DNA from: Escherichia phage vB_EcoM_SA91KD
Sequence record: NC_079183
DNA: 53,673 nt
Reading direction: 5' to 3' (one strand)
Part shown: piece after piece, positions 1-53,673 of the stretch
Position numbering within the stretch: the stretch's first letter is position 1
How the letters are laid out: each line of letters opens with the position of its first letter
Notes under the pieces: model-generated
Told to the model about the DNA's origin: nothing
The model's database searches: none
Seen by the model: the letters and a program-made list of their open reading frames with translations, nothing else
Made by a program: the position numbers and the translations under genes

Positions 1-153
1 CGATTATATGCGAGAAGAGATTCGATGCGTTAGCGTCGTTTCTCTTTGAGCTAGAATAAAACAAGTAAATTAAATATTTATTTATTCCCAATATTGCTAC
101 AATATTAAGAGTAATATTAGGAATGCGTAAAGTTAAAACCAAATGGTACATGG

Positions 154-224
154 TCGGTCAACTGTATCTCCTTCGGAGAAGGTACTTGGACCAATCTTCG
201 TTCACGGTCGGTCAGCTGTATCTC
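154..224 (+). repeat. Two 19-bp direct repeats (ggtcggtca[a/g]ctgtatctc) about 52 bp apart in the 5' leader
   Basis: Read directly; a third partial copy (tacatggtcggt) lies near 3414 downstream of the RNAP gene. Confidence 0.6.
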
Positions 225-263
225 GCCGAAATTTGTTCGAACAGTGGTCCGACTATGAAATAA

Positions 264-294
264 TTTTTTTTTTTTATAATTTTTTTTTTATTTT
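264..294. repeat. T-rich homopolymer tracts (T12, ATAAT, T10)
   Basis: Read directly in the leader. Confidence 0.8.
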
Positions 295-570
295 CAATAT
301 TGCTACAGAATTAATGAGACTAGAATTCGTAACAAAGCTACGAGACTCGAATTGTTTCAATATTAACGAGACTCAATCTGTGACAATATTATAATTTTTT
401 ATTTTGAGGCGGCGGGGAGGGGAAGCCCAACGTCCTATCGGACTTAAAATACGGTCCCTACCCCCAACTTTTTCTACAGCCTATCGGCTTAATGATAACA
501 CCAAGTTAGGCGCTTCGCTTATGAGTCAAAGTCAACAGCCCGTGCTGTGCTAACATTGGCACAGGTTTGT

Positions 571-589
571 GATATTAGTTGGACGTGAA
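571..589 (+). promoter_or_regulatory. Variant copy of the recurring promoter-like box (gATATTAGTTGGAcGTGAa)
   Basis: Matches the ACATTAGTTGGATGTGA consensus seen at 10 other sites; about 160 nt upstream of the RNAP start. Confidence 0.35.
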
Positions 590-748
590 TTGTGTAATGG
601 CTACGCTATTATAATCCGTTTCAGTTAAATCATACACAATCTTGGAGACTTACAAATTGACTAGACTACTATCACCACTCAAACTATCAAATCCGTTGTT
701 CCTGCTATCACTGCTCTGGTATACCGTGCCAAAGAGAAACAGAACTAT

Positions 749-2602
749 ATGCAGCCCCAGACTTGTGCTATTGCTGCCTTAGCCATCTTCAAGATGATGA
801 CGTCTTTCACTCGTGATGACGTTGTTCCTGCCATCGCGATGGTTGAACTGGCTTCTGCTTCTATTGCTGATGCCAACCGTTATAACAACGATTTGAAAGC
901 AATGCACTATGTTGACCCAGCTATCAACCTGATTGGTTTGGCTAAGCACTTTGGCTTCATCACCATGAACGAAGACAAGTCATTCCAACAAACTGATACA
1001 TGGGTTGAACTGGTTACAACCAAAGATACCGCAGTGCCATTCACTGAGCGTGTCACTACTGAATCTCGTCGCAAGCCTTTCGTTAAAGGTGGCAAAGTTA
1101 AGCCATCCAAAACTCTGAAAGCTGCAATCGAATTCCTGCAAGATACTGAGTACCATGTGGAGACTGAGATGGTTCGCATCATTCAGTCCATGCTTGAGCA
1201 ACGTACTTATGGTGGCTTGCAGATGCCAGAAGCTATCCAGACTGAACTCCATGTTTGGAACAATGCTGTAGCAATGATGAATCAGGACACACTGTATTCT
1301 GACTACTTTGCTGACAACCGTGGTCGCCTGTATCATGTAGCATGTGCTGGTCCTAACCCACAATCATCTGACTTTGCTCGTTGCTTGTATTCTCACAATG
1401 TTGAGAACATCGTTAAGAAGTTTAACGAAGATGGTTCTACTACCATTGCATACAATATGTTCATGGCAGAGCTGGAAGATATTTCCGGTGGTGAATGGTG
1501 CACTGCTAAGCGTTTGACTTATGTTGCTCAGAATCCTGCTGGTTCACTTGCTCGCATGATGAACATGCCTAAAGCTGAACGTCCTTCCAAGCCATTCACT
1601 TATGTTCGTCTGGCTCTGGATTGGTTCAAGTTTGAGACTACAGGTGAATGCGATTCTCGTGTAGGCTTTGGCTTAGATGCTAAATGCTCTGGTACTCAAT
1701 ATCTGGCATTCATTGCTGGTAATATGGAAATGGCTCGTGCTACAGGTCTGGTTGATTCTGAGACTAAAGCATCTGACCCATACCAGCTATCTCTTCGTGA
1801 ACTGTTGAAGTTATTAGACCGTTCTTCAATGAAACCATCTCCTGAAATCATGGATGAATTCTTGAATCCGAAAGCTGGTCGTAAGTTTATCAAAACTCCA
1901 TACATGGCTATCCAATATGGTGGTGGTAAAGCTGCATTAACTGGTTCTTCTGACTTCATTAGCTACATGACAGAAGCTCTCCAGATTCCTATGGAGAAAG
2001 CTGAGGCATTTGCTGAACTGTGTGTAGAAGCAATCCATAACGCATTGGGTGCTAAGATTAACATGTTCATCGAGAAAGCTGCTGATGCTGCATACAACCG
2101 TTGTGTTGAACTTGGTAAAGAGTACATCACATACCGTCACACTGATGGTCAGGTTGTAATGAAGCCTTGCTTCCCATCTCGTGAAATCTGTGAGGCATTC
2201 AGCATTCGTGTTGACTCTCAAACTCGTGTCATCTTTGGTCAGATTCAGGAGAACAAGCCTTGGACCATTCGTGAGTCCAACCCAACTAAAGAAGAGTTCA
2301 AGCGTACCTTCGTTGTTAACTACATTCAAGGTATTGACGCATTGGTTGCTCGTACTGTTGCAGTTAAAGCTAAAGAAGCTGGTCTTCGTGGCTTTACTTC
2401 AATCCATGATTGTTTCCGTTGCTGCTTAGCTGATGCTCCACGTATGATGGAAGTTATTCGTGCAGCATATGTTGAAATCTTTGTAACCAACAATCAATTC
2501 GAGAATCTGTCTAAGCAACTTGGTGGCATTCAGATGTATCATGAGAACATCGTAACCGAAGAGCTTCTGATGAGCGAACACGCTTACTACTTCTGTCAAT
2601 AA
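749..2602 (+). CDS. T7-family single-subunit RNA polymerase, compact form (617 aa)
   Basis: Motifs DNRGR (T7 DWRGR), GLDAKCSGTQ (motif A), RKFIKTPYMAIQYGG (motif B), SIHDCF (motif C). In-frame stop at 662-664 blocks any upstream extension. Confidence 0.85.
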   Translation: MQPQTCAIAALAIFKMMTSFTRDDVVPAIAMVELASASIADANRYNNDLKAMHYVDPAINLIGLAKHFGFITMNEDKSFQQTDTWVELVTTKDTAVPFTERVTTESRRKPFVKGGKVKPSKTLKAAIEFLQDTEYHVETEMVRIIQSMLEQRTYGGLQMPEAIQTELHVWNNAVAMMNQDTLYSDYFADNRGRLYHVACAGPNPQSSDFARCLYSHNVENIVKKFNEDGSTTIAYNMFMAELEDISGGEWCTAKRLTYVAQNPAGSLARMMNMPKAERPSKPFTYVRLALDWFKFETTGECDSRVGFGLDAKCSGTQYLAFIAGNMEMARATGLVDSETKASDPYQLSLRELLKLLDRSSMKPSPEIMDEFLNPKAGRKFIKTPYMAIQYGGGKAALTGSSDFISYMTEALQIPMEKAEAFAELCVEAIHNALGAKINMFIEKAADAAYNRCVELGKEYITYRHTDGQVVMKPCFPSREICEAFSIRVDSQTRVIFGQIQENKPWTIRESNPTKEEFKRTFVVNYIQGIDALVARTVAVKAKEAGLRGFTSIHDCFRCCLADAPRMMEVIRAAYVEIFVTNNQFENLSKQLGGIQMYHENIVTEELLMSEHAYYFCQ

Positions 2603-2718
2603 GAGAAACAGGGCTGTCATCGAAAGGTGATGGCCCTTTCTTTATTCTTTATTAATTAAATCCTTTAATTCCCAATATTCAAGCAATATTGCTGCATGTA
2701 ATATTGTTTCAATATTCG

Positions 2719-2736
2719 ACATTAGTTGGATGTGAA
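2719..2736 (+). promoter_or_regulatory. Promoter-like box ACATTAGTTGGATGTGAA
   Basis: Exact consensus copy, intergenic. Confidence 0.45.
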
Positions 2737-3568
2737 GTAACAGAATACGGAGAAGTATTCCGCATGTCATGTTGAAATCATTCTAGAAACATTTCAGCAT
2801 GTCAACTAAACATACAGTGTTGTAATGATGTGGCAATCATTGAACTCCCTGTCTTTGGCCGGACAAAGTTCCAACAACCATGTGTGAAGTAGGAATTAGA
2901 TTCGAAACTGTTCTTCAACTAAAGCATGTTCAATTGCGACAATATTGCTCCATCTCCTATTATAAAGGCCCACCCACAAGCCGGGAGATAACTTTAGCAA
3001 GACTGGAACTTTTGGACATGCTTCTTTCTTTCAATCAGAATTCGAAAGAAGAGCAGAGTCGGAGCAAAGCCGCGAAACTAATCCCGTAGCCCGCCCCGAT
3101 TTTGAGCAACAAATATTGTGACAATATTGTCGCAGTATGGCATGTAAATATTGCTACAAATTGGCATGTTGGAATGTGGCAGAATTGTTAGAGGACTAAT
3201 CACCTCGAAGATACAATCGTCTACCAATCTGGCATGTTAATTTTGTAACAGTATTTGTGCCAATTTCGCATGTAATAGCTGTATCAGTATTGACCCAATA
3301 TTCTTGCAACCCGCATGAATACTGGCTTCCAGCCAAGCGAAGGCTTTATCATCGCATGTAATATTGTGACAATATTGGGATAAAACCCTTTATTTAATTG
3401 GTTTTATTATGCTGTACATGGTCGGTTTTCCGTACCTGCTTGCTCCAATCTTAATGTGCCAAATACGTTAAGTATGGGAGTAAACCTGTAATTAATGACG
3501 CATGTTTAATTGTGACAAAATTCGTCTATTTGGCAGATGAATTAGTTGCAATTAAGCATGTCCATTTA

Positions 3569-3590
3569 TCATTAGTTGTATGTGAATAAG
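3569..3590 (+). promoter_or_regulatory. Promoter-like box variant (tCATTAGTTGtATGTGAa)
   Basis: Close match, about 280 nt upstream of the first early gene. Confidence 0.35.
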
Positions 3591-3873
3591 ACCAAATCTC
3601 TGTAAATTCTGCTGAAATTGTGTGACAGATTTTAGAGAGATTATGTCTCCAAGCTAATCATTGTAGTTTTTAGACACTTTGTGTGTCACATATATAGCCT
3701 GTGAAAAACGTGTGGTATATTGCTGGATTGCGACGCGCCCACCAGACTAGGAAGTCACTGACGGCGGCACACAGGAATACTATATAACTCCCTACAACTT
3801 TAAGGTGGATTGAGGTAAGACAAGACCTCCACAATCGTTCTGTAGGGAGTTTTCTTTAACTTAGGAGAATAAA

Positions 3874-4092
3874 ATGACTCGTTTTAAAGATTTGGAAGAT
3901 GGTGCAATCTTCTTTACGCGTGGCGGAGAACATCTGCAAAAAGTTTTGGAAGATGACATTAATGTAAATGCTGTATTCGTTGGTGATTCTAGCATTGGTG
4001 TTTTATTAAATGACAATGAAAGAACTTTTACAGAAGAGGAGTTTAAAGAAATCTCAGCTTCTGATTCAGTTCAAGAGCCAATTTCAGTTTAA
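3874..4092 (+). CDS. Hypothetical early protein (72 aa, acidic)
   Basis: ATG preceded by aggag RBS; first gene after the non-coding region. Confidence 0.6.
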   Translation: MTRFKDLEDGAIFFTRGGEHLQKVLEDDINVNAVFVGDSSIGVLLNDNERTFTEEEFKEISASDSVQEPISV

Positions 4093-4130
4093 TATGGGGG
4101 GGGGAGTAACCCTCCAACTTCGGAGCTATA

Positions 4131-4382
4131 ATGGACACCATCAACAAACGTGTAAAATTTGCTGACCTGTATGAAGGTCAAATATTCACTTATAATTCTA
4201 TCAAGTGTATTAAGGTAGTGGGTGAGTGTGGTTTATACAACACTGTAAGATTTCACGACCCAAGCCGGGCATGTAAACTTAAAGACAGTGATGTTGTTGA
4301 AATCGAAATCGCATTAGAGCCAGATGGTTCAAATGATGAAATCATTCTGCGTAAAACTGTTGGATACACTAAAGGATTCTAA
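4131..4382 (+). CDS. Hypothetical early protein (83 aa)
   Basis: ORF with RBS; tightly packed operon. Confidence 0.55.
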   Translation: MDTINKRVKFADLYEGQIFTYNSIKCIKVVGECGLYNTVRFHDPSRACKLKDSDVVEIEIALEPDGSNDEIILRKTVGYTKGF

Positions 4383-4384
4383 TC

Positions 4385-4573
4385 ATGGACTTCATCGTCT
4401 ACTTTAAGTTAAATGGTGTAGAGCAAAGATTGTACTTCAATTCTTTACTTCGTTTGCAACAGTGGGCGGAGAAGTTTGTTGGTTATGACTTTGAATACAT
4501 CAATGCGTGTACACCCGACGAACATGAGGAAATCGTGTTCAGTTCTTTAAATCAAATTCTGGAGGCCAAATGA
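4385..4573 (+). CDS. Hypothetical early protein (62 aa)
   Basis: ORF abutting the previous stop. Confidence 0.5.
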   Translation: MDFIVYFKLNGVEQRLYFNSLLRLQQWAEKFVGYDFEYINACTPDEHEEIVFSSLNQILEAK

Positions 4574-4836
4574 GCCAGTTTAAGTTAAAAGCAGATTTAA
4601 TCGAGTTGGCCTCTTATGAAGAGAAAGTCGAATTCATCCAAGAACGTTTGGTTGTCAACTACGGTGGTTGGATTGATGTTTCTACAGATGAGTTAGTGGT
4701 TCGTATCAAGGAAGAGTTTGGTATTGAAATCACTAACAAACAGTTTTATGAAGATGTTCTCACAGATAAAGTTATTCGAGGCATCACAAACAATTTCATG
4801 TCCAGCTTTATGGAAGGTGGGCCACGTTTAAAATGA
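4570..4836 (+). CDS. Hypothetical early protein (88 aa)
   Basis: Start overlaps the previous stop (ATGA). Confidence 0.55.
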   Translation: MSQFKLKADLIELASYEEKVEFIQERLVVNYGGWIDVSTDELVVRIKEEFGIEITNKQFYEDVLTDKVIRGITNNFMSSFMEGGPRLK

Positions 4837-4997
4837 AGAAGCTCAAATATATGACCAAAACGGTTACATACATGGCTATGTATGGTGCTTCAAAGCGTAA
4901 GGCTAAGAAATTGGCAAGAGCTGCAAATCCTCGTATGCCAGCACGTAAAGTGGCTAAAATCGTTAATCTAGTCTTTGGGAATTGGAGTATGAAATGA
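4833..4997 (+). CDS. Small lysine-rich basic protein (about 54 aa)
   Basis: ATG overlaps the upstream stop; below the ORF-track size cut-off, found by hand. Confidence 0.35.
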   Translation: MKKLKYMTKTVTYMAMYGASKRKAKKLARAANPRMPARKVAKIVNLVFGNWSMK

Positions 4998-5176
4998 GCA
5001 GGATTCTGACGTCAGCAATGTACAACCTGCATTTAGGATTCAGCTACACTACAGTAAAGCGTCAGGAGAAACGGCACTCTCGATTGCCTGCACGAACTGT
5101 TGCCAAAGAAGTGGGAAAAGCAGTCGAGATTCTAAAATTCTGCGGAACGTATTGTGATAATTTGGAGAGAAAATGA
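4982..5176 (+). CDS. Hypothetical small protein (60-64 aa)
   Basis: Track ORF; likely start is the ATG near 4994 after a ggag RBS. Confidence 0.4.
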   Translation: MEYEMSRILTSAMYNLHLGFSYTTVKRQEKRHSRLPARTVAKEVGKAVEILKFCGTYCDNLERK

Positions 5177-5346
5177 ACGACCAGCAATTCAACACATTCA
5201 TGCAGCAGATTAATCATCAAGAATTAATGGACACTCTCAAAGGCAAGAAGCCCGTTGAACGTAAATATCGTAAAATTGATAATTATATGCCAACAATCAT
5301 TGCATGTGTTGGATTCCTGATTGTTCTTTACTTCCTGGTGAAATAA
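5173..5346 (+). CDS. Small protein with C-terminal transmembrane anchor (57 aa)
   Basis: ggagaga RBS then ATG; C-terminal hydrophobic segment IIACVGFLIVLYFLV. Hand-derived. Confidence 0.4.
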   Translation: MNDQQFNTFMQQINHQELMDTLKGKKPVERKYRKIDNYMPTIIACVGFLIVLYFLVK

Positions 5347-5440
5347 TGTCGATTATTAAGAAATTAGTATTCTGTGCTTTAATGTTCCCTTTGGTGCTGC
5401 TCGTTGTGGGCAGCTTCATAATCTAAACTAAGGTAATTAA

Positions 5441-5749
5441 ATGGCTTCTTTACTCGAATTCTCGAATATTGCAAATGTTGCTAAGAATTCCATCCCTGCA
5501 AATACCGACGTAATTGCGTACATGCGTGTTGATGTAAGTCTGTTAGCTTTTGTAATGGACCACATCAACCTAATCGAAGCGCAGTTGTCTCAGTCTTATG
5601 AAACAGTTGACACTCTTCGTGAACTTCGTAAGGCAGAACAAAGCGCCTACGATGAATTAATGGAGCAGAAGAACAAGCTCCAAGAACAGTTGGCAGACGC
5701 ACTTCAACAAATTGAAGACATGAAGCCACCAGCAGAACCAACCGAATAA
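5441..5749 (+). CDS. Hypothetical protein with predicted coiled-coil C-terminus (102 aa)
   Basis: ORF with RBS; heptad-like charged C-terminal half. Confidence 0.55.
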   Translation: MASLLEFSNIANVAKNSIPANTDVIAYMRVDVSLLAFVMDHINLIEAQLSQSYETVDTLRELRKAEQSAYDELMEQKNKLQEQLADALQQIEDMKPPAEPTE

Positions 5750-5767
5750 TCAAACTTAGGAGTTATT

Positions 5768-6028
5768 ATGGCTACCAAAACAGGCATGATGATTGTCCCA
5801 AGCCGTAATAACTCTTTAAGCGGCTTTACACCATATAAAATCTATGAAGTGATTTCTGGCACTGGTGAAGCAAACCTGTCAGAAGTTGCTTTGAAGTTGG
5901 GCCGTATGGTCCACTCCGAAATCTCCTGTAACGTAGTTGATGATGAAGGTAAAATCCGTTTTGTAACAATGGATTTCTTTCGTGAATTTAACCTCAAATC
6001 TGAATTAGGAGTTCTGTACCATGAATGA
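5768..6028 (+). CDS. Hypothetical protein (86 aa)
   Basis: aggag RBS before ATG. Confidence 0.55.
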   Translation: MATKTGMMIVPSRNNSLSGFTPYKIYEVISGTGEANLSEVALKLGRMVHSEISCNVVDDEGKIRFVTMDFFREFNLKSELGVLYHE

Positions 6029-6203
6029 GGATGATGTTGTCTGCCCAAAGTGTGGCAGCAATAACGTAGACCATGTAGCACACGAAGCAGTGGGAATGTA
6101 TGGTCCAGTAGTTCTGGATAGTGCATTCTGTGTAGATTGTGGTTTAAACATTTATCGTGGAAAACTTATAGACAATAGTGGGAATATCCCGCCAAAAGGA
6201 TAA
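6021..6203 (+). CDS. Zinc-ribbon small protein (60 aa), first of a tandem paralog trio
   Basis: CPKCG...CVDCG pairs; C-terminus NIPPKG echoes the NIPLKG of the 6433 gene. Confidence 0.5.
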   Translation: MNEDDVVCPKCGSNNVDHVAHEAVGMYGPVVLDSAFCVDCGLNIYRGKLIDNSGNIPPKG

Positions 6204-6205
6204 TC

Positions 6206-6433
6206 ATGAAATTTAAATGTGTTGCTTCAACCAAAGACTACGTTCCAGTTGGCCTAATCATCGAGGGTGAAGCTGTTTCACCTTTGGAATTTAAAGTTAC
6301 CAAATCTGCTGAGAGTATTTCTCCAGCATTTCGTAAAGGTGCTGTCGTTCCCATGAATGGTGCATTCTGGACATGGCAGCGTGACCATCGCGCAGAGTTT
6401 GCAGATATTTGTGAACAAGGGAGCTTGCAGTAA
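6206..6433 (+). CDS. Small protein (75 aa), paralog pair with 6433-6639
   Basis: Both start M(A)KFKCV.ST. Confidence 0.5.
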   Translation: MKFKCVASTKDYVPVGLIIEGEAVSPLEFKVTKSAESISPAFRKGAVVPMNGAFWTWQRDHRAEFADICEQGSLQ

Positions 6434-6639
6434 TGGCTAAATTTAAATGTGTAAAATCAACATCCTATGGAGATTGCTCTCCTAAAGTTGGTGACGTGAT
6501 TGAGGGGAAACTCAAACATGGCCGAATCTTAATTTCGAAGGACAGTGACTGTAAGAATGTGTTTGGAAACCCGTATTGGGTTGATGGAGAAAATATTCCG
6601 CTAAAAGGCAGTATCTGGTCCTGGGAAGAAGTTGAATAA
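6433..6639 (+). CDS. Small protein (68 aa), paralog of 6206-6433
   Basis: N-terminal MAKFKCVKST matches the neighbour; start overlaps its stop. Confidence 0.5.
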   Translation: MAKFKCVKSTSYGDCSPKVGDVIEGKLKHGRILISKDSDCKNVFGNPYWVDGENIPLKGSIWSWEEVE

Positions 6640-6645
6640 TTTCCT

Positions 6646-6672
6646 CAACCACTTTTGTAATGAGAGTGGTTG
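6646..6672 (+). terminator. Hairpin (caaccact...agtggttg), possible intrinsic terminator
   Basis: 8-bp perfect stem with 11-nt loop right after the 6433-6639 stop; followed by AT-rich sequence, not a clean U-tract. Confidence 0.35.
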
Positions 6673-6702
6673 CTGAATATTATTAATTAACTTGGAGCAT
6701 TT

Positions 6703-6993
6703 ATGAAACAACGTACTCGTTTACAACGTGACCCAGCCACAGGTCGCTTGTTGCCAGCATATTTGAAGGTTGGTGACTTAGTTTACACTCGCGACTTTGC
6801 TTTTGACATTTGCCCAAGCAAAGCGTATGAAGTTCTTGCCACCAGCTTATCTGGTCCTAAGGTGATATTTGGTGCGCTTGAGCCCATTCAATTAACCGGA
6901 ACTCAGTTTGTCATTAAAGACGAATCTGGTTGCAACCGAATCTTCAATCTTGAAGGCGGCTTATCTAAATGGGAGAAGGTGAAGCGTGGGTAA
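6703..6993 (+). CDS. Hypothetical protein (96 aa)
   Basis: ggagcatttATG RBS context that recurs before several genes. Confidence 0.55.
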   Translation: MKQRTRLQRDPATGRLLPAYLKVGDLVYTRDFAFDICPSKAYEVLATSLSGPKVIFGALEPIQLTGTQFVIKDESGCNRIFNLEGGLSKWEKVKRG

Positions 6994-7219
6994 GAATTAT
7001 ATCGAAATGTTTAAGCAATTGTCTATAAATGGGCAGGAGTTCTTGTTAAACGATGTAAGACAAGATATTGAATTGTCTGACAAGTATTCTTATTTTGCCC
7101 AAAAGACAATTGTGAAGTGGACATTCTCTTACGTGTCCGCCAGTATTCCAGTAGAAACGCTTGTGATTAGCGGTTCTGGTGGTTCCGCATTATCCGCTTT
7201 GGAGAAACTAAAGCAATGA
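6986..7219 (+). CDS. Hypothetical protein (77 aa)
   Basis: Overlapping start/stop in operon. Confidence 0.5.
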   Translation: MGKNYIEMFKQLSINGQEFLLNDVRQDIELSDKYSYFAQKTIVKWTFSYVSASIPVETLVISGSGGSALSALEKLKQ

Positions 7220-7503
7220 ACAAGAATTCAATCTTACGCTATGTTGGTAAAACAAACTACAACTTTACCAACGGTAAGAAATACAAAATCGTCGCAGGTC
7301 GTGGCGACGGAGTTCCTCGCAACAACGGTACACTCGGTGCGTATATTCAATCTCCTTTGGGTTTTGTCGTTAATGACGATAACCGCAATTTATGTTATCG
7401 TACATTCTCCGATAATTGGGAACTTGTGAAAGATTCTGGCGAAGTTAGTTGGTATAAACCTGAATCAAACATGGACCCAATTCCAATTTCAAAGGTGATG
7501 TAA
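7216..7503 (+). CDS. Hypothetical protein (95 aa)
   Basis: ORF in operon, overlapping junctions. Confidence 0.5.
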   Translation: MNKNSILRYVGKTNYNFTNGKKYKIVAGRGDGVPRNNGTLGAYIQSPLGFVVNDDNRNLCYRTFSDNWELVKDSGEVSWYKPESNMDPIPISKVM

Positions 7504-7736
7504 TGAATTGGGTTATGAGAGATATTGTAATACCTTTCGTACTAATGTTGTTGTCTGTTCTGGTTGTCATTGGTGTGCCTACATACTTTGTTTACCAGTA
7601 TGAGTGTAAAACCTTTGCAGAATTGCAACAAACTGAATTCAAATACACTATCAATGGTTCCTGCTACGTCAAATCCAAAAGTGGCGAATGGATAACCAAA
7701 AATATGTGGTACTTTGATAAAGTACTTGGAGGATGA
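7503..7736 (+). CDS. Small membrane protein (77 aa, N-terminal TM helix)
   Basis: Hydrophobic segment IVIPFVLMLLSVLVVIGVPTYFVY. Confidence 0.5.
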   Translation: MNWVMRDIVIPFVLMLLSVLVVIGVPTYFVYQYECKTFAELQQTEFKYTINGSCYVKSKSGEWITKNMWYFDKVLGG

Positions 7737-7737
7737 A

Positions 7738-7935
7738 ATGCGTGTAAATACACATTTGTACAGCCACAAAAGCCACAGTCCTATGAACATCTTTGCTGGA
7801 TGGACTTTATGGTTTGTTGGTGAAGAATGCAGTCCTTGGCACAACGTTGAATGCAAATTCTTTCCAGCGAAGCCAACCAAAAAGCAAGTGCGCAAATTGC
7901 GTAGAAAGTTTATAAACGATTGTAAGTCCTGTTAA
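7738..7935 (+). CDS. Cys/His-rich small protein (about 65 aa)
   Basis: ATG 5 nt after ggagg RBS; the track ORF starts at an upstream TTG (7714). Confidence 0.45.
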   Translation: MRVNTHLYSHKSHSPMNIFAGWTLWFVGEECSPWHNVECKFFPAKPTKKQVRKLRRKFINDCKSC

Positions 7936-7975
7936 ATTAACAAGGAGCATTCATTGAGTGTTCCTGATTAATTCA

Positions 7976-7992
7976 ACATTAGTTGGATGTGA
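7976..7992 (+). promoter_or_regulatory. Promoter-like box ACATTAGTTGGATGTGA
   Basis: Exact consensus, intergenic, about 75 nt upstream of the SSB-like gene. Confidence 0.45.
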
Positions 7993-8064
7993 GAGACAAA
8001 GCTATTCCGTGGTTAGCAATGTCACTGAAACTTAAACTGTAATTAACTTAAGAGAATCTTAATC

Positions 8065-8436
8065 ATGGCACAATATTCAGATGTAAACACTGGCATCATC
8101 GGTCCTAACGGCTTCAAGAAAGACCCAAAACATCCCGACATTCGTGGACGTATTAACGTTGACGGAATCTGGTATTGGGTATCTGGTTGGAACAAGCAAG
8201 CAAATGGTAATGAATTTACCTCGCTGGCACTCACCATCATGACCCAAGAACAGGTCGATGAAATGATGCGCAAGCGTGAAGAGAAAGCTAAAGCCAAAGC
8301 TCAACCTCAAGCCGCTGCACAACAGCAACGTCAGCAACCTTCTGCTGCACAGCAACAGCAAGCTCCTGCTCAACAACAGCAGAGTAATTACAATCCAAAC
8401 GAGCCGAAAGACTTCGACGACGACATTCCATTCTAA
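8065..8436 (+). CDS. SSB-like protein with Gln-rich linker and host-type acidic tip DFDDDIPF (123 aa)
   Basis: C-terminus PNEPKDFDDDIPF matches the conserved SSB tail of enterobacterial SSB; compact N-terminal beta-rich domain. Confidence 0.65.
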   Translation: MAQYSDVNTGIIGPNGFKKDPKHPDIRGRINVDGIWYWVSGWNKQANGNEFTSLALTIMTQEQVDEMMRKREEKAKAKAQPQAAAQQQRQQPSAAQQQQAPAQQQQSNYNPNEPKDFDDDIPF

Positions 8437-8558
8437 TTGGAGATGCCCTATGAAAATTCTATGTTTTATAGGGCTACATAATTGGGAAATTTCACATGAA
8501 AACGATTATGTAACCTTTTGGGTTTGTAAGCATTGTTCAGCAATGCGTGAGGAATATC

Positions 8559-9455
8559 ATGGCAACTAACGTTATTGAAATACCTGCCAACTTGGTCAAA
8601 ACTGGCGACGTTGTAATTCATGAAGGTAAAGAGTATCTGATTGGGTATGTCTTCAGAATGGGTGTAGTTCAACTGCAATATTCTGGTGGATGTTTCAATT
8701 TTGAGTGGGACCAGGCAGTCAAAATCTTGGATAAACGTCCTACTACAGACTCCTTTGCAAAACCGGGCGCAACAACACGCGCAGTATTGGCAAGTCAAGT
8801 TCGACCCGGCAACACCTTATCTTATGGAATCAGGTTCTTTAAGATAAAGGAAGTTAAAGACCTGGGGGAAAGTGAGGTTCGCTTAATCCACGAAACAGGC
8901 TACTTTGACTTTTTACACAACCGCGTAGTCCATATTGTTAACGAGCCACCAGCTTTGGAAACTCCAACAATGGCATTCAACACCGAGATAAAGCCAGTGT
9001 TCCTTCCTTACGAGGGAGCAGTGAAACCATTCTCAGATGAAGAAGATGTTAAAGGTGCTGATGTTGAAGTTGGCGATGTTATCCGGTATAAAGGTGATTG
9101 GGCAACTGTCACAAATGCGTACAAACACCCAAATTCACCATACAATAAAATCAATATTAACTACGGCGACGTAAAAGGTTTGCAAGTACGTCTGATATTA
9201 ACTGGAACTTATTCGAGAAAGGTAAGAGCAGTAATGGAAACATTAAATATTCAAAATGCAATCGAAGCACAACGCATTCTTCTGCAAAAGCTGGAGCAAA
9301 TGTTGGAATTAACCCAGCTGCCTCCAACAGAAGATGGCAAGATGGCAATTGGCAATGCGTCAATTCGCGTGGACAAGGCAACAGTTATTAAAGCCGCACG
9401 CGATGAAATGAAAGCTGCCGCAAGCAAATCCGCAGAGCTTATCAAGAAGCTGTAA
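8559..9455 (+). CDS. Hypothetical early protein (about 298 aa)
   Basis: ATG 6 nt after gagg RBS (track ORF starts at GTG 8547); no recognisable motif. Confidence 0.55.
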   Translation: MATNVIEIPANLVKTGDVVIHEGKEYLIGYVFRMGVVQLQYSGGCFNFEWDQAVKILDKRPTTDSFAKPGATTRAVLASQVRPGNTLSYGIRFFKIKEVKDLGESEVRLIHETGYFDFLHNRVVHIVNEPPALETPTMAFNTEIKPVFLPYEGAVKPFSDEEDVKGADVEVGDVIRYKGDWATVTNAYKHPNSPYNKININYGDVKGLQVRLILTGTYSRKVRAVMETLNIQNAIEAQRILLQKLEQMLELTQLPPTEDGKMAIGNASIRVDKATVIKAARDEMKAAASKSAELIKKL

Positions 9456-9507
9456 TTAACAGAGGTCATTCCACTTCGAGTGGCCTCGATTAATTATAGG
9501 AGGAATT

Positions 9508-9717
9508 ATGGAAATACATATGTCTGGGGGTTTCTCCGGAGCAAAGATGCAAGGTGTAGTTTGTCCTGATTGCGGTCATGGTGGTGGCTCAAGCTATCCA
9601 TGTTGGTGCAGTAAATGTTACGACAAAGGTAGTAAAGTTTTAATGCTACCCTCTGTAAACAAATTCACTTATGTTTGCAGTTGGTCTGAATCTTTAAAAT
9701 TCCAACAGGGCAAGTAG
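9508..9717 (+). CDS. Cys-rich zinc-finger-like small protein (69 aa)
   Basis: CPDCG...CWCSKC...C pattern; taggagg RBS. Confidence 0.5.
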   Translation: MEIHMSGGFSGAKMQGVVCPDCGHGGGSSYPCWCSKCYDKGSKVLMLPSVNKFTYVCSWSESLKFQQGK

Positions 9718-9729
9718 TCTGGAGCATTC

Positions 9730-10080
9730 ATGAAAACTTTATACATTGCACTCACAATTTTGTTTGGGGTATTCGCATTCAAATCAGAAGCATCTGTTCG
9801 CAGCTTCCAGTGTGGCGGGTACAAAATGTCCGTTGAAACAATAACAATGAGCCAGCCACTCATTGCAACAATTTCTTTGCACGAGGGTACTTGGATTGAG
9901 ATTCCAGACAACGGAAATCCTAACCCAATGTCCACAGTGTTCTACAATACACAGAGCAGTAAGCTGGCCTTAGTTGGTGTTGACGCTGAGGAACGTTTGG
10001 TGCTACAGATTTATCGTGACATTGACTTCTTTCATGCCAAATTTCCATTGTTATCAACCTATTGTAAGGAAGTTAAATGA
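9730..10080 (+). CDS. Predicted secreted/periplasmic protein (116 aa)
   Basis: Signal-peptide-like N-terminus MKTLYIALTILFGVFAFKSEASV. Confidence 0.5.
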   Translation: MKTLYIALTILFGVFAFKSEASVRSFQCGGYKMSVETITMSQPLIATISLHEGTWIEIPDNGNPNPMSTVFYNTQSSKLALVGVDAEERLVLQIYRDIDFFHAKFPLLSTYCKEVK

Positions 10081-10310
10081 CGTCATCCGAATTTACCATT
10101 GATGGAGTACCATACTTACTTGAATCCAGTTGCGAATATCGTCACTGGTCAGTAATTCGCGACCGAGTAGTCAAATTCTTGGAGCGAGTAGGGAAAGATG
10201 CAGCTATTCTGACTACCGCCACAGTAGAAGGAACAACCGAAATCAATCGGGAGCTTGTATCTTTTAAATTAACCATCAACCCAACAGGAAATCCATTCCG
10301 TGAAAGTTGA
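10077..10310 (+). CDS. Hypothetical protein (77 aa)
   Basis: ORF in operon. Confidence 0.45.
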   Translation: MTSSEFTIDGVPYLLESSCEYRHWSVIRDRVVKFLERVGKDAAILTTATVEGTTEINRELVSFKLTINPTGNPFRES

Positions 10311-10569
10311 AGAACTGGCTGACCAACTTAAGGCAGCAAAACGAGAGTCTGCAAATCAATCAGAACGTGTTGCAAAACTGAAAGGGCAAGGCTCAACGTC
10401 CGAAGAAATCCAGTTATTTACAGATAATGTCTGGTTTTCAATGAATCGTGCACAATTTATCGAGATTCAGGAAGAACGTCTTACTGAACTGGAGAAGCGT
10501 GTAGAAACACTTGAGAGCTTGCTTGTAACACTGCAAGAAACTCTGGACCAGGAACTGAAAAATGTCTAA
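10300..10569 (+). CDS. Hypothetical coiled-coil protein (89 aa; start uncertain)
   Basis: Track ORF with GTG start overlapping the upstream stop. Confidence 0.4.
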   Translation: MKVEELADQLKAAKRESANQSERVAKLKGQGSTSEEIQLFTDNVWFSMNRAQFIEIQEERLTELEKRVETLESLLVTLQETLDQELKNV

Positions 10570-10978
10570 CGTTAAGCTGGGCCAACGCTCCCTTGACCGA
10601 CTCAAAGGTGTAAATCCTTCATTGGTGGCAGTTTTCAAGCGTGCATGTGAAACAATGCCGTTTGACGTAACTGTTCTTGAAGGATTGCGCACTTATGAGC
10701 GTCAACAAGAGCTTTTAAAGCAAGGTGCAACCAAAGTTCCAGTTAGCCGACACATGTCAGGCAACGCTTTAGATATTGCACCATATCCAATTGACTGGAA
10801 TGACCTCGAACGATTCAAAGTTTTAGCTCATCATATGTTCAAAGCTGCAAAAGAGCTTGGAATTACCATTCGTTGGGGTGGGAACTGGAGCCGTATTGAT
10901 GAAAATCAGCCGTATCCACCACTTGCACCAGGTAAGAAGAAGCTGATTGATATGCCGCACTTCGAACTTCCAGCATAA
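10562..10978 (+). CDS. Peptidase M15 (L-alanyl-D-glutamate peptidase type, T5-endolysin-like), 138 aa
   Basis: Zinc-site motifs SRHMSGNALDI and DMPHFE; region DIAPYPIDWNDLERF...KELGITIRWGGNW resembles the phage T5 endolysin (recalled from memory). Confidence 0.7.
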   Translation: MSNVKLGQRSLDRLKGVNPSLVAVFKRACETMPFDVTVLEGLRTYERQQELLKQGATKVPVSRHMSGNALDIAPYPIDWNDLERFKVLAHHMFKAAKELGITIRWGGNWSRIDENQPYPPLAPGKKKLIDMPHFELPA

Positions 10979-10986
10979 CTTCATCA

Positions 10987-11277
10987 ATGGAGCATCCGAT
11001 GAATTACGAAGATATCCCAAGAGAGTTGAATGCACTAGAGGCAAGGACCAGACGTGCAGAATCTGTTCTCCACCAGCACCTGTCACTTAATGTAAGTGAT
11101 GAAAAAAGGATGCGGTATACTTTGGAACTTGACGAAGTGGTTTATACTGTCAGCTACAACGAGAAGGCCGCTATTCTAAGTGCGCTTGTCAAAAGCGGAG
11201 AGGAGCGAATCAATCAGCTTAAAATTCTGGACACAGAATTGAAAGGTACTTGGGAGAAACTCAATGCAAAACGATAA
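10987..11277 (+). CDS. Hypothetical protein (92-96 aa)
   Basis: Likely ATG near 10999 after ggagcatccg RBS. Confidence 0.5.
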   Translation: MEHPMNYEDIPRELNALEARTRRAESVLHQHLSLNVSDEKRMRYTLELDEVVYTVSYNEKAAILSALVKSGEERINQLKILDTELKGTWEKLNAKR

Positions 11278-11812
11278 CATCGCTAAAGCAGTAGAACAGC
11301 TAAAGTCCTGGCGTAGAGATGAAACCTTACTGGTTCGTTTCTACACAGGCGAAACTAATTCTGAATTTGTAGATGCGTGGATTGATGGCCTATCTTGGCG
11401 TCACTATGATTTCGACATGCGAGATTATTTGCATGAAGAATACGGCATTGAATATCCAGAAGACGGCACATATGACGTAATTGAATCAAACGAAGAAGAT
11501 GTTACCGAAGTTTGTTTTGTTGACGGACTGTTCAGCATTCGTAAGTATGATAAGTTCAATGAGCTGCTTGTTGACACCGATTTGGATGTAATTCTTGCAG
11601 CATTCCGTAGTGGTGATATTGATATTTTCACTGTGGATGACTTGAACGACAAGGTTATTGCCCGATGTGATTCAATTGCGGAATATTTCCAACAATATGA
11701 TGGCATAGAAGTTCCAGACCACCTTCGTCCATATATTGATTGGGATGCAGTTGTAAGAGATTACGGAAGTGATTACACTTTCTCCGAAGGAATACTATTC
11801 TCAAATGCGTGA
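11264..11812 (+). CDS. Highly acidic protein, ArdA-like antirestriction (DNA-mimic) candidate, 182 aa
   Basis: About a quarter Asp/Glu; C-terminal EVPDHLRPYIDWDAVVRDYGSDYTFSEGILF resembles the conserved ArdA C-terminus as I recall it. Confidence 0.5.
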   Translation: MQNDNIAKAVEQLKSWRRDETLLVRFYTGETNSEFVDAWIDGLSWRHYDFDMRDYLHEEYGIEYPEDGTYDVIESNEEDVTEVCFVDGLFSIRKYDKFNELLVDTDLDVILAAFRSGDIDIFTVDDLNDKVIARCDSIAEYFQQYDGIEVPDHLRPYIDWDAVVRDYGSDYTFSEGILFSNA

Positions 11813-12044
11813 TTTAAATATTGCTGAACTTGAGGCTGGATTGATTGTTCACCACCAGACTCGAAACACTTTCTATCGTATTCTTGGACCCACAAAGATT
11901 AAAACTCACTGCGGAAGTTGGGTGGATGGGTTTGCTTACCAAGAGGTGAAGAAGTACGGGGACCATACTTTCTTAAGCATTGATTCTTCTACTATCTACA
12001 CACGACCGAAAGAGCTATTTGACTCGGATTGGAAAACACTGTAG
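11769..12044 (+). CDS. Hypothetical protein (79-91 aa; start GTG 11769 or ATG 11805)
   Basis: ORF overlapping the end of the acidic gene. Confidence 0.4.
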   Translation: MITLSPKEYYSQMRDLNIAELEAGLIVHHQTRNTFYRILGPTKIKTHCGSWVDGFAYQEVKKYGDHTFLSIDSSTIYTRPKELFDSDWKTL

Positions 12045-12110
12045 TTCCAGGCGGGTTTCTTCGAAGTGCCAAGCGGGTTTTGTACTCGCATTGGCCTTCT
12101 GCTTTAGTCT

Positions 12111-12130
12111 GAAACATTAGTGGGATTTGA
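12111..12130 (+). promoter_or_regulatory. Promoter-like box variant (gaaACATTAGTgGGATtTGA)
   Basis: First of three tandem copies in a non-coding kilobase. Confidence 0.4.
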
Positions 12131-12254
12131 TTCTGACCACTTAGGGAAGAAAGGCATTATACACTTATCGCCAAATGGGTGTCAAGCACTTTCTTCATTT
12201 ATTTTAATTTATTCTTATTATTCTCTTTGTTTGGAATATTGGAATAATTCTGAA

Positions 12255-12271
12255 ACATTAGTTGGAATTGA
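12255..12271 (+). promoter_or_regulatory. Promoter-like box (tctgaaACATTAGTTGGAaTTGA)
   Basis: Second tandem copy; shares the tctgaaac prefix with the 12111 and 14552 copies. Confidence 0.4.
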
Positions 12272-12391
12272 ATTAGTGTAATTCTGTCTGTACTCTTTTC
12301 CATTAGCAATTGTAGAGGGAGTCCACTGCAATAAGCGCAGCCTCAAACAACCAAGTCTGGACAACTTGGGAAGAGAGTGCAGCACAAAATT

Positions 12392-12408
12392 ACATTAGTT
12401 GGAGTTGA
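12392..12408 (+). promoter_or_regulatory. Promoter-like box (tACATTAGTTGGAgTTGA)
   Basis: Third tandem copy. Confidence 0.4.
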
Positions 12409-12690
12409 AGAAACAACATCAGATAATAACTTTGTAACTCGGTAGACCGTTGCGGCCGCATCGTGCGAGAATGTTCGACTCATTCTACAAAGTTATTTTC
12501 GATGGAATGTTTCCATCATATACATTTATCTTTTAACATAGGCCAAAGGGCCGGAATACTTATTCGCAGAAAAGCTATTCACTTGTTATAGGCGATGTAT
12601 TGGGATGAATTGGAACTAAATAAGCAAGCTGTTAGGGCTGAATAATTAGAGGGTTATGCCTCATGCTTATGTTAGTCATTCGAAAATAGG

Positions 12691-13024
12691 TTTGTGCCAC
12701 AAGCCGCTGGTGCTCTGAGGGAGTCGGACAAACAGGGCTTAGAGTGGCATAATCCGCACAAAACCGCGCCACCAGCTATGCCAAAGCGGGTGGTTTGGGT
12801 GAATGTATTGGGAAGGGTTGCAAAGCCTCTGTGGCCTCCGCAGCTTGCCAGGCTGCTATGCAGATATGATGCGTAGGTCGCACCCTAACGGGAGTAACCC
12901 TTCGCCAATGCAGTTATCCAGAATTGACACAAACGGTAGGCAGCGGCCCGATTTTCGGCCTTCCTGCGCTACTCTGTGGCCTGTTCCTGGGCCAAAAGAT
13001 GAGAAGAGAAGTCACAAACACTGA
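12691..13024 (+). ncRNA. GC-rich non-coding island; candidate structured RNA or small inserted element
   Basis: Visibly GC-richer than flanks; track ORFs here translate to Pro/Arg/Trp-rich nonsense; internal repeat ctctgtggcct twice; flanked by imperfect direct repeats (attcgaaaatagg / aatcgaaaattgg). Confidence 0.3.
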
Positions 13025-13045
13025 ATCGAAAATTGGAGAGTTCCT

Positions 13046-13255
13046 ATGGTTCAAAAATATGGCGTAATTAATCACGAAAACTTTCAGTTTAAGGGATACA
13101 CAATTGAAGAATTGTTAGAACTTATTGAAGGCTGGGAGATGAATGCGGAAGCAATAGGCAGTGACCTTGGTGATATGACTGGTGACTTAGCTATTGGCCC
13201 CAAAATTATGCGCGACTTGATTGCCAAAATTAAGGAGTTGCAAAATGGTTCGTAA
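13046..13255 (+). CDS. Hypothetical protein (69 aa)
   Basis: ggagag RBS then ATG. Confidence 0.55.
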   Translation: MVQKYGVINHENFQFKGYTIEELLELIEGWEMNAEAIGSDLGDMTGDLAIGPKIMRDLIAKIKELQNGS

Positions 13256-13565
13256 GCATTCTGCTAAAGTTTTGACGTTAAGAAATGTACTAATGTTTCC
13301 GTCAAGTGGGGAAGGAGAGGAAGAAACAATCCACTTCGTTCTCGTTGGTGGGCGTTGGTATTACAACGGGACCAATAACTTCACCGTAGGAATTTCGGAG
13401 AAAGACGGGTTCTGGAAGCACACTTTCAAAGACATACTCGAAAGCAGTGCTAAATACACCCTTACAGAAATTAAGAAATATTTCTACTACGGCCCAAACA
13501 AGTCCATGCAAATCGCAACCCGCGAATGGACAACAAACCAACCAGTTTACGGAGTTCCATTTTGA
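13245..13565 (+). CDS. Hypothetical protein (about 106 aa)
   Basis: ATG 7 nt after aaggag RBS; track ORF starts at an upstream alternative (13221). Confidence 0.55.
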   Translation: MVRKHSAKVLTLRNVLMFPSSGEGEEETIHFVLVGGRWYYNGTNNFTVGISEKDGFWKHTFKDILESSAKYTLTEIKKYFYYGPNKSMQIATREWTTNQPVYGVPF

Positions 13566-13852
13566 ACTTACAAGACAAATCTAAAGAAGAGTTGATTGAG
13601 ATTATCCAGAAAGAGCACGAACTCGCTGGCATCACAATTAACTTTGAACTCCAGGCAATGCAAGCTGTTGCTTTGGGTCATGGTCTAATGGCTACACTCA
13701 TTCATGCCAAGAATGTGTTAGGCGTTGACAACGAAAAATACCAAATTCTGGAGAAAGCTGCGCAAGAGCGGATTTCGCAGTGCTTGGTGACATTAGTTGA
13801 TTTGGGAATCGACGCAGAAACTGCGAACAAACGTATCCTACAAGGCCACTAA
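13526..13852 (+). CDS. Hypothetical protein (96-108 aa; start ATG 13526 or TTG 13562)
   Basis: Track ORF; a promoter-like box (gACATTAGTTGAttTGgg, 13788-13805) lies inside its 3' end. Confidence 0.45.
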   Translation: MDNKPTSLRSSILNLQDKSKEELIEIIQKEHELAGITINFELQAMQAVALGHGLMATLIHAKNVLGVDNEKYQILEKAAQERISQCLVTLVDLGIDAETANKRILQGH

Positions 13853-13853
13853 A

Positions 13854-14528
13854 ATGTCTTATCATGATGATGACAAAGAGATTGCACTATCAACGTGTAA
13901 GCAATGGCTCAATGATAATGATGCCGTCTATCTTGCCAAGGAAGATGTTATCATTATGTGGGTCCATTTTAATCCAGAATCGAAGCGCGGTGAGTGGCAA
14001 CGCTACAAGATGAAAGAGGCTTGTCGCATAATTAAAGCCACACGCGCTGGCTTCTCTGCTATGAAATACATCAAGCCAGAGATGCTGATGCTTGCTGCAC
14101 AGGAAGAAGAACGTGCATATAAGCAAGCTGTTAAATCTCGTTCAACTGTTCCTCCAGAGTTCTTTAATTTGGAGCGCGCTGGACACTTCAACAATTTAGA
14201 AATGTTGACACTGTGCCTGTTGCAAGAATTAGTTGGAAGAGGACAAAACATTGAAGCTGTTTGTCTTGGAGAACTCATGAAAGAGTTGTTCTCGGCAAAG
14301 GGCTTTGCTGTGCCAAACCGGACTTTACGCTGGAAATTGTTGCGAGCAGTCGCGCAAGAAGCTGGTGTAGTTGTTCGTGACAGAACAAACCGATTCACTG
14401 TAACTGGAGTTGGGCGTTTTGTAGCAATCCAGATTGAGGGTTATGACGAATCAATCATCACTGAACTCACTGTCGCTGAGACAAAGGATTTAGTAAACAA
14501 AACACTAGAACGATTCAATAGATATTGA
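13854..14528 (+). CDS. Hypothetical protein (224 aa)
   Basis: ATG 2 nt after the upstream stop (track ORF starts at TTG 13797); no recognisable motif. Confidence 0.55.
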   Translation: MSYHDDDKEIALSTCKQWLNDNDAVYLAKEDVIIMWVHFNPESKRGEWQRYKMKEACRIIKATRAGFSAMKYIKPEMLMLAAQEEERAYKQAVKSRSTVPPEFFNLERAGHFNNLEMLTLCLLQELVGRGQNIEAVCLGELMKELFSAKGFAVPNRTLRWKLLRAVAQEAGVVVRDRTNRFTVTGVGRFVAIQIEGYDESIITELTVAETKDLVNKTLERFNRY

Positions 14529-14557
14529 GTCGTTTGACGAATCAGAGCAGTTCTGAA

Positions 14558-14575
14558 ACATTAGTTGGATGTGGA
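14558..14575 (+). promoter_or_regulatory. Promoter-like box (tctgaaACATTAGTTGGATGTGgA)
   Basis: Near-exact consensus about 80 nt upstream of the 14652 gene. Confidence 0.45.
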
Positions 14576-14651
14576 AAGAGAAAGGCTCTTTAATTTTATC
14601 TAAGTCACGTCACCGTGGCGTGCAAAACTATTCAATATAAGGTATATACAA

Positions 14652-14990
14652 ATGGCTAAGATTGTAACCGTAACTCAGTACGAAGCTAACGATGGTTCCC
14701 TGTTCCTGACCGAAGCAGAGTGTAATGCACATGACTTCAAACTGGAAAACGGTGCTAAAATTGAGAAAGCTGCCGAAGCGTACCTGAACACCGTTGGCGC
14801 TATCGACCGTTCTCGCTCCATGCAGAAGAACACCATCGAGCAGTTCCTGGCATTCTACCTGCCGTGGGTTGAAGCTGGTGAGCCGGAAGTTGAGCGTACT
14901 AAGTTCGATACTCCGAAAGAAGCTAAAGTTGCTGACGCAAGTGTTGCCGAAGCTGCCGAAGCTGCTGTTGAAGAAGCTCCGGTATTCTAA
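14652..14990 (+). CDS. Acidic small protein, apparently highly expressed (112 aa)
   Basis: aagg RBS; strongly biased codon choice (ctg, ccg, cgt, ggt, ttc, aac) like the capsid and SSB genes; acidic Ala/Glu-rich C-terminus ending EEAPVF. Confidence 0.6.
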   Translation: MAKIVTVTQYEANDGSLFLTEAECNAHDFKLENGAKIEKAAEAYLNTVGAIDRSRSMQKNTIEQFLAFYLPWVEAGEPEVERTKFDTPKEAKVADASVAEAAEAAVEEAPVF

Positions 14991-15129
14991 GTTGCCGATG
15001 GCAAACTTGAGAGACTAAGCTAAATCGATCTGGCATGCACTGGAAGATTTCCGGTGCTGCCTTGAATCCCATTCCAGAGTGAGTGGGCTTCAATGAGCAT
15101 TCTTGTGATTAGAGTTGGGAGGTAGGCCG

Positions 15130-15336
15130 ATGCCCAAGCTCATGGCCCAGACAAGAGTGTTCATTGAAGTTACTTCAATATGGATTGTCGCCAAGTTGTG
15201 GAAGGACGTGCACACAGATTTAACGAAGAAAAGTAACAGCCTGAGAACTGTGAAAATTTCCCGTTATGTCGTGGGGAAGTGCACCATAACTTGGGTTCTT
15301 CACGTAGATATTACTCAAATATTTGCGGCTCGCTGA
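15130..15336 (+). CDS. Possible small protein (about 68 aa)
   Basis: Strong gggagg RBS 7 nt before ATG; odd composition, could be non-coding. Confidence 0.3.
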   Translation: MPKLMAQTRVFIEVTSIWIVAKLWKDVHTDLTKKSNSLRTVKISRYVVGKCTITWVLHVDITQIFAAR

Positions 15337-15878
15337 ATGTGAGCATCCATATTGAAGTAGTTTTCTGAGTCTTACGACGGGCCTAAACTGCCTGAAGTTA
15401 TTGCGACTGTTTTATTCATTTAAAATAAATGCAAATGATTCTGAAATGCGAGTTGCGGCTTAATTAAATTTAAGTCCTCTCCGTGGTCTTCCAATCCCAC
15501 GTAACCAAATTTGGCGCATTGTGGCTTCGAGATGTGATTAATAAATCGGAGCATTAATTAATTTGTATTCTGCGATGTAATGCAGACTTAAGTCCCTCAG
15601 TGCGCGTAGGGATGTGACAGAGTACAAACTTAATTCATTTAAAGTGAATTGCCCTGAGCATGGAAATAAACTGCTCAAACCGATGGTATCTACAAAGGTA
15701 GATTAAATCAGGTTGCCTGTTGGTACTTGGGTTCAACACCTGCTTGCACTCGCAAAGTAGTGCCTCGTACCTGAGATGAAGTGAGTCGGGACCATCAATC
15801 CCACGTTATGTCAAAACACAGTAGGCGACTCACGGATTCTACAAGCCTCGCAGTTCGGGAAAACCTGCGTTATCAAAA

Positions 15879-15888
15879 CCCCCCCCCC
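15879..15888. repeat. C10 homopolymer tract
   Basis: Read directly, 8 nt upstream of the tRNA-like element. Confidence 0.85.
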
Positions 15889-15895
15889 ATTATTT

Positions 15896-15982
15896 GGACG
15901 AGTAGCTCAGAAGGTCTGCTCCAGAGCTGGTAGAGCAATCTGTTCGACAGATGTGTCGTTGGTTCGAATCCAACCTCGTCCA
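15896..15982 (+). tRNA. tRNA-like element with atypical internal structure (possible pseudo-tRNA or non-canonical tRNA)
   Basis: Canonical 7-bp acceptor stem (GGACGAG / CTCGTCC) and T-arm (GTTGG-TTCGAAT-CCAAC) with discriminator A; the 55 nt between them cannot be folded by eye into standard D and anticodon arms. Anticodon not assignable. Confidence 0.35.
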
Positions 15983-16015
15983 CCCACTTTAATAATTCGC
16001 AATACTGGAGTCCTT

Positions 16016-16156
16016 ATGGATTTTGATGCACTTGATAACTTAGACTTCGGTGCTGCCGAAGAAGCAATTGAAGAACTTAAGAAGAAGCAGGACGAAGAAG
16101 CAATCGTTCCTGGTGAGGGCGATAACGACTGCTCAAGCGGTGCTTGCGCCATCTAA
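16016..16156 (+). CDS. Small acidic peptide with Cys/Ser-rich C-terminus (46 aa)
   Basis: ATG after ggag RBS; acidic N-terminal part then ...CSSGACAI-stop. Confidence 0.35.
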   Translation: MDFDALDNLDFGAAEEAIEELKKKQDEEAIVPGEGDNDCSSGACAI

Positions 16157-16164
16157 GGTGATTT

Positions 16165-16401
16165 ATGCAACAGCTTAAATCAATAATTCTTGGCGTCCTG
16201 ACTGCATTTGGCATTATCATTGCAGTGTTCCTCAAAGGCAAAAGCTCAGGCAAAGCCGAGGAGCGTCAGGAAGCCACAGAGAAGCAACTAGATTCATTAA
16301 AAGAATCTATCGAGATTAAGTCGCATGTTCAGAAAGAAGTGTCTAGCAGTTCTGATAGCAATGTCGATAGTGAGTTGCTCTCAAAGTGGGTTCGTAAGTG
16401 A
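16165..16401 (+). CDS. Membrane protein with N-terminal TM helix and charged helical periplasmic domain; i-spanin-like (78 aa)
   Basis: TM segment IILGVLTAFGIIIAVFL; aaggtg RBS; the next gene overlaps out of frame. Confidence 0.45.
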   Translation: MQQLKSIILGVLTAFGIIIAVFLKGKSSGKAEERQEATEKQLDSLKESIEIKSHVQKEVSSSSDSNVDSELLSKWVRK

Positions 16402-16534
16402 TTATTGCTTAATTGCACAACCAATCTATTTGGATGTTGCAGAAGTGAAAATATTATCACGCGAAACCAAAACACAGATTTTAGTCCACAATGAAACGTG
16501 GGCACAAAAGTGTTCGAAACTTACCCGACAGTGA
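16325..16534 (+). CDS. Predicted lipoprotein overlapping the 3' end of the preceding gene in another frame; o-spanin-like (69 aa)
   Basis: Signal/lipobox-like MFRKKCLAVLIAMSIVSC. The overlapped architecture is typical of Rz/Rz1. Confidence 0.4.
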   Translation: MFRKKCLAVLIAMSIVSCSQSGFVSDYCLIAQPIYLDVAEVKILSRETKTQILVHNETWAQKCSKLTRQ

Positions 16535-17521
16535 GTGAACAAGACGGACGTCTATAACTTCCCACATGGCCTAGCTAGTTGGTGGTGTAAAAGACTGACC
16601 AAGGTGACGACAGCCAAAGTCGAGGGAGTGCGCGACTTTAAATAACGAGACTCTAGCAACTTGTTGCGATGATGGTGTAAGCCCATGCGTTTGGAAGCAG
16701 GACTCCAACTCAAACAAACCTGCAAGTTGCTCTGGGCATAACAATTGAAATTGCTGCCTCGTATTGAACGCGAGAAAGTTCAGGTAGTCACTTCCTAGAA
16801 CAGTGGCCGGGAACACACCTAGACAAAAGTGCTTGAGAACGTTAGCTCTGTCTTGCCAGCATTAATGGCACGTTGGCCGCGTAAAGGCCACAGCGTCTGA
16901 CCAACGTATCGGTCACTAAATTCAATGGATTCGTAGAGTTAATTAAACCTGCACGATGGGATAGGGATGTAGCATCCGAGGCCGACTGTGTAATTGTGAA
17001 CTTCGCGTTCGCCGAATCCGCCAAATCAATGGGCTAGTGCAAATGTCAGTCACTAGAAGATGTGTTGCAAAACGTCTTCCATGATGTGCAAAGTGTCAGT
17101 CACGTGCCCGCCAATTTACCTCCAACAGTTATGCCTCTGTTCAAAAGGCTCAAGAGAGCGTCTGGCATACCGTAGCGATACGGCTTAGTTGCGCTGATTG
17201 TGTTGTGCAGAAAGAAAGTTCAGGCTTTCGTTTGGGTTACTCCTCATCCCGAAGTTAGCTGGATTCAAAATCCAGACTATGTTCCTATACACATGAAATA
17301 TGCAAGTCGAGGGTTCTTAATGTTCAAACATGATGCGAGCATTAAGCGGGTTTATACTTTTCCCCGATGGTCCCCATAAACAAGTCTGATTCACTTGGGC
17401 GGTTCGAATCAAATTTAATAAGTGTCTTGGCCGCAGTGGAAACATCATTTAAGCCAATGTTTTGTAATGTTCGTAATAGTCCACGTCAGGACACTTACTT
17501 AAATTTTAACTGGAGAGAAAC

Positions 17522-17743
17522 ATGAAAACTGCTGAAATTGCCGAAGAGATTTATAAGGCCGTAATAGCCAGCCAAATCACAAGTGAAGTCCTGCACATGG
17601 ATATTGAAGAAGTTCGCAATGCCTTTGGTGGTTTTGCAATCTTGTCAATAGAAGCTGCGGAAGCACTGACAAACACGTACAATCAACGCGAGTATGAAAA
17701 GCGTTCTGTACTAAATGCGTCATTACAGGCGTCATTAAAATAA
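17522..17743 (+). CDS. Hypothetical protein (73 aa)
   Basis: ggagag RBS then ATG; first gene after the non-coding region. Confidence 0.55.
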   Translation: MKTAEIAEEIYKAVIASQITSEVLHMDIEEVRNAFGGFAILSIEAAEALTNTYNQREYEKRSVLNASLQASLK

Positions 17744-17783
17744 TACCATTATCATGGTGCGGAGCTAATTAATCTCCCACCAT

Positions 17784-18254
17784 ATGAACCGGAGTCCAAC
17801 ATTGACCAAGCTGTCTAAGAAGTTTGTGTTAGACTGTGCTGCAAAAAGGTTTGACCAAATCAATTGGACTTGCAGTGGCAGATATGCGAGAACGGCAATA
17901 TATCTTAGTGGAAGACACTACAGTGTATGTAGGCACGTACTTGTATTCTACATGCACACAGGAAAGGTTGTTGACAAAGTTGACCATATTGATGGAAACA
18001 CCTTCAACGATGTTCCAGGCAATTTGCGGGAAGCAACACAACTTCAAAATTGCCACAACAGAAAGATAAACTCAAACAACTCATCTGGAGTTAAAGGTGT
18101 GCACAAAGATTCCAGAGGGAAATTTGTTGCAAGGTTGCGAGTAGGTAATGGTAAAAGAATTTTCATAGGCAACTTCGATAAACTAGAGGATGCCGAAATA
18201 GCTATCAACAAGGCCAGAACATTTTATCACGGAGAATACGCGAACAATGGCTAA
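17784..18254 (+). CDS. HNH homing endonuclease with AP2-type DNA-binding domain (156 aa)
   Basis: HNH_3-like HIDGNTFNDVPGNLREATQLQNCHN, then AP2-like GVKGVHKDSRGKFVARLRVGNGKRIFIGNF. Confidence 0.7.
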   Translation: MNRSPTLTKLSKKFVLDCAAKRFDQINWTCSGRYARTAIYLSGRHYSVCRHVLVFYMHTGKVVDKVDHIDGNTFNDVPGNLREATQLQNCHNRKINSNNSSGVKGVHKDSRGKFVARLRVGNGKRIFIGNFDKLEDAEIAINKARTFYHGEYANNG

Positions 18255-18906
18255 ACAAATTACTGCCACACTAGTAGATAGTATGGGGAACGACCTTACA
18301 ACGGTCAATGCAGCACGAGTTTCCTATGGTGCGCAATCCTTATCTTTAACAATGCGGGACGAGAAGTTAATTGAGTTTCTTGCAAAGCATAAGCACATTA
18401 CGCCGTTTCGCCACGCACAGGTAACATTGCGTTGTAAAGCTCCAATCTTTATTGCACGTCAGCTTGGCAAACATCAAACTGGCTTTAGCTGGAATGAAGT
18501 TAGTCGTCGATACAAAGATGGTGAAGCAATCGAGGTCGAATTCTTCATTCCAGACACTGTATTTGGTCGTCCTGAAAAGTTGATGACTCAGACTGCACAA
18601 CCGTTGCCACAAGATTTTGCCGATGACATTAAGTACCGTATGGAAGGCCATAACATGGCTTGCATCGCAGAATATGAGATGTTAATTGGTTTGGGGATTG
18701 CTCCAGAGCAAGCTCGCATGGTTCTTCCACAATCCATGATGACTGAATGGATTTGGACTGGCTCACTTTATGGCTGGGCATCTATGTATAATCAACGTTC
18801 CTCCGAACATGCGCAATACGAAGTTCGCTTGTTTGCGGAAGAAGTGAATAAAATCATGTCAGAACTATTCCCAATTTGTTGGAAGGCTCTGACCAACCAG
18901 GAATAA
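18247..18906 (+). CDS. thyX: Flavin-dependent thymidylate synthase ThyX-like (219 aa)
   Basis: Collinear with ThyX (VDSMGNDL...AARVSY...HITPFRHAQVTL.CKAPIFIARQ...SRRY...RSSEHAQYE); the RHR signature reads KHQ here. Confidence 0.7.
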   Translation: MAKQITATLVDSMGNDLTTVNAARVSYGAQSLSLTMRDEKLIEFLAKHKHITPFRHAQVTLRCKAPIFIARQLGKHQTGFSWNEVSRRYKDGEAIEVEFFIPDTVFGRPEKLMTQTAQPLPQDFADDIKYRMEGHNMACIAEYEMLIGLGIAPEQARMVLPQSMMTEWIWTGSLYGWASMYNQRSSEHAQYEVRLFAEEVNKIMSELFPICWKALTNQE

Positions 18907-18910
18907 ATAA

Positions 18911-20674
18911 ATGAACGTCAAGCAATGTGTGGCTAAGATTAAGCACGATGTACCAGACTGTAAATCCACATCTGGCAAGTCTTTACAGGTTTGGTTGAAT
19001 GTCGATGAAGCTGGTAATAAGAACTTCTCTGGTTACTGCTTTGCGTGTGGCGTTCTAGTACCAAATCCTTATGGTAATAATCCGGAGAACATTCCAGAGA
19101 TTAAGGTCAAAACTCCAGAAGAGATTCAGGAAGAAGTTGATGAAATCACTGCTTGTCCCCCGTTTGACTTAACTCATCGCAGCATTGAGCCGGAGTTCTG
19201 GAAAGCTGCTGGTGTTCGACTTCTGTATTCAGAGTATGATGGGAAGACTCCAAATGCTTTGGCGCATGGCTACACCAAAAATGGTAAACTTGTTCGTTGG
19301 AAGATTAAACTTCTGAACAAGAAAGTTATGTGGTCAGTTGGTGACACCCAGGGTAACGACCCTTACAACTGGATGGCTGCAAAAGCAATTGGCGGTAAGA
19401 CACTGTTCATCACAGAAGGTGAAGAAGACTGTATCGCATTGCGTCAAATCCTCAAGACCATGAACCGTGGTGGTGCATACGAAGATTTGGATTTTGCTGT
19501 AATTAGTTTGAGCGATGGGAGTGATTCCGTACACAAATGTCTGTCACCAGTTGCAGAAGAAATTAAGCAACGTTGGGAACAGGTTGTTATCGTATTTGAT
19601 GATGACGAACCTGGACGTAAAGCTGCAAAAGAAGCGTGTCGATTGTTGCCTGGTGCAATGATTGCAACACTTCCAGCTAACGATGCCAACGATTGTTTGA
19701 AGCGTGGCTTGCTCAAAGCTACTCAATCTGCTGTTGTGTTCCGTGCTGCTCGTCCTCTACCTACAGCACTTGTCAACAAAGAGCTTCTTATGGAAGAGCT
19801 TGATGACGAGGTTGAACAGGGTGTGGATTATCCTTGGCCCAAGCTAACCGACTTAATGTTTGGTCAACGTCGAGCCGAAGTTATTACAATCGGTGGTGCA
19901 GAAGGTGGTGGTAAAACTACACTATCCCGTCAGATTGTGCATCACAACATTACCAAGCATGATTGGGGAGTGTTTACTGCATACATGGAGGAAACTCCTA
20001 CAGAAACACTGCGCCGAATGGCTGGCCTCAATGACAACTTGCCATATTGGGAACCTGCGTTTACTCGTGAAGACCCTCGATATGATGAAGCTAAGTTCCG
20101 TCAAACTGCTGCGAAGATGCTTCGTAACATGGAGATTTGGGACCGCAAGCAAGCTGGAGAAGACCCTTATGAAACCTGGGATGGGTTAAAGACGATTCTT
20201 CGTCAGATTGGGCCAGACATTGATATGTTTGTCCTTGATAACTTAACCTACTTATCGGAAGGGATTTCTACCTCAGAGAAGAACGACTTCTTAGGTAAGC
20301 TGTATGCAGATATTACCAAACTGGCAGACCAATACCAGTTCCATGTAAATATTCTGTCGCACCTTAACCCTGTGGCAAAAGGTCAACGACCTCATGAAGA
20401 TGGCGGACGAATCAAGAAGTCAGACTTTACTGGCTCTCGTGCTGCTGCTAAATATTCTCATGGTATGTTCGGCTTTGAGCGTAATAGCCAGGCAGTTGAC
20501 CCAAACTGTTCTATCATTCGTTCCATTAAGGCTCGTAAGAGTGGTAAAACAGAAGGCTTCAAGACGTACTACGACACCGAATCCGGTCGAATCATTCAAC
20601 GTTCTTGGGATGACTCGCTGTTCGAAACTAAAGAGATTGTTCAACTTACTAAGAAGAACGGTCCTCATCAATAA
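18911..20674 (+). CDS. Bifunctional DNA primase-helicase (T7 gp4-like), 587 aa
   Basis: N-terminal Cys4 zinc ribbon, TOPRIM-like EGEEDCIAL, Walker A GGAEGGGKTT. Confidence 0.85.
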   Translation: MNVKQCVAKIKHDVPDCKSTSGKSLQVWLNVDEAGNKNFSGYCFACGVLVPNPYGNNPENIPEIKVKTPEEIQEEVDEITACPPFDLTHRSIEPEFWKAAGVRLLYSEYDGKTPNALAHGYTKNGKLVRWKIKLLNKKVMWSVGDTQGNDPYNWMAAKAIGGKTLFITEGEEDCIALRQILKTMNRGGAYEDLDFAVISLSDGSDSVHKCLSPVAEEIKQRWEQVVIVFDDDEPGRKAAKEACRLLPGAMIATLPANDANDCLKRGLLKATQSAVVFRAARPLPTALVNKELLMEELDDEVEQGVDYPWPKLTDLMFGQRRAEVITIGGAEGGGKTTLSRQIVHHNITKHDWGVFTAYMEETPTETLRRMAGLNDNLPYWEPAFTREDPRYDEAKFRQTAAKMLRNMEIWDRKQAGEDPYETWDGLKTILRQIGPDIDMFVLDNLTYLSEGISTSEKNDFLGKLYADITKLADQYQFHVNILSHLNPVAKGQRPHEDGGRIKKSDFTGSRAAAKYSHGMFGFERNSQAVDPNCSIIRSIKARKSGKTEGFKTYYDTESGRIIQRSWDDSLFETKEIVQLTKKNGPHQ

Positions 20675-20739
20675 CAGAGCTGCTACGCTGCATGGTTCGC
20701 CCACCAGCGTAGCCCTCACCAATCCATTGGAGCCATACT

Positions 20740-22674
20740 GTGTTGTATCCTTGGGAGAACATGTACGCCAGTGACATTGAAACAACTGGCCTGTTGGAGC
20801 AAATGCGTAAGCAAGCTGCACCACGTCTTCACAACATTGGATATATTGATGTTCTAACTCGTGAAGAAACTGTAATAGAGTGGACCGACAGAAAATCTAT
20901 CCAGGCATTTCTGGATACAGGCCCAACGCTAATCATGCACAACGGCGCAACCTTTGACTTTGAAGCACTGAGGTTCCTTGGTTACGACGTTTCAAAATGT
21001 ACCTTAATTGATACTTTGTTTATCAGTTGGTATCTGCAACCTCGTCGTGTTAAGCACGGCTTAGAAGGTTACGGCGAAGAGTTTGGTGTACCAAAACCAG
21101 TCATCGAAGATTGGGAAAATCAAACTCAAGAAGAGTACAACCATCGTGTGATGGAAGACTGCAAGATTCAGTTGAAGCTGTGGGAACAGCAATACATTCA
21201 ACTCTTGAAGATTTATAAATCTCCTAGCGAAGTTAAGCGCTTCGTTGAATACCTGATGACAAAAGCTCGTCAGCAAGTTATTCAGCAACGTACTCGCTGG
21301 AAGTTAAACATTGAGAAGGCATTGGCATTTAAAGCCAAACTGGAGCCAATGATTAAAGAGAAGACGGACGCATTGGAAGCATCAATGCCGCGTGTTCCGG
21401 AATATGTTATCAAGACCCGTCCAGCTAAATGCCACAAAATGAACGGGCAACTGTCTGCCACTGGAATTAAGTGGAAGGCTATTTGTGATGCAAACGGTTT
21501 GGACTGGAAAGACCCAGACCTGGCTATCAAAGTTCTTAAAGGTTATAAGAAGCCTAATGCTGGTTCACATGTTCAAATTAAGGATTGGTTGTTCAGCCTG
21601 GGTTGGGAACCGGAAACCTTTAAGTTTGACCGTAACAAGGAAACAGGTGAAACTCGCCAGATTCCACAAATCACTGTGAAGGATGAAGATGGCAATCCTG
21701 AAATATGTCCGAGCTTGCATAAGCTGGCGGAAAGAAACCCCGACTCTGGTATTCAACATCTTATTGGGATGGGCGTGTATAAACACCGTCTGTCTGTTGT
21801 TAATGGCTTCCTTCGCGACGTCGATGAAGATGGGTTCCTTACTGCACGATGCGGTGGCCTTACCAATACTTTACGCCTTAAGCATCGCGAACTTGTTAAC
21901 CTCCCTTCTATTCGTGTATTTGGCGGTGAAGAACTGCGTTCAATGCTGGAAGCGTGGCGTGAAGACTACGAACAGTTAGGCTCTGATTTGTGTTCTCTGG
22001 AAGACCGATGTAAGCACCACTTCCAGTGGATGTATGACCCTGAATACGTTAAGAAGCAGTTGGCACCAGACTATGATGCTCACCTTGCAATCGGCGTAAT
22101 TGGTGGATTTATTACAGAACAGGAGTCTCAGGACCACAAGGACGGAATTAAGAAGTGTAAACAACGTCCAATGTTTAAGACCACAAACTATGCTTGTCAG
22201 TATGGTGCTGGTATACCAACTGTAGCCCGTTCTGCTGGTTGCGACCAGAATACTGCTGCACGACTGCATAAAGCATATTGGGACTTGAACTGGTCTATTA
22301 AAGAGATTGCTGCAAACACCAAAGTTGTAACAATTGATGGTCAGATGTGGCAACAGAATCCGGTAAACAAATTCTGGTATTCATTGCGTACAGAGAAAGA
22401 CCGATTCTCCACATTGTGTCAGGGTACTGGTGCATATGTGTTTGATATTTGGTGTAACAACATCATTGCAATTTGTAATGAGCGTTGGGGATGTGACCCA
22501 CTTCTGTCCGGGCAATTCCACGACGAATTGATTCTCCAAGTTAAGAAAGGTTTCCGTGATTTGTGGACGGACTTGCTTAATGAGGCAATGGACCGAACCA
22601 ACAAAGAACTTAAACTTAACCGCGATTGTGCATGTGATGTGCAGTTCGGTGATAACTACGCAGAGATTCACTAA
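20740..22674 (+). CDS. Family A DNA polymerase with 3'-5' exonuclease domain (T7 gp5-like), 644 aa
   Basis: Exo I DIETTGL; polymerase motif B KTTNYACQYGAG; motif C QFHDE. GTG start per track; ATG at 20761 possible. Confidence 0.85.
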   Translation: MLYPWENMYASDIETTGLLEQMRKQAAPRLHNIGYIDVLTREETVIEWTDRKSIQAFLDTGPTLIMHNGATFDFEALRFLGYDVSKCTLIDTLFISWYLQPRRVKHGLEGYGEEFGVPKPVIEDWENQTQEEYNHRVMEDCKIQLKLWEQQYIQLLKIYKSPSEVKRFVEYLMTKARQQVIQQRTRWKLNIEKALAFKAKLEPMIKEKTDALEASMPRVPEYVIKTRPAKCHKMNGQLSATGIKWKAICDANGLDWKDPDLAIKVLKGYKKPNAGSHVQIKDWLFSLGWEPETFKFDRNKETGETRQIPQITVKDEDGNPEICPSLHKLAERNPDSGIQHLIGMGVYKHRLSVVNGFLRDVDEDGFLTARCGGLTNTLRLKHRELVNLPSIRVFGGEELRSMLEAWREDYEQLGSDLCSLEDRCKHHFQWMYDPEYVKKQLAPDYDAHLAIGVIGGFITEQESQDHKDGIKKCKQRPMFKTTNYACQYGAGIPTVARSAGCDQNTAARLHKAYWDLNWSIKEIAANTKVVTIDGQMWQQNPVNKFWYSLRTEKDRFSTLCQGTGAYVFDIWCNNIIAICNERWGCDPLLSGQFHDELILQVKKGFRDLWTDLLNEAMDRTNKELKLNRDCACDVQFGDNYAEIH

Positions 22675-22946
22675 TGCAAACTGTATATTCTATTTTCGAT
22701 ATGCAGGAATTAGAGCACCATATGTTTGCTGCTGATTCCGAAGTTCCAGCAAAGGACGCCGTAATGGCGTTCCTTGAAAAGATTAAGGACGAGGTGTTCG
22801 CTTCGTCTGACCCACAGTCTCAAGCATTCAACGACGAGACATTCAAAAACATCCAAACTTTAATTTCGGCAACGTCTTCAATTGAAGAGCTGTCCGAAGC
22901 ATTAGTTGGATATGACTTCCGGCTTGCTATGTTGCAAGTCGACTAA
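22674..22946 (+). CDS. Small acidic protein (90 aa)
   Basis: ATG overlaps the polymerase stop; a promoter-like box sits in its 3' end. Confidence 0.5.
   Translation: MQTVYSIFDMQELEHHMFAADSEVPAKDAVMAFLEKIKDEVFASSDPQSQAFNDETFKNIQTLISATSSIEELSEALVGYDFRLAMLQVD
22899..22916 (+). promoter_or_regulatory. Promoter-like box (gCATTAGTTGGATaTGAc) embedded in coding sequence
   Basis: Consensus match about 60 nt upstream of the 22977 gene. Confidence 0.35.
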
Positions 22947-22976
22947 CTCCTAAACTGAAATTTAAAGGTACTCAAA

Positions 22977-23843
22977 ATGGCATTTGCTGCTCCTACACTG
23001 GCCTCGAACAAGACTCCTTCTGCTGCACCATTACTGGAAGCGGGTGGTTATCCTGCTCGTGTTTGCCGTATTATCGACCTGGGCTTACAGCCTGGTTCTG
23101 CTAAATATCCTACCCCGTCCCTGAAACTTCTGGTGACTTTCGAACTGCTCGACGAGTACATGAAAGAAGTTGACAGTGAAGGTAAAATGGTCATGGTTCA
23201 AGACCCAGACGAAGATGACGGCATCATGATGGCGAAGAATCTTGAAGACAAGCCGCGTTGGTTTGACTTTGAGTTTACCTATAATGCTGATGGTTTCATG
23301 GGTGAGAACTCCCACATCTACAAATTCGCTAAGGCGATTGATGCACTGGAAGTTAAACCTAATCTGGAACAAGGTATTCAGGGCCATCCTGCCAAGAACC
23401 TGCCGGATTGGTTGGGCGAACCTCTGATTGTTGGCATTGTTCAATATACCAAGCAGTCAGGTAAGAATGCTGGCCAGGTTGCAAACAAAGTTGCTACCTT
23501 CTCTCCGATGAAATCTAAGGAGAAGAAAGAAGCTAAAGCTCTGGTTAACCCGACTGTCTTCTTTGACATGTCTGAGCCGGACTTAGAAGTATTCAACAAA
23601 CTGCCAGGTGGCGAATCTCCGTATGCAATCAAGAACCGTATTACTTCCGGTGTTGATTTCTACAAGACTAAGCTGTCTGCACTGTTAGGCGGTAAACCTG
23701 CCGATGAAGGCGCTGTACCGAATCAGGCTTCTGATGAAGAAGTTGATGCAGCTATGAAAGCTGAACTGGAAGCACAGGCTGCTGCAAAAGCACAGCGTGA
23801 AGCGGAAGGTGGTGCTGCTGGCGGTACGGGTATGCCGTTCTAA
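22977..23843 (+). CDS. Abundant DNA-metabolism protein, putative ssDNA-binding/annealing protein (288 aa)
   Basis: Between polymerase and exonuclease, as gp2.5 sits in T7-like modules; high-expression codon choice; Ala/Glu-rich tail ending in Phe. No firm motif. Confidence 0.4.
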   Translation: MAFAAPTLASNKTPSAAPLLEAGGYPARVCRIIDLGLQPGSAKYPTPSLKLLVTFELLDEYMKEVDSEGKMVMVQDPDEDDGIMMAKNLEDKPRWFDFEFTYNADGFMGENSHIYKFAKAIDALEVKPNLEQGIQGHPAKNLPDWLGEPLIVGIVQYTKQSGKNAGQVANKVATFSPMKSKEKKEAKALVNPTVFFDMSEPDLEVFNKLPGGESPYAIKNRITSGVDFYKTKLSALLGGKPADEGAVPNQASDEEVDAAMKAELEAQAAAKAQREAEGGAAGGTGMPF

Positions 23844-23851
23844 TTATAAAT

Positions 23852-24913
23852 ATGGCTCCTTCGGGAGCCTTTAATTTGGAGCTTACCAAAGTGAGTAAGA
23901 AACGAGTTTTGTTGCTGGTTGACGGCGACATGGTTGCATTCAGTCACTGTGCTGCTGAGGAATACGGCAAAGATTCAGAAGATATTAACTTTGCTAAGAT
24001 TCAAATGTCAATGGATTCCAAGATGGAATTCCTCGCGAAACGTGTAGGAGCTACAGAAGTAGTTACTTGCATTTCACCATCCAAAACATTCCGTAACGTT
24101 CTTGCCGAGAATTACAAAGGCAATCGTGATGATGTTTGGCGACCAGAAAACTTGAAGAATGCGAAAGCACATCTTATGGTTGCCTGGAATGGCGTGTGGA
24201 TGAAAGGCCTGGAAGCAGATGACCTTCTTGCCGTATTCGCACGACATGAATATGAAATGACAATGGGTAAACGTAATGAGATTAAGAGCCTCAAGCGCAT
24301 TGGTCCTTGCACATATGATGAAGTCTGGATTGCGTCGCTGGACAAAGACTTGCGACAAATCGGGCAGAATGGTGGTGCTGGTCCAGTAATTAAACATTAC
24401 CAATGGGAACGAGAAACCCAGGGTATTGGTGAGAAGGTTGTAACTCCGCAGGATTACGGAGAACTCAAATTAATCATCAAGGACAATGGCAAATCGAAAA
24501 AGAAAGAAGTTAAAGGCAATGGCCCCAAATTCTTCTTGCATCAATTGCTTATTGGCGACTCAACGGATAACGTTATGGGTTGCGGAGTTCTTGAAGAAAG
24601 AATTTACAAAACTGGTGCCAAAGCCGGAGAAACTTATTTCCGTCGTGATGGCATTGGTGCAGTTGCTTCATTCGAGATGCTGGATGGTACAACATCCTAT
24701 GCAGAAGGTTTGAAGAAAGTTATTGGTGCATACATTATGCGCTTCGGAGATGGTTGGGAACAAGAGCTGCTCAAAGTGGGCCGTCTTGTTTACATGCACC
24801 ATCAAATTGAAAAGGGTAATTGTGTTCGCTTGTGGCATTACAAGAACATTAACGAATACTTTGACCTTAAAGAGAATCGTATCCTCACTCAAGAAGAGTA
24901 CCTCCAGAAATAA
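23852..24913 (+). CDS. 5'-3' exonuclease (T7 gp6 / FEN-like), 353 aa
   Basis: N-terminal LLVDGDMVAFSHCAAEE resembles T7 gp6 LVMDGDWLVFQAMSAAE. Confidence 0.7.
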   Translation: MAPSGAFNLELTKVSKKRVLLLVDGDMVAFSHCAAEEYGKDSEDINFAKIQMSMDSKMEFLAKRVGATEVVTCISPSKTFRNVLAENYKGNRDDVWRPENLKNAKAHLMVAWNGVWMKGLEADDLLAVFARHEYEMTMGKRNEIKSLKRIGPCTYDEVWIASLDKDLRQIGQNGGAGPVIKHYQWERETQGIGEKVVTPQDYGELKLIIKDNGKSKKKEVKGNGPKFFLHQLLIGDSTDNVMGCGVLEERIYKTGAKAGETYFRRDGIGAVASFEMLDGTTSYAEGLKKVIGAYIMRFGDGWEQELLKVGRLVYMHHQIEKGNCVRLWHYKNINEYFDLKENRILTQEEYLQK

Positions 24914-24924
24914 TTGGAGTTGGA

Positions 24925-25449
24925 ATGGCTTACGGTTATTGTGGAACGGAAGCCAAGTTTGTATCTTGGCTCCAATCTGCTATTCGAAGTGTTTGGTCTA
25001 AACACCCAAGCAAACTCGCGCTAATACAATCTCGACGCATTGCATTGAAGGTCGGTGACTCAAAGAAACCAATCTTCCACATTCAGTGCTACCATTGTAA
25101 GAAGTTGTATAAGCTCAAAGAGATTGAAGTAAACCACAAAGTTCAAGTTGGTGGCCTCCTTAAATTGGAAGACCTGCACCGCTTTGTGGACAACCTTCTA
25201 CTGGTTCAGCCAGAAGATTTGGAATTGCTGTGTAAAGATTGTCACGGCATTATTACATACATGGAACGATATGGTGTATCACGACGTGATGCAGTCATTG
25301 AGAAGAAGTGTATTGCATTTGCCAAATTGTCTGACGAAGAGCAAATTGCCAAGTGCAATCTTGCTAAAATAGAGCCAGTTCCTAAAACCAAAATCGGACG
25401 CAAGAATGCTGTTCGAGAATACCTGAGAAAGAATCTTAATGTCTATTAA
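24925..25449 (+). CDS. Cys/His-rich putative HNH-type nuclease or zinc-binding protein (174 aa)
   Basis: CYHC ... NH ... CKDCH spacing is consistent with an HNH zinc finger. Confidence 0.4.
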   Translation: MAYGYCGTEAKFVSWLQSAIRSVWSKHPSKLALIQSRRIALKVGDSKKPIFHIQCYHCKKLYKLKEIEVNHKVQVGGLLKLEDLHRFVDNLLLVQPEDLELLCKDCHGIITYMERYGVSRRDAVIEKKCIAFAKLSDEEQIAKCNLAKIEPVPKTKIGRKNAVREYLRKNLNVY

Positions 25450-26194
25450 GCTCCTCGCTGATGGTACAAGATATACAAAGGCTCACGCACATGATTGGGA
25501 AGACCCAAACTGTCTTATTCGTGGTCGATGCGAATTGTACATCAAAATTGACGGCATACGAGCGATTCGTAATGCTTCTGGTGAGGTATGGAGCCGCAAC
25601 TCTAAACCTCTCCCTCACTGCGACCATCTCAAATTTAAAGATGCGGAAATCTTTCGCGGTTCCTGGAACGAGACTTCATCTATCCTTGGGCGTATCGACC
25701 CTCCGACCGTACCGTTATCGCAAGAAAACGTTTATGAGTTGAGCGATGGTGCTGTTGACCCACGCTTGTACATCGGCTGGTGCAAAGACCCAAGCAATGA
25801 AAACCTTAAGGCATTGATGGATAAATATCTGGCGCTTGGTCATGAAGGTATCATTGTCCGTGATGCAAAAGGTAAATGGTGGAAGATTGTACCATATAAA
25901 TATGCCGATGTGAAGATTACTGGTATGAAAGAAGGTACTGGTGCTCTTAAAGGTATGTGTGGTTCTATCTCTTCGAACTACGGCAGTGCTGGTTCAATGG
26001 TGAAAGATTGCCTGGCAGACCACGGTATTCCAGAATCTAACACATTGATTCGTAAGTGGTTGTGGGAACATCGCCACGAGCTAATTGGTTCGATTATGCA
26101 AGTTCGATATCGTGAGAAGACAGAAGCTGGTAAGTTCCGGTTCCCGTCACTCGTTCGTTTACGTGCAGACAAAAGTGAGGAAAGTTTTGATTAA
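25439..26194 (+). CDS. ATP-dependent ligase, nucleotidyltransferase superfamily (251 aa)
   Basis: Motif I KIDGIR; later EGIIVRD and K-rich motifs. Unusually short for a DNA ligase. Confidence 0.6.
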   Translation: MSIKLLADGTRYTKAHAHDWEDPNCLIRGRCELYIKIDGIRAIRNASGEVWSRNSKPLPHCDHLKFKDAEIFRGSWNETSSILGRIDPPTVPLSQENVYELSDGAVDPRLYIGWCKDPSNENLKALMDKYLALGHEGIIVRDAKGKWWKIVPYKYADVKITGMKEGTGALKGMCGSISSNYGSAGSMVKDCLADHGIPESNTLIRKWLWEHRHELIGSIMQVRYREKTEAGKFRFPSLVRLRADKSEESFD

Positions 26195-26813
26195 GCGACT
26201 AGCTGTTATTCTCAATGGACCTCCTGGCTGCGGTAAAGACACCATTGCAAATAAGATTGTTGCTGCCGAGGAACCTTACTTTCTTGGCAGACGCAAATTC
26301 ATTAAACACCAGTTTAAGGATGCACTGTATGAGCATACTGCCAAACACTTTCAAGTTGATGTGGACAAGTTTATCCACTACGCTTCGGACCGTGACCTCA
26401 AAGACTCTATCTCCCTTGCAGGTCTTGGTGGCAGAACACCTCGTCAGGCTCTTATTCACGTTAGCGAAGATGTGTATAAACCTCGCCACGGACAAGACTA
26501 CTTCGGTAAGGTTGAAGCTGCTCGTGTTGAAGAACTCGCGGGGCGTATGGGTGGCATTATTAATGTCATTTATCCCGATGGCGGTTTTGGTGATGAAGTC
26601 GTTGCCATTGAGTCTGCTTATGATTTTGTCCTCATTGTGCGTTTGCATCGTGATGGTTTTGATTTCACGGGCGATTCTCGCAGATACATCAACCTCCCAG
26701 ACACACCTACCCGCGTAACAGTGGATGAACATCTAGTTGATGGTAAAGTGGGTGATTCTGTATTCAAAGTGTTCAACTGGATTGAACGCGTAACTTATCA
26801 AGTAGAGAAATAA
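26187..26813 (+). CDS. Deoxynucleoside monophosphate kinase (T4 gp1-like P-loop kinase)
   Basis: P-loop ILNGPPGCGKDT. No ATG available: start is probably TTG 26187 after a gagg RBS (or GTG 26175), overlapping the ligase stop. Confidence 0.6.
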   Translation: MIKRLAVILNGPPGCGKDTIANKIVAAEEPYFLGRRKFIKHQFKDALYEHTAKHFQVDVDKFIHYASDRDLKDSISLAGLGGRTPRQALIHVSEDVYKPRHGQDYFGKVEAARVEELAGRMGGIINVIYPDGGFGDEVVAIESAYDFVLIVRLHRDGFDFTGDSRRYINLPDTPTRVTVDEHLVDGKVGDSVFKVFNWIERVTYQVEK

Positions 26814-26815
26814 TC

Positions 26816-27409
26816 ATGTCTTGTATGACCCAAGTTGTTGCAGTTAAACGAGTGCATCCTAATGCGAAATTACCTGTGTACGCTACTGCTGGCGCTGCTG
26901 CTGCTGACGTTTGTACTATCTCCGATAGCACTGTTGTTATCAACCCCGGCTGCTCTGTTGCTTTCGATACTGGCCTCCAATTCGAGGTTCCAGTTGGATA
27001 CGAACTCAAAGTACATAGCCGTTCTGGTCATGGCTTTAAGTCTGGCATCCGCTTGGCAAATTGCACAGGAATTCTGGACTCCGATTATCGTGGCAATCTT
27101 ATGGTTAAGCTGCACAACGACTCGGACACAGCCTTTGTGGTTCAGCCAGGTGAACGTATTTGTCAAGTGCAAGTTAGTAAAGCTACTCAACACCATTTCG
27201 TTGAAGTTGACCGCTTGAATGCAACTGGTCGTGGTGAAGGTGGCTTTGGCTCAACTGGTCGTGTGGAGCTTGGTCAGCACGAAAGACCACATATTCCTGA
27301 TGGTTCACACTCGCACAGCATGTCTGTTGTTGGCGAAGGCACAACGGCCTTTGTTTCAGGAACAACTTCAATTGGTGCCCACACTCACGGGGCCGAACGT
27401 TACAAATAA
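26816..27409 (+). CDS. dut: Trimeric dUTPase with about 47-aa His-containing C-terminal extension (197 aa)
   Basis: dUTPase motifs RSGHG, GILDSDYRG, RGEGGFGSTG; then extension ...DGSHSHSMSVV...GAHTHGAERYK. Confidence 0.8.
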   Translation: MSCMTQVVAVKRVHPNAKLPVYATAGAAAADVCTISDSTVVINPGCSVAFDTGLQFEVPVGYELKVHSRSGHGFKSGIRLANCTGILDSDYRGNLMVKLHNDSDTAFVVQPGERICQVQVSKATQHHFVEVDRLNATGRGEGGFGSTGRVELGQHERPHIPDGSHSHSMSVVGEGTTAFVSGTTSIGAHTHGAERYK

Positions 27410-27427
27410 ATCTGGAACCTATCTGAA

Positions 27428-27757
27428 ATGAAACTGTCCTCACCTGTTGTAGTAAATAACCGCAAAGTTAAATTTGCATATCTCAAGTCTAATGTCACCT
27501 CCACTGGTGGCGGGACTTATCTCACCCGTGCACTTGCAGTTCGCAACGAAACAGGTGCGGATGTTATCGTTTTCATGCTCCCTCATGGTGAAAACACAAT
27601 CAAGAACGTCGAACGTATCAAGCGTGGGCGCGAAGATTTAATGTCGGCTGTCAAGCCGCTGATACTGCCATTTAAGATTGTGGTGGTTGTTGGTTCTACC
27701 CAAGCATATCTTGAAGATTTCTATAAAGATATGGCCTGGAGCGATATTAAATATTAA
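27428..27757 (+). CDS. Hypothetical protein (109 aa); small-terminase position
   Basis: ORF upstream of TerL; no motif. Confidence 0.45.
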   Translation: MKLSSPVVVNNRKVKFAYLKSNVTSTGGGTYLTRALAVRNETGADVIVFMLPHGENTIKNVERIKRGREDLMSAVKPLILPFKIVVVVGSTQAYLEDFYKDMAWSDIKY

Positions 27758-27774
27758 GCGACACGCATAATTAG

Positions 27775-27792
27775 GGAGGCTATCTGGCCTCC
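27775..27792 (+). terminator. Hairpin ggaggc-tatctg-gcctcc followed by T-rich sequence
   Basis: 6-bp GC-rich perfect stem then tatcttatt. Confidence 0.5.
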
Positions 27793-27812
27793 TATCTTAT
27801 TCGGAGTCGCTT

Positions 27813-27998
27813 ATGCGCACAATACAATGTCCTAACTGCCATTATGAAATTGCAGAAGATGATTTCATAACGCAACAATGTCCTATCTGTGATTCATATA
27901 TGCCACTAAATCGCCTGTATTTAAAGGCCGATTCTGGTTTAGGCAGCATCATTCGCATCAATCCCGTGCAAACTCAGCCATTAGTGGATTGTGATTAA
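27813..27998 (+). CDS. Zinc-ribbon small protein (61 aa)
   Basis: CPNCH...CPICD; ggag RBS. Confidence 0.5.
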   Translation: MRTIQCPNCHYEIAEDDFITQQCPICDSYMPLNRLYLKADSGLGSIIRINPVQTQPLVDCD

Positions 27999-28017
27999 AA
28001 ACAAAGAGAACGAATCA

Positions 28018-30036
28018 ATGTCAAAGACTGATGACCTCGGACCGGAGTTTAATGATACAGTAGCCTCGTATCTTGCCAAACACTACGGTGACGTATTAAA
28101 AGTCTCAAGAGAAAGATTCTGTATTCTATCTTTGCCATTGCTCCGTCGATATATTTCAGAAAATACTGCAATAGTTGACAGCTATGAAGAACAAATTCAA
28201 GCAGAGTTAGAAGGCCAGGGTCTTGAAAACGATGCTGTATTGCGTTCCGTTTTCAGAGCACAACTTGAGCGTCTTCGCTCTGGCGACAAGAAAGACTCAA
28301 CTGCCTATGCAGACGAGTTGAAGAAAGGTATTCAAGCTGGTGTTACTGACCGTGTTGTGGGTTCTACTTTGGAAGAGCCAAACTCGGAATACGATAACAC
28401 CGACGAACTCGTAGACAAGATTCTGCATGACCCACATAACGTGGACCCAACTGTAATCCCTGCCAAGGTTGCAGAACGTGTTCGCAAAATCTTGATGAAA
28501 AGTTTCGAAGCCTTTGGTAAATGGCAGTTCCATATCCAAATGGGATTTCCATTTCAAGCACAAGACTTTCACGATGTGATATTTAATGTTGGGCAAAAGG
28601 TTGTTGATGGTGAGATTGACCGCTTAATAGTGACCATTCCTCCACGACACTCTAAGACCCAGCTTATGAGTATTGCGTTGCCCTTGTATTCATTTTGCCA
28701 CAATGAATCAAGCCATAACATTATCACCTCGTATGCAGAAGACGTTGTTCTTGAATCGAGTGGTTACATCCGTGCTGTAATGATGGACCCACTGTTCCAA
28801 CGTATATTCCCGAAGGTGAGAATCGACCCCAACAAACGTTCTCTTGAACGCTGGGGTACAACCAAAGCTGGAGTTATGCACGCAGTACCTACTGGTGGTA
28901 AGCTAACTGGTAAAGGTGCTGGACTTCTTGTTGCAAAATACTCTGGTTGTTTCGTGGTGGATGACGTTATCAAACCGAAAGATGCCTACTCTGACACAGT
29001 TCGAGCAGAAATCAACGACCGATTTGATAACACCTTTATGTCCCGTCTTGCCAACGATGGTTGCATAACTGATTCGCACGGGAACCAAATTAAGTGTGCC
29101 CGTACACCAATGGTTATCATCATGCAGCGAGTTCATGACCAGGATTTAGTTGGTTACATACTCCGTGGTGGCTCTTCTGACAAATACCATTATCTCAATA
29201 TCCCAGCGATTATTGAGAAAGGTGTTGGAAGTGCTGAATGGTATGATAAGTTAATCAAGAAGCAGAACTACACTCATGCTATCCCCATTCTGTATAATTT
29301 GAACAGGAAGGAAGAGAAGTCTGCATTATGGCCTTCACGTAAGAGCTTAGAATCTCTGGAGGCAATGAAAGAGTCTAACCCATACACATACAATTCACAG
29401 TATGCTGGCGACCCATCTGCACAAGGCCACGGCCTTATCAAAGAAGATTGGTGGCAAGAGTATGAACCAGACGTTTTCGACAGAAGTCGCATAGTCAGAA
29501 GTTTTATCACAGCGGATACGGCATCAACTGCCAAATCTTATTCTGATTATTCGGTCCTTAAGCATTGGGGCGTGACTAAAGAGCGTGATGTTTATTGTTT
29601 AGATATTATGCTTGGTAAGTTTGAAACTCCAGAACTCAAGACTGCTATTATCGACTTCTGGAACAAATGCAACAAGTTGGACTTGAAATGTGTAGGTTGT
29701 ATTCCTCGTGCATTGTACATGGAAGACAAGTCTGCTGGACAATTCTTGAACCAACAATTCATTAGAGATGGGAGTGTCCGAGTTTTACCGCTGCCTCGTG
29801 ATGGCATTAATGGTAATGACAAGGTAACTCGATTCCTTAACGCAATCCCATATTTCTCGCAAAAGAGAATATTCTTCCCTGCTGGTCATGAACACATTGA
29901 CCACGTTAGACGTGAAATACTTGGATTCACTTCTTTGGGTAGTGGTACTGGACACGACGATTGTGTCGATAACGTTTCAGATATGGTTGCAATCGAATTC
30001 TCTGGCCCAAGTGCCAACTACTCCGCATGGATGTAA
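28018..30036 (+). CDS. Terminase large subunit (about 672 aa)
   Basis: Walker-A-like VTIPPRHSKT, Walker-B-like CFVVDD, C-terminal nuclease-like region; lambda gpA-like size and position. ATG at 28018; track ORF starts at GTG 27991. Confidence 0.7.
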   Translation: MSKTDDLGPEFNDTVASYLAKHYGDVLKVSRERFCILSLPLLRRYISENTAIVDSYEEQIQAELEGQGLENDAVLRSVFRAQLERLRSGDKKDSTAYADELKKGIQAGVTDRVVGSTLEEPNSEYDNTDELVDKILHDPHNVDPTVIPAKVAERVRKILMKSFEAFGKWQFHIQMGFPFQAQDFHDVIFNVGQKVVDGEIDRLIVTIPPRHSKTQLMSIALPLYSFCHNESSHNIITSYAEDVVLESSGYIRAVMMDPLFQRIFPKVRIDPNKRSLERWGTTKAGVMHAVPTGGKLTGKGAGLLVAKYSGCFVVDDVIKPKDAYSDTVRAEINDRFDNTFMSRLANDGCITDSHGNQIKCARTPMVIIMQRVHDQDLVGYILRGGSSDKYHYLNIPAIIEKGVGSAEWYDKLIKKQNYTHAIPILYNLNRKEEKSALWPSRKSLESLEAMKESNPYTYNSQYAGDPSAQGHGLIKEDWWQEYEPDVFDRSRIVRSFITADTASTAKSYSDYSVLKHWGVTKERDVYCLDIMLGKFETPELKTAIIDFWNKCNKLDLKCVGCIPRALYMEDKSAGQFLNQQFIRDGSVRVLPLPRDGINGNDKVTRFLNAIPYFSQKRIFFPAGHEHIDHVRREILGFTSLGSGTGHDDCVDNVSDMVAIEFSGPSANYSAWM

Positions 30037-30251
30037 ATATGGCGGTTATCACTCGATTAGATGCCCGCTCACGCAAGAACAATTCCTTCCAGATTCAAGA
30101 TTTGGAAGGAAACATTTTGTGTGTGATTGAGGCAGTTTCTACCACAGAGAGCGACTGTGTTAAGTTAAAGCACGAGTCAAATCTGCGACTCCACACCTCC
30201 GACAACATTCAAATTGTTAAGGGTAATGGAACTATTCTAAGGAAGAAATAA
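30027..30251 (+). CDS. Small protein between terminase and portal (gpW-like position), 70-74 aa
   Basis: Same position as lambda W. Confidence 0.4.
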   Translation: MDVNMAVITRLDARSRKNNSFQIQDLEGNILCVIEAVSTTESDCVKLKHESNLRLHTSDNIQIVKGNGTILRKK

Positions 30252-31567
30252 TGACTTCCAAGAAGAAAAACAATCTTTCTGTTAAAGTTGCAGATGGGTT
30301 AGAAAACCTTGTAACGGGGTTGGGCGGTCAGGCAGATAAGTCCACTTTCAACCAGTGGACTTTCTCAAACAAGAACGCGAATTATCGCGAACTTATGAAC
30401 CGCTTCCGTGAGGACTGGGTTGCACAGAAAGTGTGTACCGTCATTCCTCAGGATATGACGCGTAAGTGGCGACATATTGATAGCGAAGAAGGACGCAAGG
30501 CGGATAAGAAACTTCGTATTCGTAAGCTGTTCCGTGAAGCATATCAATGGGCCAGATTGTATGGTACTTCATTTGTTCTGCTCGACCTGAAAGGTACGGG
30601 TAAACTTGATACGCCGTTGCGACTGGATAACTTGAAGACTGGATGTATTAAATCCATGAGAGTTATTGACCGCTCACGCTTATTTGCCGCAGGAACTATG
30701 GTTCTGGACCCTTTGAGTCCTCACTATGGTTTGCCAGAGTATTACACTTTGGCTGGGTATCCCGGCTATATCCATTACACTCGTTTCCTTCGGTTCGAGG
30801 GTACTGAACTACCACTGTTCGAATTTCAACGTAACATGTGGTATTCCGATTCGGTACTTATTCCACTGCTGAAAACGATTGACCAATTCTATACAACTGC
30901 CGCTGCTGCTGCCAGCCTTGCCCAAGAAGCCACCATTGATGTGGTAACTGTTGAAGGCTTGCAATCTTTGCTTACATCACCGGAAGGTGAAGCTGCTGTG
31001 ATGAAGCGCTTCAAACTTATGAAGCTGGCAAAGAGTATTTATAACGTCTTAATTCTCGATAACACTGAGAAGTATGACACCAAGTCAATTGCACTATCTG
31101 GTGTGAAAGATTTGATTTGGGAATACTTGAAGATAGTTGCTGCCGCAGTTGGTATTCCGGCTACACGTTTCCTTTCTGCATCTCCAGACGGTATGAACGC
31201 TACGGGCGAATCTGACCTCGTAAACTATATCGACTTGTTGACTGGCTTGCAGACTTCTGTGTTCGACCCTCGTTTAGATGTGGTAGACAAGATTGTCCAG
31301 GCGCACTTTGGCATTGAAGAATATAACTACGAATGGTTAGATATCTTCCCTGAATCCAATGTTGAGAAAGCGAAGCGAGCTAAAGATTTGGCATTTGCTG
31401 TTGACCTGCTGGTTAACAACGGTACTATCACTACCGAAGTTGCAAACGAAGTTATGTTCCATTCGGGCGTGTTCGGAACTTGTGACCTTGGCAAACCAAA
31501 TCCTAATCCTCCTAACATCCAAAAGGGTAACGCAAGTGAAGCAAAACCAAAACCTGGTTCAGCTTAA
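30251..31567 (+). CDS. Portal protein (438 aa)
   Basis: aagga RBS; position immediately after TerL/W; size fits portals. Confidence 0.6.
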   Translation: MTSKKKNNLSVKVADGLENLVTGLGGQADKSTFNQWTFSNKNANYRELMNRFREDWVAQKVCTVIPQDMTRKWRHIDSEEGRKADKKLRIRKLFREAYQWARLYGTSFVLLDLKGTGKLDTPLRLDNLKTGCIKSMRVIDRSRLFAAGTMVLDPLSPHYGLPEYYTLAGYPGYIHYTRFLRFEGTELPLFEFQRNMWYSDSVLIPLLKTIDQFYTTAAAAASLAQEATIDVVTVEGLQSLLTSPEGEAAVMKRFKLMKLAKSIYNVLILDNTEKYDTKSIALSGVKDLIWEYLKIVAAAVGIPATRFLSASPDGMNATGESDLVNYIDLLTGLQTSVFDPRLDVVDKIVQAHFGIEEYNYEWLDIFPESNVEKAKRAKDLAFAVDLLVNNGTITTEVANEVMFHSGVFGTCDLGKPNPNPPNIQKGNASEAKPKPGSA

Positions 31568-32600
31568 CGACGAAGATACCGTGAATGAAGTAGTTTTGTT
31601 GAACGACAAGGCTACTTTAACGACCCGTCGTTTACGTGACTCTGGCGAAATGATTGCAGAATGCACCATCGCTCGTACTGGCATTATGCTGTACAAGGCG
31701 AAAGAACTTGGTGAAATTGCAAAACATCTGGACCCAGAATCTATTTGCCGTGTTCGTACCAAGCCGGAAGTATTATTTGACGAAGCAACCATCGAAGGCT
31801 GTCGTTCAATTCCGGTTACTATCGGCCATCCGAAAAATGATGTTAACATCAAGAACAACAAAGAACTCCAGAAAGGGTTCATCGAAGGGCGTCCAGTTGC
31901 AGACGGTTCTTTCTTGGCTGCATCAATCGTTTTGAATGACGAGCAAGCTATTCGATTAGTTGATTCTGGCGTTGACCAAATCTCCTTGGGCCATAATGCT
32001 GAACTGGCTGTGTCAGAAGATGATGAAGCTGACTTCGATAAAGTTCGCATTATCCCTAACCATGCTGCAATTGTTGTTCGTGGTCGTGCTCAGACTACTC
32101 GCATTGGTGACTCTGGTGAAGAGATTGCCATTGTTGATAAGGCAACCTTTGACGTTGTTGAAGCAGAGCGTGATGCAGCGCTTGACAAGATTAGTGTCCT
32201 TGAGCAGAAACTTGCTGATGCAGAAACTGCACGACTATCCGATGAAGCCATTCAGGCTGAGGTAGACAAACGTGTAATTGCTCGTACAGCACTGCTTGTT
32301 GATGTGGCACGTCTTGGCGACGAGTTCTCCAACCTCGATTTCTCCGGCAAGACCGATGCAGAAATTAAGTTGGCTGTAGTTAATAAATTGCATGACAAGG
32401 ATTTCAGCGATAAGAGCGAGGACTATATCTCCGCCCGTTTCGATGCAGCTCTTGAAGATTGCGATTCCATTACTTTGGGAGATGCCCTGAATCAGTCTAT
32501 GCAATTCTCTGCTAAGAAAGATTCAGAAGCTCGTAAACCTAAAGTTTCTATTTCCGAAGAAGCTAACAAACGTCGTTTAGAACGCTTCAACTCTTTATAA
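31536..32600 (+). CDS. Putative prohead protease / scaffolding protein (start uncertain)
   Basis: Between portal and decoration/capsid (lambda C/Nu3 position); C-terminal coiled-coil-like region ERDAALDKISVLEQKLADAETARL. GTG 31536 or ATG near 31645. Confidence 0.45.
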   Translation: MKQNQNLVQLNDEDTVNEVVLLNDKATLTTRRLRDSGEMIAECTIARTGIMLYKAKELGEIAKHLDPESICRVRTKPEVLFDEATIEGCRSIPVTIGHPKNDVNIKNNKELQKGFIEGRPVADGSFLAASIVLNDEQAIRLVDSGVDQISLGHNAELAVSEDDEADFDKVRIIPNHAAIVVRGRAQTTRIGDSGEEIAIVDKATFDVVEAERDAALDKISVLEQKLADAETARLSDEAIQAEVDKRVIARTALLVDVARLGDEFSNLDFSGKTDAEIKLAVVNKLHDKDFSDKSEDYISARFDAALEDCDSITLGDALNQSMQFSAKKDSEARKPKVSISEEANKRRLERFNSL

Positions 32601-32609
32601 GGTAAGACA

Positions 32610-33083
32610 ATGCCAAAGCAAGATTGGTCTATTAATACTGGTGAAGCATATGCAGGTGAACAATATGGCCTGGCTACCACCAACTCCCAGCGCCTGACTT
32701 ACGTTGCCGAAGAAGAAATGGCAAACTTTGGTCTGGCTGTTGTTCAAGGCACGGCTTCTAATCAGGTTAAACCTGGTATTGAATCTGATGGCACTGTTCT
32801 GGGCATTACTATGCGCCAGATTAACATCGAATCTGCTACTCGTCCTGGCGACGGCACTGTTGCAATCAAAGTTGGCTGGCCTCTGGGCGTTATGTTGTCT
32901 GGCCCAATCATGGTCAAACTGAAAACTGCAATCACCGACAAGAACATTGGTGTATCCACTGAAGGTGAATTTGGTGGCGTTGGTGCTGGCTATACTAAGG
33001 CAACCAACCTGACTGCACTTCGTTATCCGGCTTCCGCTGGTGATGTTGTCCCGGTCATGATTAACGTAGTCCCAAAGCCGTAA
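32610..33083 (+). CDS. Putative head decoration protein (157 aa), zero-frame product
   Basis: aaggtaag RBS; lambda gpD-like position just upstream of the capsid gene; ends ...VVPKP-stop with a slippery heptamer in the last codons. Confidence 0.55.
   Translation: MPKQDWSINTGEAYAGEQYGLATTNSQRLTYVAEEEMANFGLAVVQGTASNQVKPGIESDGTVLGITMRQINIESATRPGDGTVAIKVGWPLGVMLSGPIMVKLKTAITDKNIGVSTEGEFGGVGAGYTKATNLTALRYPASAGDVVPVMINVVPKP
33071..33077 (+). other. Candidate -1 programmed ribosomal frameshift site C_CCA_AAG
   Basis: Canonical X_XXY_YYZ heptamer with zero-frame codons CCA AAG, 4 nt before the stop; the -1 frame is open into the Ig-like ORF; inverted repeat cctaca/tgtagg lies 20 nt downstream. Confidence 0.55.
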
Positions 33084-33658
33084 CGCCACCTCCAGCTCCT
33101 ACAGTATCTGCTGTTGTAGGGGCTGTAACTGCGGACGCATCTGCCTCTGATGCTACTGTAACTGTGGACAAACTGTTTGAATTTGAGAACTCCGCAGCAA
33201 CAGATTATAACTTCGCTGTTACACCTCCTGTGACTGGTGTTTCTGTGGCGGCAAACGGCACTGTGACTGTACTTAGTGCAACGACTACAGCCACTTCTGC
33301 GATAATCAAGGCAACGAATAAAACAGAATCTGGTGTAACTGCATCTAAACAGATTACGATTAAGCCTAAACCTCCTGCACCTACGGTGTCTGCTGTAGCT
33401 GGAGTTGTAACGGCTGATGCGTCTTCTACTGATGCCACTGTAACTGTAGACAAGCTGTTCAAGTTTGGTAACTCTACAGCAACAGACTACACCTACGCTA
33501 TTACGCCTCCTGTGACTGGCGTTTCTGTGGCTGCAAATGGTACTGTAACCGTCTTGAATGAGGCAACTACCGATACCTCTGCCACGGTTAAGGCAACAAA
33601 CAAAACAACCTCCAGCGTGACTGCAACTAAAGAAATTGCTATTACGCCGAAGTCTTAA
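33077..33658 (+). CDS. Frameshift extension ORF encoding two tandem Ig-like (BIG-type) domains
   Basis: Open in the -1 frame from the slippery site; no ATG or RBS of its own; two about 95-aa repeats (PPAPTVSAV...TVDKLF.F.NS.ATDY...ITPPVTGVSVAANGTVTVL...KATNKT). Confidence 0.55.
   Translation, partial: AVTPPPAPTVSAVVGAVTADASASDATVTVDKLFEFENSAATDYNFAVTPPVTGVSVAANGTVTVLSATTTATSAIIKATNKTESGVTASKQITIKPKPPAPTVSAVAGVVTADASSTDATVTVDKLFKFGNSTATDYTYAITPPVTGVSVAANGTVTVLNEATTDTSATVKATNKTTSSVTATKEIAITPKS
33086..33655 (+). repeat. Tandem duplication, two units of about 285 nt each
   Basis: Units at about 33086-33370 and 33371-33655 are clearly homologous at nucleotide and protein level. Confidence 0.8.
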
Positions 33659-33680
33659 GTTGTGATGGCGCAATTAATAG

Positions 33681-34721
33681 TTGCGCCTCACCAAACAAAA
33701 CGGATTAATTTACATGCCTAAGATGATTAAACTGGCGGACGGTTCTGAATTCGAACTGAACGACGCTATCACCCGTATTCAGGATTCTGGCACTGTTGTC
33801 CTGAATGACGACGATGCAGTATTCTTTCAACGCCAGCTTGAGTACATTGAAGCTCAAACTTACGACACTCTGTATCCAGAACTGGAAGCTCGTGCTGCTT
33901 TCGGTGTGGACACTACTGGCGGTGCTGGCGTAAACACTCTGACTTATCGTTCTTACAACCATGTTGGTAAAGCTCAGGTAATTAACGCCCGTGCAACCGA
34001 CCTGCCGAAGTCCAGCATTTCTGGTAAAGAATACAGCATCCCTGTTAAATCTGTTGGTACTGCATTTGACTACGATATTGATGAAGTGGCGTCTGCTGCT
34101 GTTACTGGCCTCCCGCTGGAAACTCGTAAAGCAAATGCTGCTATTCGTGGTTACGAACAGTATGTCAACTCTGCTGCATGGTACGGCGATAAAGCTAACG
34201 GTTTTGTTGGCTTCTTCGAAAACCCAGACATTACCAAAGCAACTGTTGCTCAGGGTGCTGGCGGTTCTACTAAGTGGGCCGAGAAGACTCCGACCGAAGT
34301 TATTGCCGACCTGACTGCTGCTGTGTCTGCAATGTATTCCTCTACTCTGAAAATCATGCGCCCGGATGAAATCTGGATGCCTGTTGAGCATGAGCAGTAC
34401 ATCTTCAACACTGCACGTTCTGAGCAGTCTGATAAGACGATTGGTCAATTCTTCATTGACAACAACCAGTTCATCAACTCCCGTGATAAAATCAAGGGTC
34501 TGAACGCAATCAAAGGTCACGGCGATGCTGGCTCTGACTGCTTCGTTGTTGTTTGCCGCAATGCAATGGGCAACCGTACTTTCCGTCTGCGTGAACCCCT
34601 GCCGCTGACCTGGCAACCAGTACAGCTTCATGGTCTGGTTTATGAAGTTCCTGGCCGTGGTCGTTTCGCTGGCTTCCAAGCGATGTATCCGGCAGCAATC
34701 TCCATCAACTCCGGCATCTGA
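33681..34721 (+). CDS. Major capsid protein (about 335-346 aa)
   Basis: Lambda gpE-like position and size; high-expression codon choice. Start TTG 33681 per track, or ATG 33714. Confidence 0.65.
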   Translation: MRLTKQNGLIYMPKMIKLADGSEFELNDAITRIQDSGTVVLNDDDAVFFQRQLEYIEAQTYDTLYPELEARAAFGVDTTGGAGVNTLTYRSYNHVGKAQVINARATDLPKSSISGKEYSIPVKSVGTAFDYDIDEVASAAVTGLPLETRKANAAIRGYEQYVNSAAWYGDKANGFVGFFENPDITKATVAQGAGGSTKWAEKTPTEVIADLTAAVSAMYSSTLKIMRPDEIWMPVEHEQYIFNTARSEQSDKTIGQFFIDNNQFINSRDKIKGLNAIKGHGDAGSDCFVVVCRNAMGNRTFRLREPLPLTWQPVQLHGLVYEVPGRGRFAGFQAMYPAAISINSGI

Positions 34722-34767
34722 TAAATAGGGCGGGATTATTCTCGCCCATAACTTAAGAGAAATAGTA

Positions 34768-35208
34768 ATGCAGATTAAGAACAACGAATCACGCAACCTT
34801 CAATTCTTCTTCTATAAGAAGGGAAAGTCAGGCAAAGCTGAACTGGACTTTGTTCACATTCCTGGTGGCGCAACTGTAGAAATCGACGATGAAATCTACA
34901 AATCTCTTACGTCATCTCTGACGGAAGTTGAAGAACTGCGCGAAGAAGTGGTTCCGCTTGATGACGAGAATATCGGTGCTTCTGTTAAGACCGGTAAAGA
35001 AGCTCTTGTCATTAAAGAGTATTACAGCACTGGCAAAACTCGCAAAGTCAACCTGGTTAAAGAGGCAATCAAAGCTGGTTCTCTTACCATTGTTGAACGT
35101 GTGAAAGTTGGTATGCCTGACATTGATGCTATTCTGACTAAGAATGGTATTGATATTAAGGGTATGCCGGAAGACGTTAAACTGGCACTCTACGATAAGT
35201 TGGCGTAA
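34768..35208 (+). CDS. Hypothetical head/neck protein (146 aa)
   Basis: First gene after capsid. Confidence 0.5.
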   Translation: MQIKNNESRNLQFFFYKKGKSGKAELDFVHIPGGATVEIDDEIYKSLTSSLTEVEELREEVVPLDDENIGASVKTGKEALVIKEYYSTGKTRKVNLVKEAIKAGSLTIVERVKVGMPDIDAILTKNGIDIKGMPEDVKLALYDKLA

Positions 35209-35598
35209 ATGATAACACTGACCGATTTGGTTAAACGTTATCCGGCAATGGCTGACATGACCCCAGAGCGTTTTGATATTCTAGTTGAAGATGCAAAACT
35301 CATCATGGGGACAATCGAATCGCGTTGGTGTGGGTTTTATGACCCAGCTATGGCATCACTAATAGCGCATTGGTCTGCAACAATTGATGACCTAATGCCT
35401 GGTGATGCCGCAATGCCAGCTATGCCTGTTAGTCGTACCGATGTGGACGATGTTCAGGTAGAGTTTAGCGACCGAATCATTTCAACAATTCCTTATGTTG
35501 AAGCTGATTTCATGTCTACTGTGTACGGTCAACGTTACTTGCAATGGCGGCGAATGGCATTTGCTGGGCCGAGGGTTAGCCCTGGGTCGCAGTTTTGA
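35209..35598 (+). CDS. Putative head-tail connector / head completion protein (129 aa)
   Basis: Position only. Confidence 0.4.
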   Translation: MITLTDLVKRYPAMADMTPERFDILVEDAKLIMGTIESRWCGFYDPAMASLIAHWSATIDDLMPGDAAMPAMPVSRTDVDDVQVEFSDRIISTIPYVEADFMSTVYGQRYLQWRRMAFAGPRVSPGSQF

Positions 35599-35957
35599 TT
35601 AACCAACGTCGAGCATTTAACCGCTACACAACCACTCGTATGTATCTTGAGGTATATCAAGAAGGTTACTACGATGACAAAAATAATTGGGTTGGTGATT
35701 CATATGCTCCAAAGAAACCCATCCGATGTACTCCCATACCTTATGGTGACAGGGATTCTGGCGTAAGCGGCCAATCGCTTAAAGCTACAGAAGTCGGAGA
35801 GCGCCAACCTGCATTCATGCAAGTACATTCCCGAACTGAAATGCCGATGAAGTCTATCCTAACTATCTACGGCCTTCGTTATAAAGTTATTTCTGTTTCT
35901 GACTATAAGGCAGCTGGATTCTTTGAAGTCATTGCTGCAAAGGAGCTAGAGAAATGA
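35595..35957 (+). CDS. Putative neck / tail completion protein (120 aa)
   Basis: Position only; overlapping junctions. Confidence 0.4.
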   Translation: MINQRRAFNRYTTTRMYLEVYQEGYYDDKNNWVGDSYAPKKPIRCTPIPYGDRDSGVSGQSLKATEVGERQPAFMQVHSRTEMPMKSILTIYGLRYKVISVSDYKAAGFFEVIAAKELEK

Positions 35958-36466
35958 TTTATGATGAAGATATTCAGGCGATGAAGGATATTGTGGACGT
36001 CTGTGTTGGCGTCCCACGCTTTTCTTATGAGATGCAGATAAACGCACCCCGACCATCTGATAACTATGCCGCAATAAAATGTGTGTCGTCAGTTAATCCA
36101 GGCTTTGATGAAACTCGAATCGAAGTACGCGATGGTGAGGAGGTATTTGTTACGAGAGGGATTCGAATCTTAACCTTCTATATTCTCTTCTCACGTCGTG
36201 GGAGTGAATATGTTAAGTTTGATAATTCCTTCTTCCGTCCAGATGTTCAGGCCATGCTTAAGAGCAAGGGCTTTGCAACACTTGACAAAAATCCACTGAA
36301 TCTTGCCTCGTTAACTCTTGAGACGAATTGGGAATTCCGAGAAGGAATCCAAATCAAATTCAATGTTTTGCGTGAAGACGTGATGAGCATTGGTACAATG
36401 TCTGACGCCAGTGTTGGCGGCAAATTCTACGACGGTGGTGAACCCATCCTAATTAAGGGAATCTAA
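35954..36466 (+). CDS. Putative tail completion / sheath-terminator protein (170 aa)
   Basis: Position immediately upstream of the sheath gene. Confidence 0.4.
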   Translation: MIYDEDIQAMKDIVDVCVGVPRFSYEMQINAPRPSDNYAAIKCVSSVNPGFDETRIEVRDGEEVFVTRGIRILTFYILFSRRGSEYVKFDNSFFRPDVQAMLKSKGFATLDKNPLNLASLTLETNWEFREGIQIKFNVLREDVMSIGTMSDASVGGKFYDGGEPILIKGI

Positions 36467-37915
36467 ATGGCAATTCCAATTTCCGACATCATCCAGGTCA
36501 ACATTGCGGTAAGTCCTAACGCTGTTGCCGTGGAAGGTTTTGGTCCTCTTCTGTTTCTGAGTAAAGAGTTTACTCCGACTTTGGGCGAAGCTGTTCCTGT
36601 TCGCCAGTACACCAGCATGGCTGCTGTATCTACTGATTTCCCATCTGGTGAAATCTATCAAGCTGCATTAGCGTGGTTCTCTCAGAAGCCAACTCCAAAG
36701 TATTTCCTCGTAGGTGCTATCACCCATGAAGATGTTACTCTGGCAACTCCTGGTACTGTAACCGCATCTTCTGCTGCGACCCTGGAAACCATTACTGCGT
36801 TAACTAATGGTGTTCTGTCCATTAATATTAATGGCGTTGATAAGTCCACTGCACCTATCAACTTCTCGTCTGCAAAAGACTTTAATGCTGCTGCATCAAT
36901 GCTTAATGCTGCATTTGTTACTGCTGGCATTCCTGCAACTGCTTCGCAGACCACAGGCACTTTCAAAATCACTACCAACGAAACTGGTTCCACTGCTATC
37001 ATTGGTAACGTGTATGGTTCTGCTGCTGAGGCATTTGAATTAGATTCTGCTTCAAGCCCTGTACATGTTCAAGGTACTGATGAAGTGTCTATTGGCACCG
37101 ACCTCAATGCAATCTTGAACTCTGCGTTCGACTTCTTCTTTGTTGCTATTGACCGCAAATATCGTGGCAGCGCTGATGGTAATAACCAGATGACTGTTGC
37201 CAAGTGGGCAGAAGCAAACGGCAAAGTGTTTGGTTGGGCTGATAGCGACCCGCAGATTCTGGTTCCTGGTGCTGAGTCTAGCTTTAAGCGTGCCAAAGAG
37301 CAGAACCTCCAACGTACTCTGTTGGTGTATGATGCGTCTGACAATGGTGACGAGTATCCAGAAGTTTCTATCCTGGGCCGTGCATCGACTGTTAACTTCA
37401 ACGTTGCAAACTCTTCGCTCGTTCTGGCATTTAAACAAGGTCCAGCTATCAAGACTGCTGACTTGTCCCCGAACCAGCTTGCTGCACTTGAGCGTGTGAA
37501 TGGTAACGCATTCATCAACGTCGGCGGTAACACTATGTTCTACAACGGCAAGATGGCTGACGGTACTTGGTTCGATACCGTGCAGGGTGTTTCTTGGTTA
37601 ACCTCCAAGATTCGTGCTAACGTGTTCAACCTGTTCTACACCTCCACTACCAAGATTCCTTGGACGGACACTGGTGTTGCTCTGGTGAACCAGCAAGTAA
37701 CCCTGGCTCTGGAACTGGCAGTGACCAATGGTCTGATTGCTCCAGGTTACGACAATGAAGGCAACTTCTATCCAGATGGCTACAAAGTCTTGGCTACCGA
37801 CTTGGCTCTGATGCAATCTCAGAAAGGTGCTCGTATCTGGGAAGGCACTTCCTTCATTGCAATTGGCTCTGGCGCATTGCAGGGTGCAGTTATCTCTGGC
37901 AACTTCGTTCAGTAA
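36467..37915 (+). CDS. Tail sheath protein (482 aa)
   Basis: About 480-aa protein followed by a 151-aa tube-sized protein, chaperone and tape measure (Mu gpL/gpM order). Confidence 0.6.
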   Translation: MAIPISDIIQVNIAVSPNAVAVEGFGPLLFLSKEFTPTLGEAVPVRQYTSMAAVSTDFPSGEIYQAALAWFSQKPTPKYFLVGAITHEDVTLATPGTVTASSAATLETITALTNGVLSININGVDKSTAPINFSSAKDFNAAASMLNAAFVTAGIPATASQTTGTFKITTNETGSTAIIGNVYGSAAEAFELDSASSPVHVQGTDEVSIGTDLNAILNSAFDFFFVAIDRKYRGSADGNNQMTVAKWAEANGKVFGWADSDPQILVPGAESSFKRAKEQNLQRTLLVYDASDNGDEYPEVSILGRASTVNFNVANSSLVLAFKQGPAIKTADLSPNQLAALERVNGNAFINVGGNTMFYNGKMADGTWFDTVQGVSWLTSKIRANVFNLFYTSTTKIPWTDTGVALVNQQVTLALELAVTNGLIAPGYDNEGNFYPDGYKVLATDLALMQSQKGARIWEGTSFIAIGSGALQGAVISGNFVQ

Positions 37916-37925
37916 GGTGCGATAA

Positions 37926-38381
37926 GTGAAACAATATTCTTTCTATAATACCGACCTCATTATCGACGGTGCTCGTGTAGATGGTTTTACCTCTGGTAAT
38001 TCCATCATCACTGCTCGTCGTAACGCACCTCAACACCTGCCTGTTATTGACGCGTATGGTAAGTTGGCTGTAGCTACTACGGCTGACTTATCTGGTACTA
38101 TTACTTTCCCGCTTCTGCAAACCGCAGACTGGAACGAAATCCTGTACAGCCGTGCTCAGTTAACTCAGGCAACTGGCCTGTCTGGCAACAAATCTCTGTG
38201 GCAACCACTCCAGATTCAGATTGTTGACAAGATGGGTGATGTGCTGGTCAATGGTGTAAACGGCGCTATCTTGCAGCAACCTGCAATTCAGCGTGGTGTG
38301 TCCTTCACGTCTAACGTGTGGTCTATCTTTGTAGAGCGCCTCCAGATTAAGACTGGCTCTTATCCGGAAATTGGCGTTTAA
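37926..38381 (+). CDS. Tail tube protein (151 aa)
   Basis: Position and size; GTG start. Confidence 0.5.
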   Translation: MKQYSFYNTDLIIDGARVDGFTSGNSIITARRNAPQHLPVIDAYGKLAVATTADLSGTITFPLLQTADWNEILYSRAQLTQATGLSGNKSLWQPLQIQIVDKMGDVLVNGVNGAILQQPAIQRGVSFTSNVWSIFVERLQIKTGSYPEIGV

Positions 38382-38392
38382 TTGGAGTAAGT

Positions 38393-38851
38393 ATGGCTTG
38401 TGAATTGCTTCAACGTGAATTCACAAACTCCAAAGGAGAAACAGTGTTAGTCGTTGTTCGACAATTGTCGGCTTCGGCTGCACTGTCTCTTCACGCGGAG
38501 TTGGTAAGCAAGTTAGGCTCACGAGTATTTCCATTCATCGAAGGTAAATATAACTTCGCTGATATTATATACTTGATGCAGCAAGTAGAGCATACCGTAT
38601 TCACAGAATTGTTTAAGCGTGTTATCAGCATGCACTCGTCCATAGATGGACAAGAAATCAAACCTGCATTATATGATATGCAGTTCAATGGCGAATTGAT
38701 GTTGTCTTGCCATGTCTTTGCTTTCGTGCTCGAAGCAAACTTCCTTGATTTTTTCAAGCAAGGGCTCGAAATCAACGAACAGAGACGATTGGAGGCGGAG
38801 GAAGCATCCAAGCTGGCAGAGCAGAAGAATTCGAGTCCGGAGACAGTTTAG
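38393..38851 (+). CDS. Tail assembly chaperone (152 aa)
   Basis: Position between tube and tape measure; acidic C-terminus. Confidence 0.45.
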   Translation: MACELLQREFTNSKGETVLVVVRQLSASAALSLHAELVSKLGSRVFPFIEGKYNFADIIYLMQQVEHTVFTELFKRVISMHSSIDGQEIKPALYDMQFNGELMLSCHVFAFVLEANFLDFFKQGLEINEQRRLEAEEASKLAEQKNSSPETV

Positions 38852-39010
38852 TATCCCTGTTCCCCGACATAAAATATTTTCTGCATCGTCCTATAATCGA
38901 AGACAGTTCTCTCTGCAAGTTACGTGAATTGCAAGATGGAACCTATTCGATTATGGACTTATTGCTATTCCACGACATTCTCGATTTGCGTAAGAAACTC
39001 GAACCAGTAG

Positions 39011-42000
39011 ATGAAGACAATGGCTAATCAAAAAGATTTAATGAAGTTGAGCGTTAATGAGTTAATTGCATTAGGCTCTCAAAGCGGTCTGACTTTCCAT
39101 GCTGGTATGAAGAAGTCGCACATGGTTCAACAACTTAGTGCGAGCGCTGCTTCGGGATGGCTGGATACAAATGCAGAATTAATGGGTGGGTCGTTCGAAG
39201 ATGACAGTTTAATTACTGAATCTTTGGGTGACTCTTCCATGATTTCAGACGCTGCCCACATTGCACAAGTGCTTTCAAGTGCTGGCTACACAGAAGCATT
39301 TCATGCAGCAATGAATGGCCCATCACACCATGTAGAAGCTGTTCACGCATACATGGAAAGGCTTGGCGTTAGCACAGATGATGTGTGGATGCACATGCCA
39401 AAGCCAAATCCGAACTTACCGCAAGGTAGCTTCAACATGCTTAATGCCTATATGCGAGATACTTTGCAAGGGCATCAAGATATTATGCCAGAAATCCCAG
39501 GTCACTATTCTGGTGATATTATGGCAGAATACTCCACCAACCGTGGAAACATTGCTGACTCCTACAACTACATGGCTCACATGTATGTTGACCGTGAGCA
39601 ATACAGCAATCATGAACAATACGCAAGAGACATTAGTCGAGTTGCCAAACGTCTGGAACGAGAGTTACCCTCAGCCTTTAAGGAAGTTGGGTATACATCC
39701 GCATCTAATGTAGGAAATAAATCGGCCCCACATATTTCTTACATGGATGCACTACCTCAAATTGGTTCTCCTTCAATTGTTTCTGGCATTGCACATCCTC
39801 GTGCACCACTTAACGCATCTGGACTTCCTCTTGGTTCTTATGGTTCTGGCATAAATCCAGAATACTCCCTCACCGCATCACTAACTGGTGGCACAGGTTG
39901 GAGCGAGCCAAGCAAGGCTTTGTATTCTTCTATTAGTGAAGCTGTTAAATCTGCTGCCAAAGTTTATTCTGGCTCCAAAGGGATGCTGAATACTCGTCAT
40001 GAAGTATCTGACCGTGACATGATTATGGACAGCGCAACTCGCTATACAGATTTGGAAGAAGCCAGAAGCGGATACGAAAACCTCCGTTCTGAACTTGCAG
40101 ATGAGCCAGCTTATTCTGCATCAAGTGTTCGAGCTATCCTCGAAAACACTTATGATAAAATGGATGCCGAACCTGTTCGCATTCCAAAGATGAAGGGAGC
40201 TTCACAGCGAGTCGATAAAGATTCACTGTCAACATCTACAGATTTTACAGCACAACTTGGAGAGGCCACCAATTGGAACTCTGCAAGAATGCGTCGTGAG
40301 GAACTTGCGATTGCAAACATGGATAGTGCTGGATTCCGTGATGTATCAGACTATGGTACAGGACGTTCCGAGTCCCCCGTCCGATTCCATGACTTAGAAC
40401 AGGGTAGCCAAGAGTGGCTAGACTTCCGTAAAAATTATGACATAACTGGCTCAACTGTTGGAACCTTCTTAGGAAACAACCCATACACCCGACCTTGGGC
40501 TGGGATGATTGATAAGATTGGCCTATCTCGTAGTAAAGAGCACAGCGATTTCACCAAGAAGATGTTCGCTGATGGTCACAGGACGGAAGAAGAAGCACGC
40601 GCCCGTGTTAGCAAGGAATTTGGATTTGATATCAAACAAACTGGCGCTATAACAAATGACAACTATCCCGCCTTCATGTATTCTCCTGATGGTCTTATTG
40701 GGGATGATGCCATTTGGGAGCACAAGAATCCGCAAAGGGCTGGTAAGTTTGCTGACCTTCTTAAAGGCGACCATCCAGACTACATGGACCAAATTCAATT
40801 TGGTATGCACGTTTCTGGCCGTTCTCGTGCTTTGTTCTCACAAACCATCAACGACGAAACACGTTCACAGTGGATTGAGAAGGACGAAGGATGGTACGAA
40901 AGAAACCGAAATCGCCTTGATTCTGTGCTTGGCCGTCTTGATGCTGGGCGAGAGTTTGTTAGAAACAATGCTGGATTAGAACGAGAAGAGCTGATTGCTG
41001 GTGCAAGAAGTGCAATGACTGGTGATGGAATCTGGAAAGATATTCGTCAAAGGTCTACTCGTGGCTATTCTGCTGCTGCTGGCACTCCAGAAGACCCGTT
41101 TATTGGTTCACGTTCTTCGTACAATCCAGGGGCATCTTACTCTGACTACAAGCCAAACTTTGTAATGCACGAGCAAAACTTTCCGGCAACCACTGGAAAT
41201 GGTGACACCGGAAATGACTCGATGGCATTGTCTGTTAAGAAAGGTATTCTTGCTGCCCAGGAAGAAAACAGGCAGAAAGGTATCGGTGCAGATGCAGACT
41301 TTGATGGCAAAGCCGACTCAATGGGTTGGAACCGTGAAAGATTTGATGCTGCCAATGGCGGTGGATATTCTGGCGGTGGCGGTGGTCGTGGCGGCAACTT
41401 CACAAGTGGTGGCAACTACTATGATGACTACGGTCGCATGGGTGGTTCGTTAGCTGCTGGCATTGCTGGTGGCAGTATTGGTTCAGCAACCAACGGAGTT
41501 ATGCAAGCATTGATGGCAACTCCTGCGGGACGTATGGCTGCTGTAGGCATTGGTGCTATTCAGATTGGCAATGAAGCTGCTGAATACATGAATGACTTTA
41601 TCGGCAACTCGCTTGATGCTGGTGTGATAAATCCTAATGAATACTCTTCTATGTCGCAAGGCTTGGAGATGTTAGGACTCAACTCACAACAAGCGGCACG
41701 TCTGAATCAAACCACACATAGTGCCTATAACACCATGCTTAACGGCGACCCTAGCGCCGCTGTGAACATCGTTCGCGGCAGTAGGGGATTGCTCACCATA
41801 GGTGATATTCGTGCGACAGGCGGCGACCCTGTGGCCCTGGCTCGCATCATGCAGGAAAGGGGCAAGGAACGTGGCTGGAGCCAGGCCCGTATCGCAGGTG
41901 CTGCCGAAATGGCTGGCCTGAATGGGATGGCGCGAGCCTACGACCGCACGGAATACAGCCATGAGCAAGCTGGCTCGGTGGTAGAAGCAGGTAGAAACTC

Positions 42001-42736
42001 CGACTTTGCCGAAGGTATGGCCCAATCGGAAATGTTGCAGGGAAGCCGCGCACGGGTGCTGCCAAGCTACAACGTGCCACAAAGTGTCTTATCTAATGGT
42101 GCTTCTGTATTTGAGGCTGGCAGTGATGCACTTGATGGTGTACGCACTGGATTCAACAGGACACGAGAGTTTGCTGGAAGTGTTTACGACTTTATTGCTC
42201 AGGAAGAATCTGGTGGTCGTGAATACAACAAAGATGGTTCTCGTGTAACAAGTCGCACTGGTGCTCGTGGAGTAATGCAGATTCTCCCTTCGACTGCCCG
42301 TGACCCAGGATTTGGAATCAGGCCGTCTGATGGAACTCCAGAAGATGATGCACGAGTTGGTCGTGAATACTATGACGCAATGTACAAGCGTTATGGCGAC
42401 CACGAAAAGGCAATGGCTGCTTACACAGATGGTCCTGGCACTGTTGACAAAGCTGTTGATAAGAATGGATTGGATTGGCTGACTGCTGTTCCTGTACAAG
42501 CACAGAATCGCGTCAAAGCATTCCGTGAATGGTCCAAGTCTTCTCAATCTTTGGAAGAAGGTGCTACAGGGTTTACTCGTAATGGAATGTCATACGGCCA
42601 AACCCAAACTGTTGTTAATGTTAAGATTGATGCTAAGGTCAACAACCAGACTGCTTCTGCTACAGTTGCAATTCCTGGTGGTCAGACTGTGACTCAACAA
42701 ATGAACATGAATAACGGTGCGCAACAAAGAAGGTAA
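39011..42736 (+). CDS. Tape-measure-position multidomain virion protein with embedded YqaJ-like nuclease domain and C-terminal lytic transglycosylase domain (1241 aa)
   Basis: Central YqaJ motifs: W..FRKNYDITGSTVGTFLGNNPYTRPW, FMYSPDGLIGDDAIWEHK (D...E.K), YMDQIQFGMHVSG. Gly-rich segment GGGYSGGGGGRGGNF. C-terminal SLT-like EESGGREYN...GARGVMQILPSTA. Confidence 0.7.
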   Translation: MKTMANQKDLMKLSVNELIALGSQSGLTFHAGMKKSHMVQQLSASAASGWLDTNAELMGGSFEDDSLITESLGDSSMISDAAHIAQVLSSAGYTEAFHAAMNGPSHHVEAVHAYMERLGVSTDDVWMHMPKPNPNLPQGSFNMLNAYMRDTLQGHQDIMPEIPGHYSGDIMAEYSTNRGNIADSYNYMAHMYVDREQYSNHEQYARDISRVAKRLERELPSAFKEVGYTSASNVGNKSAPHISYMDALPQIGSPSIVSGIAHPRAPLNASGLPLGSYGSGINPEYSLTASLTGGTGWSEPSKALYSSISEAVKSAAKVYSGSKGMLNTRHEVSDRDMIMDSATRYTDLEEARSGYENLRSELADEPAYSASSVRAILENTYDKMDAEPVRIPKMKGASQRVDKDSLSTSTDFTAQLGEATNWNSARMRREELAIANMDSAGFRDVSDYGTGRSESPVRFHDLEQGSQEWLDFRKNYDITGSTVGTFLGNNPYTRPWAGMIDKIGLSRSKEHSDFTKKMFADGHRTEEEARARVSKEFGFDIKQTGAITNDNYPAFMYSPDGLIGDDAIWEHKNPQRAGKFADLLKGDHPDYMDQIQFGMHVSGRSRALFSQTINDETRSQWIEKDEGWYERNRNRLDSVLGRLDAGREFVRNNAGLEREELIAGARSAMTGDGIWKDIRQRSTRGYSAAAGTPEDPFIGSRSSYNPGASYSDYKPNFVMHEQNFPATTGNGDTGNDSMALSVKKGILAAQEENRQKGIGADADFDGKADSMGWNRERFDAANGGGYSGGGGGRGGNFTSGGNYYDDYGRMGGSLAAGIAGGSIGSATNGVMQALMATPAGRMAAVGIGAIQIGNEAAEYMNDFIGNSLDAGVINPNEYSSMSQGLEMLGLNSQQAARLNQTTHSAYNTMLNGDPSAAVNIVRGSRGLLTIGDIRATGGDPVALARIMQERGKERGWSQARIAGAAEMAGLNGMARAYDRTEYSHEQAGSVVEAGRNSDFAEGMAQSEMLQGSRARVLPSYNVPQSVLSNGASVFEAGSDALDGVRTGFNRTREFAGSVYDFIAQEESGGREYNKDGSRVTSRTGARGVMQILPSTARDPGFGIRPSDGTPEDDARVGREYYDAMYKRYGDHEKAMAAYTDGPGTVDKAVDKNGLDWLTAVPVQAQNRVKAFREWSKSSQSLEEGATGFTRNGMSYGQTQTVVNVKIDAKVNNQTASATVAIPGGQTVTQQMNMNNGAQQRR

Positions 42737-42741
42737 GGAGT

Positions 42742-42757
42742 TGGGGAGAAATCCCCA
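42742..42757 (+). terminator. Hairpin tgggga-gaaa-tcccca followed by ctttccttt
   Basis: 6-bp stem, GAAA tetraloop, T-rich tail just after the tape-measure stop. Confidence 0.55.
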
Positions 42758-42768
42758 GCTTTCCTTTA

Positions 42769-42784
42769 CATTAGTTGAATATGT
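42769..42784 (+). promoter_or_regulatory. Promoter-like box variant (ttACATTAGTTGaATaTGta)
   Basis: Only copy noticed in the late region; about 25 nt upstream of the baseplate gene block. Confidence 0.4.
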
Positions 42785-42808
42785 ATTAATTTCAATAGGT
42801 ATATCGCA

Positions 42809-43918
42809 ATGCCGTGGCTACGCAGAGTTGAAGTAATAGTTTCACGTAAAGAAGACCCAAGCATTCGAACAGTATTTAAATCACATCGTATTGATTTTGA
42901 AGTCCGTTCTACTGTTGGGTGGCCCGCCGATACAGCAAACATAACTCTGTTTAACTTGTCATTAGAAGAAGTTAAGTTCCTCCAGGACAAGACCTACGGA
43001 GATATGTATATTGAAATTCGTGCAGGGTATGCAGAAGATGAACGCTCCGATTCTGGTGGCGGGACTTCTAGTGGCGGTGTTAAGAAGTTTGGTCAGAAGG
43101 CCGAACAGAGTGACCGCGTAACAGTGTCTACATCACTGCCAACCATCTTCTCCGGAATTATTACAAACGCAGTTGGCTATAGAAAGCCTCCTGAACATGT
43201 AACACAATTGTTTTGTATTTCCAAGGCGTATGGTGCATCCACTGATTTCAAACAGTTGACTGCAATCAAGCCTGGAACCAAGCTCATTGATGCAATGCGC
43301 TCAATGTGTTCTGACTATGGATTCAATACCATCTCCACATTTGGTGTTGAAGATTCAGTCCTTGAAACAGTGATGCCTCGTGGGCGTGTGTTTCATGACA
43401 CATTCTTAAACGAATTTCGTAACATGCTTGGCGAGTATAACTTGCTATACACTGTTACAACTGGTGAAGTTCAAATCTTCCCAGACACCTTTGGTGATAA
43501 AGATGCAGTAAACAGAATGTCTAAAGACAGAGAGCCAGTTAAGCTGGATGCCAACTCAGTCATTGGAAACCCTGTTGCTGGAATCTGCACCTACACTTTA
43601 AACACATTCCTAAACCCATCTTTCCAACCAGGGATGATTCTTGATGTATCTCCTTTGCTTGGAGATGAACTACTTGCCAATGGTGTGACCTCTGTTTCAG
43701 GGGAAGGTATTGTACTTAATACAGACCAGTCCGTATTCCGGTGGGCTGTTGAAGACAAATACTTTATCATGGAAGTTGTGCATAAAGGTTCGACTCACAC
43801 AACCACTTATCAAACATCAATCACTGCAATCCTGGGTGGCAATACAATGATGGGTGGTAAGGAAGCTGCGTGGCAGGAAATGTATGCTAACAGTGGAATG
43901 GCAATGGAGTCATTTTAA
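42809..43918 (+). CDS. Tail protein, Mu gp43-like (DNA circularisation protein) position (369 aa)
   Basis: Synteny with Mu/P2-type tail modules. Confidence 0.5.
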   Translation: MPWLRRVEVIVSRKEDPSIRTVFKSHRIDFEVRSTVGWPADTANITLFNLSLEEVKFLQDKTYGDMYIEIRAGYAEDERSDSGGGTSSGGVKKFGQKAEQSDRVTVSTSLPTIFSGIITNAVGYRKPPEHVTQLFCISKAYGASTDFKQLTAIKPGTKLIDAMRSMCSDYGFNTISTFGVEDSVLETVMPRGRVFHDTFLNEFRNMLGEYNLLYTVTTGEVQIFPDTFGDKDAVNRMSKDREPVKLDANSVIGNPVAGICTYTLNTFLNPSFQPGMILDVSPLLGDELLANGVTSVSGEGIVLNTDQSVFRWAVEDKYFIMEVVHKGSTHTTTYQTSITAILGGNTMMGGKEAAWQEMYANSGMAMESF

Positions 43919-44805
43919 TGTCTATCTTTGATACCGACCTCATTGGTGGTGTGTCCTCTGGCTTGAAGAATTTCAGTTACGGGCATCATCCATCTATTGT
44001 TATGTGGTCCAATGGGCCTGCAACACAGAAGGAAGAGGAGTCAGGACTATTTGGTGGGTTTGCTAAATCTCTTGAGAGCTTGCCTGTTGTTGGTGAGTCT
44101 GCCACCGAAAGTTTTAACTCCTTCAAATTCGATGCTATGGTTAGTGAAGAACACGCATCGGAAACAACTGTAACCAAGTTCCCTGTTAGTTCTGGGTTCC
44201 TGGTTAGCGACCATGTTATTAACCAGAACAGGGTGCTTAAGTTAACCGCTGTTGCTGTCAACATGCAGAACTCCTCCATGTGGACTGCATCTGTACAAGG
44301 TTTGTCTGTTGCTTCTGGTGCAATCTTCAATAGTCCGGTTATCCCAATTCTTGGTGGAATTGCTGGTGGCGTTGCTTCCGCATTTGAGACAAGCAACCGA
44401 ATCCAGTCTACTTATGATTTGTTTAACAGCTTCCGTGTTACGGGGCAGAAGTTATACATCTCCACCATTCTGGGACCCTATTTGAATTGTGTAGTAACCT
44501 CAATCAAAACCAAACATGATAAGATGACTTCTGCAATGTTGTCGGTTGAAATCTTGTTTGAAGAGTTGCAAACAGTAGGAGAAGACGTTCTTGCCAGCGA
44601 GGCTCGTAAGGCAATGGAATCAATGTCTGATTACTCCGAATTTGCAAAGGTTGCTCAGAGTTTGGGGATGGGTGTTCTTGGAGGTGTTCCACTTCCGGGA
44701 CTTGGTGCTCTTGGCACTCCTCCAACCAAACAGTTATCCAACTTGAAAGGTAAGTTGAGCAAACTCGCTTCTCCACTTTCTTCTATCAAGGGGCGTATTC
44801 TATGA
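43918..44805 (+). CDS. Baseplate hub / tail protein, Mu gp44-like position (295 aa)
   Basis: Synteny; Gly-rich C-terminal region. Confidence 0.45.
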   Translation: MSIFDTDLIGGVSSGLKNFSYGHHPSIVMWSNGPATQKEEESGLFGGFAKSLESLPVVGESATESFNSFKFDAMVSEEHASETTVTKFPVSSGFLVSDHVINQNRVLKLTAVAVNMQNSSMWTASVQGLSVASGAIFNSPVIPILGGIAGGVASAFETSNRIQSTYDLFNSFRVTGQKLYISTILGPYLNCVVTSIKTKHDKMTSAMLSVEILFEELQTVGEDVLASEARKAMESMSDYSEFAKVAQSLGMGVLGGVPLPGLGALGTPPTKQLSNLKGKLSKLASPLSSIKGRIL

Positions 44806-45164
44806 TTGAGCAGGAACATCAAGCTCTAAAACAAATTGCTGACCTTCTGCCCACCGGATACGTTAAAAGTGTTCCTTACAACATAAGGAAAGATGTGTCG
44901 TTTGAGTTTAATGGTGTGACAGTTAAAATGTCTGCACTGTACTTAAACGAACCTTTAAACTGCTACATGTTTGACTTAGCTTGGGGAGCCACGAATAAAA
45001 TATTCGGAATCCCTATTCGATGCGGTATTGATATTCTTAAGCAATACAAGACTCCGCTTCCAAACATGTACGCAGCTAACACAGTATTCCCTGGTGAAGA
45101 AGTAACAAGCTACCGACAACTCTACCTATTCATTATTGACGAGAGTGTACTCGAACGTGGCTAG
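44802..45164 (+). CDS. Hypothetical baseplate-module protein (120 aa)
   Basis: Position only. Confidence 0.4.
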   Translation: MIEQEHQALKQIADLLPTGYVKSVPYNIRKDVSFEFNGVTVKMSALYLNEPLNCYMFDLAWGATNKIFGIPIRCGIDILKQYKTPLPNMYAANTVFPGEEVTSYRQLYLFIIDESVLERG

Positions 45165-45951
45165 TCATAACAATAACCAAAATGCTCCTGACATTAACAC
45201 AAGTTATCCAGGACACATCTACAATTTCGATGCCGTAACACAGACTTGCGAAGTCCAGCTTGCAATCGAAAACTTGTTCGTGGGTTATGCCGAAGCCTAC
45301 ACCTTGCAGCCAAAACAAAGGTTGCAGGGTGTTCCTGTTCAGTTTATTCAGGGTGGCGGCTGGAGCTTAACCCATCCGGTTCCAGATGGAACTCCCTGTT
45401 ACGTCCATTTCTCCCAACGAGGAATAGACCATTGGTTGTCAGAAAACAAGAGCAGTGCTGGCTTAATAAATGGGCGACCTGCCCCAGAGTTCAGCCAACT
45501 GTTCTCACACAATGCTGCCGTATGTACCATTGGGACTCAGCCTTTGACTAAAGTTATTCCAGGATTTAATGGTGGAGTAGCAGAACTGCGTAATGCAGAC
45601 AGGAGCCAAAGACTAACACTGCATGGTGATGGTTTAATTGAAATCATTACTGGTGCTGCGAAGATTCAAATCACAAAAGATTCGGAGATTCTCGTTGAAG
45701 TTACGTCGCAAGCTACAGTTAAAGCGCCGCAGATTACATTGGATGGTGATACGACCGTTACAAAATCTTTAACAGTGATGGGCGGCATGGCTGTATCTGG
45801 GACTAAAGACGGCTCCACTGCAACGTTCACTGGTAACTTTAAGATGGATGGTAACATGGTCCAAACTGGTTCCCTCACTCTTAATGGTATTAAGGTTGAT
45901 GGCCACACTCACACTAACCCAGAAGGCGGCGATGTTGGGCCGATGAAATAA
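45136..45951 (+). CDS. Baseplate spike / assembly protein V-like (271 aa)
   Basis: C-terminal repeats then HTHTNPEGG metal-binding-like apex motif typical of gpV/gp45 spikes. TTG start per track. Confidence 0.6.
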   Translation: MTRVYSNVASHNNNQNAPDINTSYPGHIYNFDAVTQTCEVQLAIENLFVGYAEAYTLQPKQRLQGVPVQFIQGGGWSLTHPVPDGTPCYVHFSQRGIDHWLSENKSSAGLINGRPAPEFSQLFSHNAAVCTIGTQPLTKVIPGFNGGVAELRNADRSQRLTLHGDGLIEIITGAAKIQITKDSEILVEVTSQATVKAPQITLDGDTTVTKSLTVMGGMAVSGTKDGSTATFTGNFKMDGNMVQTGSLTLNGIKVDGHTHTNPEGGDVGPMK

Positions 45952-46322
45952 TGGCTGGAAATTTAGCTCTTGATTCAAACCACGACATTATTATTGGTCG
46001 TGGAACAACTCGTATTTCAGGTGCTGCTCAGGTCGCTCAATTGGTTAAGTGCCGATTGCTGACAATCTTCGGAGAATGGAAGCTCGACAATTCGTTGGGC
46101 TTACCGTGGTTCGAAGCAATCTTCACAAAGCAAGTGCGTCCCTCGGACATTGAGGCAGCAATAGCCAATATCATTCGTGGAACTGCTGGTGTTCAGCAAC
46201 TAATATCTATAGATATTGATGCAGACTACCGAGCCAGAAAACTTGGAATCTCCTTTACTGCATTGTCTGACTATGGCGACATTACGGAATTCTTAACATG
46301 GCAACAATCAAATACGGCGTAA
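45951..46322 (+). CDS. Baseplate wedge protein (gpW / gp25-like), 123 aa
   Basis: Size and position just upstream of the gpJ-like gene. Confidence 0.5.
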   Translation: MAGNLALDSNHDIIIGRGTTRISGAAQVAQLVKCRLLTIFGEWKLDNSLGLPWFEAIFTKQVRPSDIEAAIANIIRGTAGVQQLISIDIDADYRARKLGISFTALSDYGDITEFLTWQQSNTA

Positions 46323-47455
46323 CAGAGAACGGCTTTGTTCGTAAGCCTGTGGCCGACGTTGTATCAAGCCTTAATAACAAATTTATTGCCGCATTTGGTT
46401 CCAACTTTGATATAAGTCCGGAATCTCCCGATGGGCAGTATATTGGAATTATGGCAGACGAAATAGCTTCGTGCTGGGAACAGGCCGAACAAGTATTCAA
46501 CGCATTCCGTCCAGGTGCTGTATCTGGTATTGGGCTGGATAACGTTTGTGAGTTAACAAACACTGTTCGATATGTTGATAAACCTTCACAAGCAACTGTT
46601 CTATGCAAGGGTGATACGGGGACTATTGTTCCTGCTGGCTCTGTTGTAACTGACGGAACAATGCGCTTCGTGCTGGACACAGACGTAACACTACCAGGTG
46701 ACGTAACTGTTATTGCAGAAGAGCCGGGTGAGTATTATATCGCACCTAACACCATCAACAAAATTGTAACTCCTGTTGCTGGTTGGGCTTCTGTTAACAA
46801 TGAAACAGCTGGTGAGACAGGTATTAACTATGAGCCAGACCCACAACTTCGAGCACGTCGAGAAAAGACTACGGCAGTCAGTAGCACAGCCACAGTCGAA
46901 GCCATCTATGCTTCACTCGCTGACCTCGATATTAATTACATTCGTGTTCGTGATAATGATACCGGCTCTCCTATTGGCAATCAGCCTTCGGGCACTGTAT
47001 TTGTTGTAGTTGATGGCGGCACCAATAACGATATTGCCCGTCGAATCTACAATGCCAAAACTGGTGGCGTTCCTACGCACGGTAATATCACAATCACTGT
47101 GGCAGACTCAAAAGGCTATCCGCACGATATTCACTTCAGCCGACCAACCTACACAGACATTTATGTCAAAGGTACGTTCCGTCGCCGTGCAAATGCCAAC
47201 TTGAGTTCTAACGATGCTATTCGTCAATTGACCGAAGCAACTGTTAACTATCTCAACTCCCTGCAACCAGGGCAGAGTGTAGTATGGTCTAACATGTTTG
47301 CTCCCATCATGGCTGCAACACAGTCGCTTGAAATTGATTCTTTGTTTATCGGTATTGCTCCAAACCCAACTGGAACAGCAACTATCGATTTAGATATTGA
47401 TAAGCGTGCTCGTGGCGTTGCTGCCAATATAACCTACACTGACGTAACGGTATAA
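46298..47455 (+). CDS. Baseplate J-like protein (385 aa)
   Basis: Size and synteny (W-J-I order). Confidence 0.55.
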   Translation: MATIKYGVTENGFVRKPVADVVSSLNNKFIAAFGSNFDISPESPDGQYIGIMADEIASCWEQAEQVFNAFRPGAVSGIGLDNVCELTNTVRYVDKPSQATVLCKGDTGTIVPAGSVVTDGTMRFVLDTDVTLPGDVTVIAEEPGEYYIAPNTINKIVTPVAGWASVNNETAGETGINYEPDPQLRARREKTTAVSSTATVEAIYASLADLDINYIRVRDNDTGSPIGNQPSGTVFVVVDGGTNNDIARRIYNAKTGGVPTHGNITITVADSKGYPHDIHFSRPTYTDIYVKGTFRRRANANLSSNDAIRQLTEATVNYLNSLQPGQSVVWSNMFAPIMAATQSLEIDSLFIGIAPNPTGTATIDLDIDKRARGVAANITYTDVTV

Positions 47456-47456
47456 T

Positions 47457-48098
47457 ATGGCTGGTAAACATGGCTTAGACATGCTGCTTTCGCAGTATGC
47501 ACTTTCACCAAACCTTCGCAAGTATATCTCCATTTTCTTGGAAGAGTTTGCAGAAGTTAAACAAGCCATGACTGACTCAATCAAGTACAGATACTTAGCA
47601 GACTCATTCGGCATCATGGTTGATGACCTTGCATATATTGTAGGGGCTTCTCGTGTAATTCACGGTGCCGCAGCACTTGGGTACTTTGGCTTTTATGCCA
47701 ACCCAGGTGCATTCTCTGCTGGTGATGACAATGACCCGAATGTCGGTGGTATTCTGAAATCAGATTACGACAGAGACTCTGGCGACTTTGTTCGAACAGA
47801 TGCACAGTTGAAGGCTGCAATACGTGCCCGAATCATTAAGATAACTGGCAACTGTACTATCGAACAAATCATCACGTACATTGAGTTAGTTGTGGGAAGG
47901 GAACTAAAACTCCAAATCATCGAAGGATTTCAGACAATGGATTATGTTGTTCATGAAATGTTGTCTGTACCTGAGAAAGTTCTTATGGCACACATGCTTC
48001 CGAACTTTAAACCTGTTGGTGTCAAGATTACCCTCAAAGATGCTGGAGGCAATATTGCCTTGGTTTATGGTTCCAAAGATTATCCTCCGGAGAAATAA
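47457..48098 (+). CDS. Baseplate/tail protein I-like (213 aa)
   Basis: Synteny. Confidence 0.5.
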   Translation: MAGKHGLDMLLSQYALSPNLRKYISIFLEEFAEVKQAMTDSIKYRYLADSFGIMVDDLAYIVGASRVIHGAAALGYFGFYANPGAFSAGDDNDPNVGGILKSDYDRDSGDFVRTDAQLKAAIRARIIKITGNCTIEQIITYIELVVGRELKLQIIEGFQTMDYVVHEMLSVPEKVLMAHMLPNFKPVGVKITLKDAGGNIALVYGSKDYPPEK

Positions 48099-49246
48099 TG
48101 ACTCAACGTCTTAAGTTTAATTTTCCCTGGGCGCAAGATGGTGAAGTTAAAGACCCGGACTTGGACACCACTGCGCCAAGTTTTATCGCAGACAGGTATG
48201 CCAACTTAGGTTGGGAAGTTGAAAAGCCACCTAACGAGTGGCAAAACTTTTTATCTCAAATTAGCGATTTAAAGATTATATCCCTCCTGTTTAGCGGTAT
48301 TGCTGAGTTTGATTCAAGTGTAACTTACCAGGTTGGTGCAGTATCCTCGCTTGATGGTGTTGTTCGTGTCTACACTCCCAAAGGTTGGGAAGAAGTATTG
48401 GACCTCAAAAAGGTTGAGTATCTTAACAACGTAAGTAACTTAAAGTCTATTTACGATGGGCACTTGGCTGCAACCAATCCTCATAAAGAAACTGTAGACA
48501 CCATCACAGACAAAACTTATAGCAAAGCTGCCATAGATGATGCCTTTGGTAGCAAGACAGACCCGAGAACTATTGTGTATCATAAGCTGCAAACTGGACG
48601 TGTCCACCAAGAGACTCCACAGCAGCTTGGAACACTGCCAACATCTGGCGGTAAGTTTTCTGGACCTGTGTCACTATTGGGTGGGATGAAGTTTGGGACA
48701 AACATCACAATTCAAATGAACCCAGGAAATGGGAGAATTGAGATGCGAGCAGGTAATAGGATTCTGTCCATCGATGCGCTTGGCAATGTTTTGTGGAGCA
48801 TAGTTGGTGGTGAAGAGTATCCAGTGATGACAGAACTGAACTACTCAGAGTTCCAGATGCGCTGGGGAAGCAGGTTCGCACTTCCTGTGCCGTACCTGGA
48901 CATGAATATTACCAAAACTTTAAATGACGCATCCTCCGTAAATGGTTGGACTATTTCAACATCTGCGCCTCCTGTTTTCCAGGCTGTAGACGGAGGACTT
49001 AGGGTAGATAACAACACAGTAACTTTCGAAGGCTTTCAGAACGCAGCACCAGGAACTTTTGTGGTTTATGCTATGGATGGCACAGGCAAGAAGTTGCGAG
49101 CTGTAGTAGACGCCCCTAGTGGAAACTACGCATCAATGAGCACACTTCTAACAAACCTAGGCCTGACAAATGCAACGTATGTTTCAAGGATAACATACTA
49201 CCCAAGACTGACAGCATACAACAAATCAATGTTAGCGAGCGTATAA
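48098..49246 (+). CDS. Tail fiber protein (382 aa)
   Basis: Follows the baseplate genes; Gly/Thr/Ser/Asn-rich beta-type composition. Confidence 0.5.
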   Translation: MTQRLKFNFPWAQDGEVKDPDLDTTAPSFIADRYANLGWEVEKPPNEWQNFLSQISDLKIISLLFSGIAEFDSSVTYQVGAVSSLDGVVRVYTPKGWEEVLDLKKVEYLNNVSNLKSIYDGHLAATNPHKETVDTITDKTYSKAAIDDAFGSKTDPRTIVYHKLQTGRVHQETPQQLGTLPTSGGKFSGPVSLLGGMKFGTNITIQMNPGNGRIEMRAGNRILSIDALGNVLWSIVGGEEYPVMTELNYSEFQMRWGSRFALPVPYLDMNITKTLNDASSVNGWTISTSAPPVFQAVDGGLRVDNNTVTFEGFQNAAPGTFVVYAMDGTGKKLRAVVDAPSGNYASMSTLLTNLGLTNATYVSRITYYPRLTAYNKSMLASV

Positions 49247-50605
49247 ATGGCAATTCGTCCTAAACTGAACCGAGTGTGGACTTCAAACAACTCTGTTGCA
49301 AGACGTGACCCAGGGGATGAAAAATACCTCAAGGGTTGGGTTGCGGAGATTCCGACCTATCAGGTTCTTAACTACCTGCAATACAAGATTGACACCACAA
49401 TGCTTGCACAAGCAGAGCGTGGAATCTTTGAGTGGGGAAATGATGTAAGTTATGGCGTTGGTAGTTTGGCTTGGGACGAAACAGACAAGACTATTTATGT
49501 TTGTACTGTCGCCAGTCCTAACAAAACACTACGCCCAAGTGCAAACTCTGCACAGTGGAGTCCAAGCTCCATCCAAGTTTCTCGTGCAAACTACGACTCA
49601 ATTGTTGCAGCAATCAATGCGCACATTGCAGACGTAACCACAAACCCGCACAAAGTAACTGCTGCACAAATTGGCGCATACAACAAGTCCGAGCTTGATT
49701 CGATTGTTGCCAACTACCGTGCAATGGTTCAAGCACACGTAGCGGACTATGACAACCCTCACAAACTTACTGCGGTCCAGGTTGGTGCTGTTCCTGTAAC
49801 TGGTGGTGCATACACTGGTGAAGTTACTTTCACGACTGTGTACCTGAATGACTCCAAGACTGCCCAGATTGTTAACGGTGGAGGTCTGTATCTTCGTAAT
49901 GGGAGCTACTACCTTGGAATTAACGGAACCACGGGAAATCCAGAGGCAGGTACTGCTGCAAGTAAGTCGCGCATTGTAACGGAACTAAACTTCCCAGATG
50001 TTAAGGCAGCACAAGAACCTGGGTATGCCACGCCACTTGAGTCGTTTCAAATGGGGCTTATCAATTCGATAAACATCCAGCGCGGGACTGGTACTGCATC
50101 CACCACAGGCGAGCCAGCATTCGACCCAAGTACCGGTATGTTAGGTATTAACAATGTGGAGTTTAAGTTGGAGATGTCTGATATTGTTCGGCTCCCCAGC
50201 AACTATGAATTCACCATTTGTTTTGATTACCTCCACACATTTCTGCCAGACCGCTCCGATTGGAGTATCGCCGCAGGAACAAACCTTGCCAGAATCTTGG
50301 TTCGTAAAAATGGCACATTGGCTATATATGTGTATATCCCATCTGCCAATAAAAATGCAATTTTTGCTTCTGCGACAATTCCAGCGTCCCTTAGCGGAAC
50401 AATTGTTCGGATAGTCGGTGTATATGATGGGTCTACATATAGGTTGTATATAAACGGCGTGTTGGCTGCATCACAGGCTGGGGCACCTCCTGCCGACAGC
50501 TCTGCACCAAGCATCTATATTCCAAAGTATCCTGATACAGTTCGTATCAGAAACTTTAGGCTGTGGCCTTCCGCGCTAACTGCCAAACAGATTTCAACTT
50601 TATAG
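49247..50605 (+). CDS. Tail fiber protein with NPHK(V/L)TA(A/V)Q(I/V)GA repeats (452 aa)
   Basis: Short conserved fiber-like repeats. Confidence 0.55.
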   Translation: MAIRPKLNRVWTSNNSVARRDPGDEKYLKGWVAEIPTYQVLNYLQYKIDTTMLAQAERGIFEWGNDVSYGVGSLAWDETDKTIYVCTVASPNKTLRPSANSAQWSPSSIQVSRANYDSIVAAINAHIADVTTNPHKVTAAQIGAYNKSELDSIVANYRAMVQAHVADYDNPHKLTAVQVGAVPVTGGAYTGEVTFTTVYLNDSKTAQIVNGGGLYLRNGSYYLGINGTTGNPEAGTAASKSRIVTELNFPDVKAAQEPGYATPLESFQMGLINSINIQRGTGTASTTGEPAFDPSTGMLGINNVEFKLEMSDIVRLPSNYEFTICFDYLHTFLPDRSDWSIAAGTNLARILVRKNGTLAIYVYIPSANKNAIFASATIPASLSGTIVRIVGVYDGSTYRLYINGVLAASQAGAPPADSSAPSIYIPKYPDTVRIRNFRLWPSALTAKQISTL

Positions 50606-50613
50606 GATTCAAA

Positions 50614-51651
50614 ATGGCTAAAGGTTATTCTTTAGATGCATTGGTTAAGGAGAAGTGGTCAAGGTACACCACTTCCGTGACCACTGGTACAGACTTCGAC
50701 AACCTAAATACTGTAGAGCTTAGTGGAATATATTACATTCCATCAATATCTCTTGCGAACAGTCTTCTTAATATCCCGGTTAAGGTCGCTGGCATTGTAG
50801 AAGTTCTTCCGTGGTCCAACTCCACAGGGTGCGTCATACAAAGGTTTACCACATACAGCGATGGGACTGAGTGGAAGAGGTCATATGATGGGGTTAAGTG
50901 GTCCCCGTGGAGCCAGACACTAACATCGTTAAACGTATTTAGTGTAATGTACCCAATAGGCATTGTCGTCCAGTTTGATAACGCCACTAACCCAAACAAC
51001 TCCTTCATCGGAACTGTGTGGGAACAGATTGTAGATGGCCGCTCTGCCCGTGCTGCCACTGGTCCGGAAGCTGGTACGGCTGATGGTCAGATTGGTTCAG
51101 TAGCTGGGTCTGATACAACCACGATTGCTGTGACAAACATGCCAGGCCACACGCACGGTATGCAGAACCACACGCACGGTATTGCATCTCACACCCACAC
51201 GATGGCTCACACCCACACCATTAACCATGACCACGGTGCAGTGACGTCAAGCTCTGCTGGTGCACACACTCACACAGTATCTGGTACTGCTGCAAGTAAT
51301 GGCAACCACACTCACACTGTGCCGTCGGTTAACGGTGGTAACTCAGGTGGTAGCATACCACTCCGCTCAGGCCGCAATGACGTAGAATCAAACTCTACAA
51401 ACACTGGCACTGCTGGTGCACATACTCACTCAGTAAGCGGAACTGCTGCCTCTTCTGGCGCTCACACGCACTCTGTTGACTTACCCAACTTCACAGGTAC
51501 AAGTGGTGGCTCCAGTGCTGGTAACACAGGCGGTACGGCACTGACCACTGGTGGCCCCAGCAATAACGAAACAACCTCAACTGGTGGCGGGACCGCACTC
51601 AATGTGCGCAACTCTTCACACTATTACGCCTTCTGGAAACGGGTGGCTTAA
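50614..51651 (+). CDS. Tail fiber / collar-domain protein with multiple H-T-H triads (about 345 aa)
   Basis: ATG after agga RBS (track ORF starts at 50563); repeats PGHTHG, NHTHG, SHTHT, AHTHT, GAHTHTV, NHTHTV, GAHTHSV (x2); Gly/Ser/Thr-rich. Confidence 0.55.
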   Translation: MAKGYSLDALVKEKWSRYTTSVTTGTDFDNLNTVELSGIYYIPSISLANSLLNIPVKVAGIVEVLPWSNSTGCVIQRFTTYSDGTEWKRSYDGVKWSPWSQTLTSLNVFSVMYPIGIVVQFDNATNPNNSFIGTVWEQIVDGRSARAATGPEAGTADGQIGSVAGSDTTTIAVTNMPGHTHGMQNHTHGIASHTHTMAHTHTINHDHGAVTSSSAGAHTHTVSGTAASNGNHTHTVPSVNGGNSGGSIPLRSGRNDVESNSTNTGTAGAHTHSVSGTAASSGAHTHSVDLPNFTGTSGGSSAGNTGGTALTTGGPSNNETTSTGGGTALNVRNSSHYYAFWKRVA

Positions 51652-51659
51652 GGAAAACA

Positions 51660-52001
51660 ATGGAACGACTATCCATTCAGATGTTTGTGGACCTGATGCA
51701 CCAATATGGCGTATGGCACGGATTATTGGCTGGTCTTACGGCTTTAATTCGTGGGGCATATGAGAGTGAAGGCTTAAGCAAGGCGCTGCTGGATGCGGCG
51801 CTGTGCAGCTTAATCGGCTTGTTTGCCTTTCATGTTGCTGGCACATTTGAAACCTTCACGACTAACGTCACTATGCAGTTAGTATTGGCTATCGTGATTG
51901 GTGTCATCGGTGCAAACCTCATTATTACAACTGTCAGGGAAAGTTTCTCTGGCGCAATCAAACAACTTAATCCTTTGACGTGGTTCAAGAAGGCACGATG
52001 A
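51660..52001 (+). CDS. Holin-like membrane protein (113 aa)
   Basis: Two to three hydrophobic helices, charged C-terminus, immediately upstream of a cell-wall hydrolase. Confidence 0.55.
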   Translation: MERLSIQMFVDLMHQYGVWHGLLAGLTALIRGAYESEGLSKALLDAALCSLIGLFAFHVAGTFETFTTNVTMQLVLAIVIGVIGANLIITTVRESFSGAIKQLNPLTWFKKAR

Positions 52002-52018
52002 AATGATAAGGAACTCGA

Positions 52019-52573
52019 ATGCTATCATTCAAAGTCCTTGCAGTTCTGGCAGCTTTAGTTCACATCAACGCCCCAGCTTCGGTTGGGGCAGTGAATTCTG
52101 CTATTACAGATTTTGCAAGTCATTCTTATTTAAATGGAAGTCTGAAACTATCTTCTTCACAACGCAAAGAGCTAGAATGCTATACTAAAGTTATCTGGTA
52201 TGAAGCTCGCGGAGAAGACAAACATGGAAAGATTCTGGTAGCTAATGTCGTCCGTAATAGAACAGAGTTCGGGAAGCCATTCGCTAACACCGTTTGTGAT
52301 GTTGTCTATCAACGCAATCAATTTGCATGGACACGAGAAGCAAAGAAGAAGAATGCCCAATGGAAGCATGTAGCAAAGATTAATTATGCCACAGAACAAC
52401 AACAAGTTCTGGACACCATTAATGTTGCAATCTCTTTTGTACTATTTAATCAACCCTCTGTCACCAAAGCAACCCACTTTTGTACAGCATCGGAGAAGTG
52501 CAACTTCAAGAATGTTAAAGGTTTGGGTCGTTATGGTGGCCATAAATTCTATGAGTATCTAGGAAATCTGTGA
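52019..52573 (+). CDS. Cell-wall hydrolase, SleB / Hydrolase_2 family, with N-terminal signal sequence (184 aa)
   Basis: Signal-like [24 protein letters not shown]; core [24 protein letters not shown]...[17 protein letters not shown]. Confidence 0.7.
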
Positions 52574-53673
52574 TGGCTTACACTACCTTTTCGCAAACCA
52601 AGAATAACCAACTACTAGAGCCAATGTTCTTTGGTCAGAATGTTAACGTTGCTCGATATGACCAACAGAAGTACAGCATCTTCGAGAAGTTAATCGAGAA
52701 GCAGTTATCTTTCTTTTGGCGACCTGAAGAGGTTGATGTTAGCCAGGACCGAATTGACTATGCTGGTCTTCCTGAATGTGAGAAGCACATCTTCACCAGC
52801 AATTTACGATACCAAATCCTGCTTGACTCCATTCAGGGACGCGGGCCAACTACAGTTTTGCTGCCAATTGTGAGCATTCCTGAACTGGAAACTTGGATTG
52901 AAACTTGGTCATTCTCAGAGACAATTCACTCCCGTTCTTACACGCATATTATTCGTAATATCGTGACAGACCCAAGTGTAATTTTCGATGAAATTGTGGA
53001 GAATGAGCACATTAAAATGCGTGCAATTGGCATATCACAATATTATGATGAGCTTCAACATCTAACTTCCATGTGGCATCTGCATGAAGATAAAGTTTCT
53101 CTTCGTGAGCTTAAGAAGAAGCTATATTTATGCCTCATGTCCATTAATGCACTAGAAGCAATCCGCTTTTATGTCAGCTTTGCTTGCTCATTTGCCTTCG
53201 CTGAACGCAAGTTAATGGAAGGAAATGCCAAGATTATTCGCTTAATTGCTCGTGATGAAGCACTCCATTTGACTGGAACTCAGCACATGCTGAACCTTCT
53301 TGCAAGCGGTGTTGATGACCCAGAAATGGCAGAAATTGCTAAAGAATGCCGCCAAGAATGCCAAGAAATGTTCGAAAATGTGGCCCAACAAGAGAAAGAT
53401 TGGGCTGATTATTTGTTCAAAGATGGCTCCATGATAGGCTTAAATAAGCAAATTCTGTGCGGATATGTGGAATATATTACAAATATTCGTATGCAAGCAG
53501 TTGGATTGGATGCTCCATTCAAAGGTGCTACTAACCCGATTCCTTGGATTAACGCATGGTTGAATTCGGATGCTGTACAAGTTGCTCCACAAGAAACGGA
53601 GATTAGTTCGTACCTTGTCGGGCAGATTGATTCCGAAGTTGACACCAATGCTCTGGGCGGATTTGAGCTTTAA
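52570..53673 (+). CDS. nrdB: Ribonucleotide reductase class Ia small subunit NrdB (367 aa)
   Basis: Long stretches match enterobacterial NrdB as I recall it ([109 protein letters not shown]). ORF ends at the last base of the window. Confidence 0.85.

What the first reader, a model, noticed from the sequence alone, without database searches (positions are those of the whole stretch)
15879..15985. C10 tract followed by a tRNA-like element with canonical acceptor and T-arm but non-canonical core
GGACGAG (15896-15902) pairs with CTCGTCC (15975-15981), followed by discriminator A; the T-arm GTTGG-TTCGAAT-CCAAC is textbook. The intervening 55 nt do not fold by eye into standard D and anticodon arms (an extra hairpin agctc...gagct and a 5-nt-loop hairpin atctg-ttcga-cagat). 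It may be a tRNA with an insertion, a pseudo-tRNA, or a tRNA-like processing signal. The adjacent C10 homopolymer is a slippage-prone tract.
Basis: seen in the sequence. Interest (0 to 1): 0.5.

Follow-up and report, generated by a model that had tools for sequence, protein, structure and literature searches.

The report
Phage tRNA gene with expanded D-loop
This is a real transfer-RNA gene of a phiEcoM-GJ1-like coliphage that carries an odd 16-base insertion in one loop; related phages already annotate it as tRNA-Arg, but they also show that its anticodon differs between strains, so its job is not settled.

Summary
Window 15896-15982 is a tRNA gene: Rfam tRNA scores 45.6 bits against a threshold of 29, and ARAGORN also reports a gene. 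The window is a Carltongylesvirus (phiEcoM-GJ1-like, Chaseviridae). GJ1 and ST32 already list the homologous gene as a 95-nt tRNA-Arg ("may contain an intron").

The "non-canonical core" resolves into three parts:
- a normal D-stem, GCTC/GAGC
- a 24-nt D-loop holding a 16-nt insertion with its own mini-hairpin
- a normal anticodon arm whose 7-nt loop (G-U-UCG-A-C) can close to 5 nt through G32:C38

With the insertion removed in silico, ARAGORN calls a textbook tRNA-Arg(UCG).

Across 28 related phages the tRNA body is almost invariant, while the leader, trailer and neighbouring DNA vary heavily, which indicates purifying selection. Two patches vary. The insertion has three forms, and the window has a unique 6-nt deletion. 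The anticodon loop reads UCG in 22 phages, AAG in 3, UAG in 2 and CGA in 1. Some relatives lack the gene or carry a hairpin in its place.

My best reading is a functional but dispensable phage tRNA with an expanded D-loop. A non-decoding tRNA-shaped RNA remains a serious rival, because the main E. coli ArgRS determinant A20 is absent. Interest is moderate.

The parts
15847..15878 (+). Conserved 32-nt block upstream of the leader (CTCGCAGTTCGGGAAAACCTGCGTTATCAAAA). This is context only, and its function is unknown.
   Evidence: 2 of 32 columns vary in 27 phages. The block is retained in alleles that lack the tRNA. It is unique in the window and has no stable fold.
15879..15895 (+). 5' leader: the C10 tract (15879-15888) plus ATTATTT. 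U is at position -1, before the predicted RNase P site.
   Evidence: Sequence. The leader is hypervariable in length and sequence among relatives, from CCCACC to runs of 5-10 C, with 65% variable columns.
15896..15902 (+). Acceptor stem, 5' strand (GGACGAG, positions 1-7).
   Evidence: Pairs 7 of 7 with 15975-15981. It is invariant in 28 phages. The only change on the partner strand keeps the pair as G-U.
15903..15908 (+). U8, A9 and the D-stem 5' strand GCTC (positions 10-13).
   Evidence: Rfam alignment. Invariant among relatives.
15909..15915 (+). Proximal D-loop AGAAGGT (A14, G15, G18, G19, U20).
   Evidence: Rfam alignment. Invariant in all 28 copies. U, not A, follows GG, so A20 is absent.
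15916..15931 (+). 16-nt insertion in the D-loop (CTGCTCCAGAGCTGGT). UCUG (15915-18) / CUC / CAGA (15922-25) can form a mini-hairpin. GGT (15929-31) is the remnant of a second copy of the D-loop.
   Evidence: Rfam shows an 18-nt insert at this point. The MFE fold shows the hairpin. Relatives carry 21-22 nt here in two sequence types, and the window uniquely lacks TAGTCA.
15932..15937 (+). A21, the D-stem 3' strand GAGC (positions 22-25) and A26.
   Evidence: Invariant among relatives.
15938..15952 (+). Anticodon arm: stem ATCTG/CAGAT with loop TTCGA. Read as a 7-nt loop it is G32 U33 U34 C35 G36 A37 C38, giving anticodon UCG (15944-15946).
   Evidence: ARAGORN calls Arg(tcg) once the insert is removed. 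The stem is invariant, while the loop has four variants among relatives.
15953..15957 (+). 5-nt variable loop GTGTC (G46, C48).
   Evidence: Invariant among relatives.
15958..15974 (+). T-arm: GTTGG / TTCGAAT / CCAAC.
   Evidence: Only loop position 60 varies, T or C.
15975..15982 (+). Acceptor stem 3' strand CTCGTCC plus discriminator A73.
   Evidence: The discriminator is A or G among relatives.
15983..15986 (+). 3' trailer start, CCCA. C74 and C75 are encoded and A76 is not; some relatives encode CCA.

Best explanation
Window 15896-15982 is the Carltongylesvirus tRNA gene that GJ1 and ST32 annotate as tRNA-Arg. It is a genuine class-I tRNA that selection maintains.

**What the sequence shows**
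- The acceptor stem, D-stem, anticodon stem, 5-nt variable loop and T-arm are canonical.
- So are the tertiary-contact bases: U8, A14, G15:C48, G18 G19, A21, G46, G53, T54 T55 C56, A58 and C61.
- The D-loop is expanded from 8 to 24 nt by a 16-nt insertion just after G18 G19 U20. In relatives the loop is 29-30 nt.
- The insertion looks like an imperfect tandem duplication of the 5' half of the D-arm (GCTCAG-AAGGT, spacer, GCT[C/T]AG-TCAGGT).
- In this window part of the second copy is deleted. The cloverleaf, with a small UCUG-CUC-CAGA hairpin protruding from the D-loop, is then the minimum-energy fold.
- The anticodon loop is G32-U33-UCG-A37-C38, and G32:C38 can close it to 5 nt.

**What I infer about how it works**
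- The gene is transcribed within the early/middle unit that starts at the phage-RNAP promoter at 14556.
- RNase P cuts 5' of G15896.
- The 3' end is trimmed to ACC, and the host CCA-adding enzyme supplies A76.
- The 87-nt product most likely acts in translation, reading CGA and possibly other CGN codons. E. coli has no UCG tRNA and reads CGA only by inosine wobble (my own knowledge).
- The gene is dispensable.

That it is a real tRNA gene with an insertion under purifying selection I consider about 85% likely. That it is aminoacylated and decodes I consider only about 45-50% likely.
For: **Detection**
- Rfam tRNA scores 45.6 bits over the full model 1-71, with a single insert in the D-loop.
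- ARAGORN reports a gene.
- The cloverleaf is the MFE fold at -33.3 kcal/mol, z = -2.95.

**Canonical underlying tRNA**
- With the insert removed, default ARAGORN calls a canonical tRNA-Arg(tcg) with the anticodon at position 34.

**Prior annotation**
- GJ1 annotates the homologous gene as tRNA-Arg, and the ST32 paper reports it in ST32 (PMC6266442). YSF and Pel53 annotate a 71-nt tRNA-Arg that starts inside the insert.

**Purifying selection**
- Across 28 phages, 3 of about 67 body columns vary. These are a G5:C68 to G5:U68 change that keeps the pair, T-loop position 60, and the discriminator.
- By comparison, 65% of leader columns, 36% of trailer columns, 49% of upstream non-coding columns and 21% of downstream ORF columns vary.

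**Anticodon loop looks constrained, not drifting**
- TTCGA is kept in 22 of 28 phages, across divergent leaders, trailers and both insert types.
- No one-step variants are seen.
- U33 and a purine at position 37 are kept in every variant.

**Codon usage**
- CGA makes up 15.9% of Arg codons in the window (7.6 per 1000).
- It rises from 11% in early genes to 17-18% in middle and late genes.
- It is absent from the first-expressed RNA polymerase gene, 0 of 31 Arg codons.

**Arg identity**
- C35, G36 and A/G73 fit the bacterial Arg identity set (PMC9976931).
Against: - **A20 is missing.** A20 is the strongest E. coli ArgRS determinant, and U follows G19 in both D-loop copies.
- **The D-loop is very long.** At 24-30 nt it defeats the gene finders. 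ARAGORN misses or mislabels relatives, and the annotated tRNAscan-SE call in YSF starts inside the insert.
- **A D-loop insertion was unstable in E. coli.** An engineered insertion (Spinach aptamer) in tRNA-Tyr gave no detectable RNA (PMC5397188).
- **G32:C38 may close the anticodon loop** to 5 nt.
- **The anticodon is not fixed.** Relatives carry AAG, UAG and CGA alleles on the same body. The AAG alleles have G73, which does not fit Leu identity.
- **Codon usage does not track the allele.** It is the same in phages with each anticodon allele and in phages with no tRNA.
- **The gene is dispensable.** It is absent from PYps3T, PYps4T and PYps16T, and replaced by a hairpin in BSBP01 and vB_Shi_2KOFFS.
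- **There are no expression or charging data.**
Confidence: 0.5

Rival explanations
1. It is a tRNA-shaped RNA that does not decode. The L-shaped body is what matters, and there are two versions of this idea. In the first, it acts as an RNase P / 3'-processing punctuation mark that separates the variable upstream region from the spanin genes. In the second, it acts as a decoy or resistant stand-in that engages host enzymes which bind tRNA anticodon arms, such as anticodon nucleases of defence systems. Either way the anticodon loop is free, or is selected, to change.
For: - The body is conserved while the anticodon triplet differs among alleles (UCG, AAG, UAG, CGA).
- A20 is missing for ArgRS, and G73 accompanies the 'Leu' AAG alleles.
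- G32:C38 can shut the loop.
- The D-loop insertion is tolerated in three forms.
- At the same locus two phages carry a stable hairpin followed by a U run instead, at -23.7 kcal/mol, z = -3.8.
- Codon usage is independent of the allele.
- Phage tRNAs that counter tRNA-cleaving defences are documented (PMC10264068, PMC11464382, PMC11555353).
Against: - A pure processing signal needs only the acceptor/T domain and the elbow. Here the anticodon stem, A26 and the variable loop are also invariant (0 of 16 columns vary, against roughly 40-60% in neutral flanks).
- The loop is not drifting freely: TTCGA persists in 22 of 28 phages and no one-step variants occur.
- No defence nuclease specific for these anticodons is tied to these phages.
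- The decoy idea is untested.
Confidence: 0.3
2. It is a decaying relic. A once-normal tRNA gene was damaged by a partial duplication in the D-arm, is now drifting, and is being lost in some lineages.
For: - The gene is absent or replaced in at least five sequenced relatives.
- It carries an insertion and, in this window, a further 6-nt deletion.
- The anticodon differs among strains.
- Many genome papers and annotations do not find it at all.
Against: - The 67-nt body immediately next to hypervariable leader and trailer sequence has only three variable columns. None of them breaks a pair or a conserved tertiary base.
- Both insert types keep every canonical position.
- Loss-of-function changes would be expected anywhere in the gene, not only in the anticodon triplet.
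Confidence: 0.1
3. It is a class-II tRNA (Ser or Leu), as ARAGORN labels it. On this reading ATCTG-TTCGA-CAGAT is the long variable arm and the anticodon lies inside the 'insertion'.
For: - ARAGORN calls tRNA-Ser(gct) here and tRNA-Leu(cag) in GJ1 and DE15.
- A variable-arm loop would be free to vary, which would explain the loop polymorphism.
- Insertions in the variable region are well tolerated in E. coli.
Against: - The reading changes from phage to phage: Ser GCT, Leu CAG, an undefined 4-base 'anticodon', or no call at all.
- Its D-stems have only 2-3 pairs.
- The window's 6-nt deletion removes the supposed Leu anticodon loop.
- GTGTC plus G46 and C48 is a standard 5-nt variable loop, and Rfam aligns the hairpin as the anticodon arm.
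Confidence: 0.03
4. The extra bases are an intron that is spliced out, as the GJ1 record's note 'may contain an intron' suggests.
For: - The GJ1 annotation carries that note.
- Removing the insert restores a perfect tRNA.
Against: - Bacterial and phage tRNA introns are self-splicing group I introns of a few hundred nt in the anticodon loop (my own knowledge). This insert is 16-22 nt and sits in the D-loop.
- No Rfam intron or ribozyme hit was found.
- No RNA ligase, kinase-phosphatase or splicing endonuclease is annotated in the well-annotated relative Mangalitsa.
- The ST32 authors state 'without an intron'.
Confidence: 0.03

Closest known systems
tRNA-Arg gene of Escherichia phage phiEcoM-GJ1 (phiEcoMGJ1_gt01, 95 nt, 'may contain an intron') and of phage ST32
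   Same: It is the same gene at the same locus, between the conserved GGGAAAACCTGCGTTA block and the small ORF and spanin genes. The acceptor stem, D copy 1, anticodon arm, variable loop and T-arm are identical.
   Different: GJ1 and ST32 carry the type-B insert (TTGCATTGTGCTCAGTCA) and G73, and GJ1 also has G5:U68. The window has the type-A insert with a unique 6-nt deletion (87 nt instead of 92-93), A73, a C10 leader, and a CCC rather than CCA trailer.
Canonical bacterial and phage class-I tRNAs (Rfam RF00005), such as the tRNA genes of T4 and T5
   Same: All four stems, the 5-nt variable loop, the T-loop and the tertiary-contact nucleotides match. C74 and C75 are encoded but not A76, as in phage T4 tRNAs that need host CCA repair (my own knowledge).
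   Different: The D-loop is 24 nt (29-30 in relatives) instead of about 7-11. G32:C38 form a Watson-Crick pair at the ends of the anticodon loop. The anticodon is polymorphic among near-identical genes.
Phage tRNAs proposed or shown to evade tRNA-targeting defences (anticodon-loop variants; the T5 tRNA-Lys against PARIS and tRNA-Tyr against retron effectors)
   Same: It is a single phage-borne tRNA with an atypical anticodon loop, carried by a virulent coliphage, dispensable and patchily distributed.
   Different: No link to any defence system is shown here. Those tRNAs keep a normal D-loop and a fixed anticodon.
tRNA-like 3'-end processing elements (the mascRNA of MALAT1; the mitochondrial tRNA punctuation model)
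   Same: The acceptor and T domains are tRNA-like while the anticodon loop is small or unconstrained. The element sits between two transcript segments.
   Different: This comparison rests on my own knowledge. Here the whole body, including the anticodon stem and variable loop, is conserved. No processing data exist, and the system is bacterial.

Membership tests
tRNA (Rfam RF00005, class I) | Covariance-model score above the curated gathering score over the full model | tested here: met
   45.6 bits against 29, model positions 1-71 of 71, E = 1.3e-6 for the window. GJ1, TH26 and PYps16N score 41.5-41.8 bits.
tRNA (Rfam RF00005, class I) | 7-bp acceptor stem, 5-bp T-stem with a TTCRANY loop, 4-bp D-stem, 5-bp anticodon stem, and conserved U8, A14, G18 G19, A21, G53, T54 T55 C56, A58, C61 | tested here: met
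   All are present in the sequence and the Rfam alignment. 98.3% of pair cells form standard pairs in 13 distinct sequences. There are no double-sided changes, so there is no covariation evidence either way.
tRNA (Rfam RF00005, class I) | D-loop of normal size (about 7-11 nt) | tested here: not met
   The D-loop spans 15909-15932, 24 nt, and is 29-30 nt in relatives. Rfam needs an 18-24-nt insert state. ARAGORN fails on type-A relatives.
tRNA (Rfam RF00005, class I) | 7-nt anticodon loop with U33 and a purine at position 37, and positions 32 and 38 not Watson-Crick paired | tested here: inconclusive
   U33 and R37 are present in all four loop variants. However, G32 and C38 are complementary, and folding closes the loop to 5 nt, or to 3 nt with a further U-A pair.
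tRNA (Rfam RF00005, class I) | A stable processed RNA that is aminoacylated | not testable with these tools
   No expression or charging data were found. A literature search for Carltongylesvirus transcriptomics returned no relevant study.
E. coli-type tRNA-Arg identity | C35 and G/U36 in the anticodon, and A/G73 | tested here: met
   The anticodon is UCG (15944-46) and the discriminator is A15982. The identity set comes from PMC9976931.
E. coli-type tRNA-Arg identity | A20 in the D-loop, the main determinant for E. coli ArgRS | tested here: not met
   U follows G18 G19, at 15915 in the first copy and 15931 in the GGT remnant. This holds in all relatives. Whether an A of the insert can substitute is unknown.
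Class-II tRNA (Leu/Ser) as labelled by ARAGORN | A long variable arm together with a consistent D-arm and anticodon arm across homologues | tested here: not met
   The labels differ between homologues, the D-stems have 2-3 pairs, and the window deletes the supposed anticodon loop.
Intron-containing bacterial or phage tRNA | A self-splicing group I intron in the anticodon loop, or a splicing machinery | tested here: not met
   The insert is 16-22 nt and lies in the D-loop. No intron or ribozyme family was hit. No RNA ligase or splicing enzyme is annotated in Mangalitsa.
tRNA pseudogene | Relaxed constraint across the whole gene | tested here: not met
   The body has 3 of about 67 variable columns, against 36-65% in the adjacent leader and trailer.
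tRNA-like RNA-processing signal | RNase P / RNase Z cleavage that matures the flanking transcripts, with no need for decoding | not testable with these tools
   Two points are compatible with it: the variable anticodon, and the hairpin allele at the same locus. This is not evidence of cleavage.

The most novel reading that the evidence does not exclude
The conserved body may be a reusable tRNA chassis. It carries a closed G32:C38 anticodon loop and an extra hairpin projecting from the D-loop near where class-II tRNAs carry their long arm. On this chassis, phage lineages swap the anticodon (UCG, UAG, AAG, CGA) by mutation, loop inversion and recombination. That would suggest one of two things. 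Charging might not depend on the anticodon. Alternatively, the RNA might work as an anticodon-specific, nuclease-resistant substitute or decoy against different host tRNA-targeting defences.
Probability: 0.12. Interest if true: 0.75.

Novelty: new variant of a known kind. Interest (0 to 1): 0.42.

Why it matters
Single tRNA genes in small virulent phages are usually dismissed as codon helpers, and this one is annotated inconsistently: as Arg, as Leu, as 'intron?', or not at all.

If the 87-93-nt RNA is made and charged, it would show that a bacterial translation system accepts a tRNA with a D-loop three times the normal length. That matters for tRNA engineering and for tRNA gene finders.

The strain-to-strain anticodon differences on an otherwise frozen body provide a natural experiment. 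They can be used to ask whether phage tRNAs serve codon supply or counter-defence, using phages that are easy to grow on E. coli.

If the RNA is not charged, it would be a bacterial example of a tRNA-shaped RNA kept for another purpose.

Tried and rejected
1. **Class-II (Ser/Leu) reading from ARAGORN.** Rejected. The calls are inconsistent among near-identical homologues, and the window's deletion removes the supposed anticodon.
2. **Intron reading.** Rejected on size, position and the lack of any splicing machinery.
Its 3' partner is missing in type-B relatives, and the distal GAGC is the invariant one.
4. **Covariation test of the cloverleaf and of the insert hairpin.** There are no double-sided changes because the sequences are too similar, so the test is uninformative. 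Single-sided changes are all G-C to G-U.
5. **Homologues outside the genus, to find an insertion-free ancestor.**
   - The insert-free 72-mer finds only generic tRNA similarity of 80% or less in phages and E. coli.
   - Exact-pattern scans found only Carltongylesvirus contigs in the viral and metagenome collections, and nothing in 185,579 bacterial genomes.
   - One pattern of mine was mis-specified and found nothing.
6. **A target complementary to the insert elsewhere in the window.** None beyond chance.
7. **Codon-anticodon co-adaptation across six genomes with different alleles.** No difference.
8. **Sigma-70 promoter or intrinsic terminator next to the gene.** None. The conserved upstream block is unique and unstructured.
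9. **Pairing between loop variants and leader sequences.** Checked by eye; not consistent.
10. **The second tRNA-like gene in TH23.** Seen only by relaxed ARAGORN, with no Rfam hit.
Full report
**Observation**

The sequence is as described:
- C10 lies at 15879-15888.
- GGACGAG (15896-15902) is perfectly complementary to CTCGTCC (15975-15981), followed by A15982.
- GTTGG / TTCGAAT / CCAAC lies at 15958-15974.
- The hairpin ATCTG-TTCGA-CAGAT lies at 15938-15952.

The only Rfam family that reaches its gathering score anywhere in the 53.7-kb window is tRNA. It matches 15896-15982 at 45.6 bits against a threshold of 29, E = 1.3e-6, over model positions 1-71. ARAGORN finds one gene, at 15895-15986. 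The minimum-free-energy fold of the stretch is a cloverleaf, at -33.3 kcal/mol with z = -2.95.

**Anatomy**

The Rfam alignment assigns every arm:

| Element | Sequence | Coordinates |
|---|---|---|
| Acceptor 5' strand | GGACGAG | 15896-15902 |
| U8, A9 | TA | 15903-15904 |
| D-stem | GCTC with GAGC | 15905-08 with 15933-36 |
| A26 | A | 15937 |
| Anticodon stem | ATCTG / CAGAT | 15938-42 / 15948-52 |
| Variable loop | GTGTC | 15953-57 |
| T-arm | GTTGG / TTCGAAT / CCAAC | 15958-74 |
| Acceptor 3' strand, discriminator | CTCGTCC, A | 15975-81, 15982 |

Two things are abnormal.
- The D-loop is 24 nt (15909-15932). After A14 G15 A A G18 G19 U20 comes an insertion of about 16 nt, CTGCTCCAGAGCTGGT. 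In it, UCUG-CUC-CAGA can form a small hairpin.
- The anticodon loop read as 7 nt is G32-U33-U34-C35-G36-A37-C38.

When the insertion is deleted in silico, default ARAGORN reports a canonical tRNA-Arg(tcg) with the anticodon at position 34. The trailer reads CCCA, so C74 and C75 are encoded but A76 is not.

**Identity of the genome and prior knowledge**

The region is 85-97% identical to phiEcoM-GJ1-like myoviruses, genus Carltongylesvirus, family Chaseviridae. The gene has been handled inconsistently:
- The GJ1 record annotates the homologous 95-nt feature as tRNA-Arg, 'may contain an intron'.
- The ST32 paper reports a 95-bp tRNA-Arg 'without an intron' (PMC6266442).
- Ecp_YSF and Pel53 carry a 71-nt tRNA-Arg that starts inside the insertion and has a mismatched acceptor stem; the YSF record credits it to tRNAscan-SE.
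- The Mangalitsa authors found no tRNA with ARAGORN (PMC6753284).
- Many other records annotate nothing at this position.
- The Yersinia-phage paper speaks of 'arginine or leucine'. It notes that PYps3T, PYps4T and PYps16T 'lack exactly the tRNA gene' (PMC8762354).

The gene is therefore known, but its structure has never been resolved in the papers I could read.

**Comparison of 28 copies**

I compared 25 GenBank phages, one IMG/VR contig, two metagenome contigs and the window. There are 13 distinct sequences.

The body is nearly frozen. Only three columns of about 67 vary:
- position 68, C or T, which keeps G5 paired as G-U
- T-loop position 60
- the discriminator, A or G

The surroundings vary far more:

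| Region | Variable columns |
|---|---|
| 17-nt leader | 65% |
| Trailer | 36% |
| Upstream non-coding DNA | 49% |
| Downstream ORF | 21% |

The hypervariable leader and trailer touch the gene directly. The low diversity of the body is therefore best explained by purifying selection on the RNA, not by recent spread of a cassette.

No pair shows a double-sided change, so covariation neither supports nor opposes the fold.

**Two patches escape the constraint**

The first is the insertion.
- Type A is CTGCTCCAGAGCTTAGTCA (20 phages, plus TH24, whose single C-to-T change keeps a G-U pair in the mini-hairpin).
- Type B is TTGCATTGTGCTCAGTCA (6 phages).
- The window is a type A that uniquely lacks TAGTCA.

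In both full-length types the D-arm 5' half and D-loop appear twice (GCTCAG-AAGGT, a 9-10-nt spacer, GCT[C/T]AG-TCAGGT). The insertion therefore looks like an imperfect tandem duplication, and two GCTC/GCTT copies compete for the single GAGC.

Constrained folding places the cloverleaf that uses the first copy within 1.0 kcal/mol (type A) and 1.8 kcal/mol (type B) of the MFE. Only in the window, where the second copy is crippled, is the cloverleaf itself the MFE.

The second patch is the anticodon loop:

| Loop | Phages | Anticodon |
|---|---|---|
| TTCGA | 22 | UCG |
| TAAGA | TH26, FXie-2024a, PYps16N | AAG |
| TTAGG | Bp7, JL1 | UAG |
| TCGAA | TH29 | CGA |

- TCGAA is the exact reverse complement of TTCGA, so a single inversion of the hairpin would produce it.
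- U33 and a purine at position 37 are kept in every variant.
- No one-step variants of TTCGA occur, and TTCGA persists across both insert types and many different leaders. The loop is therefore not simply drifting.
- Alleles are shuffled by recombination. PYps16N is 99.7% identical to PYps23T upstream, yet it carries the TH26 tRNA allele.

**Locus polymorphism**

The tRNA sits between a 32-nt block that is almost invariant (15847-15878) and the ribosome-binding site of a 46-codon ORF, which is followed by an Rz-like spanin gene. Three alleles exist at this spot:
- the tRNA
- nothing (PYps3T, PYps4T, PYps16T)
- a 52-nt imperfect hairpin followed by UAUUUU, in BSBP01 and vB_Shi_2KOFFS, at -23.7 kcal/mol with z = -3.8

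All three diverge immediately after the C tract. The tract ranges from an interrupted CCCACC to uninterrupted runs of 5-10 C.

The gene is thus dispensable, and the junction is a recombination hot spot. The C10 run is statistically unusual, with about 0.02 expected. It lies in the leader, and I can assign it no function beyond being a slippage-prone and recombination-prone spacer.

**Function: evidence for decoding**

- The whole tRNA body is conserved, including the anticodon stem, the variable loop and the tertiary-contact bases.
- C35, G36 and A/G73 fit the bacterial arginine identity set (PMC9976931).
- CGA makes up 15.9% of arginine codons in the window. From my own knowledge this is about twice the E. 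coli average. E. coli has no UCG tRNA and reads CGA by inosine wobble (also my own knowledge).
- CGA rises from 11% of Arg codons in early genes to 17-18% in middle and late genes. It is absent from the first-expressed RNA polymerase gene, 0 of 31 Arg codons.

**Function: evidence against decoding**

- A20, the main determinant for E. coli ArgRS, is replaced by U in both D-loop copies.
- The D-loop is three times the normal length. An engineered D-loop insertion in E. coli tRNA-Tyr gave no detectable RNA, whereas variable-loop insertions were tolerated (PMC5397188).
- G32:C38 may shut the loop.
- The 'Leu' AAG alleles carry G73, which does not fit leucine identity.
- Codon usage is indistinguishable among phages with UCG, UAG or AAG alleles, a hairpin, or no tRNA.

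**Verdict on mechanism**

I commit to a genuine tRNA gene with an expanded D-loop.

Shown:
- the covariance-model match
- the canonical positions
- the constraint on the body

Inferred:
- transcription from the phage-RNAP promoter motif at 14556-14575
- 5' cleavage by RNase P at G15896
- 3' trimming and addition of A76 by the host enzyme
- use in translation at CGA and other CGN codons

I give about 85% to 'real tRNA gene with an insertion, selectively maintained', and about 45-50% to 'aminoacylated and decoding'.

The main rival (about 30%) is a tRNA-shaped RNA kept for a non-decoding role, either processing punctuation or a decoy or substitute against tRNA-targeting defences, a field with recent precedents. 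A decaying relic (about 10%) fits the losses but not the conservation. The class-II reading and the intron reading are rejected.

**Comparison with known families**

It works like, and is a member of, class-I tRNAs by the covariance model and by every stem and tertiary position. It fails two ordinary features:
- D-loop size, which is not met
- an open 32/38 position, which is inconclusive

It also fails one Arg-identity feature, A20.

The gene is the orthologue of the GJ1 and ST32 'tRNA-Arg'. No insertion-free relative exists in the phage, plasmid-free E. coli, IMG/VR, metagenome or GTDB collections searched.

**Novelty and score**

The gene itself is already annotated in relatives. Three things appear to be undescribed in the papers held here:
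- the resolved anatomy (a duplication-type D-loop insertion in three forms)
- the evidence of selection on the body
- the anticodon polymorphism, together with the three-allele locus

I rate it a new variant of a known kind, with interest 0.42. It is a tidy, testable curiosity and not a new system.

The most novel reading not excluded is a reusable tRNA chassis with swappable anticodons, used for anticodon-independent charging or for counter-defence. I give it about 12%.

Noticed in passing
window 14993-15895: About 900 nt upstream of the tRNA has no convincing gene. Four ORFs of 41-73 aa there have no PHROG match. The stretch contains short internal direct repeats, for example CAATCCCACGT at 15492 and 15796. 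It is indel-rich and mosaic among relatives, some of which carry an HNH endonuclease or an imm-like gene here.
   Followed up: partly
window 15847-15878: The 32-nt block CTCGCAGTTCGGGAAAACCTGCGTTATCAAAA is almost invariant in 27 phages. It is kept even where the tRNA is absent, is unique in the window, and is not structured. It may be a sequence-level signal such as a promoter or a protein site, but it remains unexplained.
   Followed up: partly
L028 about 650-720 (BSBP01); L031 7-64 (vB_Shi_2KOFFS): In these two phages a 52-nt imperfect hairpin followed by UAUUUU occupies exactly the tRNA slot, at -23.7 kcal/mol with z = -3.8. The simple terminator scan did not call it.
   Followed up: partly
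L026 about 553-622 (Escherichia virus TH23; TH28 and TH33 break off from the window at the same point): A second tRNA-like gene lies directly 3' of the first. It has acceptor TGCCAAT/ATTGGCA and a 6-nt anticodon loop. Only relaxed ARAGORN found it, and there is no Rfam hit.
   Followed up: partly
L025 (Escherichia virus TH29), anticodon loop: The loop TCGAA is the exact reverse complement of the common TTCGA between the inverted repeats ATCTG and CAGAT. A single hairpin inversion would turn anticodon UCG into CGA.
   Followed up: no
window 749-2602: The phage RNA polymerase gene uses no CGA among its 31 arginine codons, while middle and late genes use CGA for 17-18% of arginine.
   Followed up: partly
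window 14556-14575, and also 2717, 7974 and 12253: AAACATTAGTTGGATGTGGA matches GJ1 'putative phage promoter 7' exactly, and three near-copies occur elsewhere (0.04 expected by chance). The copy at 14556 is the nearest upstream promoter candidate for the tRNA.
   Followed up: partly
window 264-289 and 4096-4104: Other long homopolymers are present: T12 and T10 five bases apart, and G9.
   Followed up: no
L027 (PYps3T) compared with L003 (Pel53) junctions: In many relatives the tRNA cassette is flanked by a short direct repeat: CCCACC in the leader and CCACCC at the tRNA 3' end. The tRNA-less allele reads CCCACATCCTTAAC. This suggests gain or loss by illegitimate recombination at the C-rich junction.
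   Followed up: no

What the first reader, a model, noticed from the sequence alone, without database searches (positions are those of the whole stretch)
16016..16534. Overlapped membrane-protein / lipoprotein gene pair (spanin-like) isolated from the lysis cassette, preceded by a Cys-tailed acidic peptide
Gene 16165-16401 encodes an N-terminal TM helix plus a charged helical domain. A second ORF (16325-16534) starts inside it in another frame and begins with a lipoprotein-type signal (…LIAMSIVSC). This nested architecture is the hallmark of Rz/Rz1 spanins, yet the holin and hydrolase lie about 35 kb away. Just upstream, a 46-aa acidic peptide ends in CSSGACAI, superficially like a leader-plus-core precursor peptide. 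Both products are shorter than classical spanins, so the assignment is tentative.
Basis: partly seen in the sequence, partly recalled or inferred. Interest (0 to 1): 0.5.

Follow-up and report, generated by a model that had tools for sequence, protein, structure and literature searches.

The report
Known phage spanin pair plus RNR-tail-like peptide
The overlapping membrane-protein and lipoprotein genes are the already catalogued outer-membrane-breaking "spanin" pair of phiEcoM-GJ1-like phages, so that part is ordinary, but the small acidic peptide just upstream belongs to an unannotated phage family whose end looks like the redox tail of ribonucleotide reductase.

Summary
The window is a complete Carltongylesvirus (phiEcoM-GJ1-like, Chaseviridae) genome.

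**Spanin pair.** 16165-16401 (78 aa, N-terminal TMD) and 16325-16534 (69 aa, lipobox IVSC) form an overlapped two-component spanin. Both frames are under selection: 1 of 74 overlap sites varies among 12 relatives, against 14-20% in the flanking coding segments. Both proteins are homologous to i/o-spanin pairs that directly follow the endolysin in phages mEp390, HK639 and AF. They match PHROG "Rz-like spanin" families. Kongari et al. 2018 (SpaninDB) already list the phiEcoM-GJ1 orthologues with identical geometry, and RefSeq annotates them. This part is supported and already known. Separation from the holin and endolysin has a precedent in T4.

**Upstream peptide.** The 46-aa acidic peptide (16016-16156) is a real gene (18 synonymous against 2 non-synonymous changes). 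It is not a RiPP precursor and is not tied to spanins. It belongs to an unannotated family of small phage proteins ending in DC(x2-4)C[KA]I. Its last 20 residues align with the C-terminus of E. coli NrdA. Relatives lie next to, or are fused to, glutaredoxin genes in jumbo phages. This phage carries nrdB but no nrdA. A role as a free-standing RNR alpha redox tail is an untested hypothesis.

The parts
16165..16401 (+). i-spanin gene (78 aa). The N-terminal transmembrane segment is residues 6-23 (nt 16180-16233). It is followed by the juxtamembrane motif KGKSSGK, a helical charged periplasmic domain and the conserved C-terminal motif SDSNVDSELLSKWVRK.
   Evidence: Sequence and hydropathy. Matches phrog_1026 'Rz-like spanin' at 2e-20. 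It is 30-32% identical end to end to the i-spanins of mEp390 and phage AF, which directly follow the endolysin. Family alignment A4. SpaninDB lists the phiEcoM-GJ1 orthologue as a 78-aa overlapped i-spanin with a predicted coiled coil at residues 26-58.
16325..16534 (+). o-spanin gene (69 aa precursor). Signal peptide residues 1-17, lipobox IVSC (nt 16367-16378), Ser at +2, 52-residue mature part with two further conserved cysteines (C28 at nt 16406-16408, C63 at nt 16511-16513).
   Evidence: Lipobox pattern match. It is the only plus-strand lipobox ORF in the window. Matches phrog_1275 'Rz-like spanin' at 1e-17. tblastn finds 100 phage records, including o-spanins in the lysis cassettes of mEp390, HK639 and AF. 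C18, C28 and C63 are invariant in alignment A3. Outside the overlap there are 13 synonymous and 5 non-synonymous changes in this frame.
16325..16401 (+). 77-nt dual-coding overlap. It encodes the i-spanin C-terminus in one frame and the o-spanin signal peptide and lipobox in the +1 frame.
   Evidence: Only 1 of 74 sites varies among 12 genus members, against 14.5%, 20% and 17.7% in the flanking coding segments. Fisher p = 6e-5.
16016..16156 (+). 46-aa acidic cytoplasmic peptide (net charge -11) ending DNDCSSGACAI. Its stop codon lies inside the Shine-Dalgarno sequence of the i-spanin gene. It is probably functionally unrelated to the spanins.
   Evidence: Intact in all 44 genus records. Among 12 genus members there are 18 synonymous and 2 non-synonymous changes, with 17 of 20 variable sites at codon position 3. 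Family of 61 cluster representatives. Its tail aligns to the E. coli NrdA C-terminus.
14556..14575 (+). Nearest upstream match to the phage-RNA-polymerase promoter consensus annotated in phiEcoM-GJ1. The next match is at 22897. This places the peptide and the spanins in the replication-gene transcription unit.
   Evidence: One mismatch to the consensus of the eight promoters annotated in NC_010106. Promoter function is inferred.
51660..52001 (+). Holin, the presumed lysis partner.
   Evidence: phrog_126 holin/anti-holin at 1e-17. Sub-threshold match to the lambda holin family TIGR01594.
52019..52573 (+). SleB-like endolysin with an N-terminal signal or SAR-type hydrophobic segment, the presumed lysis partner.
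   Evidence: phrog_938 endolysin at 4e-20. Sequence. Annotated 'SAR endolysin' in Mangalitsa and DE15.
52570..53673 (+). Orphan class Ia ribonucleotide reductase beta subunit (nrdB). It is context for the peptide hypothesis only.
   Evidence: 79.8% identical to E. coli NrdB, including the alpha-binding C-terminal tail. tblastn with E. coli NrdA finds no nrdA in the window.

Best explanation
**The gene pair.** Genes 16165-16401 and 16325-16534 encode an overlapped two-component spanin.

- The 78-aa product is anchored in the inner membrane by its N-terminal helix. It projects a roughly 55-residue, mostly helical domain into the periplasm.
- The 69-aa product is exported, lipidated at Cys18 and sorted to the inner leaflet of the outer membrane (Ser at +2).
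- The two C-terminal regions bind each other and form a bridge across the periplasm. The two conserved o-spanin cysteines probably stabilise the bridge through disulfides.
- The complexes can accumulate harmlessly from the replication phase onward, because they are caged by the peptidoglycan mesh.
- When the holin (51660-52001) triggers and the endolysin (52019-52573) destroys the wall, the complexes collapse and fuse the inner and outer membranes. This is the last step of lysis.

What is shown and what is inferred:
- Shown here: both genes are real and under selection, the topology signals are present, and both proteins are homologous to cassette-borne spanins.
- Inferred from the lambda and T4 paradigms: complex formation, disulfides, membrane fusion and timing.

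**The upstream peptide.** The 46-aa acidic peptide is a separate, co-transcribed gene. It belongs to a small-protein family whose C-terminus copies the dithiol tail of class I RNR alpha subunits. It most likely acts in the cytoplasm with glutaredoxin or thioredoxin and/or host NrdA, not in lysis.
For: - Geometry and signals.
- Dual-frame constraint: the overlap shows 1 of 74 variable sites against 75 of 428 elsewhere, p = 6e-5. The o-spanin-only segment has 13 synonymous and 5 non-synonymous changes.
- Family membership: phrog_1026 (2e-20) and phrog_1275 (1e-17), both 'Rz-like spanin'.
- Homology: the o-spanin is 31-37% identical and the i-spanin 30-32% identical to pairs that directly follow the endolysin. 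In mEp390 and HK639 these follow holin-holin-endolysin; in phage AF they follow the endolysin.
- Synteny: the pair is conserved across Chaseviridae genera with varying overlap: 4 nt in 4HA13, 77 nt here, 140 nt in PP101.
- Cysteines: the lipobox Cys and two further Cys are invariant. Zero Cys in the i-spanin plus two in the o-spanin is the commonest pattern in SpaninDB.
- Length: the combined periplasmic length of about 107 residues is inside the published 62-300 range.
- Prior annotation: SpaninDB lists the phiEcoM-GJ1 pair at 14724-14961 and 14884-15094 with a 77-nt overlap. RefSeq annotates Mangalitsa gp37 and gp38 as spanins.
- No competitor: there is no other candidate spanin next to the endolysin, which is followed directly by nrdB. 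There is no other plus-strand lipobox ORF in the genome.
- Precedent: T4 spanins are also unlinked to its holin and endolysin.
Against: - I found no experimental test of this spanin family in the literature held here.
- Neither protein matches a Pfam or NCBIfam spanin model.
- The i-spanin is about half the length of lambda Rz.
- The charge distribution around its TMD does not by itself fix an N-in/C-out topology.
- The o-spanin start has only a weak ribosome-binding site.
- The genes sit among replication genes rather than lysis genes.
Confidence: 0.85

Rival explanations
1. The lipoprotein, with or without the small membrane protein, is a superinfection-exclusion or receptor-masking factor like T5 Llp or the Cor proteins. 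It would be expressed early to block incoming phage, and would not be a lysis protein.
For: - The genes lie in the early/replication transcription unit.
- In the relative Mangalitsa a T4 Imm-like superinfection-immunity gene lies about 0.5 kb upstream.
- Small outer-membrane lipoproteins are a known exclusion device (own knowledge).
Against: - Both proteins are homologous to pairs that sit immediately after the endolysin in unrelated phages.
- The obligatory pairing with a TMD protein is conserved across families with variable overlap.
- The i-spanin C-terminus is the most constrained segment, as expected for a heterotypic contact.
- No other spanin candidate exists in the genome.
Confidence: 0.05
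2. The embedded/overlapping ORF 16325-16534 is a chance open frame. Only the 78-aa membrane protein would be a real gene.
For: - A lipobox-type pattern alone occurs as often in shuffled sequence (mean 2.0) as in the window (2).
- Many GenBank records of relatives do not annotate this ORF.
- The Shine-Dalgarno sequence is weak.
Against: - The ORF is intact in all 12 aligned relatives and is at least 94% identical at protein level in the 44 genus records.
- Downstream of the i-spanin stop, 14 of 23 variable sites are at codon position 3 of this frame, with 13 synonymous and 5 non-synonymous changes.
- The overlap is almost invariant.
- Homologues with lipoboxes occur in 100 phage records across many families.
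- Missing o-spanin annotations are a documented gene-caller artefact: 196 of 528 in Kongari et al..
Confidence: 0.02
3. The acidic peptide is a RiPP-type precursor (leader plus Cys-containing core), or alternatively a regulator of the adjacent spanins.
For: - It is small, with an acidic N-terminal part and a Cys-containing C-terminus.
- It lies immediately upstream of the i-spanin in four Chaseviridae lineages, and in some of them the reading frames overlap.
Against: - No maturation, transport or immunity genes are present. A bulk Pfam scan of 46 ORFs found only DUF7279, Peptidase_M15_4 and a zinc ribbon, and the remaining genes are replication and structural.
- The tail is the most conserved part of the family.
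- Family members in other phages lie next to glutaredoxin, RNA polymerase or terminase genes, not spanins.
- Spanin loci in PP101, 4HA13, mEp390, HK639 and AF lack the peptide.
Confidence: 0.04
4. The acidic peptide is a generic small acidic host-takeover protein, for example a DNA mimic or a metal-bridged (CxxC) dimer that inhibits a host nucleic-acid-binding protein. On this reading its likeness to RNR tails is coincidental.
For: - Net charge is -11 in 46 residues.
- Genomic contexts are diverse and mostly in early regions.
- The Cys spacing varies (CX2C, CX3C, CX4C).
- Myduc and SSEM1 carry the peptide but have no nrdB at the syntenic position.
Against: - The end-anchored match of its last 20 residues to E. 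coli NrdA was reached by 0 of 200,000 shuffles.
- The family HMM hits the extreme C-terminus of a cyanophage NrdA (...DDDCDSCKI) at 12.8 bits, against a maximum of 6.0 for 2000 shuffled NrdA sequences.
- The gene lies 2-5 nt downstream of glutaredoxin genes in AH04-like phages, and is fused in frame to glutaredoxin in two distinct sequences.
Confidence: 0.3

Closest known systems
phiEcoM-GJ1 overlapped two-component spanin (SpaninDB, Kongari et al. 2018, PMC6139136; RefSeq YP_001595426; Mangalitsa gp37/gp38)
   Same: These are orthologues. The i-spanin is 97% and the o-spanin 98.6% identical to the phiEcoM-GJ1 proteins. The lengths (78 and 69 aa), the 77-nt overlap, the +1 frame and the position between the tRNA and thyX are the same.
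   Different: Nothing of substance. There are a few conservative substitutions in the TMD and linker.
Short spanin pairs of lambdoid phages mEp390 and HK639 and of Pseudomonas phage AF (the BcepNazgul o-spanin family of SpaninDB)
   Same: The i-spanins are the same size class (82-91 aa), with a TMD, a helical domain and a C-terminal D-x-E-L...[WF]-x-R motif. The o-spanins share the lipobox and the C...PI.L...TK.QI.AHN..W...C pattern. Identity is 30-37%.
   Different: Those pairs sit in canonical holin-endolysin-spanin cassettes. Here the pair lies 35 kb from the holin and endolysin, in the replication-gene unit.
Lambda Rz/Rz1 and T4 PseT.3/PseT.2 (experimentally characterised spanins)
   Same: The two-protein topology is the same: a type II inner-membrane protein plus an outer-membrane lipoprotein. 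As in T4, there are no Cys in the i-spanin and two in the o-spanin, and the genes are unlinked to the holin and endolysin.
   Different: There is no detectable sequence similarity and no Pfam hit. The architecture is overlapped, not embedded (lambda) or separated (T4). The i-spanin is about half the length of Rz. The o-spanin is not proline-rich: it has 1 Pro, whereas lambda Rz1 has many (own knowledge).
C-terminal dithiol tail of class I ribonucleotide reductase alpha (E. coli NrdA C754/C759; cyanophage S-CAM7 NrdA), compared with the 46-aa peptide
   Same: Both are acidic, presumably disordered segments ending in a Cys pair followed by exactly two residues. The peptide ends IVPGEGDNDCSSGACAI, and E. 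coli NrdA ends LVPSIQDDGCESGACKI. Relatives of the peptide end DCDGCKI or ECDSCKI, and S-CAM7 NrdA ends DDCDSCKI.
   Different: The peptide is free-standing, or in some phages fused to glutaredoxin, rather than attached to an RNR catalytic barrel. It also carries a conserved N-terminal MDFD..L.F motif that I did not find in the NrdA sequences compared.

Membership tests
Two-component spanin (functional class as defined in Kongari et al. 2018) | The i-spanin has an N-terminal transmembrane domain followed by a periplasmic domain. | tested here: met
   The 19-residue window at residues 7-25 scores 2.4 on the Kyte-Doolittle scale, and 55 charged residues follow. The orientation (N-in) is inferred, not computed decisively.
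Two-component spanin (functional class as defined in Kongari et al. 2018) | The o-spanin has a lipoprotein signal with a lipobox Cys and no inner-membrane retention signal. | tested here: met
   MFRKKCLAVLIAMSIVSC matches a PROSITE PS51257-type pattern, and the +2 residue is Ser. The Cys is invariant in 11 diverse homologues. SignalP and LipoP were not available.
Two-component spanin (functional class as defined in Kongari et al. 2018) | The two genes are adjacent in an embedded, overlapped or separated arrangement. | tested here: met
   Overlapped by 77 nt, with the o-spanin in the +1 frame. Relatives range from a 4-nt to a 140-nt overlap.
Two-component spanin (functional class as defined in Kongari et al. 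2018) | At least one periplasmic cysteine is present for intermolecular disulfides (507 of 528 systems). | tested here: met
   No Cys in the i-spanin. Two conserved Cys (C28, C63) in the mature o-spanin. Disulfide formation itself was not testable.
Two-component spanin (functional class as defined in Kongari et al. 2018) | The combined periplasmic length is sufficient to span the periplasm (observed range 62-300 residues). | tested here: met
   55 + 52 residues, against the range given.
Two-component spanin (functional class as defined in Kongari et al. 2018) | The pair is required for outer-membrane disruption, or complements lambda RzamRz1am. | not testable with these tools
   This needs genetics. 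I found no published test of this family.
PHROG 1026 / PHROG 1275 (short Rz-like spanin families) | A significant full-length match to the family profile. | tested here: met
   2e-20 over residues 1-78 (profile positions 4-84 of 85), and 9.8e-18 over residues 1-67 (profile positions 4-73 of 81).
Lambda Rz / Rz1 sequence families (Pfam) | A match to the Pfam models for lambda-type Rz or Rz1. | tested here: not met
   No spanin-related Pfam hit at E up to 10. Only one relative touches DUF2681 weakly. The pair works like Rz/Rz1 but is not a sequence-family member.
RiPP precursor peptide | Genomic association with maturation, transport or immunity genes, and a leader plus variable core. | tested here: not met
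   No such enzymes were found among the 46 ORFs scanned, nor in the gene annotation of the orthologous phiEcoM-GJ1 genome. The Cys tail is the conserved part.
Class I RNR alpha C-terminal redox tail | An acidic tail with a Cys pair, the last Cys being third from the C-terminus. | tested here: met
Class I RNR alpha C-terminal redox tail | The tail is part of an RNR alpha polypeptide (catalytic ten-stranded barrel). | tested here: not met
   The ORF is a free-standing 46-aa gene. tblastn with E. coli NrdA finds no nrdA in the window. It is therefore at most a mimic or a detached copy, not an NrdA.
Class I RNR alpha C-terminal redox tail | The tail is reduced by glutaredoxin or thioredoxin and reduces the alpha active-site disulfide. 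| not testable with these tools
   Only indirect evidence exists: adjacency or fusion to glutaredoxin genes in jumbo phages.

The most novel reading that the evidence does not exclude
The 46-aa acidic peptide, together with its family of about 60 unannotated small phage proteins, is a free-standing copy of the class I ribonucleotide reductase alpha C-terminal dithiol tail. It would be reduced by glutaredoxin or thioredoxin, to which it is adjacent or fused in some jumbo phages. It would then either deliver electrons in trans to the host NrdA active site or compete with the host tail. Phages that bring only nrdB, as this one does, could in this way reprogramme host dNTP synthesis. In this genus the tail has the E. 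coli-type CX4C spacing (CSSGAC against CESGAC), whereas the other lineages have CX2C or CX3C.
Probability: 0.35. Interest if true: 0.65.

Novelty: already known. Interest (0 to 1): 0.3.

Why it matters
The spanin pair needs no further attention beyond correct annotation. Many GenBank records of this genus still miss the o-spanin, or label these genes 'endolysin' or 'hypothetical'.

The by-product is more useful. A conserved small acidic protein family has no Pfam, PHROG or NCBIfam name. Its end copies the redox tail of ribonucleotide reductase, and in some phages it is linked to glutaredoxin. If it acts on the RNR reduction cycle, it would be a new and very compact way for phages to tune nucleotide supply. 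It would also explain why phages such as this one carry nrdB without nrdA. The peptide is only 46 residues long, so it is directly testable with synthetic peptide, Grx1 or Trx, and E. coli NrdA/NrdB.

Tried and rejected
- **Protein family searches.** Pfam and NCBIfam searches of the three proteins gave nothing meaningful.
- **Structure database.** A PDB sequence search with the peptide gave only chance GroEL hits.
- **nrdB co-occurrence.** I tested whether the peptide co-occurs with nrdB across Chaseviridae. Myduc and SSEM1 have the peptide but no nrdB after the endolysin. That simple prediction failed, although the whole genomes were not scanned.
- **Apparent second glutaredoxin fusion.** A fusion in Klebsiella phage pJN2-26 turned out to be a tblastn over-extension.
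- **Survivor nrdA candidate.** The 721-aa protein downstream of nrdB in Pantoea phage Survivor is not NrdA.
- **Regulatory signals.** A scan of 14900-17600 for sigma-70 promoters and terminators found fewer than chance.
- **RNA families.** Rfam found only the tRNA, plus sub-threshold tmRNA-like hits.
- **Literature.** Searches for the tail motif and for 'nrdB-only' phages gave nothing relevant. The original phiEcoM-GJ1 paper (PMC2223254) is not held.
- **Not attempted.** Structure prediction was not run, because the useful alignments contained sequences that the tool does not accept.
Full report
**What the window is.** The 801 bases around the finding match 44 phage records at 87-98% identity. 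All are phiEcoM-GJ1-like myophages (Chaseviridae, Carltongylesvirus) of Escherichia, Yersinia and Shigella. The window length equals a full genome of this group. All genes lie on the plus strand.

**Check of the observation.** The three ORFs are exactly as described.
- 16016-16156 encodes a 46-aa peptide with net charge -11, ending CSSGACAI.
- 16165-16401 encodes a 78-aa protein. Residues 6-23 are strongly hydrophobic (19-mer Kyte-Doolittle 2.4). The rest is charged and contains no Cys or Pro.
- 16325-16534 encodes a 69-aa protein in the +1 frame, overlapping the previous gene by 77 nt. It starts MFRKKCLAVLIAMSIVSC. That matches a PROSITE-type lipobox pattern, has Ser at +2, and leaves a 52-residue mature part with two more cysteines.
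- The holin (51660-52001, phrog_126) and a SleB-like endolysin with an N-terminal hydrophobic segment (52019-52573, phrog_938) lie 35 kb away. They are followed directly by nrdB, so there is no spanin candidate at the usual place.
- A lipobox pattern by itself is not significant. There are two six-frame matches against a mean of 2.0 in shuffles, but 16325 is the only one on the coding strand.

**Are both overlapping frames real genes?** I aligned the block from 12 genus members, which are 91.5-96.5% identical at the DNA level.
- All three ORFs are intact in every member.
- Variable sites make up 14.5% of the peptide gene, 20% of the i-only segment and 17.7% of the o-only segment. They make up only 1.4% (1 of 74) of the overlap (Fisher p = 6e-5). 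This is the expected signature of two constrained frames.
- Downstream of the overlap, changes fall mainly on codon position 3 of the o-frame, with 13 synonymous and 5 non-synonymous changes.
- The peptide gene shows 18 synonymous and 2 non-synonymous changes.

**What the pair is.**
- Both proteins hit PHROG families named 'Rz-like spanin' over their full lengths (phrog_1026 at 2e-20, phrog_1275 at 1e-17).
- tblastn with the o-spanin finds 100 phage records. Beyond the genus these include o-spanins of the lambdoid phages mEp390 and HK639 and of Pseudomonas phage AF. In those phages the gene pair lies immediately after holin-holin-endolysin or after the endolysin.
- The partner i-spanins there are also short (82-91 aa). 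They align end to end with the window protein at 30-32% identity.
- Alignments of 11 diverse pairs show an invariant lipobox Cys plus two invariant cysteines and a PI.L...TK.QI.AHN..W...C pattern in the o-spanin.
- In the i-spanin they show a TMD, a KG[KR]SSGK juxtamembrane motif and a C-terminal SD..VD.EL...[WF]TR motif. That C-terminal motif is the part encoded in the nearly invariant overlap.
- Within Chaseviridae the pair keeps its position upstream of thyX and the primase-helicase gene. The overlap varies from 4 nt (4HA13) to 140 nt (PP101). This is typical of spanin gene evolution.

**Is it already known?** Yes.
- Kongari et al. 2018 list phiEcoM-GJ1 among overlapped two-component spanins.
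- Their tables give coordinates 14724-14961 and 14884-15094, a 77-nt overlap, the +1 frame, lengths of 78 and 69 aa, periplasmic domains of 55 and 52 residues, a coiled coil at residues 26-58, and an o-spanin family shared with Pectobacterium phage PM1.
- RefSeq annotates phiEcoM-GJ1 gp31 and Mangalitsa gp37 and gp38 as 'Rz-like spanin'.
- The same paper shows that zero Cys in the i-spanin plus two in the o-spanin is the commonest pattern. It also shows that combined periplasmic lengths range from 62 to 300 residues, and that T4 spanins are likewise unlinked to its holin and endolysin.
- I found no experimental test of this particular family.

**Expression context.** Matches to the phage-RNA-polymerase promoter consensus annotated in phiEcoM-GJ1 occur at 14556 and next at 22897. 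The peptide and the spanins are therefore probably transcribed with the replication genes. This fits the spanin model, in which complexes accumulate harmlessly until the wall is degraded (established for lambda, inferred here). The peptide's stop codon lies inside the i-spanin Shine-Dalgarno sequence.

**The acidic peptide: family and contexts.**
- It is conserved in all 44 genus records.
- Homologues of 37-46 aa sit immediately upstream of the i-spanin in Myducvirus, Loessnervirus and an Aeromonas phage. They are absent from the PP101 and 4HA13 loci and from the non-Chaseviridae spanin loci.
- Profile searches find about 45 clusters in the 5.8-billion set, and 61 representatives at E of 1e-3 or better in the exhaustive 1.84-billion set.
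- Almost all are 38-90 aa, carry the module at the C-terminus, and have no Pfam domain or name.
- The consensus is MDFD.L..L.F..L.EAE.RN.ER......EA.....[DE].DC[DE]GCKI-COOH.
- Contexts outside Chaseviridae are a position upstream of a T7-like RNA polymerase, upstream of a terminase, and in Pantoea and Mixta chromosomes.
- In AH04-like jumbo phages the gene lies 2-5 nt downstream of a glutaredoxin gene.
- In Pantoea phage Survivor and in a second, distinct sequence (P0082) the module is fused in frame to the C-terminus of a glutaredoxin.

**The acidic peptide: likeness to the RNR alpha tail.**
- E. coli NrdA ends ...QDDLVPSIQDDGCESGACKI. The window peptide ends ...EEAIVPGEGDNDCSSGACAI. Nine of the last 20 residues are identical, and both segments are C-terminal.
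- None of 200,000 shuffles reaches the end-anchored score. Seven of 20,000 shuffles reach the local score against the whole of NrdA.
- A bona fide cyanophage NrdA ends ...YSDDDCDSCKI. This is the same ending as the CX2C members of the family.
- A family HMM built without the window genus hits that extreme C-terminus at 12.8 bits, against a maximum of 6.0 for 2000 shuffled NrdA sequences.
- Class I RNRs use a disordered C-terminal double-cysteine tail to re-reduce the active site (PMC9669993). From my own knowledge, in E. coli that tail (C754/C759) is the substrate of thioredoxin and glutaredoxin 1.
- The window carries an nrdB that is 80% identical to E. coli NrdB, with the alpha-binding tail preserved, and it has no nrdA.
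- Taken together, this suggests the peptide is a detached RNR alpha tail or a mimic of one.

**Caveats on the peptide hypothesis.**
- The comparison with NrdA was made post hoc.
- The glutaredoxin link comes from essentially one phage lineage.
- Myduc and SSEM1 have the peptide without an nrdB at the syntenic site.
- No biochemical evidence exists. I rate the hypothesis at about 0.35.
- The RiPP idea is rejected. No maturation genes were found, and the tail is the conserved part, not a variable core.
- A role in spanin function is unlikely, because the two modules occur independently of each other.

**Verdict.** The spanin interpretation is supported (confidence 0.85), but it is already catalogued and annotated for the orthologues, so it is ordinary. 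The precursor-peptide interpretation is not supported. The one point of real interest is the unannotated RNR-tail-like peptide family, which deserves a simple biochemical test.

Noticed in passing
window 16016-16156; L029 2965-3102 (AH04); L031 1093-1587 (Survivor); L035-L041: The acidic peptide belongs to an unannotated family of small phage proteins ending in DC(x2-4)C[KA]I. There are 61 cluster representatives. The ending resembles class I RNR alpha C-terminal tails (E. coli NrdA ...DDGCESGACKI, cyanophage S-CAM7 NrdA ...DDDCDSCKI). In AH04-like jumbo phages the gene lies 2-5 nt after a glutaredoxin gene. In Pantoea phage Survivor it is fused to a glutaredoxin.
   Followed up: yes
window 52570-53673: The phage carries an orphan class Ia nrdB and no nrdA. 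The nrdB is 80% identical to E. coli NrdB and keeps the alpha-binding C-terminal tail. The phage beta subunit presumably pairs with host NrdA. Pantoea phage Survivor likewise has nrdB plus a YfaE-like ferredoxin with no nrdA nearby.
   Followed up: partly
window 15895-15986: The only tRNA gene has an 18-nt insertion in the D-arm region. ARAGORN calls it tRNA-Ser(gct), while GenBank records of relatives call it tRNA-Arg, 'may contain an intron'. Its identity is unresolved.
   Followed up: partly
window 14991-15894 and 16535-17521: Two stretches of about 0.9-1 kb without credible plus-strand ORFs flank the peptide and spanin block. They are nevertheless 88-98% conserved among genus members, with mosaic indels. 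Rfam gives only sub-threshold tmRNA-like hits at 15356-15518 (E about 0.1). They may be structured RNAs or recombination and homing sites.
   Followed up: partly
L024 1714-2273 (phage DE15), corresponding to window ~16520: In DE15 an HNH endonuclease gene is inserted exactly at the 3' end of the o-spanin gene, replacing its last residues (...QKCSKR, 66 aa). Several other genus members (2KOFFS, TH28, MLP1, PYps4T) match only to o-spanin residue 65-66. Three of the twelve aligned members end ...NLPDS through a 1-nt deletion. The residues after the last Cys are therefore dispensable.
   Followed up: partly
window 10562-10975: A second peptidoglycan hydrolase gene (Peptidase_M15_4, annotated 'endolysin' in phiEcoM-GJ1 gp21) sits in the early region about 5 kb upstream of the spanins. 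This is in addition to the SleB-like signal/SAR endolysin next to the holin.
   Followed up: no
GenBank records of relatives: The spanin genes are often mis-annotated in this genus. The i-spanin is labelled 'endolysin' or 'L-alanyl-D-glutamate peptidase'. The o-spanin is missing or truncated to an ORF that starts after the i-spanin stop. One member is deposited as a 'Staphylococcus phage' (Pel53) despite having Gram-negative-type spanins.
   Followed up: no

What the first reader, a model, noticed from the sequence alone, without database searches (positions are those of the whole stretch)
17784..18906. HNH-AP2 homing endonuclease next to a ThyX with a substituted phosphate-binding triad
A free-standing HNH-AP2 endonuclease overlaps the start of thyX, a typical homing-endonuclease target neighbourhood. 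The ThyX is collinear with canonical enzymes, but the RHR signature reads KHQ. That may be tolerated, or may signal altered substrate handling.
Basis: partly seen in the sequence, partly recalled or inferred. Interest (0 to 1): 0.4.

Follow-up and report, generated by a model that had tools for sequence, protein, structure and literature searches.

The report
Homing endonuclease beside variant phage ThyX
A selfish homing-endonuclease gene has inserted itself just in front of a phage's thymidylate synthase gene, and that enzyme's odd "KHQ" motif is the normal signature of a large, mostly phage-borne and biochemically untested branch of the ThyX family, so the locus is largely ordinary.

Summary
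The window is a complete phiEcoM-GJ1-like (Chaseviridae) coliphage genome. It has an HNH-AP2 ORF at 17784-18254, whose likely true start is the TTG at 17802. That ORF overlaps a 219-aa ThyX gene (18247-18906) by 8 nt. T. maritima R78-H79-R80 reads K75-H76-Q77 here.

The endonuclease is a mobile, free-standing homing endonuclease gene (HEG).
- A 464-nt segment replaces 8 nt between thyX's Shine-Dalgarno and its second codon.
- Most relatives lack it, and closely similar copies (over 80% aa) occur in only two other phage records, at the same site. Diverged or decayed copies sit there in more distant relatives.
- It is under purifying selection.
- All HEG-bearing alleles change thyX codons 10-12, which looks like an immunised target site.

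KHQ is neither a one-off nor decay. All 120 closest homologues have K-H-(Q/S/A). About 150 diverse representative clusters share K-[H/Y/S]-x...S-R-R-Y. These also lack canonical E58 and R165 but keep the dUMP and catalytic residues. thyX has dN/dS of about 0.13 and passes the NCBIfam thyX equivalog cut-off. A Dependentiae chromosome carries a member of this subfamily.

The enzyme is most likely an ordinary thymidylate synthase with a remodelled flavin-phosphate pocket. No member of the subfamily has a solved structure or a published assay that I could find. Interest is low to moderate.

The parts
17754..17783 (+). Conserved intergenic hairpin (ATGGTGcGGAG / loop CTAATTAAT / CTCC-CACCAT) directly upstream. 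It is part of the backbone, not of the insert.
   Evidence: The sequence was read directly. It is identical or nearly so in HEG-plus and HEG-minus relatives. The fold is -14.9 kcal/mol with z of only -1.3. Its function is unknown.
17791..17794 (+). GGAG Shine-Dalgarno that serves thyX in HEG-free relatives. Here it lies 7 nt before the endonuclease's TTG start.
   Evidence: HEG-free genomes read CGGAGAGCAAATG-ATTACT. The ST32 paper lists 'CGGAGAGcaaATG' as the thymidylate synthase ribosome-binding site (PMC6266442). Window sequence.
17795..18258 (+). The inserted mobile segment: 464 nt that replace the 8 nt AGCAAATG of HEG-free genomes, a net gain of 456 nt.
   Evidence: Alignment A1. Anchor-to-anchor distance is 559 nt here against 103 nt in HEG-free relatives.
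17784..18254 (+). The likely true start is the TTG at 17802 (150 aa).
   Evidence: The TTG start is used or annotated in Pel53, BSBP01 and L020. dN/dS is 0.05-0.09 between four copies.
17931..18050 (+). HNH (beta-beta-alpha-metal) nuclease motif, residues 50-89 of the 156-aa ORF. It includes D67-H68, N80 and N89.
   Evidence: Pfam HNH_3. In the alignment to I-HmuI 1u3e, VDHIDGN...NLR...QN pairs with VDHKDGN...NLR...IN. The assignment of catalytic roles to D74/H75/N87/N96 of I-HmuI is from my own knowledge.
18090..18233 (+). AP2-type DNA-binding domain, residues 103-150.
   Evidence: AtERF1 AP2 domain 2gcc/1gcc, E 1.4e-3. BLASTP gives 40% identity. Pfam's AP2 model itself gives no hit.
18247..18906 (+). 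thyX, flavin-dependent thymidylate synthase of the K-H-x...S-R-R-Y subfamily. Its start codon is supplied by the insert and overlaps the endonuclease stop (ATGGCTAA).
   Evidence: AF2 model has pLDDT 86.4 and TM 0.77-0.79 to T. maritima ThyX.
18274..18282 (+). GTAGATAGT (V10-D11-S12 of ThyX). This tract is altered in every HEG-bearing allele. It is the candidate immunised recognition or cleavage site, where HEG-free alleles read GTTGACCAC.
   Evidence: The His codon is present in 5 of 6 HEG-free alleles and in 0 of 8 HEG-bearing ones (Fisher p = 0.003, alleles not phylogenetically independent).
18469..18477 (+). K75-H76-Q77, in place of the canonical R78-H79-R80 (T. maritima numbering).
18502..18513 (+). 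S86-R87-R88-Y89. The canonical form is S88-G89-R90-Y91. R87 is the subfamily-specific extra arginine.

Best explanation
There are two separate things here, both of known kinds.

1. A free-standing HNH-AP2 homing endonuclease gene.
- It sits in the 8 nt between the thyX ribosome-binding site and thyX codon 2 of a phiEcoM-GJ1-like phage.
- It is translated from the Shine-Dalgarno that used to serve thyX.
- It hands thyX a new start codon that overlaps its own stop, so thyX is probably translated by coupling.
- In a mixed infection, the enzyme is inferred to cut or nick the HEG-free thyX 5' end, around GTTGACCACATGGG, 20-30 nt downstream of the insertion point.
- Recombinational repair from the HEG-bearing genome would then copy in the gene plus a short flanking tract.
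- The carrier is protected because that tract reads GTAGATAGT.

2. A functional flavin-dependent thymidylate synthase of a large, mostly phage-borne subfamily.
- Together with the phage dUTPase and ribonucleotide reductase subunit, it supplies dTMP.
- In this subfamily the flavin and nucleotide phosphate pocket is rebuilt.
- R78 is Lys, which can still face flavin N1/C2=O.
- R80, R165 and E58 are not conserved.
- A new invariant Arg next to the catalytic Ser (S-R-R-Y) probably supplies the missing charge.

Shown: the anatomy, the presence/absence polymorphism, the selection, and the subfamily-wide conservation. Inferred: cleavage and homing, the exact target, translational coupling, the compensating role of R87, and enzyme activity.
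For: Endonuclease:
- The domains are present.
- The gene is absent from flopper, GJ1, TH24 and 2KOFFS, with junctions precise to the nucleotide.
- Copies above 80% aa identity occur in only 2 of 50,697 phage records, both at this same site. Paralogues at about 40% identity lie at other intergenic sites and in T5-like phages.
- More divergent or frameshifted copies sit at the same site in distant Chaseviridae (L018, L022, L024). That pattern fits a cycle of invasion and decay.
- dN/dS is 0.05-0.09.
- Between this window and Pel53, HEG dS is 0.18 against thyX dS of 0.82.
- Identity to Pel53 holds through the HEG and about 50 nt into thyX, then the sequence switches to TH24-like.
- Altered thyX codons 10-12 are associated with HEG presence.
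- N-terminal HNH plus C-terminal AP2 is a described HEG family, and HEGs mark recombination boundaries in phages (PMC10448857).

ThyX:
- It passes the Pfam and NCBIfam equivalog cut-offs.
- The fold is a ThyX fold.
- All 120 closest homologues have K-H-(Q/S/A) (116 of 118 by pattern match, plus 2 A-to-V variants that are KHQ by eye).
- Of 150 representatives, 130 have K and 17 have R at position 78. Only 6 have R at position 80. 136 have R at position 89. Only 2 have R or K at position 165.
- The same signature appears in phiEco32, N4-like Kc283, and Vibrio, Pseudomonas, Rheinheimera, Bacillus and Streptomyces phages.
- H53, R74, Q75, E86, S88, R90, Y91, E144, R147 and R174 are retained.
- Median dN/dS is 0.13.
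- dUTPase and the RNR small subunit are in the same genome.
- No hypermodification genes are annotated in the relative Mangalitsa.
- A Dependentiae contig carries a subfamily member between MscS, RecD2 and M48 peptidase genes.

Literature:
- The RHR motif, together with R165 in H. pylori numbering, hydrogen-bonds the FAD phosphates and ribityl (PMC6514825).
- R78 faces flavin N1/C2=O (PMC11940539).
- Residue 89 of PBCV-1 ThyX can occupy the dUMP phosphate pocket (PMC3498832).
Against: - No cleavage, homing or enzyme assay exists for this protein, or for any member of the subfamily that I could find.
- The canonical defining motif RHRX7S is not met.
- Two FAD-phosphate ligands are missing, so normal FAD binding is not guaranteed.
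- One HEG-free allele (L017) carries the 'protected' tract, so the association is not absolute.
- The alleles compared are phylogenetically related, so the Fisher p-value overstates the evidence.
- The Shine-Dalgarno candidate for thyX inside the insert (GGAG, 18231-18234) is 12 nt from the ATG, so thyX expression may be reduced.
- The compensating role of R87 rests on sequence covariation and one remark in the literature.
- One representative (P0207) has RHR, E58, R165 and also S-R-R-Y, so R89 is not strictly tied to loss of R80.
Confidence: 0.75

Rival explanations
1. The K-H-x...S-R-R-Y ThyX proteins are a neofunctionalised subfamily. The rebuilt phosphate pocket would reflect one of three things:
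- a different flavin-binding mode (for example FMN, or loosely bound and exchangeable flavin);
- a different nucleotide substrate (UMP, dCMP, or a di- or triphosphate);
- a different product (for example 5-hydroxymethyl-dUMP).

On this reading the phage enzyme is not a plain thymidylate synthase.
For: - Several residues invariant in canonical ThyX are lost together: R80, R165, E58, R143 and R25 in T. maritima numbering.
- Even H79 varies (H, Y or S) across the subfamily.
- No structure or assay exists for the subfamily.
- A ThyX homologue with altered substrate range is known (PolB, 4p5a, a UMP/dUMP methylase, from my own knowledge). 5-hmdUMP is an acid-trapped ThyX intermediate (PMC3498832).
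Against: - The residues that contact the uracil, the deoxyribose phosphate and the folate are all kept: S88, R90, Y91, R147, R174, Q75, E86, H53 and E144.
- PolB itself keeps RHR, so loss of RHR is not the known route to a new substrate.
- The genome encodes a dUTPase that makes dUMP.
- No base-modification genes are annotated in relatives.
- A reduced-genome bacterium keeps a member among housekeeping genes.
Confidence: 0.15
2. The HNH-AP2 protein is no longer, or never was, a homing endonuclease. It would be a domesticated DNA-binding or nicking protein with a role in the phage's own replication, recombination or gene regulation, and it merely happens to lie upstream of thyX.
For: - Purifying selection is strong (dN/dS 0.05-0.09). 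Selection of that strength is not expected for a selfish gene once it is fixed.
- AP2 domains have been co-opted as regulators elsewhere (PMC10448857).
- No cleavage data exist.
Against: - It is absent from most close relatives, which are viable phages.
- Frameshifted or truncated copies occur at the same site in other lineages.
- It is far more similar between genomes than the flanking thyX is.
- It is accompanied by a donor-like flanking tract and by target-site substitutions.
- The catalytic HNH residues are intact.
Confidence: 0.07
3. The thyX gene is decaying. KHQ would be a loss-of-function lesion tolerated because E. coli supplies ThyA.
For: - The host has thyA (my own knowledge).
- The canonical motif is not met.
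- Insertion of the HEG removed thyX's original start and ribosome-binding arrangement.
Against: - The same motif is kept in all 120 closest homologues and in about 150 diverse clusters.
- Median dN/dS is 0.13 over pairs with dS up to above 1.
- The ORF is full length and intact in every genome examined.
- The model is a confident ThyX fold.
Confidence: 0.03

Closest known systems
Canonical ThyX / flavin-dependent thymidylate synthase (T. maritima TM0449, PBCV-1 A674R, M. tuberculosis and H. pylori ThyX; Pfam PF02511, NCBIfam TIGR02170)
   Same: - Same fold: TM 0.77-0.79, collinear over about 210 residues.
- Same length class.
- Scores above the family cut-offs.
- Retains H53, R74, Q75, E86, S88, R90, Y91, E144, R147 and R174.
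- Same genomic logic: a dTMP supply gene next to the replication genes.
   Different: - RHRX7S reads KHQX8S.
- R165 is Y, E58 is R, R143 is P and R25 is N.
- There is an extra Arg at position 89.
- Every solved ThyX whose sequence I inspected (T. maritima, T. thermophilus, PolB, PBCV-1), and M. tuberculosis and H. pylori according to the review, has RHR.
Phage ThyX of the same K-[H/Y/S]-x...S-R-R-Y subfamily (phiEco32 gp64, N4-like Kosakonia phage Kc283, Vibrio phage 11895-B1, Rheinheimera Barba phages, Bacillus phage Blastoid, Streptomyces phage Larnav)
   Same: They share the signature K78, a non-Arg residue at 80, S-R-R-Y, A-P-E-Q-A-R and W-x-W-T-G-S-L. Identity to the window protein is 34-55%.
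   Different: The window protein belongs to the Chaseviridae branch, which has Q at position 80. Others have K, V or T there, and Y or S in place of the His. Here the gene has also acquired a new start codon from the HEG.
Free-standing HNH-AP2 homing endonucleases of phages (PHROG 99; the HNH-AP2 family of Magnani et al. 2004 as cited in PMC10448857; HNH genes of T5-like phages; the other HNH genes of phiEcoM-GJ1)
   Same: - N-terminal HNH_3 plus C-terminal AP2.
- About 150 aa.
- Intergenic position between replication and nucleotide-metabolism genes.
- Patchy distribution among close relatives.
   Different: - Only about 40% identical to the nearest paralogues.
- The insertion site is different: between the thyX Shine-Dalgarno and its start codon.
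- It takes over that Shine-Dalgarno and supplies thyX with a new start.
I-HmuI (1u3e), the intron-encoded HNH nicking endonuclease of Bacillus phage SPO1
   Same: The HNH core aligns, with the Asp-His, Asn and Asn positions conserved.
   Different: I-HmuI is intron-encoded and has a different DNA-binding region with no AP2 domain. The match is weak (E 0.057).

Membership tests
ThyX / flavin-dependent thymidylate synthase | Scores above the curated cut-offs of the family models (Pfam PF02511 Thy1; NCBIfam TIGR02170 thyX equivalog) | tested here: met
   Pfam gives 144.7 bits against a cut-off of 24.8. NCBIfam gives 131.4 bits against 87.9.
ThyX / flavin-dependent thymidylate synthase | ThyX motif RHRX7S (Myllykallio 2002, as applied in PMC2826268) | tested here: not met
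   The sequence reads K75-H76-Q77-X8-S86. Two of the three motif residues differ, and the spacing is one residue longer.
ThyX / flavin-dependent thymidylate synthase | Substrate and catalytic residues S88, R90, Y91, R147 and R174, plus H53 and E144 on the folate side (T. maritima numbering) | tested here: met
   All are present: S86, R88, Y89, R157, R184, H50 and E154. They are conserved in the 120 closest homologues and in at least 142 of 150 representatives.
ThyX / flavin-dependent thymidylate synthase | Arginines that hydrogen-bond the FAD phosphates and ribityl (R78, R80 and R165; PMC6514825) | tested here: not met
   R78 is K, R80 is Q and R165 is Y.
ThyX / flavin-dependent thymidylate synthase | ThyX fold | tested here: met
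   The AF2 model has pLDDT 86.4 and pTM 0.81. The top 50 PDB matches are all T. maritima ThyX, with TM 0.74-0.80.
ThyX / flavin-dependent thymidylate synthase | Homotetramer with bound FAD that converts dUMP, CH2H4folate and NAD(P)H to dTMP, and complements thyA | not testable with these tools
   This needs expression, flavin analysis, an enzyme assay and genetic complementation.
Free-standing HNH-AP2 homing endonuclease | HNH (His-Me finger) nuclease motif with the catalytic His and metal-ligand Asn/Asp intact | tested here: met
   Pfam HNH_3, E 2.4e-9. D67-H68, N80 and N89 align with the I-HmuI motif.
Free-standing HNH-AP2 homing endonuclease | C-terminal AP2 DNA-binding domain | tested here: met
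   AtERF1 AP2 domain, E 1.4e-3. BLASTP gives 40% identity. This is a weak match, and Pfam's AP2 model gives no hit.
Free-standing HNH-AP2 homing endonuclease | Own ORF between genes, not inside an intron or intein | tested here: met
   The ORF lies between the 73-aa gene (17522-17743) and thyX. thyX is uninterrupted.
Free-standing HNH-AP2 homing endonuclease | Presence/absence polymorphism at one precise site among close relatives | tested here: met
   It is present in Pel53, BSBP01 and L020 and absent in flopper, GJ1, TH24 and 2KOFFS, with identical flanks. Decayed copies are present in L018, L022 and L024.
Free-standing HNH-AP2 homing endonuclease | Target sequence in HEG-free alleles that is altered in HEG-bearing alleles, with co-conversion of flanking markers | tested here: inconclusive
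   - thyX codons 10-12 differ in all 8 HEG-bearing alleles. The His codon is present in 5 of 6 HEG-free alleles.
- A donor-like tract of about 50 nt follows the insert.
- This is suggestive, but there is one exception (L017) and the cleavage site is unmapped.
Free-standing HNH-AP2 homing endonuclease | Site-specific cleavage and super-Mendelian inheritance in mixed infection | not testable with these tools
   This needs in vitro cleavage mapping and phage crosses.

The most novel reading that the evidence does not exclude
The K-[H/Y/S]-x...S-R-R-Y proteins may be a distinct, phage-dominated class of ThyX. The class is not described in the literature I could search, and no member has a solved structure.

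All its members lack the family's defining RHR motif and the second FAD-phosphate arginine (R165). They may therefore hold the flavin in a different way: a different ADP-moiety pocket, FMN in place of FAD, or an exchangeable flavin. R89 would take over phosphate binding.

If so, the textbook 'ThyX motif' describes only one branch of the family, and motif-based filters such as the one used in PMC2826268 would have excluded much of viral ThyX diversity.
Probability: 0.25. Interest if true: 0.5.

Novelty: new member of a known kind. Interest (0 to 1): 0.3.

Why it matters
For the phage itself this is routine biology: a selfish endonuclease riding beside a nucleotide-metabolism gene.

Two points have some wider use.

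1. The locus is a clean natural example of how a free-standing HEG can insert between a gene's ribosome-binding site and its start codon without killing the gene.
- It takes over the Shine-Dalgarno.
- It hands back a start codon by stop-start overlap.
- The locus offers a precise, testable candidate target, GTTGACCAC against GTAGATAGT.

2. The 'aberrant' KHQ motif points to a large ThyX subfamily.
- It is found in many phage lineages and in some Dependentiae genomes.
- It departs from the motif used to define and filter ThyX sequences.
- It lacks two of the arginines that hold FAD in every solved structure I inspected.

ThyX is studied as an antibacterial target and as an unusual flavin-mediated methyl-transfer enzyme. 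A structure or assay of one member would show how much of the 'essential' pocket is really dispensable.

Tried and rejected
- **E58R compensating for the loss of R80** (T-P-F-R-H here against T-P-F-E-H). Rejected. That position is variable across the subfamily (A47, R31, G17, S16, F15...), whereas R87 is nearly invariant.
- **KHQ as a private mutation of this phage.** Rejected.
- **Pfam AP2 model on the endonuclease.** No hit even at E<=10. The AP2 assignment rests on the PDB and BLASTP matches.
- **Sigma-70 promoter and intrinsic terminator scan of 16300-19000.** Nothing on the + strand and fewer sites than in shuffles. The phage has its own T7-like RNA polymerase.
- **Rfam over the whole window.** Only the tRNA.
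- **Repeats in the 1-kb gene-poor stretch.** Only short two-copy matches.
- **Upstream hairpin.** Fold z of -1.3, not significant.
- **Literature searches for the variant motif or for assays of phage ThyX of this type.** Nothing found. Ulmer 2008, Koehn 2012 and Mishanina 2014 are not held.
- **Cluster look-up of ten representative homologues for source names.** All are unnamed metagenomic sequences.
- **Initial classification of L024 as HEG-free.** Corrected after tblastn showed a frameshifted HEG upstream.
- **Structure prediction.** It confirms the fold but gives no coordinates, so the position of R87 relative to the phosphate pocket could not be measured.
Full report
**What the window is.** The 53,673-base window is a complete genome of a phiEcoM-GJ1-like myovirus (Chaseviridae, Cleopatravirinae, Carltongylesvirus-like).
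- Region 17000-21000 matches 65 phage records, 40 of them over at least 80% of its length at about 90-96% identity. Most are Escherichia, Yersinia and Erwinia phages.
- The genome encodes a T7-like RNA polymerase (749-2602), a primase/helicase (18911-20674), a family A DNA polymerase, a 5'-3' exonuclease, a ligase, a dUTPase (26816-27409) and a ribonucleotide reductase small subunit (52570-53673).

**Checking the observation.** Both ORFs exist as described.
- ORF 17784-18254 has a Pfam HNH_3 domain and matches PHROG 99.
- Its C-terminal 48 residues match the solved AP2 domain of AtERF1 (E 1.4e-3; 40% identity). Pfam's own AP2 model does not fire.
- The HNH core aligns with I-HmuI, with the Asp-His, Asn and Asn positions in register.
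- ORF 18247-18906 is a full-length ThyX: Pfam Thy1 E 3.8e-42, NCBIfam thyX equivalog 131 bits against a cut-off of 88, T. maritima ThyX E 5.5e-30.
- The two ORFs overlap by 8 nt, ATGGCTAA.
- In the HMMER alignment to T. maritima ThyX, FRHRIA-SYNELSGRY pairs with GKHQTGFSWNEVSRRY. The spacer is also one residue longer, and G89 is replaced by Arg.

**The endonuclease is an inserted mobile element.**
- Alignment with relatives shows that flopper, GJ1, TH24 and 2KOFFS read ...ATGAACCGGAG-AGCAAATG-ATTACTGC... The window, Pel53 and BSBP01 carry about 460 nt in place of the 8 nt AGCAAATG.
- GGAG is the thyX Shine-Dalgarno in HEG-free phages. The ST32 paper lists CGGAGAGcaaATG as the thymidylate synthase ribosome-binding site (PMC6266442).
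- The element therefore sits exactly between that ribosome-binding site and thyX codon 2.
- The ATG at 17784 that opens the ORF belongs to the conserved backbone and has no Shine-Dalgarno.
- The in-frame TTG at 17802 lies 7 nt after GGAG. It is the start of the intact 150-aa ORFs in BSBP01 and L020 and of the Pel53 annotation.
- So the endonuclease most likely uses thyX's old Shine-Dalgarno.
- thyX now starts at an ATG supplied by the insert. That ATG overlaps the endonuclease stop, which suggests translational coupling. The nearest GGAG is 12 nt upstream.
- The new ThyX N-terminus is MAKQ-ITATL, against M-ITATL in HEG-free coliphages.

**Evidence of mobility.**
- Copies with more than 80% amino-acid identity exist in only two of 50,697 phage records (Pel53, BSBP01), both at this site.
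- About 40%-identical paralogues lie at other intergenic positions of Chaseviridae. Examples are between thyX and the primase in GJ1 and PYps3T, and in T5-like phages.
- Metagenomic relatives add an intact copy (L020).
- In a more distant Chaseviridae branch there are truncated or frameshifted copies at the same site (L018, L022, L024). That is the pattern expected from cycles of invasion and decay.
- The four intact copies are under strong purifying selection (dN/dS 0.05-0.09).
- Between the window and Pel53 the HEG has dS 0.18, while the adjacent thyX has dS 0.82.
- A sliding identity profile shows the window is Pel53-like through the HEG and about 50 nt into thyX, then TH24-like, then flopper-like. 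That amounts to a short donor tract and a recombination mosaic.

**A candidate target site.**
- Every allele with an upstream HEG, intact or decayed, differs from HEG-free alleles at thyX codons 10-12.
- HEG-free alleles read GT(T/C/A) GAC CA(C/T).
- HEG-bearing alleles read GTA GAT AGT, GTA GAT TCA, GTA GA(T/C) AG(C/T) or GTT GAC AAG.
- The His codon is present in 5 of 6 HEG-free alleles and in 0 of 8 HEG-bearing alleles (Fisher p = 0.003). The alleles are related, so this is indicative only. Three different replacement codon families do point to repeated change.
- One HEG-free allele (L017) carries the window's tract, which is compatible with HEG loss or recombination.
- I infer that the enzyme recognises or cuts around GTTGACCACATGGG, 20-30 nt from the insertion point, and that the carrier is immune.
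- N-terminal HNH plus C-terminal AP2 is an already described HEG family, and HEGs are known to sit at recombination boundaries in phages (PMC10448857).

**KHQ is a subfamily signature, not a lesion.**
- Among the 120 closest database homologues (67-91% identity, all Chaseviridae), the pattern search found KHQ in 116, KHS in one and KHA in one. The two sequences it missed also read KHQ.
- A profile-free search of 1.84 billion cluster representatives gave 453 proteins at E<=1e-30. The best 150, at 40-58% identity, nearly all read K-H-x...S-R-R-Y.
- Mapping them onto the query gives: position 78 K130/R17; position 80 Q76, K23, T16, V8, R6; position 89 R136; position 165 R or K in only 2; position 58 never Glu.
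- The seven canonical sequences I compared are T. maritima, T. thermophilus, Thermus phage P74-26, mycobacteriophage Dandelion, cyanophage S-SSM7, PolB and PBCV-1. All have R78, H79, R80 and E58, and G, A or Q at position 89.
- Named phages with the variant signature include phiEco32, Pseudomonas phage HHBS10_2, Vibrio phage 11895-B1, Rheinheimera Barba8A, N4-like Kc283, Bacillus phage Blastoid (K-Y-V) and Streptomyces phage Larnav (K-Y-T).
- Other subfamily-specific changes are R25 to N, R143 to P (A-P-E-Q-A-R) and a W-x-W-T-G-S-L block.

**What the changed residues do in canonical enzymes.**
- The RHR motif hydrogen-bonds the AMP phosphate, the ribityl and the FMN phosphate of FAD.
- The first Arg also contacts the isoalloxazine and dUMP.
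- A further Arg from the neighbouring subunit (M. tuberculosis R190, H. pylori R165) also binds these groups (PMC6514825).
- By numbering offsets, that residue is T. maritima R165, which is Y175 here.
- R78 points at flavin N1/C2=O and stabilises the reduced flavin (PMC11940539). A Lys could do the same.
- R78, R80, S88 and R90 are listed as dUMP hydrogen-bond partners. In PBCV-1 ThyX the side chain of residue 89 can occupy the dUMP phosphate pocket (PMC3498832).
- That makes the subfamily-specific R89 (R87 here) the obvious candidate to replace lost charge. This is an inference from sequence and literature, not from coordinates.

**Is the enzyme functional?**
- The residues for uracil, sugar-phosphate and folate handling are all kept: H53, R74, Q75, E86, S88, R90, Y91, E144, R147 and R174.
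- thyX evolves under purifying selection, with median pairwise dN/dS of 0.13 over 65 pairs.
- An AlphaFold2 model (pLDDT 86.4) superposes on T. maritima ThyX at TM 0.77-0.79. Confidence is lowest in the motif loop.
- The genome supplies dUMP through a standard dUTPase.
- A well-annotated relative, Mangalitsa, shows no base-hypermodification genes.
- A scan of 185,579 species genomes with a subfamily-specific peptide pattern found only 108 stretches, mostly in MAG contigs or prophage-like settings. The subfamily is therefore essentially phage-borne.
- All 59 loci in which the motif could be read are of the variant type.
- In a 103-kb Candidatus Dependentiae contig, however, the gene lies between an MscS channel, a RecD2 helicase and an M48 peptidase. 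That context suggests it serves as a cellular thymidylate synthase there.
- I found no assay or structure for any member.

**Comparison with what is known, and verdict.**
- The endonuclease is a new member of the known HNH-AP2 free-standing HEG family, at a new site. It has a neat arrangement: it takes over a Shine-Dalgarno and donates a start codon.
- The ThyX is a member of the ThyX family by model scores, fold and catalytic residues. It fails the historical RHRX7S motif and lacks two FAD-phosphate arginines.
- It belongs to a large, coherent subfamily that I did not find described in the literature I could search.
- The most likely reading (0.75) is an ordinary mobile element beside a functional thymidylate synthase with a rebuilt phosphate pocket.
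- A neofunctionalised or differently cofactored enzyme remains possible (0.15).
- Interest is low to moderate. The HEG is routine. The subfamily-level departure from the 'defining' ThyX motif is the only part a specialist might want to follow up.

Noticed in passing
window 15895-15986 (+): ARAGORN calls a 92-nt tRNA-Ser (anticodon gct), and Rfam confirms a tRNA (45.6 bits). Relatives annotate the homologous gene as tRNA-Arg. Its identity and the extra length are unresolved.
   Followed up: partly
window about 16540-17520: This is roughly 1 kb without long ORFs, between the spanin genes and the 73-aa gene. It is left unannotated in flopper and ST32 but filled with small ORFs in 2KOFFS and BSBP01. 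There is no Rfam hit, only short two-copy repeats, and no sigma-70 promoter or terminator signal.
   Followed up: partly
window 17754-17783 (+): A conserved hairpin with a 10-bp stem (ATGGTGcGGAG...CTCC-CACCAT) abuts the upstream ATG and is present in all relatives. The fold z-score is only -1.3, so its significance is unclear. It could be a phage RNA polymerase terminator or a processing site.
   Followed up: partly
window 18300-18700 (inside thyX): thyX is a recombination mosaic. Identity to Pel53 drops to 0.47-0.70 inside the gene while the flanks are 0.95-1.00. The best-matching relative changes along the gene, from Pel53 to TH24 to flopper.
   Followed up: partly
proteins P0124, P0198, P0269 (metagenomic ThyX homologues): These variant-type ThyX proteins are interrupted by inteins that carry HNH endonuclease domains. 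In P0124 the intein's C-terminal junction lies just before the S-W-N-E part of the ThyX motif; the sites in P0198 and P0269 were not mapped as closely. thyX is thus targeted by selfish elements at the protein level too.
   Followed up: partly
L056 4001-4642 (Candidatus Dependentiae contig JAUPTZ010000005.1, 103 kb): A variant-type thyX (K-S-T...S-R-R-Y) sits in a chromosomal context, flanked by an MscS-domain protein, a RecD2 helicase and an M48 peptidase. Several other Dependentiae/TM6 MAGs also have this type. Whether these genomes lack thyA was not checked.
   Followed up: partly
L001 (PP952070.1, 'Staphylococcus phage Pel53'): This record is labelled with host Staphylococcus hyicus. It is nevertheless 90.8% identical over the whole query region (17000-21000) to this coliphage-type genome and is classified in Chaseviridae. 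The host label looks doubtful.
   Followed up: no
L003 2970-3413 and 5238-5723 (phiEcoM-GJ1); L017 1153-1596: Other HNH genes occupy the next two intergenic gaps of the replication module in some relatives: between thyX and the primase, and between the primase and the DNA polymerase. These gaps are empty in the window. The whole module is a landing strip for HEGs.
   Followed up: partly
L021 918-1208: In one distant relative, a 96-aa gene unrelated to the HEG overlaps the thyX start by 8 nt, in the same manner as the HEG does here. It has no Pfam hit and no similarity to the HEG.
   Followed up: no

What the first reader, a model, noticed from the sequence alone, without database searches (positions are those of the whole stretch)
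26816..27409. dUTPase with a His-containing C-terminal extension echoing the tail-fiber H-T-H motifs
After the final dUTPase motif (RGEGGFGSTG) the protein continues for about 47 residues containing SHSHS and GAHTHG. The same H-T-H triads recur many times in the tail fiber gene (50614-51651). Phage dUTPases are known to moonlight through extra motifs, so a possible metal-binding tail is worth testing.
Basis: partly seen in the sequence, partly recalled or inferred. Interest (0 to 1): 0.4.

Follow-up and report, generated by a model that had tools for sequence, protein, structure and literature searches.

The report
Phage dUTPase with fibre-like His tail
A standard phage dUTPase carries a short, variable C-terminal tail built from the same Gly-x-His-x-His units that bind iron in T4-type tail fibres; selection keeps the tail where it exists, close relatives can lack it, and its metal binding is inferred, not shown.

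Summary
ORF 26816-27409 (+) encodes a 197-aa protein. Residues 1-148 are a canonical trimeric-type dUTPase with all five motifs. Residues 149-197 form a tail with two G-x-H-x-H units (H165/H167, H189/H191). The window is a Carltongylesvirus (Chaseviridae), apparently Escherichia phage vB_EcoM_SA91KD.

The tail is not chance and not junk. In the closest dUTPase clade, 32 of 41 distinct long tails carry 1-4 HxH motifs (52 observed, 14 expected from shuffling). The residues flanking these motifs follow the pattern seen in the phage's own tail fibre. That fibre is homologous to the iron-binding T4 gp37 tip. Where two phages share the tail, selection on it is as strong as on the enzyme core (dN/dS 0.03). 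The tail is also mosaic, and it is absent or decayed in close relatives, so it is accessory. It does not co-vary with the fibre. None of 79 more distant phage dUTPases has it, and I found no paper describing it.

Best reading, which is inferred: in the homotrimer the three copies of each HxH join to bind a metal ion and tie the C-terminal arms together. Monomer AlphaFold gives the tail low confidence, but it does the same for the genuine fibre HxH region. I rate it a new variant of a known kind, of moderate interest.

The parts
26816..27409 (+). Complete dUTPase gene (197 aa plus stop codon)
   Evidence: ORF listing and sequence. Pfam dUTPase E=3.5e-22. PHROG 135 dUTPase E=1e-61. Annotated as dUTPase in 91-97% identical relatives.
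26816..27259 (+). Catalytic core, residues 1-148, with all five dUTPase motifs. Motif V, RGEGGFGSTG, lies at nt 27230-27259.
   Evidence: phmmer match to H. pylori and E. coli dUTPases, E=2e-28 and 9e-26. AlphaFold pLDDT above 90 through about residue 130, falling across motif V. Foldseek target-normalised TM-score 0.85-0.94 to trimeric dUTPases. Catalytic residues are invariant in 62 homologues.
27260..27307 (+). Linker RVELGQHERPHIPDGS (residues 149-164) between motif V and the first HxH
   Evidence: Sequence. One of at least two alternative linker modules in relatives, LGQHERPHIPDG versus VG(E/Q)..YDPSL..SNG.
27302..27319 (+). First G-S-H-S-H-S unit (G163-S168; H165 and H167)
   Evidence: Sequence. 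G at position -2 and a hydrophobic residue at +4, as in fibre HxH units.
27320..27373 (+). Spacer MSVVGEGTTAFVSGTTSI (residues 169-186). The two HxH units are 24 residues apart, start to start.
   Evidence: Sequence. Relatives carry an alternative spacer module, ISIVGDGGVKVSLPGTVEIT. A 24-26 residue spacing recurs in tails with two motifs.
27374..27391 (+). Second unit G-A-H-T-H-G (G187-G192; H189 and H191)
   Evidence: Sequence. The string GAHTH occurs three times in this phage's own fibre.
27392..27406 (+). C-terminal AERYK. The ending (G)AxRYK or ..YK recurs after the last HxH in otherwise divergent tails.
   Evidence: 25 of 34 long tails end in K. P0022 ends GANRYK and P0041 ends GAHFYK.
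50614..51651 (+). Tail fibre gene (345 aa) of the T4 gp37-tip / Gp10_C type. It is the source of the 'echo'.
   Evidence: Pfam Gp10_C at 28.3 bits against a cut-off of 27. phmmer match to T4 gp37 tip 2XGF, E=8e-7. 100% identical to the tail fiber protein of phage vB_EcoM_SA91KD.
51148..51471 (+). HxH region of the fibre (residues 179-286) with nine HxH motifs
   Evidence: All 18 histidines are invariant in 58 homologues. The motifs align with HxH motifs of T4 gp37.

Best explanation
The gene encodes an ordinary, presumably active homotrimeric dUTPase. It sits in the nucleotide-metabolism block of a Chaseviridae myophage (ligase, dNMP kinase, dUTPase). Directly after the catalytic C-terminal arm (motif V) it has gained a short module made of the same G-x-H-x-H units that form the metal-binding core of gp37-type trimeric tail fibres, which is the type of this phage's own fibre.

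Because dUTPase is a trimer, every HxH unit is present in three copies around one three-fold axis. The most likely mechanism is that the three copies of each unit come together and bind one metal ion (Fe2+ or Zn2+) through six histidines, as in the gp37 needle. This phage would then have two such sites separated by a small beta-rich spacer. The result would be a metal-stapled cap that ties the three C-terminal arms together and stabilises the trimer or the closed arm conformation.

Shown here: the enzyme family; the motif pattern; the enrichment; restriction to one clade; purifying selection; mosaic variation and loss.

Inferred, not shown: trimerisation of the tail, metal binding, and any effect on catalysis or stability.
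For: (1) The core is a canonical trimeric-type dUTPase.

(2) In the closest clade, 32 of 41 distinct tails of at least 8 aa carry HxH. There are 52 motifs against 14.2 +/- 3.4 expected when each tail is shuffled, and 0 of 5000 shuffles reach 52. Histidine makes up 11% of tails and 3.5% of cores.

(3) The residues flanking the motifs follow the fibre pattern. G is at position -2 in 42 of 52 motifs. A scoring matrix built from fibre flanks gives -3.6 for the tail flanks, against -13.0 +/- 1.0 when the flanks are permuted (0 of 2000 permutations reach -3.6).

(4) Tails match fibre homologues better than shuffles that keep HxH intact: 26.1 versus 20.7 +/- 0.5 bits on average. For the P0037 tail 0 of 400 shuffles reach the observed score; for the window tail 1 of 400 does.

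(5) The fibre is homologous to the T4 gp37 tip, with HxH motifs aligned. In gp37 these histidines coordinate iron across the trimer and are essential (PMC6957217; PMC11705849).

(6) About half of the HxH-bearing tails have only one HxH. One HxH gives two ligands per chain, so a complete metal site needs several chains. This fits a site shared across the trimer.

(7) For the window versus phage FXie-2024a, the tail has dS 0.68, dN 0.023 and dN/dS 0.034; the core has dN/dS 0.056. The peptide sequence is therefore under selection.

(8) Low pLDDT in a monomer model does not count against the idea, because the genuine fibre HxH region behaves the same way.
Against: There is no direct evidence for metal binding or for folding of the tail. 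The monomer AlphaFold model shows residues 153-197 without secondary structure and with pLDDT below 50.

In trimeric dUTPases motif V closes over active sites at the periphery of the trimer (general knowledge of the family). Some tails place the first histidine only 6 residues after motif V. That may be too short to reach the three-fold axis while the arm is closed.

No profile or structure database recognises the tail as a fibre repeat. The tail is missing or decayed in close relatives (Mangalitsa, PYps23T, flopper), so it is not needed for the enzyme or for the phage. The histidine pattern could serve another purpose.
Confidence: 0.4

Rival explanations
1. The tail is a docking or moonlighting peptide. 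It would be a variable, surface-exposed C-terminal tail that binds another phage or host protein, for example a replication or dNTP-synthesis partner, or a host sensor or repressor. Its cassette-like variation would reflect an arms race, by analogy with staphylococcal phage dUTPases and the Stl repressor.
For: The tail varies in a mosaic, cassette-like way between phages that are otherwise about 95% identical. Synonymous divergence is three times higher in the tail than in the core, which points to recombination. Purifying selection acts within each tail type. The C-terminal ..YK or GAxRYK ending is conserved across divergent tails and could be a docking motif. The tail is predicted to be flexible in the monomer. 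Phage dUTPases are known to bind Stl (PMC4231751, listed).
Against: No partner is known or predicted. The only element conserved across very different tails is G-x-H-x-H, which looks like a metal-ligand signature and not like a binding epitope. There is no motif-VI-type insertion. The tail type does not co-vary with the fibre. This reading is also compatible with metal binding, so it is not fully exclusive of the best explanation.
Confidence: 0.2
2. The tail is a metal site that is not on the three-fold axis. It could be an intrachain or pairwise site (two HxH units in one chain giving four histidines for Zn or Ni), or a histidine-rich metal-sensing switch that controls closure of motif V over the active site.
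For: Tails with two motifs show a recurrent 24-26 residue spacing with a strand-turn-strand-like spacer. This could bring the two HxH units of one chain together. The tail starts directly after the catalytic arm, and some linkers are only 6 residues long. That favours a position near the active site over one on the axis.
Against: Sixteen distinct tails have only one HxH and could not form a four-histidine site within one chain. The motif pattern is that of the interchain His6 sites of gp37.
Confidence: 0.15
3. The tail is recombination debris: a fragment of a fibre-like sequence captured at the 3' end of the gene, tolerated but without function, and on its way to being lost.
For: The tail is absent in Mangalitsa and PYps23T. 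It is truncated and without HxH in flopper and P0011. Single histidines are lost in P0006 and P0008. The region downstream of the gene is an insertion hot spot that holds extra small ORFs and an HNH endonuclease in relatives. The monomer model is disordered.
Against: dN/dS in the tail is 0.034 with dS at 0.68, which is as constrained as the catalytic core. The reading frame stays open in dozens of very different variants. HxH is retained across tails that share no other sequence.
Confidence: 0.1

Closest known systems
Homotrimeric dUTPases (Pfam PF00692; E. coli Dut 1DUP/1RN8, H. pylori 8HRV, phage T5 Dut 8QKY)
   Same: All five motifs are present. There is 34-39% identity to solved bacterial enzymes, and the predicted fold matches them (target-normalised TM-score 0.85-0.94). 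The protein is a member of this family.
   Different: Typical members end 0-2 residues after motif V. This holds for 76 sampled IMG/VR phage dUTPases, of which only 7 have tails of 8 aa or more, and only phiEcoM-GJ1 itself has HxH. It also holds for most of P0049-P0120. This enzyme continues for 49 residues with two G-x-H-x-H units.
T4 gp37 long-tail-fibre tip (PDB 2XGF) and related HxH metal sites in gp12, gp10 and phage tail spikes
   Same: The local pattern is the same: small residue, G, A/S/N, H, T/S, H, S/T/G, hydrophobic. The context is homotrimeric in both. This phage's own fibre is a homologue of gp37. In gp37 each iron is held by histidines from all three chains, and these histidines are essential (PMC6957217).
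   Different: The dUTPase tail has only 1-4 units and is attached to an enzyme, not a fibre. It is not detected by the Pfam models Phage_fiber or Gp10_C, nor by a sequence search of the PDB. Whether it is a true homologue or a convergent motif is unresolved. Metal binding has not been shown.
Staphylococcal phage dUTPases (phi11, 80alpha) that derepress SaPIbov1 by binding the Stl repressor
   Same: Both are phage dUTPases with an extra, lineage-variable segment beyond the catalytic motifs.
   Different: In the staphylococcal enzymes the extra segment (motif VI) is an internal insertion. Here the core aligns to E. coli Dut over residues 11-149 with at most one residue of net length difference, and the extra segment is C-terminal. 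No Stl-like partner is known for Chaseviridae.
Mason-Pfizer monkey virus nucleocapsid-dUTPase fusion
   Same: It is a precedent for a homotrimeric dUTPase core that organises a fused, flexible non-catalytic segment in three copies (PMC1802613).
   Different: That fusion is N-terminal, is a nucleic-acid-binding zinc-knuckle domain, and occurs in a retrovirus. It has no HxH units.

Membership tests
Trimeric dUTPase (PF00692) | Profile match above the curated threshold | tested here: met
   79 bits against a cut-off of 22, residues 16-148. PHROG 135 dUTPase E=1e-61.
Trimeric dUTPase (PF00692) | Five conserved motifs, including the catalytic Asp of motif III and the Gly-rich motif V | tested here: met
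   D31, R69-S70-G71, G85/D88/D90/Y91/R92/G93, R114/Q117 and R139/G143/G145 are invariant or nearly invariant in 62 homologues. Motif V is RGEGGFGSTG.
Trimeric dUTPase (PF00692) | Jelly-roll beta fold of the subunit | tested here: met
   AlphaFold core pLDDT above 90 through about residue 130. Foldseek E=1e-14 and target-normalised TM-score 0.85-0.94 to solved trimeric dUTPases.
Trimeric dUTPase (PF00692) | Homotrimeric assembly and dUTP hydrolysis | not testable with these tools
Trimer formation is inferred from family membership.
gp37-type HxH metal-binding fibre repeat (T4 gp37 tip 2XGF; Pfam Gp10_C / Phage_fiber) | HxH units with the characteristic flanks (G at -2, small residue at -1, S/T/G at +3, hydrophobic at +4) | tested here: met
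   Both units of the window tail fit. Across the clade, G is at -2 in 42 of 52 motifs. The flank score is far above that of permuted flanks (0 of 2000).
gp37-type HxH metal-binding fibre repeat (T4 gp37 tip 2XGF; Pfam Gp10_C / Phage_fiber) | Detectable sequence homology to fibre profiles or solved fibre structures | tested here: inconclusive
   There is no Pfam hit on the tail, in the window protein or in six longer variants. There is no PDB hit beyond chance. Local alignments to fibre homologues do exceed HxH-preserving shuffles: window 1 of 400, P0037 0 of 400, ST32 23 of 400.
gp37-type HxH metal-binding fibre repeat (T4 gp37 tip 2XGF; Pfam Gp10_C / Phage_fiber) | Three chains contribute their HxH to one octahedral metal site | not testable with these tools
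   No multimer or metal modelling was available. The monomer model has low confidence, and so does the true fibre control.
gp37-type HxH metal-binding fibre repeat (applied to the fibre gene 50614-51651 itself) | Homology to the gp37 tip or Gp10_C, with conserved HxH | tested here: met
   2XGF E=8e-7 with HxH motifs aligned. Gp10_C at 28.3 bits against a cut-off of 27. Nine HxH motifs invariant in 58 homologues.
Stl-binding 'moonlighting' phage dUTPases (phi11 / 80alpha type) | Internal variable insertion (motif VI) between the conserved motifs | tested here: not met
   The core aligns to E. coli Dut over residues 11-149 against 12-151, so there is no room for a motif-VI-sized insertion. Staphylococcal phage enzymes align only over residues 3-106.
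Stl-binding 'moonlighting' phage dUTPases (phi11 / 80alpha type) | Binding to a repressor or other signalling partner | not testable with these tools
   No partner is known. The literature searches found nothing for Chaseviridae dUTPases.

The most novel reading that the evidence does not exclude
The fibre-derived HxH module makes the dUTPase a metal-gated enzyme. Binding of Fe2+ or Zn2+ on the three-fold axis would tether the three motif-V arms and switch catalysis or a second, non-catalytic activity on or off. This would be the first case of a tail-fibre metal-needle element reused as a regulatory trimer clasp on a metabolic enzyme, and it would be exchanged between phages as a cassette.
Probability: 0.12. 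Interest if true: 0.7.

Novelty: new variant of a known kind. Interest (0 to 1): 0.42.

Why it matters
If the tail does form a metal-stapled trimeric cap, it would show that the HxH metal site of phage fibres is a portable trimer clasp that can be attached to unrelated trimeric proteins. It would also give dUTPase researchers a natural system in which the flexible catalytic C-terminal arms are tied together. The natural series of tail variants with 0 to 4 HxH units on nearly identical cores is a ready-made experimental panel. In practical terms, the tail is a recombination hot spot that explains why the dUTPase is less conserved than its neighbours in Carltongylesvirus comparisons (82% against more than 90% in the ST32 paper). 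If the tail has no function beyond modest stabilisation, this is a minor curiosity of one phage family.

Tried and rejected
1. Trimer modelling. I submitted three copies of the protein joined by Gly-Ser linkers.

2. Word-indexed protein search with the 49-aa tail alone. It found no candidates at all. This is a limit of the tool for short queries.

3. Exhaustive HMMER search of 1.84 billion cluster representatives with residues 143-197. It returned only the tail's own cluster and two hits that I reject as artefacts. P0241 is a translated tandem repeat and P0242 is a 3491-aa repeat adhesin. Neither has HxH, and their scores come from summing many weak repeat matches.

4. Search of the PDB with the tail alone (window tail and P0022 tail). 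Only chance matches to antibody heavy chains and a cement protein appeared.

5. Pfam scan of six long-tail variants at E up to 10. No family covers any tail.

6. Recent duplication or gene conversion from the fibre. Rejected, because only a 16-nt patch is shared at the DNA level.

7. Co-evolution of the tail with the fibre. Rejected. FXie-2024a has the same tail (96% identical) but a fibre only 54.5% identical. JL1 has the closest fibre (76%) but a tail that is only 76% identical.

8. An overlapping gene as the cause of tail conservation. Rejected, because most differences between the window and FXie-2024a are synonymous in the dUTPase frame.

9. Literature. No paper in the library links dUTPase with HxH motifs or describes this extension.

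Full report
What is there

The window is a complete or nearly complete genome of a Carltongylesvirus, a phiEcoM-GJ1-like myophage of E. coli in the family Chaseviridae. A 20-kb stretch is 94-97% identical to phages JL1, Bp7, flopper, ST32, DE15 and phiEcoM-GJ1. The tail fibre protein is 100% identical to that of Escherichia phage vB_EcoM_SA91KD, whose contig has the same length as the window, 53,673 bp.

ORF 26816..27409 on the + strand is one uninterrupted 197-codon frame. It lies in a nucleotide-metabolism block. DNA ligase and dNMP kinase are upstream. Two small ORFs of unknown function and the large terminase are downstream.

Residues 1-148 are a canonical dUTPase:
- Pfam PF00692 matches at 79 bits against a cut-off of 22.
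- phmmer gives E=2e-28 to H. pylori Dut and 9e-26 to E. coli Dut.
- All five motifs are present, and the catalytic residues are invariant in 62 homologues.
- The AlphaFold core has pLDDT above 90 through about residue 130.
- Foldseek gives target-normalised TM-scores of 0.85-0.94 to solved homotrimeric dUTPases.

After motif V (RGEGGFGSTG, residues 139-148) the protein continues with RVELGQHERPHIPDGSHSHSMSVVGEGTTAFVSGTTSIGAHTHGAERYK. The two HxH units are H165/H167 and H189/H191.

The fibre side of the echo

ORF 50614..51651 (345 aa) has nine HxH motifs, eight of them H-T-H. All eighteen histidines are invariant in 58 homologues. The protein passes the Pfam Gp10_C threshold. It matches the receptor-binding tip of T4 gp37 (PDB 2XGF) at E=8e-7, with HxH motifs aligned to HxH motifs. 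In gp37 these histidines from the three chains hold a row of seven iron ions. Alanine substitution of H929 or H931 abolishes plaque formation (PMC6957217; summary in PMC11705849). The units that the dUTPase tail resembles are thus genuine metal ligands in a trimeric protein of the same phage.

Is the resemblance more than chance?

Several tests say yes:
- In the six-frame translation of the whole window, the best non-self matches of the tail all lie in the fibre's HxH region, 51097-51480.
- A protein search gave 120 dUTPase homologues. In the closest clade (57-98% identity, mostly on contigs of about 53 kb) plus ten annotated relatives, there are 41 distinct tails of 8 aa or more. Of these, 32 carry HxH.
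- Those tails hold 52 HxH motifs against 14.2 +/- 3.4 expected when each tail is shuffled. None of 5000 shuffles reaches 52. Histidine is 11% of tail residues and 3.5% of core residues.
- The flanks follow the fibre pattern. G is at -2 in 42 of 52 motifs, S or A at -1, S/G/T at +3, and a hydrophobic residue at +4. A scoring matrix built from fibre flanks, with the histidines excluded, scores the tail flanks at -3.6 against -13.0 +/- 1.0 for permuted flanks (0 of 2000 reach -3.6).
- Tails match a panel of 120 fibre homologues better than shuffles that keep HxH intact, 26.1 against 20.7 +/- 0.5 bits.
- One divergent tail, P0037 (NIPVNDLPAHDHG..HTHIMT), lines up with the start of the fibre's HxH region (NIAVTNLPGHTHG..HTHTMT), and 0 of 400 shuffles reach its score. 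For the window's tail 1 of 400 does. For ST32 the result is weak, 23 of 400.

At the DNA level only a 16-nt patch is shared with the fibre. This is not a recent copy. Ancient derivation and convergence cannot be told apart with these data.

How the tail evolves

Among phages whose cores are 83-97% identical, the tail is a cassette:
- Absent in Mangalitsa and PYps23T. Their proteins are 150 aa, and the stop codon follows ..GRV directly.
- Without HxH in flopper.
- One HxH in Bp10 and TH53.
- Two HxH in the window, FXie-2024a, phiEcoM-GJ1 and ST32.
- Longer still in DE15 and Pel53.

Modules are recombined between phages. There are two linker types, two spacer types and two C-terminal endings. 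More distant members with quite different tails still keep G-x-H-x-H. Examples are P0022 with three units, P0037 with four, P0041 and P0042. They sit in the same gene order: ligase, dNMP kinase, dUTPase, small ORFs, terminase.

Outside this clade the feature disappears. Homologues below about 57% identity end 0-2 residues after motif V, or carry unrelated extensions without HxH. In 80 IMG/VR loci, 76 have a recognisable motif V, 7 have tails of 8 aa or more, and only phiEcoM-GJ1 itself has HxH.

Where two phages share a tail type, the peptide is strongly conserved while the DNA has drifted. For the window versus FXie-2024a, the tail has dS 0.68, dN 0.023 and dN/dS 0.034. The core has dS 0.21 and dN/dS 0.056. 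This excludes a non-functional read-through and an overlapping gene in another frame. The three-fold higher dS in the tail fits a separate recombination history. The tail type does not follow the fibre type. FXie-2024a shares the tail at 96% identity but its fibre is only 54.5% identical. JL1 has the closest fibre, at 76%.

Structure prediction

In the monomer model residues 153-197 have pLDDT below 50 and no secondary structure. As a control I predicted the phage's own gp37-like fibre as a monomer, with a 58-sequence alignment. Its HxH region (about residues 170-300) scores pLDDT 40-64, although it is a conserved part of a folded trimeric fibre. The low confidence of the dUTPase tail therefore does not say whether it folds in the trimer.

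Most likely mechanism

dUTPases of this family are homotrimers. Each HxH unit is therefore present three times around one axis, which is the arrangement that builds the six-histidine metal sites in gp37. Sixteen distinct tails have just one HxH. One HxH gives two ligands per chain, so a full coordination sphere needs several chains.

I therefore favour a small metal-stapled trimeric cap, with two sites in this phage. It would hold the three C-terminal arms together and stabilise the trimer or the arm conformation. This is inference. My confidence in it is about 0.4.

The main difficulty is geometric. Motif V closes over peripheral active sites, and some natural linkers are only 6 residues long.

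The rivals are:
- a variable docking or moonlighting peptide (0.2);
- a metal site that is within one chain or near the active site, possibly acting as a switch on motif V (0.15);
- tolerated recombination debris (0.1), which the selection data argue against.

Comparison with known systems and novelty

The protein is a member of the trimeric dUTPase family. Its tail uses the motif pattern of gp37-type fibre repeats. No profile or structure search recognises it as one, so I do not file it as a member of that repeat family.

It is not like the staphylococcal phage dUTPases that bind Stl, because it has no internal motif-VI insertion. The retroviral nucleocapsid-dUTPase fusion is a precedent for the trimeric core organising an attached segment (PMC1802613).

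Four literature searches found no description of this tail. The ST32 genome paper notes only that the dUTPase is 82% identical to that of phiEcoM-GJ1, while its neighbours exceed 90%.

I rate it a new variant of a known kind. It is real, specific to one clade, under selection and testable. It is also small, accessory and without demonstrated function. Interest: 0.42.

Noticed in passing
whole window (1-53673): The window appears to be the complete genome of Escherichia phage vB_EcoM_SA91KD. The fibre protein is 100% identical to that phage's tail fiber protein, and its source contig is 53,673 bp, the same length as the window. The genus is Carltongylesvirus, family Chaseviridae.
   Followed up: partly
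window 27410-27990; relatives L001, L004-L007, L011-L013: The stretch between the dUTPase and the terminase is an insertion hot spot. Relatives carry an extra 52-73 aa ORF directly after the dUTPase; in the metagenomic relatives L011-L013 it hits Pfam Phage_T7_Gp5_9, the family of the T7 RecBCD inhibitor. FXie-2024a has an extra 111-aa ORF. phiEcoM-GJ1 and Pel53 have an HNH endonuclease before the terminase. The window has none of these.
   Followed up: partly
window 27222-27233 and 27252-27263: There is an exact 12-nt direct repeat, CAACTGGTCGTG, with copies 30 nt apart. The copies encode ..ATGRG and ..STGRV on either side of motif V. Recombination between them would delete exactly ten codons in frame and remove most of motif V. 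FXie-2024a has the repeat and ST32 does not.
   Followed up: no
window 50614-51651: The tail fibre is by far the most divergent gene examined. The best match in the phage collection is 76% identical at the protein level (JL1), while the rest of the genome is about 96% identical at the DNA level. All nine HxH motifs are nevertheless invariant in 58 homologues. Related HxH regions occur in fibres of Felixounavirus and of phages with side tail fibres.
   Followed up: partly
window 27260-27406 compared with L005 (FXie-2024a): Synonymous divergence in the tail (dS 0.68) is about three times that of the dUTPase core (0.21) in the same pair of phages. The tail-coding segment therefore has a different, older or recombinant, history than the rest of the gene.
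   Followed up: partly
dUTPase tails of P0001-P0048 and loci L001-L010: Two regularities have no explanation yet. Tails with two motifs often space the HxH units 24-26 residues apart. Also, 25 of 34 long tails end in Lys, often as ..(G)AxRYK or ..NYKP, even when the rest of the tail is unrelated.
   Followed up: no
P0076, P0077, P0089, P0091, P0114 (dUTPase homologues outside the clade): Other dUTPases carry unrelated C-terminal extensions without HxH. One type is about 65 aa (..KVGQRVRLSP..). Another is about 95 aa; of its two carriers, P0091 is named by NCBI as Burkholderia ubonensis dUTP diphosphatase and P0114 is an unattributed JGI protein. C-terminal appendages on dUTPases are therefore recurrent and of several kinds.
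   Followed up: no
Staphylococcus phage Pel53 (PP952070.1; L009): A record labelled as a Staphylococcus hyicus phage is a Carltongylesvirus-like genome with about 87% protein identity to this E. coli phage's dUTPase and the same gene order. The host attribution looks doubtful.
   Followed up: no
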